NCBI GenBank assembly: GCA_964106645.2
Contig: OZ067043.1
Length of the DNA: 64,000 nt
Direction: 5' to 3' (one strand)
DNA from: Podarcis pityusensis
Lineage: Eukaryota
The translations under genes and the position numbers were made by a program. The notes under the pieces are model-generated. The model was given only the letters and a program-made list of their open reading frames with translations. It searched no databases and was not told where the DNA came from. This document shows, piece by piece, positions 1-64,000 of the stretch. Within the stretch, counting starts at the first letter, position 1. Every line of letters starts with the position of its first letter.

Positions 1-605
1 CCCATCATTTGGACAGGAACATTGGGATGCTCCTTGCTGGCAGGGCTTTCCCACCAATGATGGAGCAACCTCCACAGCAAAGGTTAGGAGAGCCAAGCCG
101 GGCTGGGTGGAGGGATACCTCCATCACATCTAAACTCCCTCCAGCACAGCAGATTGGATTTTTTAATTGCTCTGCCCATCAGTTGTACCATTGCTTCCTC
201 TTCCCCATTTAAAGGTTTATATGGAGCTGTGGGATGAGAGTATGGTACACACACCAAAAAAAAACAAGGTACCTCCTTGATCTGGGTTTGTGTGGAGAAA
301 GAAGGAATAAAAACTGAAGGGTAAAGTGGATTTGGACTTGAAGAGAGAACAAAACCCCAGATGTCTATTTCTTTCTGTTGGAAGTGTGTTGTACTGCATG
401 CGGGTCAAGACTGCAGCTCCATCCACATATCAACTGAGGCTGAAATCTTCCAATGTTGTGCTTGAGAAACTATTTTAATTGGTCTGGGGGGAGAATGTGG
501 GAAGAGCAACCCTTTCTAATCCATCCTTCATCCTCAAGGGCACCAGTGCCTAGGAAAAGGGAAAGGAATCTTTATCAAGCAGTAAAGCATTCATACAAAG
601 GATAC

Positions 606-707
606 CTGTAGGGCTAAAATGTAGATGTTGTGTCCAACTTCCCGAGGAGAAACATCAGAGTTCTCACACTCTTCTTCTTGAACATAGGCTTTCTTAATGA
701 CATCAAC
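606..707 (-). CDS. ITPR3: ITPR3 exon 45 (102 nt)
   Basis: VDVIKKAYVQEEECENSDVSPREVGHNIYILALQ; ag / gtatcc. Confidence 0.95.
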
Positions 708-1905
708 CTGTGAAATATTTCAAACATAAGTCCTGGTCACTAAAGCAGGAATCTGCTATAGGCAAGGCTATAGCAATAGCATAGTAAACAGGTAGGCTTG
801 CCGTATGAGCAGAGAATCTGCTATTCTGTGAAGAATTTGGTGTCCTGAGAATCACAGCTTTCATTTTTAATAAGAAAACACACAGCCTTCCTGTTACTAG
901 CTCTTGTAGAGAAATGGACTAAAAATCTCAGAATCCAGAAGGGTTGAAAATAATGCCCTGAGTCTTTTTCCCTCCCACATAGCTGCCCCATCCTAGAGTC
1001 CACAAATTCCAACCCACCTCACCAACCCCTTATTCCATTCTAGTCTTTGCCAAATGTTTCCAAGTAGTATGGAAACCAAAGGGCAGCAAGGCAAATGTTC
1101 GTCAACTGACCAGCTAGTGTCTCAATTTTGACCCTACTGTATTATGGTCTCTGGGCAAACCTCAGGCTTGTGAGTTGATGAAGACCCTTCCAGGCCTATT
1201 TACTGGGCGTGAGGGATCTCCCGAGGCCATGTCCACTCTCCTCAGGTCACTTCCCCTGTTCCCACGCCATGTCCCTCACAGACCCTGCTTCGCGCCCTCC
1301 TTGAGGGCTTTTGCCTGCCTGGAATGTGTTCTTGGAACTGGGACAGAGTGTGTGGTTTGTCTTGTTGGAAGAAGAAGATACGTGGGTACAGAAACCTTGG
1401 GCTTTTGCCGAGTCACATCCATTGCTCTGCCTGCTCCTGCCTCAAACTCTACCCACCATTGGCATGAGGCTTCCAAAATGTTGCCAGCAAGGAAATGCAG
1501 TCCTCAGGTTGAAAAATGTTCCACACCCCTGCTATAATCTATTATTCTCTTGGTCCCTCTGCTGAATTTGCCAAGGAGCAAGGTAGCTGGCATATTGTCT
1601 GAAGAGTGCTCAGAGATGGTACCCATCTAACATGGTGCAGACTAAGACCAGTTACTTAGGAGCAAATGGATTCCACGTACGTGAAGTAAAACAGGTTATA
1701 TTTCTACAAGGCTCTGTCAAGAGGGAACTGCAAAGCTGATAAAGAGGAGGATGAGAAGCTGCTTAAAGGATGGATGTCCTATATCCCAATTGTGCTCCAC
1801 ACAATTCCAGGTCCCCTTTATTTCAATAATGATTTGAAGAGCAAGAGATCTCTCAAAAGCAGGAAAGACCACACAGAGCTATCCCAGGCCCCTCAACCTT
1901 CTTAC

Positions 1906-2001
1906 CAATTCCTGAGGACGAAGGCTGATGAGAATCCTCTCAGCATTCTCACTGTCATGCCTGCTCTCCATCAGGGCCAGCAAAAGCTTGGAGGCATTGT
2001 C
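1906..2001 (-). CDS. ITPR3: ITPR3 exon 44 (96 nt)
   Basis: [32 protein letters not shown]; ag / gtaaga. Confidence 0.95.
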
Positions 2002-2392
2002 CTAATAACAAACAAACAAAAGCTACTGCAGTAAAGATAGATGGTTTCAACACACCACGTATCTAGAGCGCACTCACTCTGCAAAGGATCAATCCTCCAT
2101 CAAAGCTACAAGAGAAGTCAGGATTCCAAAGGGATGAGGGAGAGCAAGGAGGAACCAATACATACTATGACTGGGTGGGCAGTATTTGAGAGGCAGGAAG
2201 CAGAAGAAGCTTGGTGCATGCAAAACCCTGTTTTGGCGCAAAGAGCTAGAATGATCACATTCAAATACGTTCTAGTCTGACCATGAAATAGTTGCATGCA
2301 GGAAGTCAACCCCCAACATGAAGCATCTCTTGCCATCCCATATCTCCCATCCCTCCCTGTCCCATCACCACATTTCCAGCCAAGCCATCTAC

Positions 2393-2503
2393 CTTTAGCT
2401 GAAGAACCAAGTCCATTCGGTACTTGCAGAGGGGGCTGATGTCATTGAGGATCAGGGCTGTGATGATGTCTATGCCGTTTGACTCATGGGTCACAATGCA
2501 GCT
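2393..2503 (-). CDS. ITPR3: ITPR3 exon 43 (111 nt)
   Basis: [37 protein letters not shown]; ag / gtagat. Confidence 0.95.
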
Positions 2504-2699
2504 CTGTGGGTTAATACAAGGGAGTTACTCAACTGGTTCACAGCCGACTCCAAATCTCTGCTCCTATTCAAATGCTGAGACATAAAAATTGATGCTTTAT
2601 CCAGCATCTCCATATTCTGAGTGTGTGAATCAAGGTGAACTCACGATTTCACTGGATTATGAAGCAATGTGATTTTATCCACAAGTCAGTTGGGGTTAC

Positions 2700-2900
2700 C
2701 TGGTTCTCATGACAGGGTCCCTGGCAATATTCTGTCAGTGTCTCCAGAGTCTGGGTGATGAGGGCCACGTTGTATTCATTGATGTAGAGGCCCAACAAGC
2801 CCAGCCGTCCTGTGGTACTACCACACATAATATCCAGAAACTGCAGGGTTTCACACACCAGATTGTAGTTGGTTTTATTGTTCTGACAGCGGAGGAAGTT
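2700..2900 (-). CDS. ITPR3: ITPR3 exon 42 (201 nt)
   Basis: [37 protein letters not shown]...[14 protein letters not shown]; ag / gtaacc. Confidence 0.95.
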
Positions 2901-3020
2901 CTGTGAAACCAAGAGCAGAGTTTAAGAGGCATCTCAGTGGCGGGCATCTTTTCAACAGCAGACATCACTTGGATATGAGATGTGCTGCAGAAGGGACCCA
3001 TTTCAGTGCAGGATGCCCAC

Positions 3021-3205
3021 CTGGAGATCCCGGTTATGATTCTCACACAGCAGCTGCAGGAAGCGAAGAATTGGCTCCATGATCAAGACAGACACACCCA
3101 TTTCATTGCTTTGGTTTCTATCCCTTGCATCATGGCCAGTCCGGAGCCCTACACCCATTGGATAACGGGATGGGGCGCTGGGCAGCATGAAAGATGTGAC
3201 TCGTT
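3021..3205 (-). CDS. ITPR3: ITPR3 exon 41 (185 nt)
   Basis: ERVTSFMLPSAPSRY...MEPILRFLQLLCENHNRDLQ; ag / gtgggc. Confidence 0.93.
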
Positions 3206-4011
3206 CTGCAAGGAAATCAACACTTGATCACTGGCTTAGCATATGAGCTGTGGCAACCTGTCTGGAAGGCCTAAAGCCAGTCTGACTCTTCAGAAAAAGA
3301 ACCCCCAACAGGCATCCCCCTTTGTTCCACTGAGCCTCTCCCTTCCTGTAAGCATCACCCAGCAGCTCAAGTGATGTCCCCTTTTTGACACTCTGGAAGA
3401 CACGGCCACTGAAGACTTTGTAATGTACTGACAGAAGGCTCACCCATTTTGCTGTCCTGGAGCATGGCTTCTACCAGGAAGCCGAGATACCATGTGGTTT
3501 AGGCTGGCAACAGTGACACACACCAAGGATCCCTGCCCCCAGTAATTAGGTGTTTCCCTAATATAGTTATTGCCAGCCTGGATGACAGACAGCCTTTCAT
3601 CTAAGCTGGGTGTTTCCTGGAGCTTTAGTTTATTAAGGACCAAGTTAACCTTACACTTGCAGAATGCTGAGGGAGCTGGCTTAAAGATTAAAAAAAAATT
3701 TTAAGAGGCTTAAAGAGATAAAAAATTTGCACCCATACTGTTTCTCAGTGCAAGGAACCTTTATTTTACCATGGAGGTCTGCATTCTTTCAGGAGTAATC
3801 TATGGGGGAATGCTTGCTGGTGATGGGCAGGGCCAAAGTCAGCATGTGGGGGAGCGGGTTAGAGCAAAGAGTGGTTAGGGCACTTCTGTCTCTCTGTCTC
3901 TCTTCTCGTCATCCACATGAGGTTGAGGGTTACATGCGACCCATAAACCACAGGCTCCTCTCTGCTGTCACAGGCTCTGGTGAGCCCAGAATAAACTGGG
4001 TTTCCACATAC

Positions 4012-4186
4012 CTTTGCTGGTATGGTCTGGGGAGTCTTTGTCCTCACGAGGTTTGTTGCCAATATCACTCATGTTCACAGTCACTGTAGACTTGACTTCC
4101 TGCTGAGCTTTCTTCATTCGGTCATGCAGAACTTTGAAGAACTTTTCTGACTTCTTGTCACCCGTCATCAAGTTATAGAATGATTT
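4012..4186 (-). CDS. ITPR3: ITPR3 exon 40 (175 nt)
   Basis: KSFYNLMTGDKKSEKFFKVLHDRMKKAQQE...PDHTSK; ttttgaag / gtatgt. Confidence 0.94.
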
Positions 4187-4897
4187 CTTCAAAAAGGGTG
4201 GGAGGAACAGGGACAGTGGTTAGACACTTAGACCTTGCAGGCTTCCCATAAGCATTTGGGAAGCCGTTGCAAAAGAGCAGGGTGTTGGATTAATGGGCCT
4301 TTGGCCTGATCCAGTGGGGCTCCTGTTCTGTTCTTATCCTGCTAGGACCGACCATTTCTTCCAAGGCCATCTGGATTACCTTTAGCAATCACAAGGTCTT
4401 CTGACAGGCAGCTCAGGTTTCATATTACAATTGGGATCTGATGGTCACAACACAAATTCCTATCCTGCAGATTTCCACAAGCCAGACTCATACTAAATTA
4501 ACATTTTCCAGATTGTATCAAGAAGGAAAAGAATAATGACCACAATGAAAAGAAGGATACCCAGCAGAGGAAGTCCATGGTTTGGTCTGCACCATCAGAT
4601 TTATAATATGACATCATGCTTCATCAACAATTTCCCCCAGAGGTAGGGAAGTTAGAATCTTACAAGATTTATGATTCATGTTATAGTTGAGGAAAATTAT
4701 ACTCCCATCAGCTTTTCAAAAACTTTTAGAAAAGCTTAAATTAGAACAAAGTTGGATATGTGCCTTTCAAAGTTAGTTATGCCCAGATCAGGTTTCTACA
4801 ATAAAGGAATGTTAATGATAAAGTCAAATGTTGTCACAACATGCTATTTTAAAGATGCACAGTAGAGGGAGCAAAAGTTGTTTAAGAAAATCTATTA

Positions 4898-5102
4898 CAG
4901 TCATACCTCTAGTTCCGTACCGCTCTGGTTACGTAACTTTCAGGTTACGAACGCGGCAAACCCGGAAGTGTTTACTTCTGGGTTCGCCGCACGCGCAGAA
5001 ACAATCTGCATGCTACGCGCAGTAGCGGTGCTCTACTTACGGACTTATCAGGGTGTGAACAGCACCCCGAATGGATCGCGTTCATAAGTAGAGGTACCAC
5101 TG
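4898..5102. mobile_element. Tc1/mariner (Tigger/pogo-like) MITE
   Basis: TA|cagtcatacctct...agaggtaccactg|TA. Confidence 0.8.
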
Positions 5103-5455
5103 TACTACAGTTAGGCATCTCAAGGGTACGATTTTAAAGAAATCTGGCTAGATGTCTTACAACTCATTCCTTCTTCCAATTATATAGTCAACCAACTGAT
5201 GTAATATTATTTTTTTAAGGATTAATTCCACCAAACATGTTTTGTGCTCGCTTGCTGGGGCACCCAAAGTCGTTGCCGCAGGATCACATCATACCATGGG
5301 ACAGTCAAATTTGGTAGCTCTGTCCCTGCCACGGTTGAGATATGTACCCCACAGTCACAGTATGGCATTAGAAGTTAAACTGAATTTACACTAGGCAAAA
5401 AGTGAGCACTTGGGTAGTTATCTGAACTTAAGTGGAAGCCGTTGCAGACACAAAC

Positions 5456-5625
5456 CTGTATCTCTGTGTTGCCCCCGTCCAGCAGCCGTATGGCCAGGCG
5501 GATGCTTTCCTGAAAAATCTTCTCATTCTTGGTGTTCATTATGAGGTCAGACACCAGCTTGGTGGCCCCTTCTCTGTCCAGCCGGCACTGAATGGCAGCA
5601 ATGACTGACCAATCCTGATCTTGGC
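5456..5625 (-). CDS. ITPR3: ITPR3 exon 39 (170 nt)
   Basis: [25 protein letters not shown]...[10 protein letters not shown]; ag / gtttgt. Confidence 0.94.
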
Positions 5626-6024
5626 CTGTAGGCAAAAAGAACATTAGGGGAAGAGGGAGATGGAGGCAGCCGAACAGCTTAAAAATCATAACTTAACTAA
5701 TACAGGGAGGAAGGCTAATTCAATAGTTAATGTGTCACCCTCAGACATGGAAAAATACGGTGCTCCATTTAATTACTACCCTCGGGCGGTTTATGTGACT
5801 TTGGCCCAATCAAGCACAAAAAGATGCAAAAACCATTGATGCTATTAAACTGTATTAAGGGCTACATATCAGCTTAAGTAGCTGGTGATAGTGAATAATT
5901 TGTATTTGCAAATAGTATTTGCTACCTTGGCTCCTCTATCCATCAGTTTTCTCTCTGCTTGGCCAGGGATACTAAACAGCCCCCTGGTTCACAGTGATAG
6001 CTTTGAAGAGCAGAAGGTAAGGCC

Positions 6025-6175
6025 CAAGGCTCAGTGGTAGAGCACATCCCCTGCACATAGAAAGCCCCAGATCCAAGCCATGGCAGGGCTGAAACCATGA
6101 GAGGGCCACTGCTAGTCTGCACCAGGAAACCCTGAGCTGGATGGACCAAGAGTCTGGTCCACAGTAAGCTGGATG
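6025..6175 (+). mobile_element. Degenerate tRNA(Ala)-like SINE
   Basis: gctcagtggtagagc head and gagctggatggacca tail shared with other copies. Confidence 0.65.
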
Positions 6176-6337
6176 CAACCAACATGTGCACCTTCAAGAA
6201 CATCTGAAATGCCCATCCTATATCTGTGTCCTGCACACCTGAGTGGCAGAAGATGGATTTAAGGGACTCAGAGAAGGGATGGGGAGAAAATGACACAAGA
6301 ATGAGGAAGATGAAAGCCAGAACTGCAGACTGCTTAC

Positions 6338-6428
6338 CAGTTCCAGAAGGGTCAACAATCTCCCCTTTGGAGCCAGACCTCTTGGTTTGCAGATAATTAG
6401 ACAAAAGCATTTTCCTCAATGTGTTGCC
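6338..6428 (-). CDS. ITPR3: ITPR3 exon 38 (91 nt)
   Basis: GNTLRKMLLSNYLQTKRSGSKGEIVDPSGT(G); ag / gtaagc. Confidence 0.93.
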
Positions 6429-7216
6429 CTGGCATGAGAAAGAAGTGGGAGGAACTGCTCATCATGATCATCATTATCTTTTGTATTTCAAACCATAACA
6501 CAAAGCTATCTGGGTGGTTTACAGTTAAAAAAGGGGGCTGGGGAGAAAGGAAAAAAATATAAAGCATAAAAGCAAAGTCAAAATTAAACAAATATTTAAA
6601 ATAAACAGAACAAACAACACCCTCCAAGATTAAAAACATGGATTAAAAAACCAAGAGGCCCAATAACTGGTTTAGAAGGCTTAGGTAAATAGAAAGGTAT
6701 CCACCTGGCACTCAAAAGTTAACAAAGATGATGCCAAGCAACCTCATTTGAAAAGCTGATCCATAACAGTGGTGCCACTACCAAAAAGGCCCTCTCCCCG
6801 AGAATTACTCCCTTACTTCATTTAGTGGAGGCACCTGGAGCAGGGCCTCCAAAGAGGATCCTAAGGTTCCAGTAGGCAAGTATGGAAGAAAGCTGACCAC
6901 TGTAAGGAACAAGATGCTGGACTGCATAGACCTTTGGTTTGAGCCAGCAGAACTCCTCCTAAGTCTTTAATATTAATGATCCATTTCATTCAGGCTCTCA
7001 GTGAATGAGTTAAACTCTGTGAAAAAGCAGTGACTGGACAGTTTTTGTGTAGTTACAAGATGCAGTGCCTTGTTATGAAGATGGGGGATCCTCTCAGAAC
7101 GTGGTAAAACAGGTCTGGCTCTTTGCCCAGAAAGCCTACCAGGGAAAACAGACTGAAAAAGTGAGTTTGCTGTGGAGGTACCTTATATGTGAGCCCAAAC
7201 CTCCTCAGCCACTCAC

Positions 7217-7325
7217 CCTCTCTCCATATTTGTTCCTCTTCATCAGCATCTGCTGCAGTGTCCTCAGCACCTTAATGCAAAGCTTCTCCTCACTTTCCAT
7301 CAGGTCTTTGGTGTGCTGGACCAAT
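7217..7325 (-). CDS. ITPR3: ITPR3 exon 37 (109 nt)
   Basis: LVQHTKDLMESEEKLCIKVLRTLQQMLMKRNKYGER; ag / gtgagt. Confidence 0.95.
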
Positions 7326-7520
7326 CTAGCAACACAAGAAGAATTCCTCTCATTTCCACTACCAGTATGCACACCCACCCACAAGGAATGTTACAAAATA
7401 CCAAGGACCCTGTTCCTAACTAGACAAGTCCACAGGCCACATCATTCTTGCCAACCAAGTCTCAAAGCCTTTAATTCTTTCATGCCAGCCAGCACTTTTT
7501 ATCTCCTCCTTCCAGGAGTA

Positions 7521-7905
7521 AAAAGTAAAATAGGTAAAGGACCCCTGGGCGGTTAAGTCCAGTCAAAAGCGACTGTGGGGTTGTGGCGCTCATCTTGCTT
7601 TCAGGCCGAGGAAGCCAGCATTTGTCCACAGACAGCTTTCTGGGTCATGTGGCCAGCATGACTAAACTGCTTCTGGTGCAACGGAACACCATGATGGAAA
7701 CCAGAGCGCACGGAAACACCATTTACTTTCCCGCCACAGCAGTACCTTATTTATCTACTTGCACTGGCATGCTTTTGAATTGCTAGGTTGGCAGGAGGTG
7801 GGACAGAGCAACGGGAGCTCATTCCGTTGCGGGGATTCGAACCACCTACCTTCCAATCAGCAAGCCCAAGAGGCTCAGTGGTTTAGACCACAGCGCCGCC
7901 CACTC
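7521..7905 (-). mobile_element. Sauria-type SINE
   Basis: tRNA-like head with B box GGTTCGAATCC, (ACCTTT)-like tail, TSD ccaggagta (7512-7520 and 7906-7914). Confidence 0.88.
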
Positions 7906-8116
7906 CCAGGAGTAGCCGGCAGGGCAGGACACTATTGCAGACCTGGCTTCTCAGCAGCAGCAGCATCACCAAGATGGCAGTACCAAGATGGGGGGGGGGG
8001 GCAGCAGGGAGGTTGAGGCAGTGTAAAAGCCCCACTCATGTGCTACCCTAACCACAATGTCACTACCAACCTGTCCCAGATCACTCTCCAGAATCTGTCT
8101 TCCAAGACCCACTTAC

Positions 8117-8265
8117 TTGGAAAGGAAACCGCCACTTTCGCAACGCTGGTAGGCTTCCGTGCCTTCCATGAAAAGCAGTTCTGGGCGGTGCAAGACGTCC
8201 ACCAGGACTGAAAGTTCAGCTTCTACCAGGGGCTGCAAGCGCTCCTCCAAGGAATTGATGATGTC
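8117..8265 (-). CDS. ITPR3: ITPR3 exon 36 (149 nt)
   Basis: [50 protein letters not shown]; ag / gtaagt. Confidence 0.95.
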
Positions 8266-8639
8266 CTGGAAAAGCACAGTCTCGTCAGGGCAAAGCTAGA
8301 TGCAGCTAGATGAGATTATGCTGCAGCGTAATCTGTTACTGAGTGCAGAATTCAGCATCCTGAATATCTTGGCTTTTGTAGAAAAAGGAAGGTGCAAGTT
8401 TCTAGTTTTGAAGCCTGCAAAGAGAAACCTGAAAATGTGTGGGCACAACCAGAGTATCAAGTATACGAAAGATCAGAGCTGCCATTTATGCAGGCTTCAG
8501 AAAGGCTGTCAACAGAATTGGGAGTTTCCTCAGAATGGCGTTCAGATTTTTATTTCTGACAGAAGAGCACCCTAAGCCCTTCCTTGGGGAGAAGCACACC
8601 CTGGATACCTTCCAAACAAGACCTCTTCTCAGTCCCTAC

Positions 8640-8824
8640 CTGCAGCTTCTCAATGATGTTTTTATAGTCCCACTGGTTGGTTGTTGCTGAGACCCGAGGG
8701 AAAGTACGTGAAGCTGTCTTGTAGCTGGAGGCATTCCTCTGTGCATTGCTGATGGAGGCACTGTTCAGCAGGGAGCTGACGTGGGCATCAAGGTCCATGG
8801 GTAACGCAATGGAGCGGCTCTTGG
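8640..8824 (-). CDS. ITPR3: ITPR3 exon 35 (185 nt)
   Basis: AKSRSIALPMDLDAHVSSLL...NQWDYKNIIEKLQ; ag / gtaggg. Confidence 0.95.
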
Positions 8825-9164
8825 CTGAAAGGAGAAAAGGCTTACAAACAAGGAAGGCATCTCAAGGTACACCCAGGGAACCTGGGTGATATCCCACAGC
8901 CTTGGTTCTGGCAGATCACCCATGCCAAGCCTTCTGTGAAGAACTAGTAGACCCCATGTTGGAGACCCCAGCTGGCCACCTCTGGTAGGAATTTCAGCCA
9001 TGCAAGATCTCAGGTTCCTAAATAACTGCAAGGAGAGAAGGTCTGTAGTCCAGCCAAACTAGAGGACTCAAGGATGTAGGTCTGATGGCTTTTCCTCATG
9101 TTGACCACAGGGGACAAAGCCCAGACAGTCCCCCTGACTCACTCAGCCCAAGACAGTTCCTTAC

Positions 9165-9285
9165 CAACCATAGCCAGCGTGCGTATGCAAGCTTCCACTG
9201 AGCCCTTGTGTTGCTGCTGCAGCCAAGGACACTCCAAGAGCCTCATGGTAGACTGGAGGAGCTGCACCACAATAGTCTGGTGGGT
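9165..9285 (-). CDS. ITPR3: ITPR3 exon 34 (121 nt)
   Basis: THQTIVVQLLQSTMRLLECPWLQQQHKGSVEACIRTLAMV; ag / gtaagg. Confidence 0.95.
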
Positions 9286-9649
9286 CTGCAAGAGAGGTGA
9301 GGCATTTAAGGGGACTGTTTCAGCACATTGCTTACACTGCTGTATCAGCTTCTATTTGGATACAATGAGACAAGGGGACCATGAGATCAGACTATAGGTG
9401 ATCCATAGATCCTGGAGTTTTTAAAAGAATGTAACAGCAGCTGGGGAGGCCTGAACAGGATCAGGGCTGTGGTACTAGGGAAGGGTTAACCCTTTCCCTC
9501 CATACCATTTTCCCAAATCAAAATTGCAAAGTAGCAGTTTAACTCACAGAGGGAAACATAAAAAGTATATTTTCCCCACAAAGCTAGCAGCAGCAGGTGG
9601 GGGATGCACAAATTGGATTAGGGAAAAGGTCAGGTGAAAAGGGAAATAA

Positions 9650-9695
<46 letters not shown>

Positions 9696-9895
9696 TATTT
9701 ATACCCCGCCCATCTGGCTGGGTTTCCCCAGCCACTCTGGGCAGCTCCCAACAGAATATTAAAAACACGATAAAACATCAAACATTAAAAACTTCCCTAA
9801 ACAGGGCTGCCTTCAAATGTCTTCTAAAAGTCATATAGTTGTATATTTCCTTGACATCTGATGGGAGGGTGTTCCACAGGGTGGGCGCCACTACC
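9650..9895 (-). mobile_element. Short 3' fragment of the same L2 family
   Basis: Reverse complement of about 19415-19639 (VVAPTLWNTLPSDVKE..FRRHLKAALFREVFN, 3' UTR, (TAT)n tail). Confidence 0.9.
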
Positions 9896-10436
9896 GACCC
9901 TCCACAGACCTGATCTGATTTTGCTGTATTTACATTTAAAAAACTAAGCAAGGTACCCAATCATGGATCTCCCACTGACTCGTCTAGTTACCCTTAGAAC
10001 AGCAGCTTATCAAATCAACCTCTTACAGTGGTTTTGTTTTTCGATTCTAAACTTGAGTTGAGGATCCACTCAATTGCTGATTGCTATCCTGATTCAAGTG
10101 GGAGTGAAAGAAAGAATGATAATATAAAGTGTGCAAACTGAATCCTAATTTTTAGCTATGGAGAATATTCTACTTCTGCTTCAGCAGGTGACACTGAGCT
10201 TCTCAAATACCTTTTTAGCTGACAAAGTATAGGCCAAGCCAAGTGGCATTCACCTTATGAATGCATCTGTCCCTCAGAAGAGAAGGGAAAGGCATGCTAC
10301 AGCTGGCCTATGTAGACACAGAATTATACTGCAAATCTTGTTCCTTAGAAGTACTGGGACCAGTGACATCCTTCCCAGTTCACAATTATGGTCCTACACT
10401 GGAACGGATTTGAGAACTGAAGCTACCCATTTGTAC

Positions 10437-10562
10437 CTGTAGTGAGGTGCTGTTCTCAGAGAAAGGAGAGCTGAAAAAAGCATGGATTGTGTCCAGCACC
10501 ACAGTGAGTACATACTTCTCCAAAGAGGGATCTGCCAGGCGCTTCTCACGCTTCTTGCACAC
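10437..10562 (-). CDS. ITPR3: ITPR3 exon 33 (126 nt)
   Basis: VCKKREKRLADPSLEKYVLTVVLDTIHAFFSSPFSENSTSLQ; ag / gtacaa. Confidence 0.94.
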
Positions 10563-11826
10563 CTGTGAAGATGGAGATGAAAAACAGTACTTCACTTTTC
10601 AAAGCACTCCTTCAACATTATCTTAGCAATCCTAACTACAACCCTATAAGGTAGGTTGATATTATTATCATCCTCCCATTGCAGATAAGAGGCTGTGGCT
10701 GAGTGGCCTCCTTCAGGCCACCTAATGAGTTTGTGGCTGAGACAAGTTCTCAGTTTGAGATTCCTCAGCTCATGCTTTTAGTGCCACCATTCCACCAGAA
10801 CTGTTGAGGCAGTGGATTATAGCTCATGGGACCAGAAAACAGAGCATGGAGATAATATTTCCAGAGTCCAGGTGGCATCTGTGAGTCAGAAGACTGGCAT
10901 CTCCTTCCCTAACCCCAAAGTCAGGGAACTGTGCAAAGTTTGCCTCTACCATGAATTACCAGTATTCTGTAATAGTAGGCCCTGGCTTGGGAGTTCCTAG
11001 CCTTGGGGCATACTGCCAAGCAGGAACAAATGTGCATTGCCTACAGTCATAATGGCACATTATAATTTGAGGAAGCAATTTCTCGTCAGACGAAACACAA
11101 GGACAATAAAACAGCGTCCTGCTTGGAGGACGGCATACCAGCTCCAGCACACTGAACAGTAATGAAGAGCCAAGACCATCTAGCTCAGCATTCTACCTTC
11201 CAGCTGGCCACATGCCAAAGGGAAGTTCACAAGCAGGGCATATCAGGGATATCTATTCCCTCCTGACAGCCTCCGGCATTTGGTAGCCAGAGGTTTACCG
11301 TCTTCAAACTCTGAAGTGATGCTGGCTATTACAGCTAATCCATTTGCAACTAAGCACAAAGAAAATACAGAGCACTGTTTTGTTTTACAGCGCCCCAAAT
11401 GAAAACTGTAATCAAAAACACACTGGGTTCCATAAATTATATTTAGTGCTCCTCTGAGGTTCTTTCTGCTCATTCTTGCATTAATGCCACCCTGCCTTTT
11501 CATCATGGCTAAGCGCCACTAATAGACCCATCTGTCACATGTGGTCACTAAATCCCATTGTTTTTGTTTCTGTTTTAATAAAACAGCTATTTTTGCTAAT
11601 GGCCAACAAAGCACCTTCAGCAATGAATTCTACAGATGGATGAGGTGTTGTGTGACACTTCCTCCTTCCGCCAATTCTTCAGCTAACTAGCTGTTCATAT
11701 AACTGCCATCAGCGAAACATCAGGCTTATGCTATGAGCAAAAGGACTTCCTTTTCACAAAGGGCAGTGGGAACCTCTCTCCCTAGTCCCATTATCCCAGC
11801 CACGCTATTTAGGTACCAACACTTGC

Positions 11827-11952
11827 CCTGGCCATGTCAAGAGTGAAGTTCTCAAACAGTGTCCAGATGTGGTTGCTAGTGTAGATCTCCTTCATCTCCA
11901 CCTCTGTGTCCACGTAGCAATGGTTGACAAAGTTGACGTAAGCAATCTTCAC
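11827..11952 (-). CDS. ITPR3: ITPR3 exon 32 (126 nt), GC donor
   Basis: [42 protein letters not shown]; ag / gcaagt. Confidence 0.92.
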
Positions 11953-12680
11953 CTGAAAGAGAAGAAGGGATGGGTCAGAAGCCCCTGCCTGGAGTGGGAT
12001 GAGAAGAGGCAAGGCAAGAAACCTCCACACTTATCCCTTCAGACTTCATAAGAGCATCTTTGTTTATATTGGTACCCCCAATACTTCTCTGAACCCCCAT
12101 CCACATCTGTACAAGAACACGGAAAAGGGGGGTTTGAGCCAAAAAAAGGGGGCTACTTCAGCATCTAAACACTCTGCTGCAAAGAGCAAAGGGTGCCCAA
12201 GATGCATTCTTACAACTCCATGATGAAGATTAGACTTCCTGATGGCCAAATGAAGCTTCCATAATCAGAGGAATTATGCCACCGCGTAGCAGTTACTGGA
12301 GACCAATAGCAAGAGACAAATATTGCCTTCATGGTCTGCTTGCTGGCTCTTCAGAGGCAACTGGCTGGCCAGTAGGAAGCAAGGCGCTGGTTTGATGGAC
12401 CCCTGGCCTGATCCAGAAGGATGCTGCTTATTCTTACAGTGACTGGCTATAAGGTTGCCCAGTGGGTATCATGGCCAAGCAGGGAATGGTTCATTCCTGA
12501 CACTATCCACCACATCACACTGGGGAATAACCATCTCACATGCATTTGAAAAGCAGATTTTCCTTTGTTTGGAATCGTGACTCTCCCTAGAAGGGCAGCA
12601 ACCTGGAATACAGGAACAACCACAAAGCCACAGCCTTTCAGCGCCTGCACCTCAAGCAGCTGCCCACATCCTGCCCTCAC

Positions 12681-12932
12681 CTCCGTGATGCAGTCTTCGT
12701 GAGTGACCACTCGCACCACGTCCTCCAAGGGGAGGAGAGAGGTGCACTTGATTTCTGTGTAGACGTTTTTGCCTTCAGCACAGGCTGCCAGCAGATCCAC
12801 CAGGGAGATGTGGTACATGAGGGGGCTGTTCTCCTCTACTCCGTCCCGGGCTGCTGTCATCATCTCCAACATGTTGGCTAGGGAGGCCTTATCGTTGTAA
12901 AACACCACCACGTCATCCCCAGCATTGGTCAG
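12681..12932 (-). CDS. ITPR3: ITPR3 exon 31 (252 nt)
   Basis: [18 protein letters not shown]...[10 protein letters not shown]; ag / gtgagg. Confidence 0.95.
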
Positions 12933-14037
12933 CTGTGGGAAAAGGACAAAGAGGCTAAGCAACACAGCCCAGAAACAAAAGTGGCTAATCTGTGGTTCTC
13001 TAGGTGTTGCAGGACTTCAACTCCCAACACCCCTGAACATTGATTGGCCGTGATGATTGGGAGCAATGGAGGCTGAAGCCCACAGGTTCCTCATCCCTGC
13101 TCCAAAAGGTTGGCAAACATCTGCAAAAAAATAGTACTTTTGAGCCCCTCTCCATCCCCACTGCACCTGTATATAGGCTATGGTAGAGCTAAAGAGGAAT
13201 GCCTCATCCAAAAGAGAATATAATTCTAAGGACCTGAGATACAATGAGAGGATGGCAATTTTACAGCACAGTAGTCATGGTGATTGCATCTCCTGGATGG
13301 GGAAGTCCCTCTTCCTCATTGCTTATACACTAAGTGTTCCGTTTTCCTCTCGTATAATTTCACAATCAGTCTGAAAAATGAAGCCCAAGCTGGAAAGCTC
13401 ATAGTCTCAGGCTCAATAGGGATCAATACTATACTGAGAGGTAGGGGCAGCACTATAGCTAGAGGTGGAGCTCAAGATCCTGGGCCCCCAAATGATCACC
13501 CAGAAAGCAGTAGGTGATGGTGGCAGCTAAACAGTCCCTGCATCAGCACTTGGGCTGCACAAGCAAACATGCAACCCACCAAGGCTGATGCTGGCATTGA
13601 TGCTGGTTGTCACAGCATCTTCCTTACTTCTTTTTTAAAAAGCCGTTATAGTCAGACAGCAGCTATTCAGGCCTGTGCATTGTTACGGACGCTGATGTTG
13701 TTGTTATTACCTTCCTACCACAAAATGGCACTTCTTCCCTTCCCCCCAAGCCAAGTCAGGATTTCCCTTCTGTGAGATTGTAACTGCATGTGCCACAGGC
13801 CTGGCACTCCATTAACCCAGCCAGAAACATGCAGCTTGACGCTTTCCCCCTCAAGTTACAGGAGAACTGCAGGCAGGCAGGCGATTCAGTTAGGGACTGA
13901 AGGAAGCCTACACTTGAGGCTGCCTGATTTACCCTACCAGCTTTAAACCCCAATTTCCTTACTGCTAGAACAGGACTTCCCATCAGCATCTTGTGTCATG
14001 ATCTGTACCTCACCTCCTCCCTCCTTTTGCTCAGCGG

Positions 14038-14039
<2 letters not shown>

Positions 14040-14072
<33 letters not shown>

Positions 14073-14085
14073 AGAGAGAGAGAGA
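14040..14085. repeat. (GA)n microsatellite
   Basis: Directly visible, just downstream of the exon 30 donor. Confidence 0.95.
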
Positions 14086-14096
14086 TGGAGCCTCAC

Positions 14097-14297
14097 CTCA
14101 GTCATGATCATGTCCTGGCACTTCTTGATGTACTTGCCCTCAGCCTTGATGATGGTGTGCAGGAAGTCCAGGTACTGCACGTGGCGTCCGTGGGTGGCCA
14201 GGCAGTGGATGAAGTGCTGCAGCACCGTCTCGTTGATCTCGGAACACAGCTGATAGTTGTTCAGGAAGATGTGCTGCATTGTCTCTGCTTCCAGAAG
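14097..14297 (-). CDS. ITPR3: ITPR3 exon 30 (201 nt)
   Basis: [21 protein letters not shown]...KCQDMIMTE; ag / gtgagg. Confidence 0.95.
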
Positions 14298-14910
14298 CTG
14301 GAAGGAAAGAAGAAGGAAAGGTGAGGCCTCAGGAGGCACAGCAGGTGTCGCTCATACTTATATCTGGCCTTGATCGTTGGCTTCTTGGAACATCTTCCAG
14401 TCTATTTCTTTCTTCTGTCTGCTCAGTGTCAGAATAGGACTGGGAAGACCGAGCTCATATCCCCATTAAGCCTTCTGAGGGACATTAGGACAGTGACAGC
14501 CTCAGGCTAACTACCTCACAGGGTTAAAAACAGGGGATGGGTAGAGAACCATGTAACCCACCTTGAGCTCCTTGGAGTAAAGAAATAGCATAAAATAAAC
14601 AAGATCCCATTTTTCACCCATAGCTTTTAGGAAAGGCCTAGACAGGGTTTTTCAACTGTATCCTCACAGCAACCCTGTGAGATTAGACTGGGATAGTTTG
14701 GGCTCCATGGAGACATGGCCTCACAACCCAAGTGGGGCAGTGAAACTACAAGCCTCTGTTGTAAAGTCTGTATTGGCTGAATCTGAACAGAAACAGGAGA
14801 TCTATGGGAAATTATATCTTGCACGGTGCCTGCACACAACATTTCTTAGCCCCCCCCTTTATTTCACTTGCTCCTTCTTCTCTTCTCTTCTCTTCTTCTT
14901 CATCTCTTAC

Positions 14911-15033
14911 CCCAGGGGTGAGGAACAAGCTGAGCTGCTTATGGAGGAGGGCCTGGTTTTCTTGGTTGCCAGCACAAAACTTCTGCAGGAACTGGTGGGT
15001 TAACTTCAGGATCTCCAACATCTTGGTGTCGCC
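14911..15033 (-). CDS. ITPR3: ITPR3 exon 29 (123 nt)
   Basis: [41 protein letters not shown]; ag / gtaaga. Confidence 0.95.
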
Positions 15034-15352
15034 CTGTTCACAGAGAATAAAAGGTAGGTCCCTGGTGCAAAGTCTTTAATGTACCTTAATTTGAGTAGAC
15101 CATGATGAAGTGGGATGAGGTGGCATCATGATCAGGGGACACCTGTGTGGGACACCATCACCACCAGCCTGGAGCTCCCCTCTTTTCACCTCCTCGCCAC
15201 ACCCTACTCTACCCCGCTGTTGGCTCCCCCATGCCGCTGCTGACAATCCCACAGATTTAGAACAGCATTATCCCCATGAGATCTCTAGCAGCCCAGCACG
15301 TTCTGCTCTCCTAACCATGACTGCCACTCATTCATCTCCTCCTTCTCCTCAC

Positions 15353-15478
15353 CTTCTCATAGGGGATCTGCAGGAGGTCCAGCATCACTTTGTGGGCATC
15401 CATATTCTTCAGCAAGCGCTGCTGCTTCTTTCGCATCTGCTCGCCAACCCCACACATTTTATTGAGCCGCTCCAGAAT
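15353..15478 (-). CDS. ITPR3: ITPR3 exon 28 (126 nt)
   Basis: [42 protein letters not shown]; ag / gtgagg. Confidence 0.95.
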
Positions 15479-15769
15479 CTGAAGGAAAGCAAGTTGAAAC
15501 AAAACATAATCATAAACCACCGCCCAACAGGAGATGAATTAGTGGTAGAAAGCAACTAGCAATCTTACCCCTGATTCTAGAGAAGCAAAATGAGAGGTGC
15601 CCTCACATGCCTCTCCAGAATCGAGGGATGCTGCTTAGCCCAAGGCATATTGTGTCTGTATGGATTACCGGTAATTGCCACCCCAACCTTCCTCCAACAA
15701 GCTCAGGGCAAGGTTCTCCCCTCTTTCCTCACAACTTCCCAAGAAGGAATGTCAGGTGCAAACGCTTAC

Positions 15770-15838
15770 CCCTTTAACCAGCTGGTAGTTCTCACTGCTT
15801 TTTTCTCCAGGGGTCCCAGGCTCCTCATCTGTGGTACG
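15770..15838 (-). CDS. ITPR3: ITPR3 exon 27 (69 nt)
   Basis: RTTDEEPGTPGEKSSENYQLVKG; ccccag / gtaagc. Confidence 0.92.
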
Positions 15839-15966
15839 CTGGGGAGGGGAAGGAAATAAAACTATTCAGGCATCTTTGCAGCAGCTAATGAAGAAGAAAT
15901 CCACCCTCGTGTTTTCTGCGAAGCCTACTCTCCCTTCATAGCAGTCAAAAACCAGGCTAGCCTATA

Positions 15967-16191
15967 CAGTGGCACCTCATGTTACATACACTTCAGGTTA
16001 CATACTTCGCTAACCCAGAAATATTACCTCGGGTTAAGAACTCTTTGCTTCAGGATAAGAACAGAAATCGTGCTCCGGCGGCGCAGCGGCAGCAGGAGGC
16101 CCCATTAGCTAAAGTGGTGCTTCAGGAGCACAGTTTCAGGTTAAGAACGGACCTCCGGAACGAATTAAGTATTTAACCCGAGATACCACTG
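15967..16191. mobile_element. Tc1/mariner-type MITE
   Basis: TA|cagtggcacctc...gagataccactg|TA; homologous to 33956-34636 and inverted relative to 21672-21882. Confidence 0.85.
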
Positions 16192-16577
16192 TACTGTACA
16201 CAAACTAATCTTTTAGGTACATATTATGCTAGTGTAATAAGTGCTAGTGTAATAAGTGAAGCGAAACCTGATTCAAAGTGACTACCTTGTGTCGTCATTT
16301 CACACACACACACACACACACACCCATTCCTAATCGAGTGCTAACCTTTTCCCATCCACTTTTTGTCATAGATACTCACAAGAGATCCAGGATTAGCAAA
16401 AGCTCCCTGTCAAGGGATCACTCAGTGGCAAAGAAAATGTTACTGCTGAAATAATGTGTGGAATGTTCTCAACCCAGGCTTTCGATTCTCATTCATTCAT
16501 CGTTCACAGCACACCCAGACTTCGAACCAGCAATGCAAAGGTGCTCCCTGCTTGCCCCAGAGCCACTCCAGCTCTAC

Positions 16578-16742
16578 CTCTTTCTTCTCCTTTTTATCTC
16601 CTTCTTGTCCATCTTCTCCCTTGGAGCTGCCCTTCTTTTCCACCCAGAGCTCAGACTTCTCCACCATCATGCGTAGTTTATCCAGCTCTGACTTGATCAC
16701 TTTGTAGTTCTCAACATCCTGAGCAGAGATCAGCAGCTGAAC
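16578..16742 (-). CDS. ITPR3: ITPR3 exon 26 (165 nt)
   Basis: VQLLISAQDVENYKVIKSELDKLRMMVEKSELWVEKK...KKEKKE; ag / gtagag. Confidence 0.92.
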
Positions 16743-17183
16743 CTGCATTGAGATACCGTGAAGAACATCTGCTGATGCTGCTGGCTATCAAAAAAAGAAC
16801 CAGGACGACGGCCTAGCTCTGTTAAAAGATAGCATCTGAGACATGTATCTCTCAGTTTGTTCAAGGGTTCCTCAGATGGCTACGATGCCTCTAATTATGA
16901 AATTTGTGCGTAACAAAGAATGTGTGGAGGCACACACTGGCCCCACACTGATCTCAGACGGATGGGAATCTTAGTGGATCAAGCACCACCTGATGCACAC
17001 AGTACCAAGGCAATGCTTGTTCCCTTCATAGCTAGGTCCAAACAAAGTGAAGCAACAGGGGACGCATTGATAAGCACAACCAAGTGGCCAGTTCCATTGA
17101 GGAAGAATTGTAAGACAACACTGAAAGGAAGCAGATGTAGATCACTTGCTGGCTGGCAGAAGTCACATGGCACAGAGAGTTAC

Positions 17184-17349
17184 CTGCTTAAAGGTGTGCA
17201 GGACCTCCTGCCTCTGGCTGAAATGTTTGAAGAGGAGCTGAAGGGAACCTGAGACAAGTGGGGGGTAGTCGTGCATGGTCAAATGGATCAGCACCCGAAG
17301 GAACATCCGGCCTCCTTCATCATCAACTTCTAACATGCTGCTTGTTTTC
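17184..17349 (-). CDS. ITPR3: ITPR3 exon 25 (166 nt)
   Basis: [55 protein letters not shown]; ag / gtaact. Confidence 0.95.
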
Positions 17350-17582
17350 CTGCCGCCAAGTTAAAAAAAGGACATCATATCCAACACTGGTTTTGGAGTT
17401 TCAACAATGATTTGCATGCAATAATTTTGATGTGTTGCGTTATCTAAAAAACATATTTTTATGGTAGCTCCTAGTGATTCATTATCTCCTATACCTACAC
17501 TTTTGGCTCCGAACAAAGAGATGCTCTTTGAAAAGGGCAATTGGGAGCACTAATAGAAAAGCTGGAAGTGACAAGAACTTAC

Positions 17583-17640
17583 CCAACCCCAAACATGGCT
17601 TCAGCCTGCTCGCCTATCCGGTCCAGGTTCATTGCTGCAG
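17583..17640 (-). CDS. ITPR3: ITPR3 exon 24 (58 nt)
   Basis: (T)AAMNLDRIGEQAEAMFGVG; tttcctgcag / gtaagt; second in-frame AG 6 nt inside the exon. Confidence 0.9.
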
Positions 17641-18304
17641 CTGCAGGAAAAGGAAATGCATAGGAAGTGAGCAATGCTGTGCACCATTAGGAGACAACTC
17701 AGAGATGATAATGGGGAATGTAAATAAGAAAGGAAGGGAAACCTAATCATCTGAATAGCTCCAGATTTCTGACCCTGTCATCTGTCTCTGTCTCAAAGGT
17801 GGGGAGCCACTTTTGGCAGGACCCAAAAGTGGCCAACACTCCATGGACCACTTTGACAGGCAGGGGGCCCGCCTTTCAATCATCTGATTTCATATGACAT
17901 CAGATGCATCCTGTGAGGTCAGGCATTTCCTCATCAGGTGCAGAAAACCTCAAGCTGCAGAGGAAGAATAGGGATTCCTCCTTCACAGCTGCAGCTTGAA
18001 TCTGATACTTTTAAAATCCGATTTCCCTTTCTGTTGCCATGCAAAGGAAGATATTTGAAGCTGTGGCTTTAATTCAAAAAGCACCAGATGCAAGCTAGGG
18101 TTGCAAATGGAAAATCAGAAGTGCACCCAGGAATGGGAAAGATGGGCATGATTCACCCTAAATGGCTAATAATAATAATAATAATAATAGTTCCCCACTG
18201 TTGCTTTCCTGTTTAGAATGCAGATGGGGAATCTGTAGCTCTCCAGATGTTGCTGGATTCTTATCAATCACAGTCAGCATGATCAATGGTAATGTTTGAT
18301 GGGT

Positions 18305-19639
18305 GATCCAATCGGGATTCAGGCCTCACCATGGGACTGAAACTGCCTTGGTCGCACTGGTTGATGATCTCCGGCGAGCTAGGGACAAAGGTGAGAGTTG
18401 TTTCCTGGTTCTGCTGGATCTCTCAGCGGCCTTTGATACAATCGACCATAACATCCTTCTGGACCGTCTAGAGGGGCTGGGAGCTGGGGGCACTGTTATA
18501 CAGTGGTTTCGCTCCTTCCTCCTGGGCCGTGTTCAGAAAGTGGTGGTGGGGGATGAGTGTTCAGACCCGTGGGCCCTCACTTGTGGGGTGCCTCAGGGTT
18601 CCGTCCTCTCCCCCATGCTTTTTAACATCTATATGAAGCCGCTGGGAGAGATCATCAGGGGATTTGGACTGGGTGTCCATCAATATGCAGATGATACCCA
18701 GCTCTACCTCTCTTTCAAATCAGAACCAGTGAAGGCGGTGAAGGTCCTGTGTGAGTGCCTGGAGGCGGTTGGAGGATGGATGGCGGCTAATGGATTGAAG
18801 TTGAATCCTGACAAGACAGAAGTATTGTTTTTGGGAGACAGGGGGCGGGCTGGTGTGGAGGACTCCCTGGTCCTGAATAGGGTAACTGTGCCCCTGAAGG
18901 ACCAGGTGCGCAGCCTGGGAGTCATTTTGGACTCACAGCTGTCCATGGAGGCACAGGTCAATTCTGTATCCAGGGCAGCTGTCTACCAACTCCACCTGGT
19001 ACGCAGGCTGAGACCCTACCTGCCCGCGGACTGTCTCGCCAGAGTGGTGCATGCTCTGGTTATCTCCCGCTTGGACTACTGCAATGCGCTCTACGTGGGG
19101 CTACCTTTGAAGGTGACCCGGAAACTACAATTAATACAGAATGCGGCAGCTAGACTGGTGACTGGGGGTGGCCGCCGAGACCACATAACACCGGTCTTGA
19201 AAGACCTACATTGGCTCCCAGTACGTTTCCGAGCACAATTCAAAGTGTTGGTGTTGACCTTTAAAGCCCTAAACGGCCTCGGCCCAGTATACCTGAAGGA
19301 GCGTCTCCACCCCCATCGTTCTGCCCGGACGCTGAGGTCCAGCGCCGAGGGCCTTCTGGCGGTTCCCTCATTGCGAGAAGCAAAGCTACAGGGAACCAGG
19401 CAGAGGGCCTTCTCGGTAGTGGCGCCCACCCTGTGGAACGCCCTCCCATCAGATGTCAAAGCAATAAATAACTACCTGACATTTAGAGGGCATCTTAAGG
19501 CAGCCCTGTTCAGGGAAGCTTTTAATCTGTGATATTTTACTGTATTTTTTGTTTCTATGGAAGCCGCCCAGAGTGGCTGGGGAAACCCAGCCAGATGGGC
19601 GGGGTACAAATAATAAATTATTATTATTATTATTATTAT
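18305..19639 (+). mobile_element. 5'-truncated young L2-clade LINE (RT and C-terminal part of ORF2, 3' UTR, (TAT)n tail)
   Basis: Uninterrupted frame to the stop at 19532 with RT motifs QSGFR..HGTETAL, LDLSAAFDTIDH, GVPQGSVLSP, YADD and the L2-typical SRLDYCN, LQLIQNAAARL, LHWLPV. Ends in an (ATT)n tail. No endonuclease domain. Confidence 0.92.
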
Positions 19640-19805
19640 GTTGTAATCCAACACCATGTGCAGTGTTACGGGTTCCATTGATCTGCAGGTAAAAGTCTAA
19701 CACCTGCCAGCTTTTGTATTGTCTATTAAAACAATATGAAGTTAGAAAGGAATCAATGACACAGTTCAAGTAGGGAGAAAATACAAGGGAGGTGTAGGAG
19801 ATTAC

Positions 19806-19935
19806 TTGTGGAGTCAAAGGCTGGAGCTGTTCCATCAGCTCCACTGTCCTGCATGGGATAGACCTCTACAAATTCTTTCTTGAAGACAGAGAGCAAATAG
19901 GAGATCCTGTAATCCAGACGTACATTCAGGATGAA
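19806..19935 (-). CDS. ITPR3: ITPR3 exon 23 (130 nt)
   Basis: FILNVRLDYRISYLLSVFKKEFVEVYPMQDSGADGTAPAFDST; ag / gtaatc. Confidence 0.94.
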
Positions 19936-20112
19936 CTGAGGAAGAACAGAGAGTACAGAGAGATAATCAATCAATCCAATTTGCACACCTTTCCAACCTT
20001 TCATCATCACTTTCCCTTCTTAAGCCCCAAGTCACTGTCAAGAAAAGGTCCCTCATGAGCAACTATTGGTGTCATGGTCACAAGGTCTCTGGAATTTCAG
20101 ACTTGCCCTAAC

Positions 20113-20309
20113 CTGCAAAATCTCTAGAATTTTCAGCTTTGTTTCCATCACCACAATGTTTTCATTTTCTATGCTCCTTCCCCTATCAGCAGGTTCAGGA
20201 ACTACCACGGCATTCATATTCGAGGGACCAAAGATGGACTGCTTCCTGCTCAGCACCATAGTTGACATCATCTGGCCAACACCATGGATGGACCTCCGGA
20301 CATTTTTCC
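20113..20309 (-). CDS. ITPR3: ITPR3 exon 22 (197 nt)
   Basis: GKNVRRSIHGVGQMMSTMVLSRKQSIF...METKLKILEILQ; ag / gttagg. Confidence 0.94.
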
Positions 20310-21062
20310 CTGGAAGAGCAACCACAAAAATCATGGTCAAAGCTGGTCCTACTTACATAGACCTCTTGCAATGGCTATTTGCTGAGCTTTTGCTGGAGAT
20401 CAGCAGAAAACGCACCTCCGCAAGCAAACCAAAGGAAAGTACTATGAAACTGAAAAATATCTGGTCTGAGTCCTTGGCGGGTAAGCAGAGCACATTTTTA
20501 TTTCTGTGCTAATTTCAAGTTATTTCCCCTCATTATTCTGTCGACATCTTTATTTCTTCTGAATTGTCGTCCAGTGTATGAATATTCTGTGCAGGTCATT
20601 ATATGATGCTTGCCAAATTACACCCCCAGCCATGAAGAGCAAGTCATGGTCATATCCATTAAGTGAATCAATGTGATGTACAAACCAAAAAAGAGAAATG
20701 TGTAAGGTGAATTGTGGGGTTCTACTTTAACCATTTCTGGCCTATCAAGGTTTATGGAATGAATTATGCTTCTTCTGTAATTTGTAAAACCGAGATGGGG
20801 AATCTGTGCCCCTTCAGATGTTGTAGGACCGCCAACTCCCTCCAGCCCCAGCCAGCATAGGCAATGGTCAGGGATGATGGGAGTTGAAGTTTAGCCACAT
20901 CTGAGAGCCACACGTCTGTCCTATCTAAGACAAACAACCCCTATCTAACACCATACCATTGCAGTGCTTTATTAGACTGCAACATTTAAAAATACATGTT
21001 ATTTTTAATTTAAATGATGGCATTCGCCCTTGGCTCATGAGACGAAGACTCACTAGACATAC

Positions 21063-21210
21063 CAGTCATATCATCATTGTACATGGCCTGCATCATCAGC
21101 TGAGGGTTCTGGACACAGTCTATGATGCCAAGAAGAGTTCGTGTCAAGCGCAGCAGCTCACTAAAGCTATAGAAGCCAAAGTAGATGAGATTGTGGGCAA
21201 GACTGACAAC
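21063..21210 (-). CDS. ITPR3: ITPR3 exon 21 (148 nt)
   Basis: [49 protein letters not shown](G); ag / gtatgt. Confidence 0.93.
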
Positions 21211-21213
21211 CTG

Positions 21214-21216
<3 letters not shown>

Positions 21217-21260
<44 letters not shown>
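21217..21260. repeat. (GA)n microsatellite forming the exon 21 polypyrimidine tract
   Basis: (CT)n-tcccag on the minus strand. Confidence 0.95.
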
Positions 21261-21262
<2 letters not shown>

Positions 21263-21671
21263 TTTTATCAAACTAGGGAAAATGAAATAACCCTAAACTT
21301 CAAAACACTCTTGAAAAATGCCCCAAACTACCAATGAGGTCAATAAGAGCTGGTGGTGTCAAAAGCCATCCAATGGCAATTTATTTTCCTGATAGTGCCA
21401 CCTGACGGTGGCAGCAGTGAGAACTAGTTCTTCCTCAGTCTTGGGGCCAAATTACATGTAACATGAAAGAGCTTGTGGACCAGATCTCCCTGTGCCTTTT
21501 ACTTTTGTTAAAAACAGCCACTGGAGCCCAAATCTGAACTGAGTTTGCAGCATTGGGGAAGGCGGATTATACGTTTTTGAAGCTGCTATTAACTGGGGGG
21601 GGGGGGAGGGGGAAATACAGGTATTCATTGTACCTGTATATTCCCCCCTTCTGGTTAATATAAGGGGAATA

Positions 21672-21882
21672 CAGTGGTACCTCAGGTTATGAACTTAATT
21701 CGTTTTGGAGGTCTGTTCTTAACCCGAAACCGTTCTTAACCTGAGGCGTGCTTTCGCTAATGGGGCCTCCTACTGCCACGCGATTTCCGTTCTCATCCTG
21801 GGGAAAAAATCTCAATCCGAGGTACTACCTCTGGGTTAGCAGAGTTTGTAACCCAAAGCGTTTGTAACCCGAAGTACCACTG
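21672..21882. mobile_element. Tc1/mariner-type MITE
   Basis: TA|cagtggtacctc...gaagtaccactg|TA. Confidence 0.85.
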
Positions 21883-22715
21883 TAACTTCATACTGGGTAA
21901 ATGGCATGAGAGGAAATTTTGTTTTGTTTTGTTTTAACTACCATTGGTGCCATGGAGGCTGTTTTTAGCAAAACTTTGAAAGATCTGACCATGTCACATG
22001 AATTTTTTTTCCCTTTATATTATGGCTCAAGCCATGAAAAAGCCTTGACCCCGGTGCTGGAGGAAGTGGTATATATGGCGGGGTGGGGAGGGGAATCTGG
22101 AAAATGGGGCTTGGCTAACGGTGTTTAACGGCTTTTAAAAGATATTGATTTCCATATTTCAGTTTGACACACAACAAAACACTGTGTCAATGGAAATACA
22201 CCGAATCCCACAGAAGGGATACACATTGTTATTGACAAATTATACCAGAACTGATTGTGTACCTAAAAACTCACATGCCCAGTTCATGAGGGCTGTGGGA
22301 AAGAGACAGTCACACATAGTTATATTATTTCAGTGTTATGTGAGATATTAAATAGTAATAACAATATAGACTCAAAAGGAACCCAAAAACGCTTGTCTAG
22401 AATACAACAAAGAACCCAATTTTCCAGCCTGCCATTATATGACAGGAAACAAAGGCAACCCCCAAAGCCGCAAAATATAACCTGGATTTCTTCCCAGTGT
22501 AGACAGAACCTATGGAAAAACAGAAGATAGGACATCCAAGTGCAACTATTTTATTAAATTGTTTTCTTACATTTATAGCCCATCTTTTTTCCATCACAGA
22601 ATCCAAGGCAATGTACATGGGGTTCCCATCCAGGCACTGATCAGACCCAGAACTGCTTACATTCAGCAAGGTATGCTAGGGCCAAACTCCCAGAATATGG
22701 CAAAGGCAAACTGAC

Positions 22716-22860
22716 CTCAAAAGTGAGCTTGTTCTTCTCTTCATTAGCAAAGGGCACTGCCTCACTAACAACATTGTTGAGATAGTCCTCCACAAACTCC
22801 ATGGTGCTGGCAAACTTATTCTTTTTGTCATCCCTTGAGCTATTCACATTGGCATCATAG
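22716..22860 (-). CDS. ITPR3: ITPR3 exon 20 (145 nt)
   Basis: YDANVNSSRDDKKNKFASTMEFVEDYLNNVVSEAVPFANEEKNKLTFE; ag / gtcagt. Confidence 0.95.
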
Positions 22861-23466
22861 CTGCAAAGGAGATTGAATGAACGAATGAGGTACCTAATCT
22901 CCAGCACAGATCAACTCTAGGCTTTCTGAATACATTGAATTACAGGTAATTTACGGGGAGGTTGACTTCCTGGCCATTGCACATATAAGCAAACCTGCAT
23001 AAAGCCAGAACCACCACCCCTAGAAAACCATTTAAAAAAAAACCTAGAAAACCATTTAAAAACCCATTTAAAAAACTGCTGCAAACCCCTCAAGTCTCTC
23101 TGGCCTCCTTCGATCACCCTCTCCAACTGCCTCTTCCACACCCAAACATTCTCACAAAGGTTGCTGGCCATTTTTTCCTGCTCTCCCACCCTCTTTTTCC
23201 CCATGCACACTATTTTCAAGCCATTTCTTATTTCCCCCCATGTACACCATTTTTGCATCATTTTAAAAATTATTATTATTATTATTATTCAGCAAAGCAT
23301 GTAAAGCTGAGGGTACATATGTTAAATAAGCGTAAGTTGTGAGTTACCTGCAATCACCTTGGTGGCTGCATTTATGACATCATTTGGGCATGCGCACACA
23401 CTTCCTAGAAAGTTATTCTACCTGGGCCATCCATATTCTCCATACCGCCAGATGGGCAGTGTATAA

Positions 23467-23496
23467 ATTATTATTATTATTATTAATTATTATTTA

Positions 23497-23537
<41 letters not shown>

Positions 23538-23547
23538 TACTACTACT
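23467..23547. repeat. (TAT)n/(TAC)n microsatellite
   Basis: Directly visible; preceded by an L2-like 3' end (gccagatgggcagtgtataaat). Confidence 0.9.
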
Positions 23548-23776
23548 GTGACCAGTGAAGAGGGTGGGATATGCACCTAGATTAGAGTTATTCAAGCTTG
23601 GTTTCCAGATGTTGCTGGACTACAAATCCCATCATCCCCTGCCAGCTTAGCCAATGGTTAGGGATGGTGGGAGTTGCAGTCCAACAACACCAGAGATCTA
23701 ATGTTGAAGAACACTGTCCTAGTTGCTATGGTCCCCCCTCATACATGCATCCCCTTGTTCTCCAGATATTCCTTAC

Positions 23777-24028
23777 TCTTTGATGGTGATGGCTGTAGGA
23801 ATCTCAGTCCACAGACGTGCAAACTTCACGGGCATCACCTTCTCCTGTGGATCCCTATCCACATGTACATGCAGCATGAGATGACAGAAGGAAGCCCGGA
23901 GGTCAAAGGGCAACATTTCATCCGCCATGCAGAGGAAGATGAGCTCCACTCCCAATTGCTTGGAGATTTCCTTAATGGCCAAGTATTGCCTATCCATGCA
24001 CATGCGGGCAAACAACTTCAGCTGGTAT
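23777..24028 (-). CDS. ITPR3: ITPR3 exon 19 (252 nt)
   Basis: [18 protein letters not shown]...[14 protein letters not shown]; ag / gtaagg. Confidence 0.95.
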
Positions 24029-24310
24029 CTGTAAAGGGCAAAAGCAGGGATGGAGAGGAGACAAAGAGTGAAAAGAGAAAAAGTCACATAAGTATGAGCA
24101 CGTGTGGAAAGTTTAAAAAAAGAAGAAGAGCAGATTAATAATTAGTAAAGTCGAAGACTCTTCCAAGGCAGTTCCCTGTCAGTTCAGTTGGTCTTGTTTA
24201 ACAAAAAGACTTGCAAACGCAAAAGTTTGGAACAAATGTCAAAAGAATAAAACAGCAACATTTACTAAAAGTGATCATCCTGCAGTATTATAAACAGAAA
24301 TACTCCTACC

Positions 24311-24482
24311 CAGTGCTTTTTTCTTTAAAAATGTTTAGGGGCACTCTCATTTTGACTCAAGAAAATAACCATTTTATAGTTCAAATCAGGAAAAATAAAT
24401 ACAGTAAATGGACCAAAGTACAAAGATTGACAAAATGTTTAGGGGTGTGCGTACCCCTGAGTACCCCCAGAAAAAAGCACTG
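24311..24482. mobile_element. hAT-type MITE
   Basis: 14-bp TIR cagtgcttttttct / agaaaaaagcactg; 8-bp TSD ctcctacc / cttctacc. Confidence 0.85.
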
Positions 24483-24734
24483 CTTCTACCCCACTAAAAG
24501 ATTAACACTACAACATGATGCAGCCAATATGTATACAACAGAGGGGACAACAATTCCCATCATCCCTGACCACTGGTCCTGCTAACTAGGGATCATGTGA
24601 GTTGTAGGCCAAAAACATCTGGAGAAACGAGTTTGAGGAAGCCTGACTTAGGGTAACAGGCAGTAATTGCTAAAGAGGAAAAGGGTGGGTCGAGGACCAG
24701 GTGGAACCAATACCAATGGAGAACCACTTGTTAC

Positions 24735-24917
24735 CTATAGTAGCTCAAGACATTCTCATCATGGGCGTTGCCTGCTCGTGCTTCCTGGGCGAGCTGCCGG
24801 ATGCTCTTTTCATGGTTATCGTTGTTTCGGTCACTCCAAGTCAGCCATACCTCCTCCTCCGAAAATTCAATACTCAAGTACTCATGAGTCTGGGACATCT
24901 CCTTCACAGGTCTCAAC
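24735..24917 (-). CDS. ITPR3: ITPR3 exon 18 (183 nt)
   Basis: LRPVKEMSQTHEYLSIEFSEEEVWLTW...AHDENVLSYYR; ag / gtaaca. Confidence 0.95.
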
Positions 24918-26234
24918 CTGGAAAAGCAGAATGGGACACTGAACCAACTCATAAGATTGTTTCCCCCACTTTACAGGTAGAATGGCAATGAAGAGGAAGA
25001 AAGGAACCTTCCAAATGCCATTTAACCCCTAGGCCAGTTCAAAGCTGGTAAGGGACTCCTCTCCACCCATAAGAACTTACGAAGAGTCTGCATCCTGTTC
25101 TCACAGTGGCAAACCTGATGACTTTGGGAAACCCGCAAAGAGGATCAGAATGCAACAGTGCTTGTGATTTCCAGCAACTGACATTGCAGCTGGCAGACAA
25201 TGATAGCCTGTCTCTCCCTCTTCCTGTCTTTCTATTAATCTGTCCATTATTTTTCTAATTTGCTTTCTGACTACAGAACGAGGCTCCAATAATGGCCACA
25301 TTATGATGTGGTAATTTAATCTTCAGGATACACTGACTCCTTCAGGGAGGCTATAATATAATGCCTCCTTCGTAATCAGCACCATTTGTCTGTAATTCTC
25401 CTCATTCATGCTGGAGAAATAACTAAATCTGGAAGAAACAGAATTTTGTTGATCGTCCGCTCACAGTACAGAGAAATGTTTTGGAAGGCAACCCTCAGAC
25501 TTGAGTTGGACATAACATCATAACCTACAGTTGGAATTTGCTGAAATGAACTGTTTCTGAATTATTACAGGTTTGTATTGAACTGTGTCCTTTTTTACTG
25601 AATTGCTGGATTTTGCTTACTGAAATGCTCTTGTGTTTGTTTATATCATTAGACTGATGAAGTGTTGTTTTTATCTGTTATTGCTGTGTGTATTTGTTAC
25701 TGTTGGCAGCCACTCAGAGCTCAACTTAGGACACTTTCAGACTGTTGCAATTTTCAGATAGGATTCAATTACATCTGGCAAATTCAGGCTGCACAGTCAA
25801 AGTTAATTGGGCAACAAATCCACTTCCTCAAAGGATCAGACTTTTTGAAATAAGGAAAGTGATGGGGAAATGCACTAGAAAGTATGGGATGAAACTTCCC
25901 TTGATGCCACATCCTCTAACCTCCCTGCAAACAAATCAGCATAAATGCTCAATAAACAGGTTTCCCGGAAGCTCCCTTTTGTTGTTCAAAAGCAGCATAC
26001 AAATATTAAATCAAGTATATAGTAAGATCAAAGATTAGAACTCTTCTCAATACCTTCTTCATTAACTTGTTTTACTCATTGACCCAAGGTACTCATTTTC
26101 TTATTTATATGGGGTGCTCTTCCCATTTTTAACTGATCTGGGCTGAAAGTGACCCTTCCCAGAGAAGGTAATTTCTAAGCGGAAGACTAAGGCAACCCCA
26201 GCATTCAAAGGAACAGGGCTCTCTAGATACTCAC

Positions 26235-26354
26235 TCAGTTTGGATCAGGATGTCAGTGTTCTTGGGGTCCAGCACACACTTGCAGATCAGTTCCTGAGTG
26301 ACGGGAATGGCCACATGGTTCGACACACACAAATCGGACAGATAGTCTAAAAAC
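26235..26354 (-). CDS. ITPR3: ITPR3 exon 17 (120 nt)
   Basis: [40 protein letters not shown]; ag / gtgagt. Confidence 0.95.
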
Positions 26355-27334
26355 CTGGGAGACATAGGAGAGGTTTTATCATATCATCTTCCAACCTACA
26401 AGGACTACCTTCCACCCAGGTGTATCTGAGCTGCTTTTGGCTGGATTACGGGCAGGAAATCCATCATATTCCTGACCCCACATTGACACATAGCAATCAA
26501 ACATCAAGAACGTCATTCCTAACATCATAGAAATGGGCACATAGAAGTAAATCCTACTGCAACATTTTATATTTAAGGACAACCCGATGCATCTGTTATG
26601 TCAGCTATCAACATGCACTGTGTAAGTTTTTTCCCCACCTTGTCTGATTCAGACCATCCTTTTGAACAGTTTTCCTGCGCGTTTACTGCCACAGTTCCTT
26701 CAGCTCCTCCACCTACATGACTAACACAGCTATCCTCCAGCAATCGGCTGTCAACCCCACTATATCCACAGCACTTCAGTTCCCTTTAGTCAAACAAACC
26801 TAGAAGACTGACTGGCTTGTGGTTTTTCACACTGACAAAAGGATAGAGTTCACATACAGCAGGAGAAGGGAACCTTTTTCAGCCACATTCTCTCGGGGGA
26901 AACTTTCCAGGGGCCTGCAGGGCAGTGATGGCGGGGGCAGAGGCAAAAGGGGAGCAAAAGGTGTGGGACCCTTTGTACAGCAACTTTCAGAGGTTCTCAC
27001 ATATACCCACGCCCGACTCTCCAGCCTCCATCCAAGCATGCAAGAGGCATTGCCACAACATACAGATGCCATAGAAGGCACCACACGGAAGGAAAAAGTA
27101 AAAGCATTGGGAAATACGTTTCCCTCTGTATTAGTACCTTGAACTGTATCTAGGATCACCAGCTAGCCAGAAAAGGCAGCCTCATTTTTCAGTCTTTAGC
27201 AACAGCTTGATTTAGCAGCTAAAGCTCTTTACCATGGAGATAGATATTATCACCTGCTAACTGCTGCGGATTAAAAGGCCTGGTTCTAAAGCTGGCAGCT
27301 CTGGCTGCCTCCCTGCCAGTGGGGCGACACACAC

Positions 27335-27507
27335 CTGGGTTCCCGGTTCTTTCGCACCAAGCTCACAAATGTCTCCACCTCCGTCTTGGTGATGTGTTTC
27401 TCAAGCAGCTTGCGGTTGTTGTGCAAGAGGGCAGTGATGGTGTCCTCGGCCAAGATGTCGTAGCCAATCTGGGACTGCATCATGCCAAACTGCTTGGCAA
27501 TATGTTC
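27335..27507 (-). CDS. ITPR3: ITPR3 exon 16 (173 nt)
   Basis: [58 protein letters not shown]; ag / gtgtgt. Confidence 0.95.
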
Positions 27508-27677
27508 CTGAGGGACGAGGACAGCGCACCCGAGTTAGAACTGCAAGTCTTAATTCCTCACTGTTTGAATGCTTTGTTTCCCACATGCATCATCATTATG
27601 CCTAAAGGTCTCAGAAAAATAGAACCCCCAAGTTCTATCTCCCACAGACTTAAATCCTCATGTCGGTGAAGCCCTAC

Positions 27678-27839
27678 CTGGTTCTTGCGATAGTCTTCCT
27701 GGGAGTGCCGCAGCACCCTGTAGCAGAGCCGGAACATATACTGGTAGGGAGCATTCTTCTGGTCAGACAGCTCTTCCAGTCGTACGAGTGGGCCTTCCCC
27801 ACCCTTGTCCTTGAATGGAGCCTTCAGGATCCCAAAGAT
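27678..27839 (-). CDS. ITPR3: ITPR3 exon 15 (162 nt), IP3-binding DYRKNQ motif
   Basis: [54 protein letters not shown]; ag / gtaggg. Confidence 0.95.
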
Positions 27840-28750
27840 CTACCCAATGGAAATGGAAGTTACCAGTCAAACTGAAAAGGACCTGCAGGACCAGTTCTGG
27901 AGAGTGGCCGTGGAGGACTTCTGTTAGGCCCCATGATGGCTGTGCTGTGAGGTCCCATTGGGTCCCATTCCATCCCCATGCTCTTTAACATCCATGGAAA
28001 TGGACCAGGACTAGGAGATGGTGAGGAAGATACCTCATGATAATGGCTATCTTGCACCCGCCTCTGGCATGCTCCACCTTGGCCTCTGTGCCTTTATTAA
28101 GGACCTTTTTGATCCACTGAGCTACATTCCCTTCAGTTATTAGGGGTACATATACAAGGGAGTTAAAACATCTCACAGTTTACAGTGGCACTTCCAGAAG
28201 GCGCTGTTCTAAAGTGGTCATTCTTCCCCTTTGCTCTTTAAACTGAGGCAACAGACAAAGTAGAATAAACTTTTCATTCTGAGGAATTCATAATGGCAGG
28301 CTCCCTTCACCTTACTATGATTACCTAATCTAGGTCCAGGTGCAGAGAAAAAGGTTCCTGCCTGTTGCTCAGAAAAATACAAAATAATGTTGAAAATGGA
28401 GACTGAGCTCCTCAGATACCCTATCACAGTGGAACGAGCAATCAGAAGCTACAAGAGGGCAGTTGCTCCTCCAACTGTCAAGGACAAAGCTTCTAAAGCT
28501 AAGTTGCAATGTTATAAAGCAAAGCCTTTCCTTGGAAGAAAAACAAATTCCAGGATAACCACATACTCCAATGTTGGAGAAAGACCTATAATGTGCAGGA
28601 CGTGTCTGTACATGTTTACTCCGAAGTAAGGTGCTTTACTCCCTTGTAGCCTCAGAAAAGAATTGTGGCTGGAGAAGTAGTAAAAACACTCCACTTAATA
28701 CCGCAATGATCTTGTCTCCATCTTAAGTCTTTCTCTCTAGACCCAATCAC

Positions 28751-28892
28751 CTGTTTCAGAATGTTCTGCTCCCTCATGAGCTTCTGCCTCTCCCGGTTAG
28801 GCTTGGTAACAACGATATCCAAAACATTCTGCCCATTGTTGGGCACATCACTGACAAAGAAAACCAGGTCTTCCAGCAGCTGGATCACAAAC
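28751..28892 (-). CDS. ITPR3: ITPR3 exon 14 (142 nt), IP3-binding RERQKLMR motif
   Basis: [47 protein letters not shown]; ag / gtgatt. Confidence 0.95.
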
Positions 28893-29328
28893 CTGCCAGA
28901 CAAGTTATAGTGAGCATCATCAATAAATGACCCCCACTCCCTCAAACCAGGGTTATTAACACCATACATACACACCCCACATATGAAGTTAACAAGAAAC
29001 CAAATCAACATAGATGTGAACTACGGACTTAATAATTTGCCTTGTTTCCTTACAATTCAAAGCTACACCAAATTCTACATCCAAACATTTTCAAATTCTG
29101 CAGCAAGAAACATCAAATTATGTGTCCAAGACAAATTATACAAATCAAAATAAAATGCTCAGGCTACCTCATGGACATGAAACTTGTTTTCCTGCAAAAT
29201 GCAACCTGCTATTGGTTCTTCAAGTTGATGGACCTAAAACCACACGTGTTGATTGCATCTGTCAGTGAATCCCATTCCACCATTGCCTTCCCATACACAG
29301 TGAATCAAAATACTTGGGGTATTTTTAC

Positions 29329-29489
29329 CTCCGGTCATTCTGGCTGAGGAATCCTTCATTCATCTTCTCCACTACATTGGCTAACATGTAGCTGGCATCA
29401 TTGGCAAAGTCCAGATCACGGATTTCTGACACTGGCACGGAGACAATGGCAAATGCCTCTTTGTCCTCCTTGGTGGGGCATGTGCCAAG
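29329..29489 (-). CDS. ITPR3: ITPR3 exon 13 (161 nt)
   Basis: LGTCPTKEDKEAFAIVSVPVSEIRDLDFANDAS...FLSQNDRR; ag / gtaaaa. Confidence 0.95.
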
Positions 29490-29582
29490 CTGAAAAAGAG
29501 AACCTGGTCATCCAATACCAAAGTTTGCTTTGTCCCTCAAATAAGCAAGTCTGTGCTTCTTGGCAATTTACACTTCCTAGAA

Positions 29583-29718
29583 CAGGCATGGCCAAACTTG
29601 GCCCTCCAGTTGTTTTGGGACTACAATTCCCATCATCCCTGACCACTAGTCCTGTTAGCTAGGGATGATGGGAGTTGTAGTCCCAAAACAGCTGGAGGGC
29701 CAAGTTTGGCCATGTCTC
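29583..29718. mobile_element. Palindromic hAT-type MITE (136 bp)
   Basis: Near-perfect fold-back arms; 8-bp TSD tcctagaa / tcctggaa. Confidence 0.85.
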
Positions 29719-30390
29719 TCCTGGAATATGTTGGTCCAAGAGGCACATGCCACCCACCCCAGCCTTTCTTTTCAGTGCCAGATCAAAAAGTGCCCAGGTC
29801 AAGTGAGTGTCTGATTTGGGTGAGAGACATAAGTTCTGGACTCTTTTTTATTTGTGAGCGGGGGGAGGGATTAGCTGATGATTCTGCTCATGGGTTGGTT
29901 TGTTTTAAAATCATTTTTATTCTTCTGATTCTTATAGTTGGTGTTGCATAGTGTGCCACTGTATTTTTATATGTATATATATTTCATCGTATTCCTTGTA
30001 TTGTGAGCTACCTTGCGTGTCCAGTTTTTTTAGAGAGAGGCAAGAAAGAAATGTCTTAATAAATAAAATCAAGCATGACGTTACACTGCCACAATAATAT
30101 GACCAACCGATCCATCTAGCTCATAACTCTGTCTCTTAGCTGCAATCAGTATTGGACGCTTCCAACATAGCTTACAAGAAAAAGAACTGTGGAACTGCCC
30201 ATACAGGCTTCTAGCAGTCAGAAGCAGTAGCAGCCTTTGTGGTAGGACAGAGCCACAGGGCCACCTTCCTGATACTAACAGGGTTGGTGGAAATGCCAGA
30301 TTGGTTCCTGTAGCAAGCTGGCACTCCCTTCACCAAGGACCAGTTGTCTGTTAATAGCAGAATCAGCCACCGGCCCAGAAATAAACTTAC

Positions 30391-30490
30391 CATAAGGCGA
30401 ATGGGTCGCTCTTCATCCACATCAATGGGTACATTGGTACTTTGGATCCAAGTGTTGGTGCAGAGGTGACGCAGTCGGACATAGGAGTTC
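30391..30490 (-). CDS. ITPR3: ITPR3 exon 12 (100 nt)
   Basis: [33 protein letters not shown]; ag / gtaagt. Confidence 0.95.
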
Positions 30491-31194
30491 CTGAAACCAC
30501 AAGAAGGTAAGAATGAAGAAGATATTACCCTCCTTCTATTTCAGCTTTTAAACACCTGTTGAGAACTTTTCTATTCTGCCAGGCTTTTAAATTAATACAT
30601 CTTTCCATGATTATTAGTTGATGTTCTTTGTTTTTAAATTTGCATCTGTTTTTATTATAAATAGATATTATTGCAAACTGCTTTGATATTTTTAATGATA
30701 TAGTGGTATATAAATACTGACTTAAATGAGACCGAAGCAGTTAAAGCCGTAAATTCCATTGATTTCAATGGGATTACACTTCCTCTCTGAACTGCACTCA
30801 TTGGACTGACACCCTTTTGAACACTTGCACCCATTTTGCTCTCCATCACACCCTGGGCTATGAGAAGAGCCTCTTACCCCAACTCTGTAATGGGGAGGAA
30901 AGCCCTTCCAAAAACCATGTGTCCTTCCTCCCCTTTGAAAAGCATTGCTTTTTCCTTCTGGCACAGGATCATTGTTAGGTTTTAGAGAGGAAACACTTTC
31001 CTGAGCTTCTCTACAACTTTACAACAATGGTGCTATGCCCCATTTTGGAAATCAGTGGTAGGCCACTAAAAACAGCTTCCTGGGCTGTGGCCAGACCATG
31101 GGCACAGTCTCATCACTTCTGAATCCTATTTCATACTTGTATTTACTCTGTTGTGTGCATTCTCTGCCTGCTCCACTCCTGTTCTGCCTGATGC

Positions 31195-31625
31195 GTAAGA
31201 TTATGCCCCACGTAGAGAAAGTGGATAGAGAAACATTTTCCTCCCTCTCTCATAATGCAAGAACTCAGAAGTTTCAGGACAGACAAAATAAAGTACACAG
31301 CCTATAGCTGAACTATGGAATTCACTCCCACAAGATGTAGATTGATGGTCACCAACCTGGATGGTTTTCAAAGAGAATGAGACAAATTTCATGGTGATAA
31401 GGCTCTCTCAGTGACTACCTGCAGGAGTGATGTTCTACCTCAACTAAGGCTGTATGCCTCTTAATACCAATTGCTGGGGATTACAAGTGGGAAGAATTCT
31501 GCTGCATTTAAGTCACGCTTGTGAACTTTCCATAGGCACTGAGTTGGCCCCTATGAGAACAAGATGCTGAATTAGCTGGGCCTTTGGTCTCATCCAGCCA
31601 GGACCTTCTTAACCTTTCTTTTCTT
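31195..31625 (+). mobile_element. Degenerate CR1 LINE 3' fragment
   Basis: gagaaagtggatagaga...ttcaggacagacaaaa...tggaattcactcccacaagatgt...gacaaatttcatgg, typical squamate CR1 3' region. Reverse-oriented relatives at about 39715-40340 and 53115-53465. Confidence 0.65.
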
Positions 31626-31726
31626 ATGCCTCGGCTTTGCACACAGCAATGCCTTTCTCTCTGGATTATGTCCTATATCTCCATTCTGGCTTGGATTCTT
31701 TGGACGTCCTGGATAAAGCAACTTAC

Positions 31727-31869
31727 CGTGGGACAAAAGAGTCGGTCTTCTGCAGTGTGGTGGGATCCAGTTCAAAAAGGGAAGCGATGTCATTGCCGTG
31801 AGGCACAGCCACCAGTCGATATTTGATCTTTTCCCCTGTGTATCTCCGACTGGAGCGACTTGTTCCGGC
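31727..31869 (-). CDS. ITPR3: ITPR3 exon 11 (143 nt)
   Basis: [48 protein letters not shown]; ag / gtaagt. Confidence 0.92.
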
Positions 31870-32706
31870 CTGTTCCAAAATAAGGCATTTTTTTCAGTTA
31901 TGTGTGAGCAAAAACCACCAAAGTTCATGCAACAAAAATAGTCATGAACTTGCTATGGGATCTTCAGGGAGTTCCAGGGCACCAACCTACAGCAAGCCAG
32001 TCCAGGTATGAAAATTTATTTAGTCAATTTTGCTTTTGTTATTGCAGTAATTGCTGCTGTTCTCTGTGTTGTGGTTTTTCTTGTAATTTCAGTGAACTGT
32101 TGATTATTTAGTCCTAATTTTAAAATTCCGCCATTTTTACATGCCCCTTCAACACACACACACGACCTAAAAGTCTAAAATGAAAGAACAAAGCAAACAA
32201 AATGTAGTTTTAGTATTCCACAGCTGCTGGCCATGAGTTTGGGATACAAAATTCTAAAGCAATTTAAGCCAGATGAGAGGGAGAGAAGAGGAGCATGGGA
32301 GAGGGAAAAATCTTAACGACTGGCACCTGTCCAGGCCAATTCATCGTGGCATACACTGGCATAGAAATTTCATTGATAATGTCATAACCTGGGAACCCAG
32401 TTAGAGGCACTGAGGTAAGAGTGCTGTGAAAACTATTACTAAGAGAAATGCTTCATGCTCCCCATGGTTTTGTTTTTAGTATTGTTTTTAATGCTGTAAG
32501 TTTTAAAAAGATTTAGGTAGGTAGCCATGTTGGGTCTGACACAATAGAAATATATATAAAAAATAAAAACATGAAATCTCATACCAAGAACAAACTTAGC
32601 TGGCCTCTAAGGTGCTACTGGACAATTTTTTTATATAGTTTAAAAAAGGAAAGTGAACTTTTTAAAAGCCCAATCTAAAACGTTGCCTCCTACATATTGC
32701 TAAGCC

Positions 32707-32842
32707 CAGGCATAGGCAAACTCAGCCATCCAGATGTTTTGGGACTACAATTCCCATCATCCCCGACCACTGGTCCTGTTAGCTAGGGATGACAGGAGTT
32801 GTAGTCCCAAAACATCTGGAGGGCCGAGTTTGCCTATGCCTG
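32707..32842. mobile_element. Palindromic hAT-type MITE (136 bp)
   Basis: caggcataggcaaactc...gagtttgcctatgcctg; perfect 8-bp TSD gctaagcc. Older relatives near 13000, 18225, 20800, 23600, 24550, 39085, 47100, 55790, 60315. Confidence 0.88.
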
Positions 32843-32889
32843 GCTAAGCCAAACTATCACAAGCAAGCCAAATGCAACAGACAACTTAC

Positions 32890-32934
32890 CGTGGACTTTG
32901 GTTCTCCTGTGTCTCCTTTGTAACTGGGGTTTTC
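32890..32934 (-). CDS. ITPR3: ITPR3 exon 10 (45 nt)
   Basis: ENPSYKGDTGEPKST; ttccag / gtaagt. Confidence 0.92.
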
Positions 32935-33955
32935 CTGGAAAGTTGAAGAAATAAAAATATCAGCATATTTTTTTATCCGTGATATGACACTAAAAGTCCA
33001 GAGGTTGAATAACACAGTTTATAATGCTACACATTCAGACACCTGTGCAGCTGCTTCAGCTGCTTTGGCCAGATCACCATACTATCCAAAGGCACAAGGA
33101 AACAGGATTTGGACGAGAGATGTTTGAGTGAGCTGCAACCTGCCAGGCCACATTTTTTGGAGCTACTAAACACTGAGCATAATCCACTAAAAGGGAAAGC
33201 AGATATTGGCTCAAAGTGAACAAACAAAGAGAATCCTTCCTCTGTAGCCACTAATCAAGCCGAGAAAGGGAAAAGGCTATAAAGTGATGAAAGGCTTCAT
33301 AACAGAAGAGGCCGTACCAGTAGGCTTGAGTTGCTGGGAAGTGCCTGGCATGAGCAGCAGAGACCAGCAATAATATTGTTTATGGCCCTGGTCCATCACT
33401 GTAAGCAAGAAAGAGCTATGAGAGCAGCCTAGAGTCACCCAAGAACCATTTATAACAGTGAAGGCAAGATCAGTTCTAAGAAGATGGCTCCCCTTAAGCT
33501 GTTTTCACATAAAGAGTGGCTTCAGCACAGTAAACCTCACAATGCACCATAACTTCCCTACTGACAGAGGAATTTGAGCAAGGAGGAAATAGGAGTGTGG
33601 ACCCCGATTTGGAGTACAGTCACACACTCCTACTTCTGAATGGCTGTTCGTGTAAACAGCATCAGAGAAGAGTCTGGAGAGTCTCTGTCCACCATAAGAA
33701 AAATGGCAGGCCCCTCTATAGAGAGTGCAGGAGAGCCCTGGGGTATTCTCCATAGGATGTCACTTATATGGAACATATACTGTTAAGAATGCATTCACTT
33801 AAGAAGTACGGCATAGTCAGATCATGGGAGTATACCTAGTTCGATTTGCATGTGCTTATATGAAGGCACGAACTAAAAACTGCCTAGTTTGTGATCTTGA
33901 AAATATGAAGTACACTCTGCAGAATTTGAGTGCAATGCTAACTCCCCACCCAGTA

Positions 33956-34636
33956 TAGTGGTACCTTGGATTACATATGCTTCAGGTTACATACACTTCA
34001 GGTTACAGACTCCGCTAACCAGCGGCGTAGCGTGGGTTGTCAGCACCCGGGGCAAGGCAAGTAATTTGCGCCCCCTAATCCGGGACAAGGCAAGTAATTT
34101 GCGCCCCCTAACCCGGGGCAAGGCAAGTAATTTGCGCCTCCTAACCTGCCGCCGCTGCCAGCTTCTTCTTGCTGCTGCCTGGTCTGGTCTGGTGTGGTTC
34201 TCTCCCGCGCTCAGCGCTGCGCTGGGTGGCCGCTGCACTGTCCCTCCCCCAGATAGTCCCTCGCTCTCTCTCCGCACCGCACGCCTGGCACCCACCCCCT
34301 CCACAGTGGGCGGCGACCCAGCGGCTCGGATCGGATTCGCACAGCCAGCACTGCAGTGAGAGAGAGTGAGTGAGCCAGGTAGGGGCAGAGAGCTACGAGT
34401 GCGAGCGCGCCCCACCCAGATGTTGCGCCCGGTGCGGCAGGCCCCCCCTGCACCCCCCACGCTACGCCACTGCCACTAACCCAGAAATAGTACCTCGGGT
34501 TAAGAACTTTGCTTCAGGATGAGAACAGCGGCAGCGGGAGGCCCCATTAGCTAAAGTGGTGCTTCAGGTTAAGAACAGTTTCAGGTTAAGAACGGACCTC
34601 TGGAACGAATTAAGTACTTAACCCGAGGTACCACTG
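33956..34636. mobile_element. Tc1/mariner-type MITE carrying a nested hAT element
   Basis: TA|tagtggtacct...gaggtaccactg|TA; collinear with 15967-16191 once the insert is removed. Confidence 0.85.
34020..34472. mobile_element. GC-rich non-autonomous hAT-type element
   Basis: 17-bp TIR CAG(C/T)GGCGTAGCGTGGG; 8-bp TSD ccgctaac / ccactaac. Confidence 0.88.
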
Positions 34637-35097
34637 TACAACACTCACCACGTCGGCAAACCTACACTCACAGCAACCAGGGCAAAAGATGGGGGTGAGG
34701 TAGGCAGGTGTGGCATGAGCCTGGATCTGGCATGGCAATTAGGCCTGGATAACAGGGGAGCAAGTACAGGTCACCAGGCAGCATTGTGGACACCAGGTAA
34801 TTGACAGGTGAGAGTCCTTACCCACCAGTCAAACTTAGACTGCAGGGGCGGGGAGATGCGCAGAGGAGATAGTGATGCAGCCTGCAATTCTGGAATGTTA
34901 TAATGCTTTAGGGTCTGCGACACTTTGCTAAAGAAAGAGGAAACGTCAAACTGATACTACATCAAAAGATCCTAACATATTCCCAAATTTTAGCTTGAAG
35001 TTCAGCTTTAACGTAGTGCTGATTAGTTAAGGGAACCCAAACCACAACCTACTAGAGCCTACACAGAACCTGCTAGAGTCTACTCAGTTCCTCTTAC

Positions 35098-35193
35098 CTC
35101 TGCTGCCAAATAGTTCCCCGTGGCAAGGTGCTTGAAGCGGTATAAGCCATTCCAATGCCCAGCTCCACCACGGCAGGGATCATGATGGACCAC
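35098..35193 (-). CDS. ITPR3: ITPR3 exon 9 (96 nt)
   Basis: [32 protein letters not shown]; ag / gtaaga. Confidence 0.95.
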
Positions 35194-35519
35194 CTGAAAA
35201 GCAAAATCAGTGTGTTGTAAGTCACAGGTCTGATACTTGCCTTTTTGCAAGTGCTGGCCAAAGCACAGGAATGCTTCAATCCTCTGGCTCTTCAAGGCCA
35301 CCTGGCTACCTGAGCTGTCCATGCCACTTGACTAAAGCATTAGTCACCAATGCTGCACAGAAGCCCTCCTTGTGATTGGCTCTGGTCATGGAATTTATAG
35401 ATTTAAACGAAGGACACATCAACATTTGGTAACACTTCAGATTTATTTTGCTGAGAAGTGAAGCAAGAGATGCTTTTAAAAGCATCTGAGAATCCTCCAG
35501 AAAAATCATCTTTCAAAGG

Positions 35520-36024
35520 ACCTGTTGATGGCATTTTACCATTGTACTGATGAGAGTGTATTAACTTATGGTCTCTGTGTGTGGTTTGGGAGCTGCGCGG
35601 TCAGGGAAAAAACAATGCTGTCCAGGGTTGTAAAGACTGCGGAGAGAATAATTGGGTGCACTCTTCCCACCTTGGATCAAATCTATGCTTCCAGGTGTCA
35701 TAGGAAAGCTGCAGAGATAGTGCAGGATAGTGCGCACCCCAGAAATGATCTCTTTCAGCTTCTGCCTTCTGGAAGAAGGTACAGGGTTATTAAGACTAGG
35801 ACTAGCCACCTGAGAAACAATTTCTATCCAAATGTGATTTTGGTTTTAAACTCAGTGTAAGGTAGTCTCTATGGGAGTATACTGTATTTAATTATGGGGT
35901 ATCAGAGTTTTTAGGGGGCTAAACAGCTGGGAAAGCAGGCTTGTTGGTTTTGAATGTCTGATGTAGATTTTTTCAATTTCGTTGTTCTCTATGGGACAAT
36001 GACAATAAAGATTATCGTATCGTA
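35520..36024 (+). mobile_element. Rex1/Babar-clade non-LTR retrotransposon 3' fragment
   Basis: FY..T.ESVLTYG..VWFG...L.RVVKTAERIIG..LP.L..IY..RC.RKA..I..D..HP...LFQLLPSGRRYR.I.TRT..L.N.FYP is the typical Rex1 C-terminus. It is followed by a 3' UTR ending gacaataaag and a short tatcg repeat. Confidence 0.8.
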
Positions 36025-36622
36025 AAATGTTAGGCAAACTCTGACAATGAGTAATAACAAAGCATTATCTGATGACACTATTGTTATACATTTACCCAGG
36101 ATACACTCTTCTTTTCTAGCCTAGCTTTGGCTCTTGTGATGAGGCTATTCTTTGTCACCAAAGAGGCATCAATAGCAAGGAGACCTGGTCTCTCTAGCTC
36201 CCCGAAGGCTTCAGTAGGAGTTATGTGCCATCTCCTAGTATGCAGAGTAATCCAATAGGAATCTTTAGACCACTTTATTTTAGCTAAGAATTCGAAACTT
36301 GAGAAATTTCACATTATCCCAGTGCTTAATTTCTAAAAATCTTTGTTCCAAGGTTGGTCTAAAGCTTTGAAAGTAAATGCCAAGGCTAAGCCCGTGTGAG
36401 CACAATTAATCCTTCATTGTCCCTAATTAAAACAACCTAGAATGCAATGCTGTCTCCCATGGACATTCCTGTTGTTGATCATCAAGGAGACACAGAATTG
36501 GGACACCAAAACACATAGACCTGCCATGTAAGCTAAGGTAATAATGCATTCAGATTAAATAAACAATATAGGGAAAGGGAACTTTTTGCAAGCAAAAACC
36601 TGCAAATAGGCCGGGCACTCAC

Positions 36623-36769
36623 CTCAACTTCCCAGAGTGCATTGGAGCTTGTGGCTGATGTGGCCGATTGCCGCAAGGTAGTTCGAAGAAAAACATGCAG
36701 CTTGGCTTTGTATTCATCACAGGTGAGAAATTTCTCCTGCTCTGCATGGAACAACCTGACCACGTCCCC
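36623..36769 (-). CDS. ITPR3: ITPR3 exon 8 (147 nt), IP3-binding RTTLR motif
   Basis: [49 protein letters not shown]; ag / gtgagt. Confidence 0.95.
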
Positions 36770-37253
36770 CTGTCAGTCAAATACAAAAAAGATATGCAAA
36801 AATAGTTCCTTGCTGTCTAGGGAAACCACAACGCAAGGGAATAACAGTACACTCTGCAAGTAACACCAAAGCATAGTTTGGAGCTCTGTGGATGAGCTTC
36901 AACAAGGACAAGTAAAACACCAAGCTTGAACACTTCCCGCTTCCTTCTCCTCCTCCCACAAGACTAGGAGGAATACTTCTGCCAAGCTGAGTTTCCCTTT
37001 TAAACAATTTCCAGTTACCATTATGTGCAAACCAGGGTTCCTGGTTCAAAACAATGATAAGTTAAACCAACCAGCTTCATGGCCTATGGTTTGAAATTAG
37101 CTTGTTTAGTGACAAACCATATTTTGTTTTAAACCAGGAGCCCTGCTACATATGTAGCAAACACTAAAGCAAGGTTCTTTGAAAGCCAAACTAAACTCAG
37201 CAGATGTCCTCAGCAGAGCGACTCAAGGCTGACGGACACATGCTCATTATTAC

Positions 37254-37337
37254 CCCTTTAAGCACTTCTTCCATGTGGTCCCGGAACTGCATAAACAAGT
37301 TGATCTTCCAGCTGGTGTTGCAGTTGACAGAATTCAC
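37254..37337 (-). CDS. ITPR3: ITPR3 exon 7 (84 nt)
   Basis: [28 protein letters not shown]; ag / gtaata. Confidence 0.94.
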
Positions 37338-37385
37338 CTAGGAAAACAATGAGCTATTAGAAGATCCACATGCTACACACGACTA

Positions 37386-37769
37386 AGGTAAAAGGTAAAA
37401 GACCCCTGGACGGTTAAGTCCAATCAAAGACGACTAGGGGGTTGCGGCGCTCATTTAACTTTCAGACTGAGGAAGCCGGCGTTTGTCCACAAACAGCTTT
37501 CCGGGTCATGTGGCCACCATGAATAAACTGCTTCTGGCTCAATGAAACACCATGACGGAAACCAGAGCGCACAGAAACGCCGTTTACCTTCCCGCCACAG
37601 CGGTACCTATTTATCTACTTGCACTGGCATGCTTTTGAACTGCTAGGTTGGCAGGAGCTGGGACAGAGCAACGGGAGCTCACTCCGTTGCAGGGATTCAA
37701 ACCGCCAACCTTCTGATGGGCAAGCCCAAGAGGCTCAGTGGTTTAGACCACAGCAGCACCCACACCTGT
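37386..37769 (-). mobile_element. Sauria-type SINE
   Basis: Homologous to 7521-7905; TSD tacac(a/g)cgacta (37374-37385 and 37770-37781). Confidence 0.88.
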
Positions 37770-37896
37770 TACACGCGACTAGCCCCAAATTAAATCCTAT
37801 AAGCAGGGGGGGTGGATCTAAAATAGCAATCTAGCTCAGGCCACTGTCATTAACACCCCATATTCACACCACTTCCCTTCTCCTAATTCCTGGTAC

Positions 37897-37995
37897 CTCT
37901 TTGCATCCTGGGTTATCAGCGAGTTCATAGTTGCTGGCATGTAGTGGCTGCCCAGCATTCACAGGATTCAGAATCACTTTGTCTCCAACAACTAC
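37897..37995 (-). CDS. ITPR3: ITPR3 exon 6 (99 nt)
   Basis: [33 protein letters not shown]; ag / gtacca. Confidence 0.94.
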
Positions 37996-39257
37996 CTGAG
38001 GAAGGATGTCATAATAGTTAGGACAGCAGTTCCAAAGCCTCTCCACCCCCCACCGGACCACTTAAATGTTGCTGAGGACCTTGACAGATCATTTAATGAT
38101 TCTTTCCTGCCTGCTGTAGCAACTGTAATGCACTGCGCTAGATGCTGTAGGATTTTTTATTTTATTTTTAGCACTTCTTTGATGTCTTATATTGTATGTA
38201 GGTTACTGTCTTGGAGTTGGAACGCTGTAGAATTCAACATGTAAGTGTTCTTCAGACACACCATGGACAACCTGGATAAAGCAGACTACTGGTAGTCTGT
38301 GGACCACAGTCTGCTAATCTCGGAGTTAGCAAGCATTGGCCTGAAGTATGGAAGGTCCCCTAAAATATCTCAAGTGAGCATGAAGAAAATGTGGCAATTG
38401 AGGAACTGGCAGCACAAGTCTATGCATGTCTACTCAAAGATAAGTCCCAAGGAGCACAATGAGGCTTACTTCCAGGTAACTAAGTGTAAGATTGCAGCCA
38501 ACAAACCCCACATTTCCTGCCAAATCTTTAGTTATCTGTTTGAATTGCAAATACATTTCTAATGGGGGGGAGCTGATTCGCATATGCATGCATATCACCC
38601 AGTAGCTCTTAAGTTGATACCTTACCATTCAATTACTTGCAACAACGTGAACCGCCTCTATCAAAAAGCACTTTGTGCGAGCTGATATGAAAACTCCGTC
38701 TGCAGCTGTTGCCACGCACACATAAATCATCATTTGACACTGCAGCCACGGAGTAATAAAGAAGCATCTGTGAACTTGGCCCAATTATGTACTCCTTTCC
38801 ATGACACAGTACCCCCAAATCAATCTCTCCTTTAATAAATTTCAGGACACAAAATGTGCAAATATCTTTCCAGGAAATTAGGTCTGGGGCTGAGAATCCA
38901 CCCTGGGAGCTCAGTCACCAAATTCCTTGCACGTTTCAAGTCAAGTTGCTGCCCCTCTCAGAGATTTCTCCTTCTTAAAAGTGGCACCTGCTCCACCGGG
39001 AAGTTGACAGTCTTAAAACCATCTCAGCTTGTAAAGCCTTTGGAGATCTATAGCTTACAGCAGGGATAGCAAACAAGGTGACCTCTAGATGTTGTTGGAC
39101 TATCAACGCCCATCAACCCCAGAAAGCATGGCCATGGATAGGGATGATGGGAGTTGTAGTCCAGCCACATCTGGGGGGTACCACATGGCCTAAAGCTTAT
39201 AGCAGTATTACTGGGAAGAGTCACATATTATTTTCTGCCTCCCCATAACGCACTCAC

Positions 39258-39416
39258 ATTATCTCCATTGCTCCTCAGTTTCCAGAAGGGCTGAATGAAG
39301 AGCCAGGAGCCTTCATTGCCTGTGGCATCGAGCGTCACCCTCATGGCATTCTTCTCCAATAAGGCAGGGAGGCGCTTGTTAACGGTCAGGTATTTATTAC
39401 TCTTCATGTGGAGAAG
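39258..39416 (-). CDS. ITPR3: ITPR3 exon 5 (159 nt)
   Basis: [26 protein letters not shown]...WKLRSNGDN; ag / gtgagt. Confidence 0.95.
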
Positions 39417-39879
39417 CTGGAAAACCAAACACAAAGCAGGACAGTTGCTACCTGGAACCTTGTGCGGTACTCAGTTACACAGAGTGCTTGAGAAGAACTT
39501 AGGCCACACTCACAAAATATGTTAAAAGCACTATGATAACACTTTAATCCATCAAGGCTCCTCCCTACCCAATAATTCTGGGAGCTGTAGTTCATTAAGG
39601 GTGCTGAGAGTTGATAGGAGACCCCTACATCCCTCCCAGAACTACAATTCCCAGACTGGCTTAACAATCAATCGCTCTTCCCAGGGAACTCAGAGCAAAA
39701 ATGTAGGATCAGAAATATAAGAGCCCTGCTGAATCAGACCAGTCCAATTCTGCTTCCCACAGTAGGCAACCCAATGCCACTGGGAAGCCCAAAGGCAGGA
39801 GATGAGGGCAATTGCTCTCTTTCTCACTGTTGTTGTTCACCAATAAATAAAATAGATATTCAGGGCATGCCGCCTCATG

Positions 39880-40127
39880 ACCAGTGTGGTGTAGTGGTTA
39901 AGAGCGGTAGTCTTATAATCTGGGGAACCGGGTTCGCGTCTCCGCTCCTCCACATGCAGCTGCTGGGTGACCTTGGGCCAGTCACACTTCTTTGAAGTCT
40001 CTCAGCCCCACTCACCTCACAGAGTGTTTGTTGTGGGGGAGGAAGGGAAAGGAGAATGTTAGCCACTTTGAGACTAACTTTGAAAGGCGGGATATCAAAT
40101 CCAAACTCTTCTTCTTCTTCTTCTTCT
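39880..40127 (+). mobile_element. tRNA-derived CORE-type SINE with (CTT)n tail (Squam3-like)
   Basis: A box tggtgtagtggtt, B box ggttcgcgtct, CORE-like gggtgaccttgggccagtcac, (CTT)n tail; splits a CR1 remnant. Confidence 0.75.
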
Positions 40128-40509
40128 AACCAGCCTTACCCTCTAGGAAGTAATCTAATCTCCTTCCCAAGCCTTCTAAGTTGATGGTCATAACCACATA
40201 TTGTGGAAGTGAATGCCATCATTTCACTAAGCGCTGTGTGAGGAAATTCTTTTTTCTTTTCTTTTCTTTCCTGACTCTCCCAAGATTCAGCTCCCAGGTT
40301 CTAGTATTATGAGACTGGGAGAAAAACCTCTCTCAGTCCACATTTCCCCACACCATACATGCTTTTCCATATCCCTCCTCAATCACCATTTTTCTCTAAA
40401 CCTTTCTTTTCCTCGTAGGCCAGTTGCTTTGCCCGCCCCACTCCCAACAGCTTTGGGTTGCCTTTCCTTCACCTTTTCCAGTGCTCAGGAGAAAGGCAAC
40501 CTTCCATAC

Positions 40510-40596
40510 CTGTATGACGCTTCCATACTTCACCACGTCCCCATGCACCTTCTTATTCTCGGTTTCGTTCTGCTTCTGCTCCATCTGTGCAGCATG
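40510..40596 (-). CDS. ITPR3: ITPR3 exon 4 (87 nt)
   Basis: HAAQMEQKQNETENKKVHGDVVKYGSVIQ; ag / gtatgg. Confidence 0.95.
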
Positions 40597-43500
40597 CTGT
40601 ACAAAAACACAGACCATAGCAGAATGAATCCAAACCAGGAATGACAAAAAAAATAATAATGAAGGAAATACTTCAGAGCAAGAGTCAGAGCAAGAGTCAG
40701 GTGAACAAGCAGGCAGCTTGCAGTGATGAAGAGGAAGAGCAGGACCAGGGGGCTCTTGTCAGTGGGACCCCCACTGGGATGTAGGCCTCTGGCAGATGCC
40801 CGTCCATGTCAACCCTTCACACCAGCTCTGATGTCCATGACAACTGTGCTCTTCATCCCATGTGCTAGGTTCATGCCATTTTGCATACAACTGAACTGTT
40901 GAAATGAAATCAGTTCAGGGGAAATGTTCAAGGAAACTTCCCTTCAGCCTGTTAAGCTCTTTGCTACTTCTCAGTTCACTTCAGGATGATTGGGGATATA
41001 ACTGTAAGGACATTGCTGGTCGGATGAGTATCTGATAAAGGAGCGGTGAGGGTGGATTTCTGAGGTTGCCCTGCAGGAAAGAGAATTGCTTGCGCGGTGC
41101 AAGAGAACAGCCATTAGCCATGAGTCAACCACTTCAAGCCATGGAATAAAACCATCTTCCAAGTAGGTGGTGCCCTGACCACAAATCCACCTTGGCAGAG
41201 GCTGGCTCTTCTCGGATGCTTCACTGGCAATCCAAAGCCCTCAGAAACGCTGCTGCACTTTTTATTTAATTAAACCCTAATCTCTCCAAAACACAGGATT
41301 AATAGTTGACGCGGTTTCCAGTCTGGTAGCAAAGGGGAGGAAAGCAGAGCACGCACAGTTTGGGACAAGCCTGCCGCTCAGGAGAAATACCGGCAGCAAA
41401 AGGAACTGAAAGAAAAATAAGCAAATAACCCCTGAGGCTCCTGGGCTGGGTCAGAGTACAGGAAGTATGGGATGGAGCAGATAGTGAAACGGATCTAGGT
41501 ATGCAAGGCAAAGAAAAGTGTGCCTGACTGAACCTTCTGATCCTAGGAAGAAATCAGAAACAACAGCAAATGAAGGCACCATTTGAAATTCTCTCTGTGC
41601 TTCAGTGAAGTCCTTGCTCTTCCTGTAGCCCATAAAGGTTAAACTGGCACAATGGTCTGCATTCAGGGCTGTGCATATTCCCAATTCCACATAAGGGTAG
41701 AATTAGATACTAGATGCAAAATTCAGTTTTGTGAGACTTCTTGCTTGCTTGGCTTTTTTAAAATAAAATTATTTGTGGATACTTATTCGGAGATATACAA
41801 AAATACATAACAATTACAAAGTATCTTTTTATAATATACTAATATAAACCAGCTACTTGGTCTAAAATAGAACAAAGGAAGAAAGAAGAAAAGACAAGAA
41901 AAGGGGAAACCTAACGAAAGAGGAAAGGAGAGAGGAGAAAGAGGCATCTCCATTCTTTTTAGTTTGCTTGCTTTTTGAATGCAAGTTTTTAGCCTTAACA
42001 GCTATAAAAAAATATTTGGAAGCATGTCTTGTAGTCTAAACTAAACTAAAAACGTGACAGATTATTTCCACTCTTTGCAGAGAGAACTCAGTGACCTGCA
42101 GCTTCTTTCTCCAAACCATGACTGGAGAAAGTATAGTACAGCCTAGTTTGCATGTAACAGAAGCCAGAGTTAAAACAAACTATGGCTTGCCAGGAACAAT
42201 GAAGTGCCGCAGCACAGGTGCAAATTGAGCCCATCCACCCATCTCCACTCCAAACAAAAAAACAACAGGAGCCCCTGGCTAGCATTATTGGAAGCCAGCC
42301 CTTAGCATCTGCCTAGGGTAGAGCTTTTAAAAAGACACAATTATATTTTTGAACCAACAGAGCTATTTGCAGTTCCATTTCAATCTGGCTTCTAGCCTTA
42401 ATTCTGTGTCCAGATTGAATTTGTGTCAGAATTTTACTCTGCATCCAATGCAGTCTGGGAAGTGGTGTACGTACAATGTTAGCTACAATCTAGATCTGCC
42501 CTGTTGTTTCTTAGGAATTACAGTGTTTTGATGAGTTTTTCCCCGAGCTAGCTTCAATCCAAATTGAGAATAAGAATGACCTTAGCTGCATTTTAAGCTT
42601 AAAACGTGTACACAGTTTGGAGCAGCTTTGGTTTCCCTGCTTGATTACCTTTATTGGAAGCAAGGTGGGGGGAGTGTGACCTGGTTCCTCAACCTGGCAG
42701 ATTTTGTTACCATGGGTCATGGTGTCCTTTTACATCAGCTCCAAGGGTTGGACATATGGGAACTCTGCTTTGCCATGGTTCCTAGAGCCCTTGAGAGCCC
42801 TTCCCAGAGTTGGGTCAGCAAAGCAGAGGACTCAAAAAGCTCTTTCAGTGGCACAGTTTCCCCACTCTCCATTCATTCATTCATTCATTCATTCAATCAT
42901 CCATATTGGGCATGCGCCTAAGGTTACGATCATGTAAGTAAATTATGCGTAAGTGGTGGACCCACCTTAAATAACTTTACTGGTTCTTAGACAGAGCACA
43001 GCTGGAGGAATAACCTTTGTGGCAAGGAATCACCAATCAACAAGTAAGCAGGTAAAGGATCCCATTTTCAGCAGGCTAGGCTAGGAGTGGAGCTTGAACT
43101 GAGCAAGCACAGTGCATAGGGGAACCCGCAGCCCACACGGGAACAGATATTCCCATGTGGAAGCCTGCAAACCACATGGTAAAGGAGGAGGATTTTGTGC
43201 ATTTATTTACTTTTAATATGAATCAATGTTATTTCTAAAAAACCTCACCCACCGAAAAACCTGCGCCCACAATAAAAAATCACAGTGCCATTTAATTGTT
43301 TGTTAATCTCTCGTCTTAATTTTGCAATGACCGGTATTGCATGTTAAGATTATTTGTTACTTTAGTATTTTATCTGCTCCTGACTTGTAGCTGTATTTGT
43401 TGTTTTAGTGATTGTTGTATACCTCGCCTTGAAATGGTTGGACAGAGAGCAAGATATAAATATTTTCCAAAATAAATAAATTAGCAAACAATGGCATAAC

Positions 43501-44972
43501 CAGTAGGGATCAGGAAATAGCCAAGGACTGAATAAAAACAGCCTCTATCTCTATCCCACCTACCGCACCAGCCAAACAATTCAAAGAGCCTTCATAAATA
43601 ATAATTTAAAACAAACAAAAAAGTCTTCTAAGGCTCAGAAGGGAGTTGGTCAGCTAAGGTGTTCCATATGAAAGGCCCAAAATCAGAAGGGGGAAGCTCT
43701 AAAGGATGTTGCTGTTCCTGCCTGAACATCAGATAACAAGGGCTCAGAACGCAGGGTCTCACCTAGGCTCAACATGGGAAGGAGGACAGGAATTCCTTCT
43801 GGTCACCCTAATGGAGCATAACAGAGTCAATCAGGATGCTTAAAGATGGGTTACTATTTCACCAAAGCCACCAAAATGAATTTAGACTGCAACCCAATAC
43901 ACAGTTTAATGGGATTTGTGTACTGAACTCACTGAGACTTGATGCTGAGTACACACGTGCAAAACTTTGCTGCAAGGCTGGCTCTGATGGTGCCATTCAA
44001 CTTCAAATATTTGGGAGAATTGCCCCAGCAAAATTCAGATTGTTCTTTAAAAAAAAGTGAGACTGGATTTCCGTTCTTTCTGTTTCTATTTTAGAAAATC
44101 ATTTCCTCTGATTGAAATACAGTTATAAGCCTAACCTGGTCAGTGGGGGAGGGGGAAGGATGTCCTTGAAAAATGAAAACAGGCCTCGTTTTTTAAAAGT
44201 TGTCTGCAACAAGGCTGCATTGTAGCCTCAAAACACACAAGCACTTTTGAAGAATCAGGAATGCTGGAGCTGGTTTTTCTGCCTCTGTTTTAAATCTTTT
44301 TTTCTGTTGTGGGTTATTTTGTTTGGGTGTTGGACTTGCATTTTTGCTTTGCTCTTTCTATTTATTGTTTTGCTGGGGACACTCCTCAGAAATTATGGCT
44401 GAGCGGCAGCATATCAATGCGTTACATAAATGCCTCGGCTGGGAGAGGTGAGGAACAATGGAGCCAAGCTACGCCTCTCCTTGCACAGAAAATCTACTTC
44501 CATTATATTTCAAATATTAATTTTCTCATTTGTCTCCATGTAGGCTAACCACAATTGTTGATGGTGTGAATCACTCTTAGAATCTCATTACACAAGGTGG
44601 GGGGGAGGCACTGGACGTGATCCAGGGAACCAGAAGAACAGCTGGGTCTCATTATACTGGGGGGGGGGGGTTTAAAATAAGGCAGTGCAAATACAAGCCC
44701 TTCTATAGTCAGGACAGTATGCATTTCCCAGCTGCACAATGCACACATGCAGGAATGGTTCTGAGCACAGAATTCATCATCCCGAGAATCGCAGCTTTCT
44801 TTCTTTTTTAAAGAAAGTGTTAATGCCATAAAGCAGTGAAGATAAATTTGGAGGATTGCTACTATTATTATTTTTACTATTATTATTATTTTCTTCCCAG
44901 GGTGGGTTATAGCAATTTAAAAATACAATATTAAAAACAATTTACTATCACAAGAATAGAGTGTATCTCATA

Positions 44973-45157
44973 NNNNNNNNNNNNNNNNNNNNNNNNNNNN
45001 NNNNNNNNNNNNNNNNNNNNNNNNNNNNNNNNNNNNNNNNNNNNNNNNNNNNNNNNNNNNNNNNNNNNNNNNNNNNNNNNNNNNNNNNNNNNNNNNNNNN
45101 NNNNNNNNNNNNNNNNNNNNNNNNNNNNNNNNNNNNNNNNNNNNNNNNNNNNNNNNN
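44973..45157. other. Assembly gap (185 N)
   Basis: Run of N in intron 3; no conserved coding exon is missing from the reconstruction. Confidence 0.99.
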
Positions 45158-45496
45158 AAAGTTGCTAAATGAACCTCTGTGGGGAGGGAATTCCACAACT
45201 TGGGCATTGCCACAGAGAATCCCTTACCGCTGAGCTTCTGAGGGTGGCAGAAAAACCAAGAGGGTCCCCCCTTGAATTGGCTCTGTCTGTCATTGGCTCT
45301 GGCTCCCCCTACTGTTGGTCTGCCTGCCTTCCACCCTACCAATTCCAGGGGGGCAGCAGCCACCACTGCACCAGCAAGGATGATGCTGAGGGTAGACAAT
45401 ACAGCAAGGTCTCAAGCAAGAAGCAATGGAAAGGTTCTCCAGCCTTGCCAGATCAGAAAGAAATGTGGTTAATACGTTTTTTGGAGCTTGTCATAC

Positions 45497-45618
45497 CTGA
45501 AGTTTCTGCAGCAGTACCACATCGGCTATTTTGTCCTTGTCCTGTTTGGTTTGTTTGGCTTTCCAGTATTGTTTCTGGGCGGAGTAGCGGTTCATGGGAC
45601 ATACTCTAAAGAGGCAAT
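45497..45618 (-). CDS. ITPR3: ITPR3 exon 3 (122 nt)
   Basis: [41 protein letters not shown]; ttacag / gtatga. Not visible in the ORF track. Confidence 0.95.
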
Positions 45619-45638
45619 CTGTAACGAGAAGAAGTTAG

Positions 45639-45907
45639 TGTTAAGTTGTGGGTGAACATATCAGACGACACAGCGATTCTTCAAACAGCTCTTGTTTATT
45701 CACAGGCCAGAACAGAACTGAACTGAACTGAAGCGTTTAGCCAGCCTGCTTATATAGAGCTCCACTAGAACGCAACAGTAACCATTTTCTGTAACTATCC
45801 AATCACTGAACATCACTTTCGATCCCTTATTTGCATATGTAGACCTGAGTGAAAACTATCTACAGTATCCCCCTGCTGGCCCAGGGTGAGAACTTCAGTA
45901 CATAACA
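45639..45907 (-). mobile_element. Solo LTR, 269 bp
   Basis: TGTTA...TAACA termini; perfect 5-bp TSD gttag (45634-45638 and 45908-45912); on the minus strand, in order: ATGCAAAT, ATTGG, TATATAA, AATAAA. Confidence 0.85.
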
Positions 45908-47792
45908 GTTAGCAAGCGTTAGCATGCTAAAACCACAATTCATAAGAACATAAGATGAGCCTGCTGGATCAGGCCCATGGCCCATCTAGCGCATCCTGTT
46001 CTCACAGTGGCCAACCAATTGCCTGTGGGAAGTCTGAAAGAATTACATTCTTCTAACGCTCACCACTGATTATTAAGAGCTGCTGCTCACCAAATTATTC
46101 TCTTTCTACTAATGTTAACTTTCAGGTTAAATACGATGTAAATGTTACATATCTGAAAAGTCTGGAAAAGACAAGACTCGTAGCTGTGGGGGTCCACCTT
46201 CCCTTGTGTCACTGCTAGTGTCTAAGAGCTATGTGAGAATGCAAATCCTTCTACAGCTTTTAGATGCTAGAAAAAGAGGGACGTTTTTCATTATCGCCAT
46301 CTCTCCTGTAGCTCTCAAATGCTAGGAAAAGAGATTCTCATACATCTTTTAGGAAGCAATAGCAATTCCTGCAAATGTAATGGCATGTACAGCTTTTAGG
46401 CAAGGATGGAAAAGTTCTATTAAGCAGTAAGAATAATTCTTCTTCACATTTGACCCTGAACAAAATGCATTCTCAAAATAAAGGAGGGTTGAGAAAGAAT
46501 TAAAATCAGCCTTGCAATGTGTGAGCATTGGGCATTGGGGGCAGGGGGAAGAGTTGCACTGTGACCATTTTTTAAAAGGGGGAACTAGCAACCTTGTATT
46601 TAAAGGTAGATCTACCCTAGAAAGTTCTTTAAATTCCCCTGCTTTAAGATTAATCCAATCCTTGAGTGATATTTTTGCCCCACCCTGGCAAAACATGTGA
46701 AAATTGCTTTGAAAATTGGCCTAGCAGTGATTTCAATTGTTTGTTAGAAAGACAGTCCCAGGTGGATGGAACCAAAGTCCTTGATGGCTCTTAATTGCTC
46801 CTAAAATAGCACCACAGAAACTTCAGACACTAGAAGAAAATAATTTCCATTCTTGGATCCCGTCCCAAGTTGCTGGCAAACCTGCTGTCAGTTATTCATC
46901 AGAGAGTGATGAATAAGCAGGCGCAAAACATTATTCTCACCAGTTCTGGAAGCAAGCCATTTTTTGGTTGTCTCATCCCACACGACTGCTTCTGCTATTG
47001 GCAAGTCCCACACCAAGGACACCTCACCTCCCATGCCAGGGGAATTCCTTAGCACAGGGTTAATGCATTTGGTGACCCCCTTTCCCCCTCCCCCAGTTTT
47101 GCTGGACTCCCAACTCTCATTGTCCCCACACAGCATGGCTAACCATCAGGAATGCTGGGAGTTGCAATCCAATAGCATCTAGAGAGCATCATATTGGAAA
47201 CCCCCCACTTTAGCAGGTCCTGTCTCCTCCTCATGAATTAGGACCAGCTTCTCACAAACAGCAGACTGAGTGGTCAACCTCTGCCTGGTCTGTACTGTTC
47301 TACTGCTGGTAGGTGCTCATAGATGGACAAATGCCCAGATTCAATATTCACAAACAGACAAACCTCACACACAAATGCTTGTACATAGAAAACTACAGGG
47401 AGCTTCACACAAAACAACCTCTCATGTACTGAACATCTGTGTGAAGGGCCTGTGGGTTCTTACTGTCTCTCAGTACAAGAACTGATGTGCCCCAATGCGT
47501 CATCAATTGCCTGTGCTGGAGATTAATGGTACAATTTCTTGTTTTTCATACATTTTCTCCTCCATGTAACAAGTTGGGAGCCCATATATAGTTGCTATTG
47601 TCGATTTGACGTCTGAGGAAGGCCAGATAAGAGTAAGGACTGCATCAAAAAGTTTCAAAATTCCTACCTGGAAATCAACCCTGCACCCTCACCAAAGACC
47701 ATCACTTAAATAAAGAAGGGTTAACCCAGAGAATAAATGGAGCTTGAGGGTACAGCAATGCACTGGCGTCACCAGAGATCCAGCAAAAGGAA

Positions 47793-48300
47793 TGGATGTA
47801 GCTGAGTGGTAGAGCATCTGCTCTGTGTGCAGGTCTCTGGTTCAATCCCTGCCATCTCTGGGTAGGACTGGTAAAGGTAAAGGTAGGTAAAGGGACCCCT
47901 GACCATTAGGTCCAGTTGCGGATGACTCTGGGGTTGCGACACTCATCTCGCTTTATTGGCCGAGGCAGCCGGCGTACAGCTTCCGGGTCATGTGTCCAGC
48001 ATGACTAAGCCGCTTCTGGTGAACCAGAGCAGCGCACAGAAACGCCGTTTACCTTCCCACCGGAGTGGTACCTATTTATCTACTTGCACTTTGACATGCT
48101 TTCAAACTGCTAGGTGGGCAGGAGCAGGGACCGAGCAATGGGAGCTCACTCCGTTGTGGGGATTCGAACCGCTTACCTTCTGATCGGCAAGCCCTAGGCT
48201 CTGTGGTTTAACCCACAGCGCCACCCGCGTCCCTGGGTAGGACTGGTAAAGAACCCTAACTCAAACCCTGGCGAGCCACCGGCAGTCCGTGTAGACAATG
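47793..48300 (+). mobile_element. Older tRNA(Ala)-like SINE, split by the Sauria SINE
   Basis: gtagctgagtggtagagc...ggttcaatccctg head; body resumes after 48251. Confidence 0.7.
47877..48232 (-). mobile_element. Sauria-type SINE nested in an older tRNA-derived SINE
   Basis: Homologous to the other copies; perfect 19-bp TSD ctgggtaggactggtaaag (47858-47876 and 48233-48251). Confidence 0.9.
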
Positions 48301-51300
48301 CATCCCACATCATTTAGTGCAGGGTCCCCGTCCCCCCCCCCACTCCTTGCCTCTGCCATTATCACCAAAGGAATATGCATGTGCTTGCAAGTGGGTTGTG
48401 TCAAGGTTAAACTGCACCAGCAGTTCAGTGACTTAGCTGGAAGCGTCCCTGAGGACTGAACACCAGAGCTAGAGCAGAGGTGTGAATCCATTACTGGAAT
48501 GGCTCTGCTTCCTTCTGATCCTGCTGGACACAGAGCTGCATCTGACCAGAGGATATGAATGGAATCAGCTGTCCTGCTGCTGTGTCCTCAATGGGTGGGG
48601 ATTATGTGCAATTATGTTGTCTGTTACAGCCAGCCACCCACAGTGTGTTTAAAAAATAAAATAAATCTTAAAGCATTTATTGTCATCTCTCTGACAAAGT
48701 ACAAGATTTGAACGCCTTCATTTTTTCCCACTAACGTGTTCAAACATGGGGATCTGCCTTGCTGAAAGAGCCTCAGGGGAAAGCATGGAAAGGGGGCAGG
48801 GAGCAGGAACTGCCAAGCTGTGATCAGACATTTCTGTTGGCCCAGCCAAGTCCAGACACTTCATAGCTGAACTATGTGATTTTAGCTGGATTCTAAGGGC
48901 TGCCGCCAACATGACTTTTTGAACATGTGCAGCTTAAAACCTGCTTCCGAAGAGGTGTGCAAATGCCATTTAAGAAGTCTGCTTCTCTAGAAATGTACAG
49001 ATTCAGTAAATCTCCATTTGCATGGATGTGTGTCATTTGCAATCAAACAGAGGCACATAGGAAAGCCTTAACTGACATTTGCATGGGTCCAAGGGGGGGG
49101 GTGTTTAAAAAGGAATATCAGGGCAGTTTCACTATGAAGTGAAATATCATCAGTAATCTTTGAAGGCCAATCCACAAAAGAAACTTAAGGCGGATCAGAG
49201 GAATACAGTCAGCGAAATGCCACGGTCCAAACCAGGGCAGGAAAGAAATCCATGCCTCAGAATTATATACTTCGTTCAATTTAGTTTAGTTTAATTTGGA
49301 GGTTTCATAAGTAGTCTGGTGCAGGTCACCACTAGAGCTATGTCTGCTGCTTGGCGAACAGATTGTCTCTTCTTTTTTGACAAAACCATGGGAGGAATTC
49401 AATTTCACATTATTATTATTGTTCTGCCAGTACAACCATTTTTTGCTCTCCTGCTCCCATGTGCTGTTCTAGGGATTCTCCCAACCCTCTGGGGTTGATT
49501 GGGGGGGGTGTGCATGGGCACATGGGGAGAGAAGATGAGGGGAAGCCACATTGCACTAGCCAGACTCATTGCTGATACAACTGTTTTGTTGAATCTAGGC
49601 CCCTGTGTTTTTGTCTCAAAAACTGAACCTGAAATGGGGGAGTTCTATTTCTAGAAATTGCCCAGTAAGTCCCTACACAGTCCTAGGACCAAAAAAGCTC
49701 AAAGACCCACAAGGATGTGATAACATGTGCCAAAGGCCAGCAGCTGATAGCATTTTAATCTTGTGCTGTAAATAATTATATCACAGAATATCAAAAGTGC
49801 TGAACCACTGTCTGAGCAGGTAATAGAAATTCATTGAGAGTGAATTTTCCTGAAAGCTGGAACTCTGCACCAAAGGTGTGTCAGCTCCAGCAGTTTTCAA
49901 GAGAAGAGTGTGATTTTTCTGAGTGTTTGGACCAGTCGATGTTATTATTTGCAGTGGTTTCCTTGCAGTAACCTTAAGCTGCTCCTGTTGAAATCCTATG
50001 ACGTCAAGAGAAGAAACAGCCCTGGAGTGGCACATGCCCTGCTGGCATTGAATTCAGGGTCAAATTTGCTGAATCCCAGGATGGCAAAGTATAAACACCT
50101 GAGGATTCACGCTAGGTTTGTTGCATATCCTTGTGAGAATATGAGATCCATTCTGCTTCAAAAACCCACTGCATAGCCAATGCGGCAAGATGCAGAAAGC
50201 CCCAGAAAAGAAATGTGTGTCTGCAGATCTGAAAACATTCTACCCCAAATACAGTGTATTTCTGTTTTGTTTTCCTGTGTGTTTCCATTCTGAGCTGTGG
50301 CAAAGGAAACAAGACAAGGACAAGTGACAGCAGAGCAAAGGGGGATTTTTCACTTCCAGAAGCACAAATATCATAGCACACATGCATATATACACAGAAA
50401 ACCATGAGCCAGTCAAACCTAATGAATAGGATGGGTTTTATTATTTTGTATTTAAATGATATAGTTCTTCTATTGCTGTAAACCATTTCGGATGGGCTTT
50501 GCATAGAAATGTAGCGTAGATATATTTTGAAATAAACAAATGCACGAATGTTTAAAAGCCAATACTTCTGACAATGGCATAACTGTACCATCTCAAATAG
50601 AGGAAACATTATCACTACCACATACAATTATATCTATAGTGTTGCCTTGTACAGGATACTCCTGGAAACAAAAGGGCAAGGATTAAAAGATTAGATAAAA
50701 TGGTGGTGGAAGAGCAACAAGCAATTCAATAGCCACAGTAAAACTGACACAAGCTGCCAATTACTCTGTTTAAACTTGCAAATAGCTGGAGGATATTTTC
50801 AACCCATGACCATTATACAATGCTGCAAAACGCATAGGCAGCTTGGAATGTGTGCCATTGCTTGAGCAACAGGTCAAAAGTCTGCGTCTCAAAAGAATTC
50901 AGGTTCTGGTTTTGCTTTCCTCATTTGTTCATTGTGGGCTGCCTTCCCCCTGAAATGTAGCCTTCTCTTTAATATGGAGACGGAAGAATGGGGATGAATT
51001 TCATAACGGTTTTTCTAGAATGACTGGTTTTAAATACTGTTCTTACGAGTTTTCTCTATACCCGTCCTCCGCTTCTACTTCCTTTTTAAAAATCATACTT
51101 TTTGTATTTTTAATATGTTTGTATTCATTTCTGTATGTTTGTGTAATGTATTGATAAATAAATTGTTTCAAAAGGAAGACAAAAGGCAGCTGGCTAGCTT
51201 AGGGAACACCGGGGGGGGGGCACACACAGCTCTGTCCCTGAGAGCAGAAGGAGCAGCTGAGAGAGATGCTGCCACCAACAACCCACGTACACCAGAATCT

Positions 51301-52342
51301 GCCACCTGAAGTGGCTTCCTCACTCTGCTTAATGGTAGAGCCGGCCCTGATGGCTGTCCCTGCTGCATAGGGGCAGCTGGAGCATATGAATTCCATCCCA
51401 AATGGTGTGTTTAGGAGGATTCTTATGCCAGAGTGTGGTGACAAGGCAAGTCAGAAGAGAAATCGTTGAGAAGGGAAATGAGCCTCTATAGAGAAAGTGG
51501 GGTTGTTGGAATGGACAAGGACTAAGAGAAGGGATGGTTTTAGCAAAGAAACCCGGTGCTTTGGCCCTGACATCCTGTTTCACAGGCCAAGAGTTGCCCT
51601 GCCCTTTCCCTGACTCATCACCTTTTCCCTTTGGAACAGGACACCAGGCAGCCAACACACCACAAAGACATGCTTGAGAATCCATGGCTCTCGCATGCAT
51701 AGGAAACAATTAGCAAAAATTGAGTCACGGAAGGCATGGCTGAAGTGTGCCAAACGGGAGTGGCTCAGGTTAGTTCTCCCGCCACTGTGTCCACATCATC
51801 AAAGAGAGTTCCACAGCGCAGTTCTCTAAAGTTCTACTCAGAAGTAAGTCCGTCCAGTTCAATGGGGCTTACTCATAGGCAAGTGTATACAGCATTTTAA
51901 TCAAAGGCACAGGAGCACAAAAAAGCCTCAATAGCATTTTGCCCATTTCCACAGGTGCTGGAACTGCATATTATGGGTGTGTCCAGGGAGAAAATCACCA
52001 GGTATCAGGTCTAAAAGGAGAGCGGCAAAGAAAGAAAAATGGATGGGGAGAAAGAAGAGAAGAGAGAAGGGTTGACCTACCCACTTTGGGCCCTAGCCAC
52101 TGCTGATATACAGGTCCCCCACCACCGATGATGTCCTCAACTGGGGTGGGGGACCTCCCCACTTCTGATATAACACATAAAGGTTGCAAACCAAGGACTC
52201 TGGTGGCAGCCCCAATGCCACTATGGTAGTGCACAAGCGGATCACCACAGGAGATGGCCAGAAAGTGGTACCAAAGGTGCTGAAGATACACACCCTTACC
52301 CTAGTATTTGACACCCAGGATATATAGAGATACCTGGAGATA

Positions 52343-52594
52343 CAGTGGTACCTCTGGATGCAAACAGGATCCATTCTGGAGCCCCATTCGCATCCTGAAG
52401 TGAACGCAACCCGAGTCTGCGCATACGCAAGTCGCGAGTCGCCGCATCTGCGCATGCGTGTGACTTCATTTTGAGCGTATGCACATGCACAAGCGGCGAA
52501 ACCCAGAAGTAACGTGTTCCATTACTTCCGGGTCGCTGCAGAACGTAACCTGAAAATGCTCAACCTGAAGCATATTTAACCCGAGGTATGACTA
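52343..52594. mobile_element. Tc1/mariner-type MITE
   Basis: TA|cagtggtacctc...gaggtatgacta|TA; related to 4898-5102. Confidence 0.8.
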
Positions 52595-53468
52595 TATAGA
52601 TATACATACAGTATTTTAGTTTCCAGTCTAGCCTCATAACTGTAATTGGTTATAAACTGTTTTTAATATTGTATTTTTAAATTGCTGTAACCTGCCGTAG
52701 GACTTTATGGTGAAGGGCTGGTAAGAAATATTAATGATGATGATGATGATGATGCAGCTGCCAGCCCAGCCCAGATATAATAAGTCAGTCATCTGGCCCT
52801 TAAAAGCTACTGACTGCTGCCTGAGCCCTCGCTTTGATTGCTTCTCCCAGCTTGACTTTCTGTGGAACTGCCTGCATCCCTCCAGGCCACTACCTCTGAC
52901 TGTTTCCTGATTAAACTCTGGCAAAACGCAACTCACCAATCCTAAATATTTGCAGTGACATATCTGTCCACAACGTTCACGTGATACTATGGTTTGTGAC
53001 AATTCGTGCTCCTTTAGCAGATAATCTATCTTGAATGCCTATTGGGCTTCAAGTGTTGGTAGGCTTCTGTTTCATAAGGCTCTTTTCTGTTTATTTTTTT
53101 TCTTTCAGATTATCTAAGAACATCAGAGTCCTACTACATCAAATCAAAGGCCCATCTAGTCCAGCAGCCTGTACTCTCAACCAGACAGATGCCAAGGGGA
53201 AGCCCAAAAGTAAGACCTGAGCATGGCAGCACTCTAACCATTGTACTCCTGAGCAACTGGAATTTAGAGGAACACCTCTTGTGATACTGGAGGTAGGACA
53301 TAGTCATCATCACAGCCAATGGCCATTGGTAGACTTATTGTCCATGGATTTATCAAAGCCTCTTTTAAAGTTGGTGATGGGAACCATTGCTTCATCTTAT
53401 GGCTGTGAATTCCATAGTTTAACTATGCACAGTGGGAAGAGAGTTCTTCCCTTTGTCTGTCCTCTTCC

Positions 53469-54067
53469 TGTGGGATGTAGCATAAGCAGTCAAGTACAAC
53501 ACTTTCTGTTTGCCCAGAGTGGACACACAGGGGGATGTTACTCCAGCCAGGAGGACTTCCTGTTACACCTGTCTGGAGCATCCTCCCCCTGCATGTGACC
53601 AGGTAGATAGGAGTGACCCTGTGAGACCCTGTGAGAGGGCCAGTCACACAGCCATCTTCCTCTTTGACTCTCTTCTGATATTGATGTTATTTTGCTGTCT
53701 GCTGGCTCTCAGCCAGCAGCACATGGACTCATTCCCATATGGGATTAACTCAAACCCTTTTCTGTAACTACAAGCTAAAGCCTGCCTTCAGGGAATCTAT
53801 TGTGAACTGAATGCAAGTAAACTTTTTATCATTACTTTTAAAAGAAGACTTTTGTGTCTTTATTCTTTTTAAGATGGAACAAAGGGAATTTACCAGGAAC
53901 AAACCCAATCTGGACAAGCCAGATGGGATTGTTTAAGTAAAGAGATTCAACGGAATCTACCAACTAGCTTCCTGCTATACACTGGGGACTGTACTCTGCT
54001 ACTGACTTACTAGCATGAGTGGGGAAGGATAATATTTAATCAATATATCCTCTCCTACTATCCCACA
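53469..54067. mobile_element. Probable solo LTR (about 600 bp) interrupting a CR1 remnant
   Basis: Termini TGTGGGATGTAG...CTACTATCCCACA (TG..CA inverted ends); CR1-like sequence resumes on the other side; TSD is not clean. Confidence 0.5.
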
Positions 54068-54300
54068 ACATTTCCACACTACCAGCATTCAGCATCATGG
54101 GGGACCTTAGGTTATCCCAAGAAACCACTGGTTCATCTACCTCTGTACTATTTATGCTTACTGGTAGTGGTTCTCCAGGATTTCAAACAAAGGTCCTGCC
54201 CAGCCTTCTTTGGAAATGCCAGGGATTGAAACTGAACTGGGGGCTTTTTGCATGCCAAGCAGAAGCTCTCCTGCTCAGCTAAGGACCTACCTTCCTATAT

Positions 54301-54303
<3 letters not shown>

Positions 54304-54342
<39 letters not shown>
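54304..54342. repeat. (GA)n microsatellite
   Basis: Directly visible. Confidence 0.95.
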
Positions 54343-54346
<4 letters not shown>

Positions 54347-56349
54347 CCAATATTCTTGGATGGGCCTGCCTCTCACTGTGTGTTCTAGCAACTAGCACGA
54401 GGTGGCTCTGATCTTGTTGGCAGCCTGCCAAATTATCTTCTTGGGTGGGGGGCAGCATGGCTACCTATCAACAGTAGCTGTCAAAGAAATCAAGATGGAG
54501 GAAACATTGGCTAGATAACCCTGACCCAAAGTTTCCCTCAAATCACTAGAAAAACAGACTAGGTAATTCTGCAGCATGTTTATTTAGCCACACCTGCAAT
54601 TTTGTTTTCATCAGTGCTCAGATGGAAACATCCCTGAACGAGGTGAGAAAGAGGCACTCCACCAATAGCCTTGGGGGAATGTTCCTTGAACTGAAATATA
54701 ATAAGATTGATTTCACCTTCCTAGGTATACATCCTACATTCATCTTTACATTTCCAACAATGTTTAATGTTTGATTGACAGAATGCCACTGACTCTTGTT
54801 ACCAATAAATTAACAGAGCTCAAGAAGCACCACAGAGACGACTAAAAGATAATCTAAGGTAACATACACAAAGCTTAGCAAATTAACCGTATTCCTGAAG
54901 TGCCCTTCCTTTCTTCGCCCTTCCTTAGTTGACATACCCCCAAGTATCTTACAATGCCGGAACAGAGTGAATGAAACAAATTGCAGAGAAGACAACTCGT
55001 GTTGTGTGGTGGTTAAGAAACCCAGCTGTGAATCAGGACATCCCAGGTTCATATCTCACAACTCCATGAGCTCACTGGGTAGCACTGGGAGATCCACTTT
55101 CTCAGCCTGAGTCTCCCATCTGCTAAATGGAGGTTAATAATAATACTGACTTACCTTACAGGTAAGGATTGCAACCTGATAATATATGAAAAATATGCTT
55201 TGAACACCAAAAAAAGCTTTGAAAGCACCATAAAAAAGTTCAGTATTATTCTCCCTTTAGCAATAGGATTTGGCTGGGGGGAGGGGGGAATCTAGAGAAC
55301 CAAGAGTTATATTTTATATGATATGAAAACTCATTCTACCCTTGTATCAGTTTAAGTTTCAGATTTTGCTTTGTCTTTAAATCATGTTCCTCTACCCCAG
55401 TTTGGTCTAACTTCAAATAAATTTTTTAACCAAGTCAATGCATCAGCCAGAGAGATCAGAGAATGCATTCAGTTAAAAAAGAAAATCCCAACTGACTTGA
55501 ATGTGCTTGGGAGCCCAGCCATCTAACCGGCATTAGAGAGCCAATGCAAGCTCCCAATAAAATTTATTGCTTTGGCATTGGCTTGAGTGGCTTCTTGGCT
55601 GCTCAGCGTTTGGCTGAAACACACAAGCTGCAGCCCTACACCATATACAAGGGGAGCAGGCACAGAAAGGCCTTTCATAAGAAGCCAAGGTAGCCTCCCC
55701 TTCCGTACCTGGGCATTCATGCCAGCCAATGCTACGTTGAGTGTGCTGGATGTCAGAAGGCCCATCCCTCTCCATCCTTCTAAACCAAGTATGGGGAAAC
55801 TGGTCCTTCAGATGTTGCTGCGCTGCAACTCCCATCATCCCTGGCCTTTAGACATGCTTGCTGGGGCAAATGGGAGTTGTAGTTCAGCAGCTCCTGCAGT
55901 GCCAGATATTCTAAATGGAGGTCCCTTCATGCCCTCACCTTAGAACCTGTTATTGTTCTGCTCCTGCTTTTCATGGGGAAGCAGCTGTGTACTAGGGAGC
56001 AGTGGGTGGAGTGGGATATTGGATGCAAGATGCAGAGGGGGCTCCATTTAAAATGTTTGGCCTGCAGGGTATTTGACGCAACAGCAGAGCGCCAAGCATG
56101 GAGATTGCCTAGGGATGGGGAGGAAATGGCTGCAGTGGTTTAGGAGAGCCCGCTGTGACTCTCGCTCCTTTCACAGGGTTGCGGGGTGAAGAAATGCAGT
56201 CATTGTCTGCTTGCTTCCTCCCATCCATCCATACAATTCTCCAATTGGTTTGATACAGCAAAAATAGATTATACTTCCATTTGTTACAATCCCAGTCAGC
56301 TCCAATCCAAAACTTAAAAGTAAGATTAGAATTACAATACACTGTGAAC

Positions 56350-56503
56350 CAGGGGCGTCAACTTGGATAGAATATTGCGGGAGGAAAACCCTGTCCCACA
56401 TAATCGATCACATGACACAGCACGCGCACCATTTGAATGGCAATGCCCATCAACTGGGGGGGGGGCGCGAAGGGACCTTGGCCCCTAGGAGTTGGCTCCT
56501 GTG
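56350..56503. mobile_element. Probable hAT-type MITE
   Basis: Imperfect 14-bp TIR (caggggcgtcaact vs cacaggagccaact); 8-bp TSD ctgtgaac / ctgtgaaa. Confidence 0.5.
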
Positions 56504-56728
56504 CTGTGAAACCTTGTCAAGATTTATTGTTATTCACTTCTATTTGTTTGTTTTTTTAATAATATTTTTATTGACCTTTTACGAAAACAAAAGCATTTTG
56601 TTCACTTCTATTTGTTTATACTGTACTCTACACTTCAGCCCTCCATGCTCTGGTAATTTCCAGACTGGATTATTGCCATGTGTTCAACATGGAACTGCCC
56701 TAGAACTCAGAAACGATTAACAATAGTA

Positions 56729-57153
56729 CAGTGGTGCCCCGCAAGACGAATGCCTCGCAAGACGGAAAACCCGCTAGACGAAAGGGTTTTCCGTTTTGGA
56801 GGTGCTTCACAAAACGAATTTCCTATGTGCTTGCTTCGCAAGACGAAAATGTCTTGCGAGTTCCTGCAGGGTTTTTTTCCTTTTCCCCCCCTTTTTCCCA
56901 AGCCGCTAAACCGCTTATCAGCTGATGGCTAAGCCGCTTATCAGCTGATCTTTAAGCCGCTTAACAGCTGATGCTAAGCCGCTTATCAGCTGATCGTTAA
57001 GCCGCTTATCAGCTGATCTTTAAGCCGGCTAAGCCGCTAATACTGTAGCGCTAAGCCGCTAAACCTCTAATGGGCTTGCTTCGCAAGACGAAAAAACCCG
57101 CAAGACGAAGAGACTCGCGGAACGGATTCTTTTCGTCTTGCGAGGCACCACTG
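56729..57153. mobile_element. Tc1/mariner-type MITE with an internal tandem array
   Basis: TA|cagtggtgccccgcaagacgaa...ttcgtcttgcgaggcaccactg|TA, 22-bp TIR with one mismatch. Confidence 0.88.
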
Positions 57154-57384
57154 TACAGTGATTTCCCTTCTGTCTCAGTCACAGCAGTCACTATGGAGAA
57201 ATTATCATAACACTCTAGATTGAAGTATACCCTGTGGACATGAACTTAATCTCCAAAGTAAAAGATTTTCTAAGTCTGTTTCAATATCTGTACCTGAATT
57301 TGTCCTAGAAGACAACACTTTGTGCTTGGTAATTGTTTTTAAAATTGTCAATGAAGTGTGGAAGAAGAAGAAGAAGTAGTATCC

Positions 57385-57900
57385 AAAAATGCAATCGTCA
57401 GGTTACTGGCTGGGATTTGGTTTAGAACCCACACAACCCTTGTTATAGAACAACAGCACTGTTTGTTGGTTTGTTTCCTGGTCCAATTCAGGATGCTCCC
57501 ACTAACTTTTAAGGCCTTAATGACCTGGCTCCAAATACTTGCAAGGCAGTTTCATTCCCGACAAACCTTACTGGATGTCATCAGCAGATATGGTCATCTT
57601 GGTAGTTCCACCACCCTCAGAAAAACTCAAGGAGTGGTAGCCCAGGAGAGGGATCCTAGGTTGTGGAGTTCCCTCCCTACAAAAATATATCTGGCACCTT
57701 TTTGTCTGTGTTGAAGATACACCTCTTTACCCCGGCTTTTGACACTTAAGTTATATGTTTTTGGGACCCACCCTGTCATTGTGATTTGTTTAAACTGTTT
57801 GAATGTTGTATTTTAAATTGTTGGGACCTATCCAGCGACCTTAATGTGAAGACTGTAATAAACCAAAATAAAATAATGATAATAAAAATATAAAATAATA
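57385..57900 (+). mobile_element. Old degenerate L2 3' fragment
   Basis: Decayed Q.NA..RL, QFR.L.LTFKAL and LW.SLP motifs with an AAT-rich tail. Other old L2 remnants at about 6640-6890 and 59950-60150 (SRLDYCN), both minus. Confidence 0.6.
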
Positions 57901-58298
57901 ATAGGGTTTCCTGGGGGGGGGGGGGCTAATGTAGTGAATAAATGTGATGTGATAAAAAAATTAAAGATATCAATAAGATATCACTGACTATCTCAAAGAG
58001 TGAAAAACTGAAGGCACCAAAATATAAAAAGCTTGAAATGTGTTTTGTCTTTGACAGAGCTGACATGGAAAGGATTTTTAAGCTTAGTGGTTATCCCAAC
58101 AAAATGTCTTCCTGTGAGAGGGCTGTGGATAACAACCAAATTACTACCCATGATGCTAGACTTGTAACAGTGTTAGCTGTGCCACTCACTGCTAAAGCCA
58201 ACTGCAAATCAGTACCTAAACAGAGAATTGTTTTGGGGGAATCTCAAAGCAGTTGATCCAGCAAAAGTGTTGACTTTACTGCTTCATTAGTCTCTTAC

Positions 58299-58369
58299 CT
58301 CGAAATTTCTTGGGTGGGTTATCCAAATCACCAGCTGTTGGTTCCACCACACACCGGTCATCCACCAGC
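58299..58369 (-). CDS. ITPR3: ITPR3 exon 2 (71 nt)
   Basis: (G)[23 protein letters not shown]; tttttcag acceptor, gtaaga donor. Confidence 0.95.
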
Positions 58370-58479
58370 CTGAAAAACAAGCAAGAAAATATTCAGTTAT
58401 GGTATTTGACTTTGAACTCAGTGATTTCAATGGTCTGAAAAGTTATCTGTTCTATTGTCTCCTTGCTCTGCCAGCTCCC

Positions 58480-58564
58480 TCAGCCTGAAGTGAGATGAGT
58501 GCTGCACCCCATATTAAAGTTTGACTGAACTTAACCATCCAGGGGTCCTTTACCTTTACCTTTA
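58480..58564 (+). mobile_element. Truncated Sauria-type SINE 3' end
   Basis: ttaaccatccaggggtcctttacctttaccttta tail. Confidence 0.7.
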
Positions 58565-61500
58565 TCACAGAGAACAGGAGACACAGGGTGACATCCTGCT
58601 TTGTGTTTGCTAAAGCTGCAAAAATAATTCAAAGCAATAACACAGATTCCTAGACCTAGTCGTAAATTTTGGGGATACAGCATCATTATTTTATGGTACA
58701 CCAGCAGCACCTTGGGGTGGGATATCCAAACAATCAGGCATCTGGTTTGTTTGTTTTTGTTTGTGCGCACACACCAGAGACCAAATGTGCTTTCAAAAAT
58801 AAATTAAAAATTCCCTTTTTTAAAAAATGAATAAAAATAAATCTTGAACATTCTGTAGCAGTGCAGCTAAACTTGAAAATTATCATTTGCCAAGATGTTC
58901 TAAAACAGACAGCTAATGCAAAAGCTTCAAAATGTATTATGTGTTGAATCTGCAGAATAATTATGTCTAATCTTGTGACTTTGAGGAAGCCAATTCATGA
59001 TTTTGAACATCTAGGGTTACTCATACTAGACTACTGAGTTACTCAAAAGACATACCGGTAATTTGGTACATCTTTCTGACAGCCCATATATTTGAGAACA
59101 ATCGCTTTCATTCTAAGTGTCAACTAACTTCTCTATTAAGCATAATCATTTCCACAATAACCTAAGAATTACAATTCCTTTTTGTTTCATTTTGGAAATA
59201 ACGCAACAACAGCAGTGATAACCTTTCATGTTTTTGAACGCTTTTCAATCTGATCTTAAATGTTGAAGAAGCTTTTTGTCTCTCTACATACTCTTCCTCC
59301 ACATTGGAGACTTTCTCGACGTTGGCTAATATAAGAACTCAGTGAGTGCTTGGATATGAAACATATGAGGCAGTATTAGACCAGGACAGAAAGACCAGGC
59401 CTCTCTTCTGCCTGCTACCCAAGATCCATTTAACTGGAGATACCAGGGGTTAAACCTGGGACTTTGATAATTCATTCAGCCTGCTTAGGCAACAGTACCT
59501 AATACATAAACATTCTGTGCAATTAAAAAGTTATTTCCTATTTGTCAACAGAAACCCCTCTGCACTATGCTAATGAGGAAGGTGGTTTGGTAACTTGCCA
59601 TCATCGTTCTCAGTATATAAAATAACATAACTCCTTGGTGTATTTTGGCATGTATGCTTACAGTTGCAACACAGTGCAGAACACTGCCATCATAAATCAA
59701 TAGTGGCCAGTAGTATAACACAGATGCTGGGGGTGTACCTCCTCAAACCTAGGGCTCCCACCCCCCTCATTTCAGGAGCCACAATAACTCTGGTGCATCT
59801 TGCTCTTTTTTGAAGTTTATTTCTATCTTGACTTTGGCTGCAAGCTTTAAATGATAAAACATGTAATTGAATGTTTAATCATTTGAATGTGTCACTGTTT
59901 AAACAGTGGAGCCAAGAAGGAAGGGCACATTGATATGGAGACCATGTAAGCATGCGCAGCATTGAGTGTGTTACAATAATCCAGTCTTGAGATTATTACC
60001 AGCTCATGGATCACTGCAGGCAAATTATCCTGATCCAGGAACAGTTGCAGCTGCTGCACCAGCCCAAGCTGGGAGAAGGCCCTCATAACTTCTGAGGCAA
60101 CTAAGTTTCGAGCAACAGTGACTGGACAGCTCCATTAAGTGCCCAGGCTGGAAAATCCATATGAACAGAGTCCACATGTTCCAGCAGCAGTCAGCCTCAG
60201 ATTAAGAAGCTGCAGGTCTGACTAGCTCCCTCTGCCTTCTATGATAAAGGAGAGCACCTTGGTTGAGCAGTCATAAGCTTCAACAGAGTGGAAGGGCCTG
60301 TGGTTCCACTCGGACAGGGGTGGGAAACCCTTGTGGCCTCCTGGATGTTGCTGAACTGCAATTCCCATCAGCCACAGCAAGAATGGTCAATGGATGATGA
60401 CAGCTGTAGTTCAGCAACCTGGTGGACCAAAGGTTCCCCATCTTTGCATGAGGGTTTCTGAGCTACAGTCCTCAGAGTCAGAGGCAAAGGAGGCAGGTCC
60501 ATTAGGGCAAAGGGGGCACTGGCTGACCAATCTCAGTCTGCTTCAGCCAAACCCCCACCAGCTTGCCTTCTTATTGACAAAACTCAGGGATCATTCTGTG
60601 CATCATTGGCTCAGCTTCCCTGACTTGCCACCCTACCAACGCCAATTGGCACCAGCCACCACACCTTGGGCCAGAGAGATGCAGGTTAGTCGTACCTTGT
60701 AAGTCAGAGCCAGAGCAACAGACACAACAGTGTACAAGTGAAAACATGACCAGGCTGTAGGTGATAAGCTTATTTTAGGATCCCCAGATTACTAATAAAG
60801 CACATTTCCCAGTTGGATGAATACGACTGTGCCACAGGTGTCTATTTTGCATTGTTTTTAAACTCAACTTCTGTTAATTGTGTATTGTTCTTTAGCTTTT
60901 ATTTTTAGATTTGTTACATCACCTTGGGGCATATGTGGAAGGTGATTAAACAACAATAATCCCCCCATTGCCTTCACAGAAACAATATGGTACGATATTA
61001 CAGGCTGTCAATACATTACGCTGGGAAGAATGTTGCAAAAGAAGGCAATGGGGATTCCAGCAGGATCTGAGAACAGCTGCGTGTTGAACAACCTGTTGCT
61101 TGTATATCGGGGGACCCTGTTGCTCCAGAGAATCAGGCTCTGCCTGCTAGAGCACTTCATTCCATCTGTCTCCTTTCCAGCTCTTCCTATAGTAGTGAAA
61201 CAAACAGCTAGCTGCTCCTGGCACTTAGGGAAGCACATTAACCAGGCAGCCAAAATTTCAAACGTACACCAGTTTTTACTCAATGCATTCAAACATTGCC
61301 AAGGTGTCCTCAGCAGGAAGGCTCAGGGTGAAGGTTGGGTCCCACAGCGGTAATCCTTTCTCTTTGTGACTAGAGATGGTCTTCAACAAGCAATTCTAAC
61401 ATGACTGATCAGGATCCATTACTAGGTTATGGTAGATCCCGAGGCTACTGGCACTGCCAGTAGTAGCTCAACATTTCTGGGTGTGCCAGCTAACTATAAA

Positions 61501-62349
61501 AAATGTAAATTGGGTCACCAGATTCATGTTGACATTAGCATTCCATGAAATGATACTGCACACTTATCCAAATTTAAGGGTTCTTTTCTTCCATTTCAAA
61601 AAGTAATTCTTTTTGTTTGCTTAACTATTATCTAACAGTGGACACTTCAGCAGTGAACCTTGGTGAATAAGGAGTAGAATAATCCAGAGAAGGGTTTTCA
61701 CTACTGACACTGTGACCCCAACTACATGTGATGCTCATTCACAAACATCTCTCCTCCCCAACTTTCTTTTTTTAAACATAAGCAGACAAAATTGCTACAA
61801 AAGGAGGGGGATTCACTTAACCTTTTCACCTCTGGCTGTTTCACAGCTCAAAAGCATTTCCTGCCATCACTACCACCCAACAGCACAAGTGAAAATGTAT
61901 GGGGCATTTTCACGAGTGACACTGAGAAGAGCTTTTAATCTTGTGGAGGGGAGTGTCTGTTAATGCAGGAAAGAAAAGTGCAGGCAGCAACTTGTGAAAA
62001 TACCCTAAAAGGTATGGGTGTAAACATCCCTAGTTAGATAGCATGAGCTGTATCTCAAGTTGTACTCAGAGTAAATTGAACAGACCTAAGTTAGTCGTGT
62101 CCTGAAATTTTAATGGGTTTACTCTGAAAAGGACTAACATGATTGGATACAACTCTATGTCCCAAACAAAGGCAAAGTGATTTTATGGAGTGGTGGGGAA
62201 CTCTCTTATTAAAGAAGTTAGGAAACCAGGTTCAGCAGATTCCAGCCAAAAAACCTTATGTCAGTTAAGAGCTTTCAGAAATATGAAGTTCATCTGCCAC
62301 CTGAAAGCCAGTAGAAAGCAAACCATGGGAATATACATCAACTTGGGTG

Positions 62350-62722
62350 AAGGCTCAGTGGTAGAGCCTTTGCCTTGCTTACAGAAGGTACCAGGCTCAA
62401 TTCCCAGCATCTCCGGGTTGAAATGTCCCCTCCTTGAAGCCCTGGAAGGCTCCTCCCAGTCAGTATAGACCATAATGAAGTAGATGGACCAATGGCCTGA
62501 CTCTATAGAAGGCAGCTTCCTATGTTCCTTGGGCAGGGATTACCGGAGCCAAGGTACCAGCATCCAGAAAGCTATAGCTCAGTGGCAGAGCCTCTCCTTT
62601 GCATGCAGAAAGTCACTGGTTCAGCTGTCAACACATGGGGATGTCCCCAGCCTAAAATCCTAGAGAAGTGCAACCAGCCAATGTAGACAATAGTGAGCTA
62701 GATGGAGCAAAGATCTGACTCC
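62350..62722 (+). mobile_element. Two adjacent degenerate tRNA(Ala)-like SINEs
   Basis: gctcagtggtagagc at about 62353 and gctcagtggcagagc at about 62577, each followed by tagac..ta.tga..tagatgga tail sequence. Confidence 0.7.
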
Positions 62723-63471
62723 AAAGGCTCAAGAATAGATCTCATAGTGAGCAACAGTACTTCAAATGCCTTTTCTGACAGTCTCAATATAATCTAGGGC
62801 AAGACCTAGGAGGCATTGCACTTTAAAGGTTAAAAAACAAAACAGTAATACTGTTTTGAACATGAAACAAAGAATTAACCAGCGTTCTGTAGATCTTCTA
62901 GGAGTGGTGTTATATGGTCCTGGCAGTTGCACAATTGAATATTTTTGCTGTTGAACTTTGCACCAGCTGAAGTTTCTAAACCGTCTTCAAAGGCAACCCT
63001 GCATCTACCACCTTGGGTTCCCTAAAAGATATGTGTAATTGACCAACTAACTGAAAATCTGCTCACCTCTCTGACGTGCAAAGGACCAGCCAGTCTTTTA
63101 TCCCAAGGGCTTTGAGAACAACGAAGAGCTGGGAAATAGATGCAAGCACTTAAGCAGCAAGAGGCCTCCTGAGTACTTTGGAACAAACCCAGAAACCAAA
63201 CATTGTTTGCCTCTGTTCTTAAGTGAGAGAAATAGACGGCCTAACGTCTCTCAGTTCAGTGTTTTCAAGCTACTTCAAATTATGAAGATTGTACAAGAAG
63301 CCTTTTCCATCTCGTGAACTGTTCTCACAATCTGAGAAGAGCGTTCTCTTTTGTTGCTCTGCCAACTGGAATTCGTATTTAGATTCTCTAATTCATTTGG
63401 ATCCCCAAAACCTGGATGTAACAAAAAAAATTAGGCAACCATCCTGGAAATCAGAGGTGCAAGGAAGCAAA

Positions 63472-63545
63472 GAATCATAGAATTGTAGAGTTGGAAGGGA
63501 CCACAAGGGCCACCTAGTCCAACCCCCTGCAATGCAGGACTCCTT
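63472..63545 (-). mobile_element. CR1-type 3' terminus
   Basis: agaatcatagaattgtagagttggaagggacc...tagtccaaccccctg, the reverse of the ATTCTATG-type tail. Confidence 0.65.
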
Positions 63546-64000
63546 TTGCCCAATGTAGGGCTGAAACTCACAACCTTGACAAGAAGTCACTTCACGTGAC
63601 TGAGCTACAGATATGATGTAGCAAAAGGTGACATATTCTCATTTCTGGCACCTAGTGTAATCTCTGTGAAGCTAACATAGCAGCTTTGATCTGACATCAA
63701 GGTTGCTGAAATCAGAATGTGCTTCAGCGTCATTACCAAGCACTTAATTGATGTGCCCTTGGTCTTTTCTTGATGAGACAAATTTCCATTCAGCTGAGAC
63801 AGTGAGCAAGCAATATTATACAGTAGGCACTGGTTATCTTAAGACCTAAAAGTTGTTTTCAAGCATTCCATAAAAGCTTTTTGGTACATGGACTACCACT
63901 TGTACTAGGGGCGATATGTTTAAAACCATCAGAATTAAAGCACTGATTTGCATGAGATTATAAATGTCAGAACAGTTGATGCTGGTTACTGAGGGGGGGG

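Follow-up and report, generated by a model that had tools for sequence, protein, structure and literature searches.

Which nucleotides serve as the branch point of an old coding exon once an LTR has come to lie almost against its splice acceptor? The question arises in the 64,000-nucleotide stretch of Podarcis pityusensis DNA analysed here (the window), in which a solo LTR occupies the very end of intron 2 of ITPR3 (Table 1). The insertion is real and old, a new instance of a kind already known. As to its effect, we see about an even chance that the LTR moved the strongest of the original branch points away and that splicing is kept by two adenosines, one at −23 in the LTR end and one at −17 in the TSD; both splicing and the choice of branch point are predicted here from motifs only.

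Table 1. Features at and around the 3′ end of ITPR3 intron 2, in window coordinates; negative positions are counted upstream of exon 3.
Feature	Position	Strand	Remarks
ITPR3 exon 4	40510..40596	(-)	
ITPR3 exon 3	45497..45618	(-)	122 nt; translation matches human ITPR3
Intron 2 CAG acceptor and short pyrimidine tract	45619..45633	(-)	host DNA, unaltered by the insertion
TSD 3′ copy, CTAAC	45634..45638	(-)	candidate branch A 45635 (−17)
Solo LTR, 269 bp, Ty3/Gypsy family	45639..45907	(-)	same sense as ITPR3; TGTTA starts at 45639, TAACA ends at 45907
LTR-terminal TTAAC (YTNAY)	45640..45644	(-)	candidate branch A 45641 (−23)
LTR AATAAA	45695..45700	(-)	ITPR3 sense; 82 nt to the acceptor
LTR TATATAA box	45750..45756	(-)	
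TSD 5′ copy, CTAAC	45908..45912	(-)	A at −291 at present
Second host CTAAC	45918..45922	(-)	best U2 match; A 45919 at −301 now, −27 without the 274 inserted bases
Unclassified high-copy repeat	45941..46040	(.)	family D18; seen from contig depth and loose ends; ends approximate
ITPR3 exon 2	58299..58369	(-)	donor side of the 12,680-nt intron 2

Translation of exon 3 gives 40 aa that match residues 55-94 of human ITPR3 (E 5e-20; PF08709). Exons 2 and 4 have AG/GT ends and consistent phases, and exon 1 lies beyond the window. Since exon 3 measures 122 nt, its skipping would cause a frameshift. When compared by eye, the paralogous acceptors before exon 3 in the two remaining IP3-receptor genes bear no evident likeness to the end of ITPR3 intron 2. 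Further up the same intron, a tandem array of 22-23-nt units is found (window 56882-57055, family D5).

A sequence-only reading of this DNA had described a 269-bp TGTTA...TAACA element lying 20 nt before exon 3 and flanked by a perfect 5-bp TSD (gttag as the strand is presented, CTAAC on the minus, or gene, strand), and both the element and its TSD are found as described, at the positions given in Table 1. The ITPR3-sense orientation of the LTR was read from the PBS side. That reading had also proposed looking for paired copies flanking gag/pol, and the search was successful, with thousands of copies in the genome and four paired elements. The last 16 bases of the LTR have 2,548 exact genomic copies, a PBS of the TGGCGACGAGG type adjoining 72 of these LTR ends, and among the matches listed all 41 to the LTR are at 95-100% identity. 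The first three PBS-bearing regions were rearranged and had no paired same-strand LTRs; a later set comprised the regions around 18 PBS-bearing copies, and four of these contained paired LTRs, which are 96.1-97.7% alike. Three of these four elements span 4.2-5.0 kb with long ORFs, and a purine run (polypurine tract, PPT) precedes the 3′ LTR in all four. Pfam searches of two loci, L050 and L041, give the domain order gag, RT, RNase H, integrase, and the RT is closest to that of Ty3 (E 5e-58 for Ty3 Gag-Pol, versus 9e-31 or weaker for retroviral entries). Perfect 5-bp TSDs are present at 21 of 30 loci of the family. The element is a Ty3/Gypsy solo LTR. It shares with other LTRs of this type the TG…CA ends, the 5-bp TSD, the parents with PBS, PPT and gag-RT-RH-IN, and the large excess of solo copies; there is no difference in kind, and the ITPR3 position alone is notable.

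Three other classes of element were considered and rejected. An endogenous retrovirus does not agree with the lack of an env family among 9 ORFs, with integrase as the last long ORF of both L050 and L041, and with an RT that matches Ty3 best. A MITE or DNA transposon is contradicted by the presence of just 5 complementary terminal bases and by the existence of LTR parents, and an introner by the location of the element within a 12,680-nt intron having a host donor and a host acceptor. The PBS 15-mer has 690 genomic matches compared with 72 beside an exact LTR end, which suggests the existence of related families sharing the primer. There was no tRNA gene among the six of these matches that were scanned; the priming tRNA may be tRNA-Ser. 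Within the family, locus L054 (G000:C14:43903500-43913400) carries a copy of 955 bp that has both LTRs, PBS and PPT, an internal deletion and the TSD GTTAG, and that is possibly a non-autonomous derivative. In addition, a rearrangement recurs in which an inverted partial LTR lies about 100 nt past the PBS (e.g., L032:9347-9808 and L039:223-676, and also L047).

The presence of a branch-point-like pentamer as the TSD calls for little beyond the habits of the family. CTAAC is found next to 11 of the 2,548 LTR ends, with a perfect TSD in 9 of the 11. This count is to be compared with 13.7 expected from the target-site profile of the family and with 2.6 expected from base composition, the profile consisting of 59 sites (sample of 60 of the first 62 copies listed, from one contig, two known PBS copies being excluded). 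The target bias of the family explains the CTAAC TSD. Branch-point targeting by the element was rejected, as the other 10 CTAAC-followed ends have no AG in the next 20 nt and the number of CTAAC-followed ends agrees with the target bias in general. If 200,000 introns are assumed, about 4 sense copies would be expected by chance, without selection, at ≤25 nt from an acceptor, while CTAAC-TSD copies falling on a CTAAC of the branch window would number 0.03-0.16, again with assumed intron numbers. The coincidence is uncommon, yet a genome with numerous TE families may produce it by chance.

As had been proposed, the gene is a conserved one and the insertion lies in its branch-point zone, with a CTAAC retained beside the pyrimidine tract in the 3′ TSD copy. 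On the other hand, the statement that this CTAAC stands at the expected branch distance does not hold. Human branch points are located for 90% at 19-37 nt upstream of the acceptor, with a median of 25 (PMC4315302), and the adenosine at −17 is outside this range, as are 10% of the human sites; the distance rules applied here derive from human data. Besides, the earlier account lacks a third CTAAC, the second of host origin in Table 1. Scoring of the candidates by pairing with the U2 sequence of the same genome gives 19 H-bonds and −8.4 kcal/mol for this displaced host site, which would be at −27 without the LTR. The TSD site at −17, a YTNAY with LTR sequence now on its 5′ side, forms at present 14 H-bonds (−5.2 kcal/mol), and the LTR-terminal site at −23 also 14 (−4.6 kcal/mol); the two are equal in H-bonds, with the better duplex energy at −17. 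The LTR-end candidate combines a YTNAY motif, a typical distance and the absence of any AG before the acceptor. Indeed, no AG lies between the acceptor and −61, where the first upstream AG is found, and none is added by the last 40 nt of the LTR. This property depends on orientation: the last 40 nt are free of AG in 94 of 97 copies in the ITPR3-sense orientation versus 0 of 97 when reversed, and the reversed orientation has a YAG within the last 25 nt in 96 of 97 copies. Use of more than one site has precedent, several branch points having been found in 95% of deeply sampled constitutive human introns (PMC5959240).

The proposal that the TSD regenerated the branch point can be retained only in part. 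A CTAAC does remain by the pyrimidine tract; however, any insertion with a TSD leaves the downstream copy continuous with the host DNA beyond it, which means that this CTAAC was never lost and "regenerated" is an overstatement, and it is a better host CTAAC that was displaced. Considering that the best U2 match has been moved away, that the TSD adenosine is at −17 and that the LTR provides an adenosine at −23 without a new AG, replacement of the branch point appears somewhat likelier than its regeneration. The two host CTAACs lie within a 10-bp near-tandem duplicate (window 45908-45927, 9/10 alike). That the −27 CTAAC is ancestral is an assumption, and as one unit of a near-duplicate it could postdate the insertion. 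A variant of the adenosine at 45919, in the displaced CTAAC, occurs in run X8, where a single contig with about half the local depth carries it; taken alone, this hints weakly at relaxed constraint.

From its perfect TSD, the insertion had been judged recent and possibly polymorphic, and two sets of data fail to support this judgement. The first concerns the TSDs of the family, examined in a sample chosen by exact 16-mer match: they are perfect in 47 of 54 solo copies (47 of the 57 copies with both ends), and in 14 of the 15 copies less than 88% identical to the ITPR3 copy. Perfect TSDs are therefore the rule at low identity too, and to find one is no sign of youth. The ITPR3 copy itself has 2 private substitutions with respect to the 10 closest copies, and the nearest sampled copies are 1.5-2.3% away. 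The second set concerns the junction between exon 3 and the LTR, which was looked for in 4 of the 20 runs containing the stretch (organisms labelled A, B, C and E) and is present in all four; among the runs listed as containing the stretch, none is of RNA, which has no bearing on expression. In each run, one unique contig reads from exon 3 through the TSD into the LTR end, with 24 LTR bases in X2, X4 and X12 and 6 in X8; these overlaps are shorter than the 31 bases per side required for bridging, and the contigs cover the exon-side junction only and show presence, not absence. Each of them aligns over its full length and stops where the sequence turns repetitive. The differences listed for X2 and X12 lie outside the LTR bases, and the divergence of the flank from the window goes from 0% (X2) to about 3% (X8). 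No contig break at the TSD, as expected if empty and filled genotypes were mixed, is seen in the four runs, nor does a 274-nt skip, the mark of an empty allele, occur among 15 of the 63 joints. We infer that the insertion, shared with related organisms, predates the split of the sampled lineages. The perfect TSD and the intact termini would agree with a recent insertion that is still segregating, or with an assembly artefact confined to one individual, but perfect TSDs accompany all sampled divergences, the copy has its private substitutions, the junction is found in every one of the four runs and no skip is seen in the 15 joints; this explanation is largely refuted, and we consider it highly improbable.

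In the displacement and replacement that we favour, a full-length element of about 5 kb would have inserted at a preferred target 5-mer, and LTR-LTR recombination would then have collapsed it to the solo LTR. The main branch point before the insertion would have been the host CTAAC at −27, and U2 would now pair with the LTR-terminal TTAAC, with the TSD CTAAC, or with both. The LTR allele would have spread by drift ahead of the split of the sampled lineages, with no new function. Counting against such tolerance are the location of a sense LTR near an acceptor and the retention of its AATAAA and TATA motifs. A more far-reaching version, which we put forward only tentatively, would have the native main branch point of the frame-critical exon 3 evicted and the integrase-facing terminus of the LTR (TTAAC, −23) acting as the working branch point, by now needed by the host. 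As sense copies end in a branch motif and have no AG close to it, the family would be pre-adapted to persistence in the nucleotides just before an acceptor.

Alternatively, the CTAAC at −17 could have been the dominant branch point both before and after the insertion, the LTR having landed in effect just before it, as a bystander, and the TSD copy alone being of importance. CTAAC is the canonical core, it keeps five Watson-Crick pairs with U2, no present-day site has a better duplex energy (−5.2 versus −4.6 kcal/mol), and the authors of BPHunter argue that branch points nearer than −21 may be under-called (PMC9636908). Nevertheless, 90% of human branch points lie in a range that does not include −17, and without the insertion a better-placed and better-pairing site would be present 10 nt further up, stronger U2 pairing being what tends to win between competing sites (PMC4315302). 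We regard a lasting role of −17 as the dominant site as possible but doubtful. A further alternative, which we deem improbable, is that the LTR alters ITPR3 output through intronic polyadenylation at its AATAAA, through a cryptic acceptor within it, or through an LTR-started transcript entering exon 3. The sense orientation and the intact TATATAA and AATAAA are in line with such effects, as are a cryptic CAG near 45845 with 12/20 pyrimidines upstream and an in-frame ATG in exon 3; moreover, mouse mutagenic LTRs near exons are in sense in 20 of 26 cases (PMC3088655). An LTR-started transcript could begin translation at this in-frame ATG (45595), without the N-terminal part of the suppressor domain. 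However, AATAAA and TATATAA are each found in 91 of 97 family copies, so that their retention shows no selection, two out-of-frame ATGs come ahead of the in-frame one, the richest pyrimidine stretch belongs to the true intron 2 acceptor (14/20), and the LTR allele persists across organism labels.

Several published systems resemble the ITPR3 site in one respect or another. In human and mouse, sense LTRs near acceptors are the most depleted class and are often mutagenic (Zhang et al., 2011; PMC3088655). The ITPR3 LTR, in sense and within 20 nt of an acceptor, falls in the under-representation zone defined there. It differs in being a solo copy that is retained under several organism labels and whose sense end, with a branch motif and no AG, is predicted to be benign to the acceptor. 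TE ends that form a branch sequence, in whole or in part, are known from pseudoexons (PMC7951965) and from an experimental demonstration (PMC7969005). In these cases too, a TE end lies upstream of a host tract and AG, but those of the two papers are mutation-activated pseudoexons or engineered insertions, whereas at ITPR3 the exon served would be an old coding one needed for the reading frame, and the LTR might take the place of the native site. The canine merle SINE in PMEL is likewise located at an intron-exon boundary, with a TSD that duplicates a splicing signal and a branch point that is moved; it differs in being a SINE with a 15-bp TSD containing the acceptor, in being polymorphic and in disturbing splicing (PMC7349775). 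Introners share with the ITPR3 case a TSD-borne splicing signal that makes the insertion safe, but they derive from DNA transposons and make new introns in exons (PMC11282704), while the ITPR3 LTR lies inside an existing intron. A literature search whose coverage left most subscription papers outside returned no paper combining solo LTR, branch point, splice acceptor and intron, none on a TSD regenerating a splice site, and, for ITPR3, lizard and retrotransposon, none on the ITPR3 site.

If the LTR is no more than tolerated, it adds another solo LTR to those known from introns, and its presence or absence could serve as a marker for the clade. If its end is the working branch point, the locus would represent a clean natural swap of a core splicing signal of a conserved coding exon for TE sequence, and the harmfulness of sense LTRs next to acceptors would need qualifying as a rule. 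Even so, it would be no new kind of system, as both TE-derived branch sequences and TSD-borne splice signals have already been published.

Finally, the end of ITPR3 intron 2 seems to have been struck twice by repeats: the unclassified high-copy repeat at 45941-46040 ends about 28 nt past the 5′ TSD copy, and would be about 48 nt from the acceptor on an LTR-free allele.
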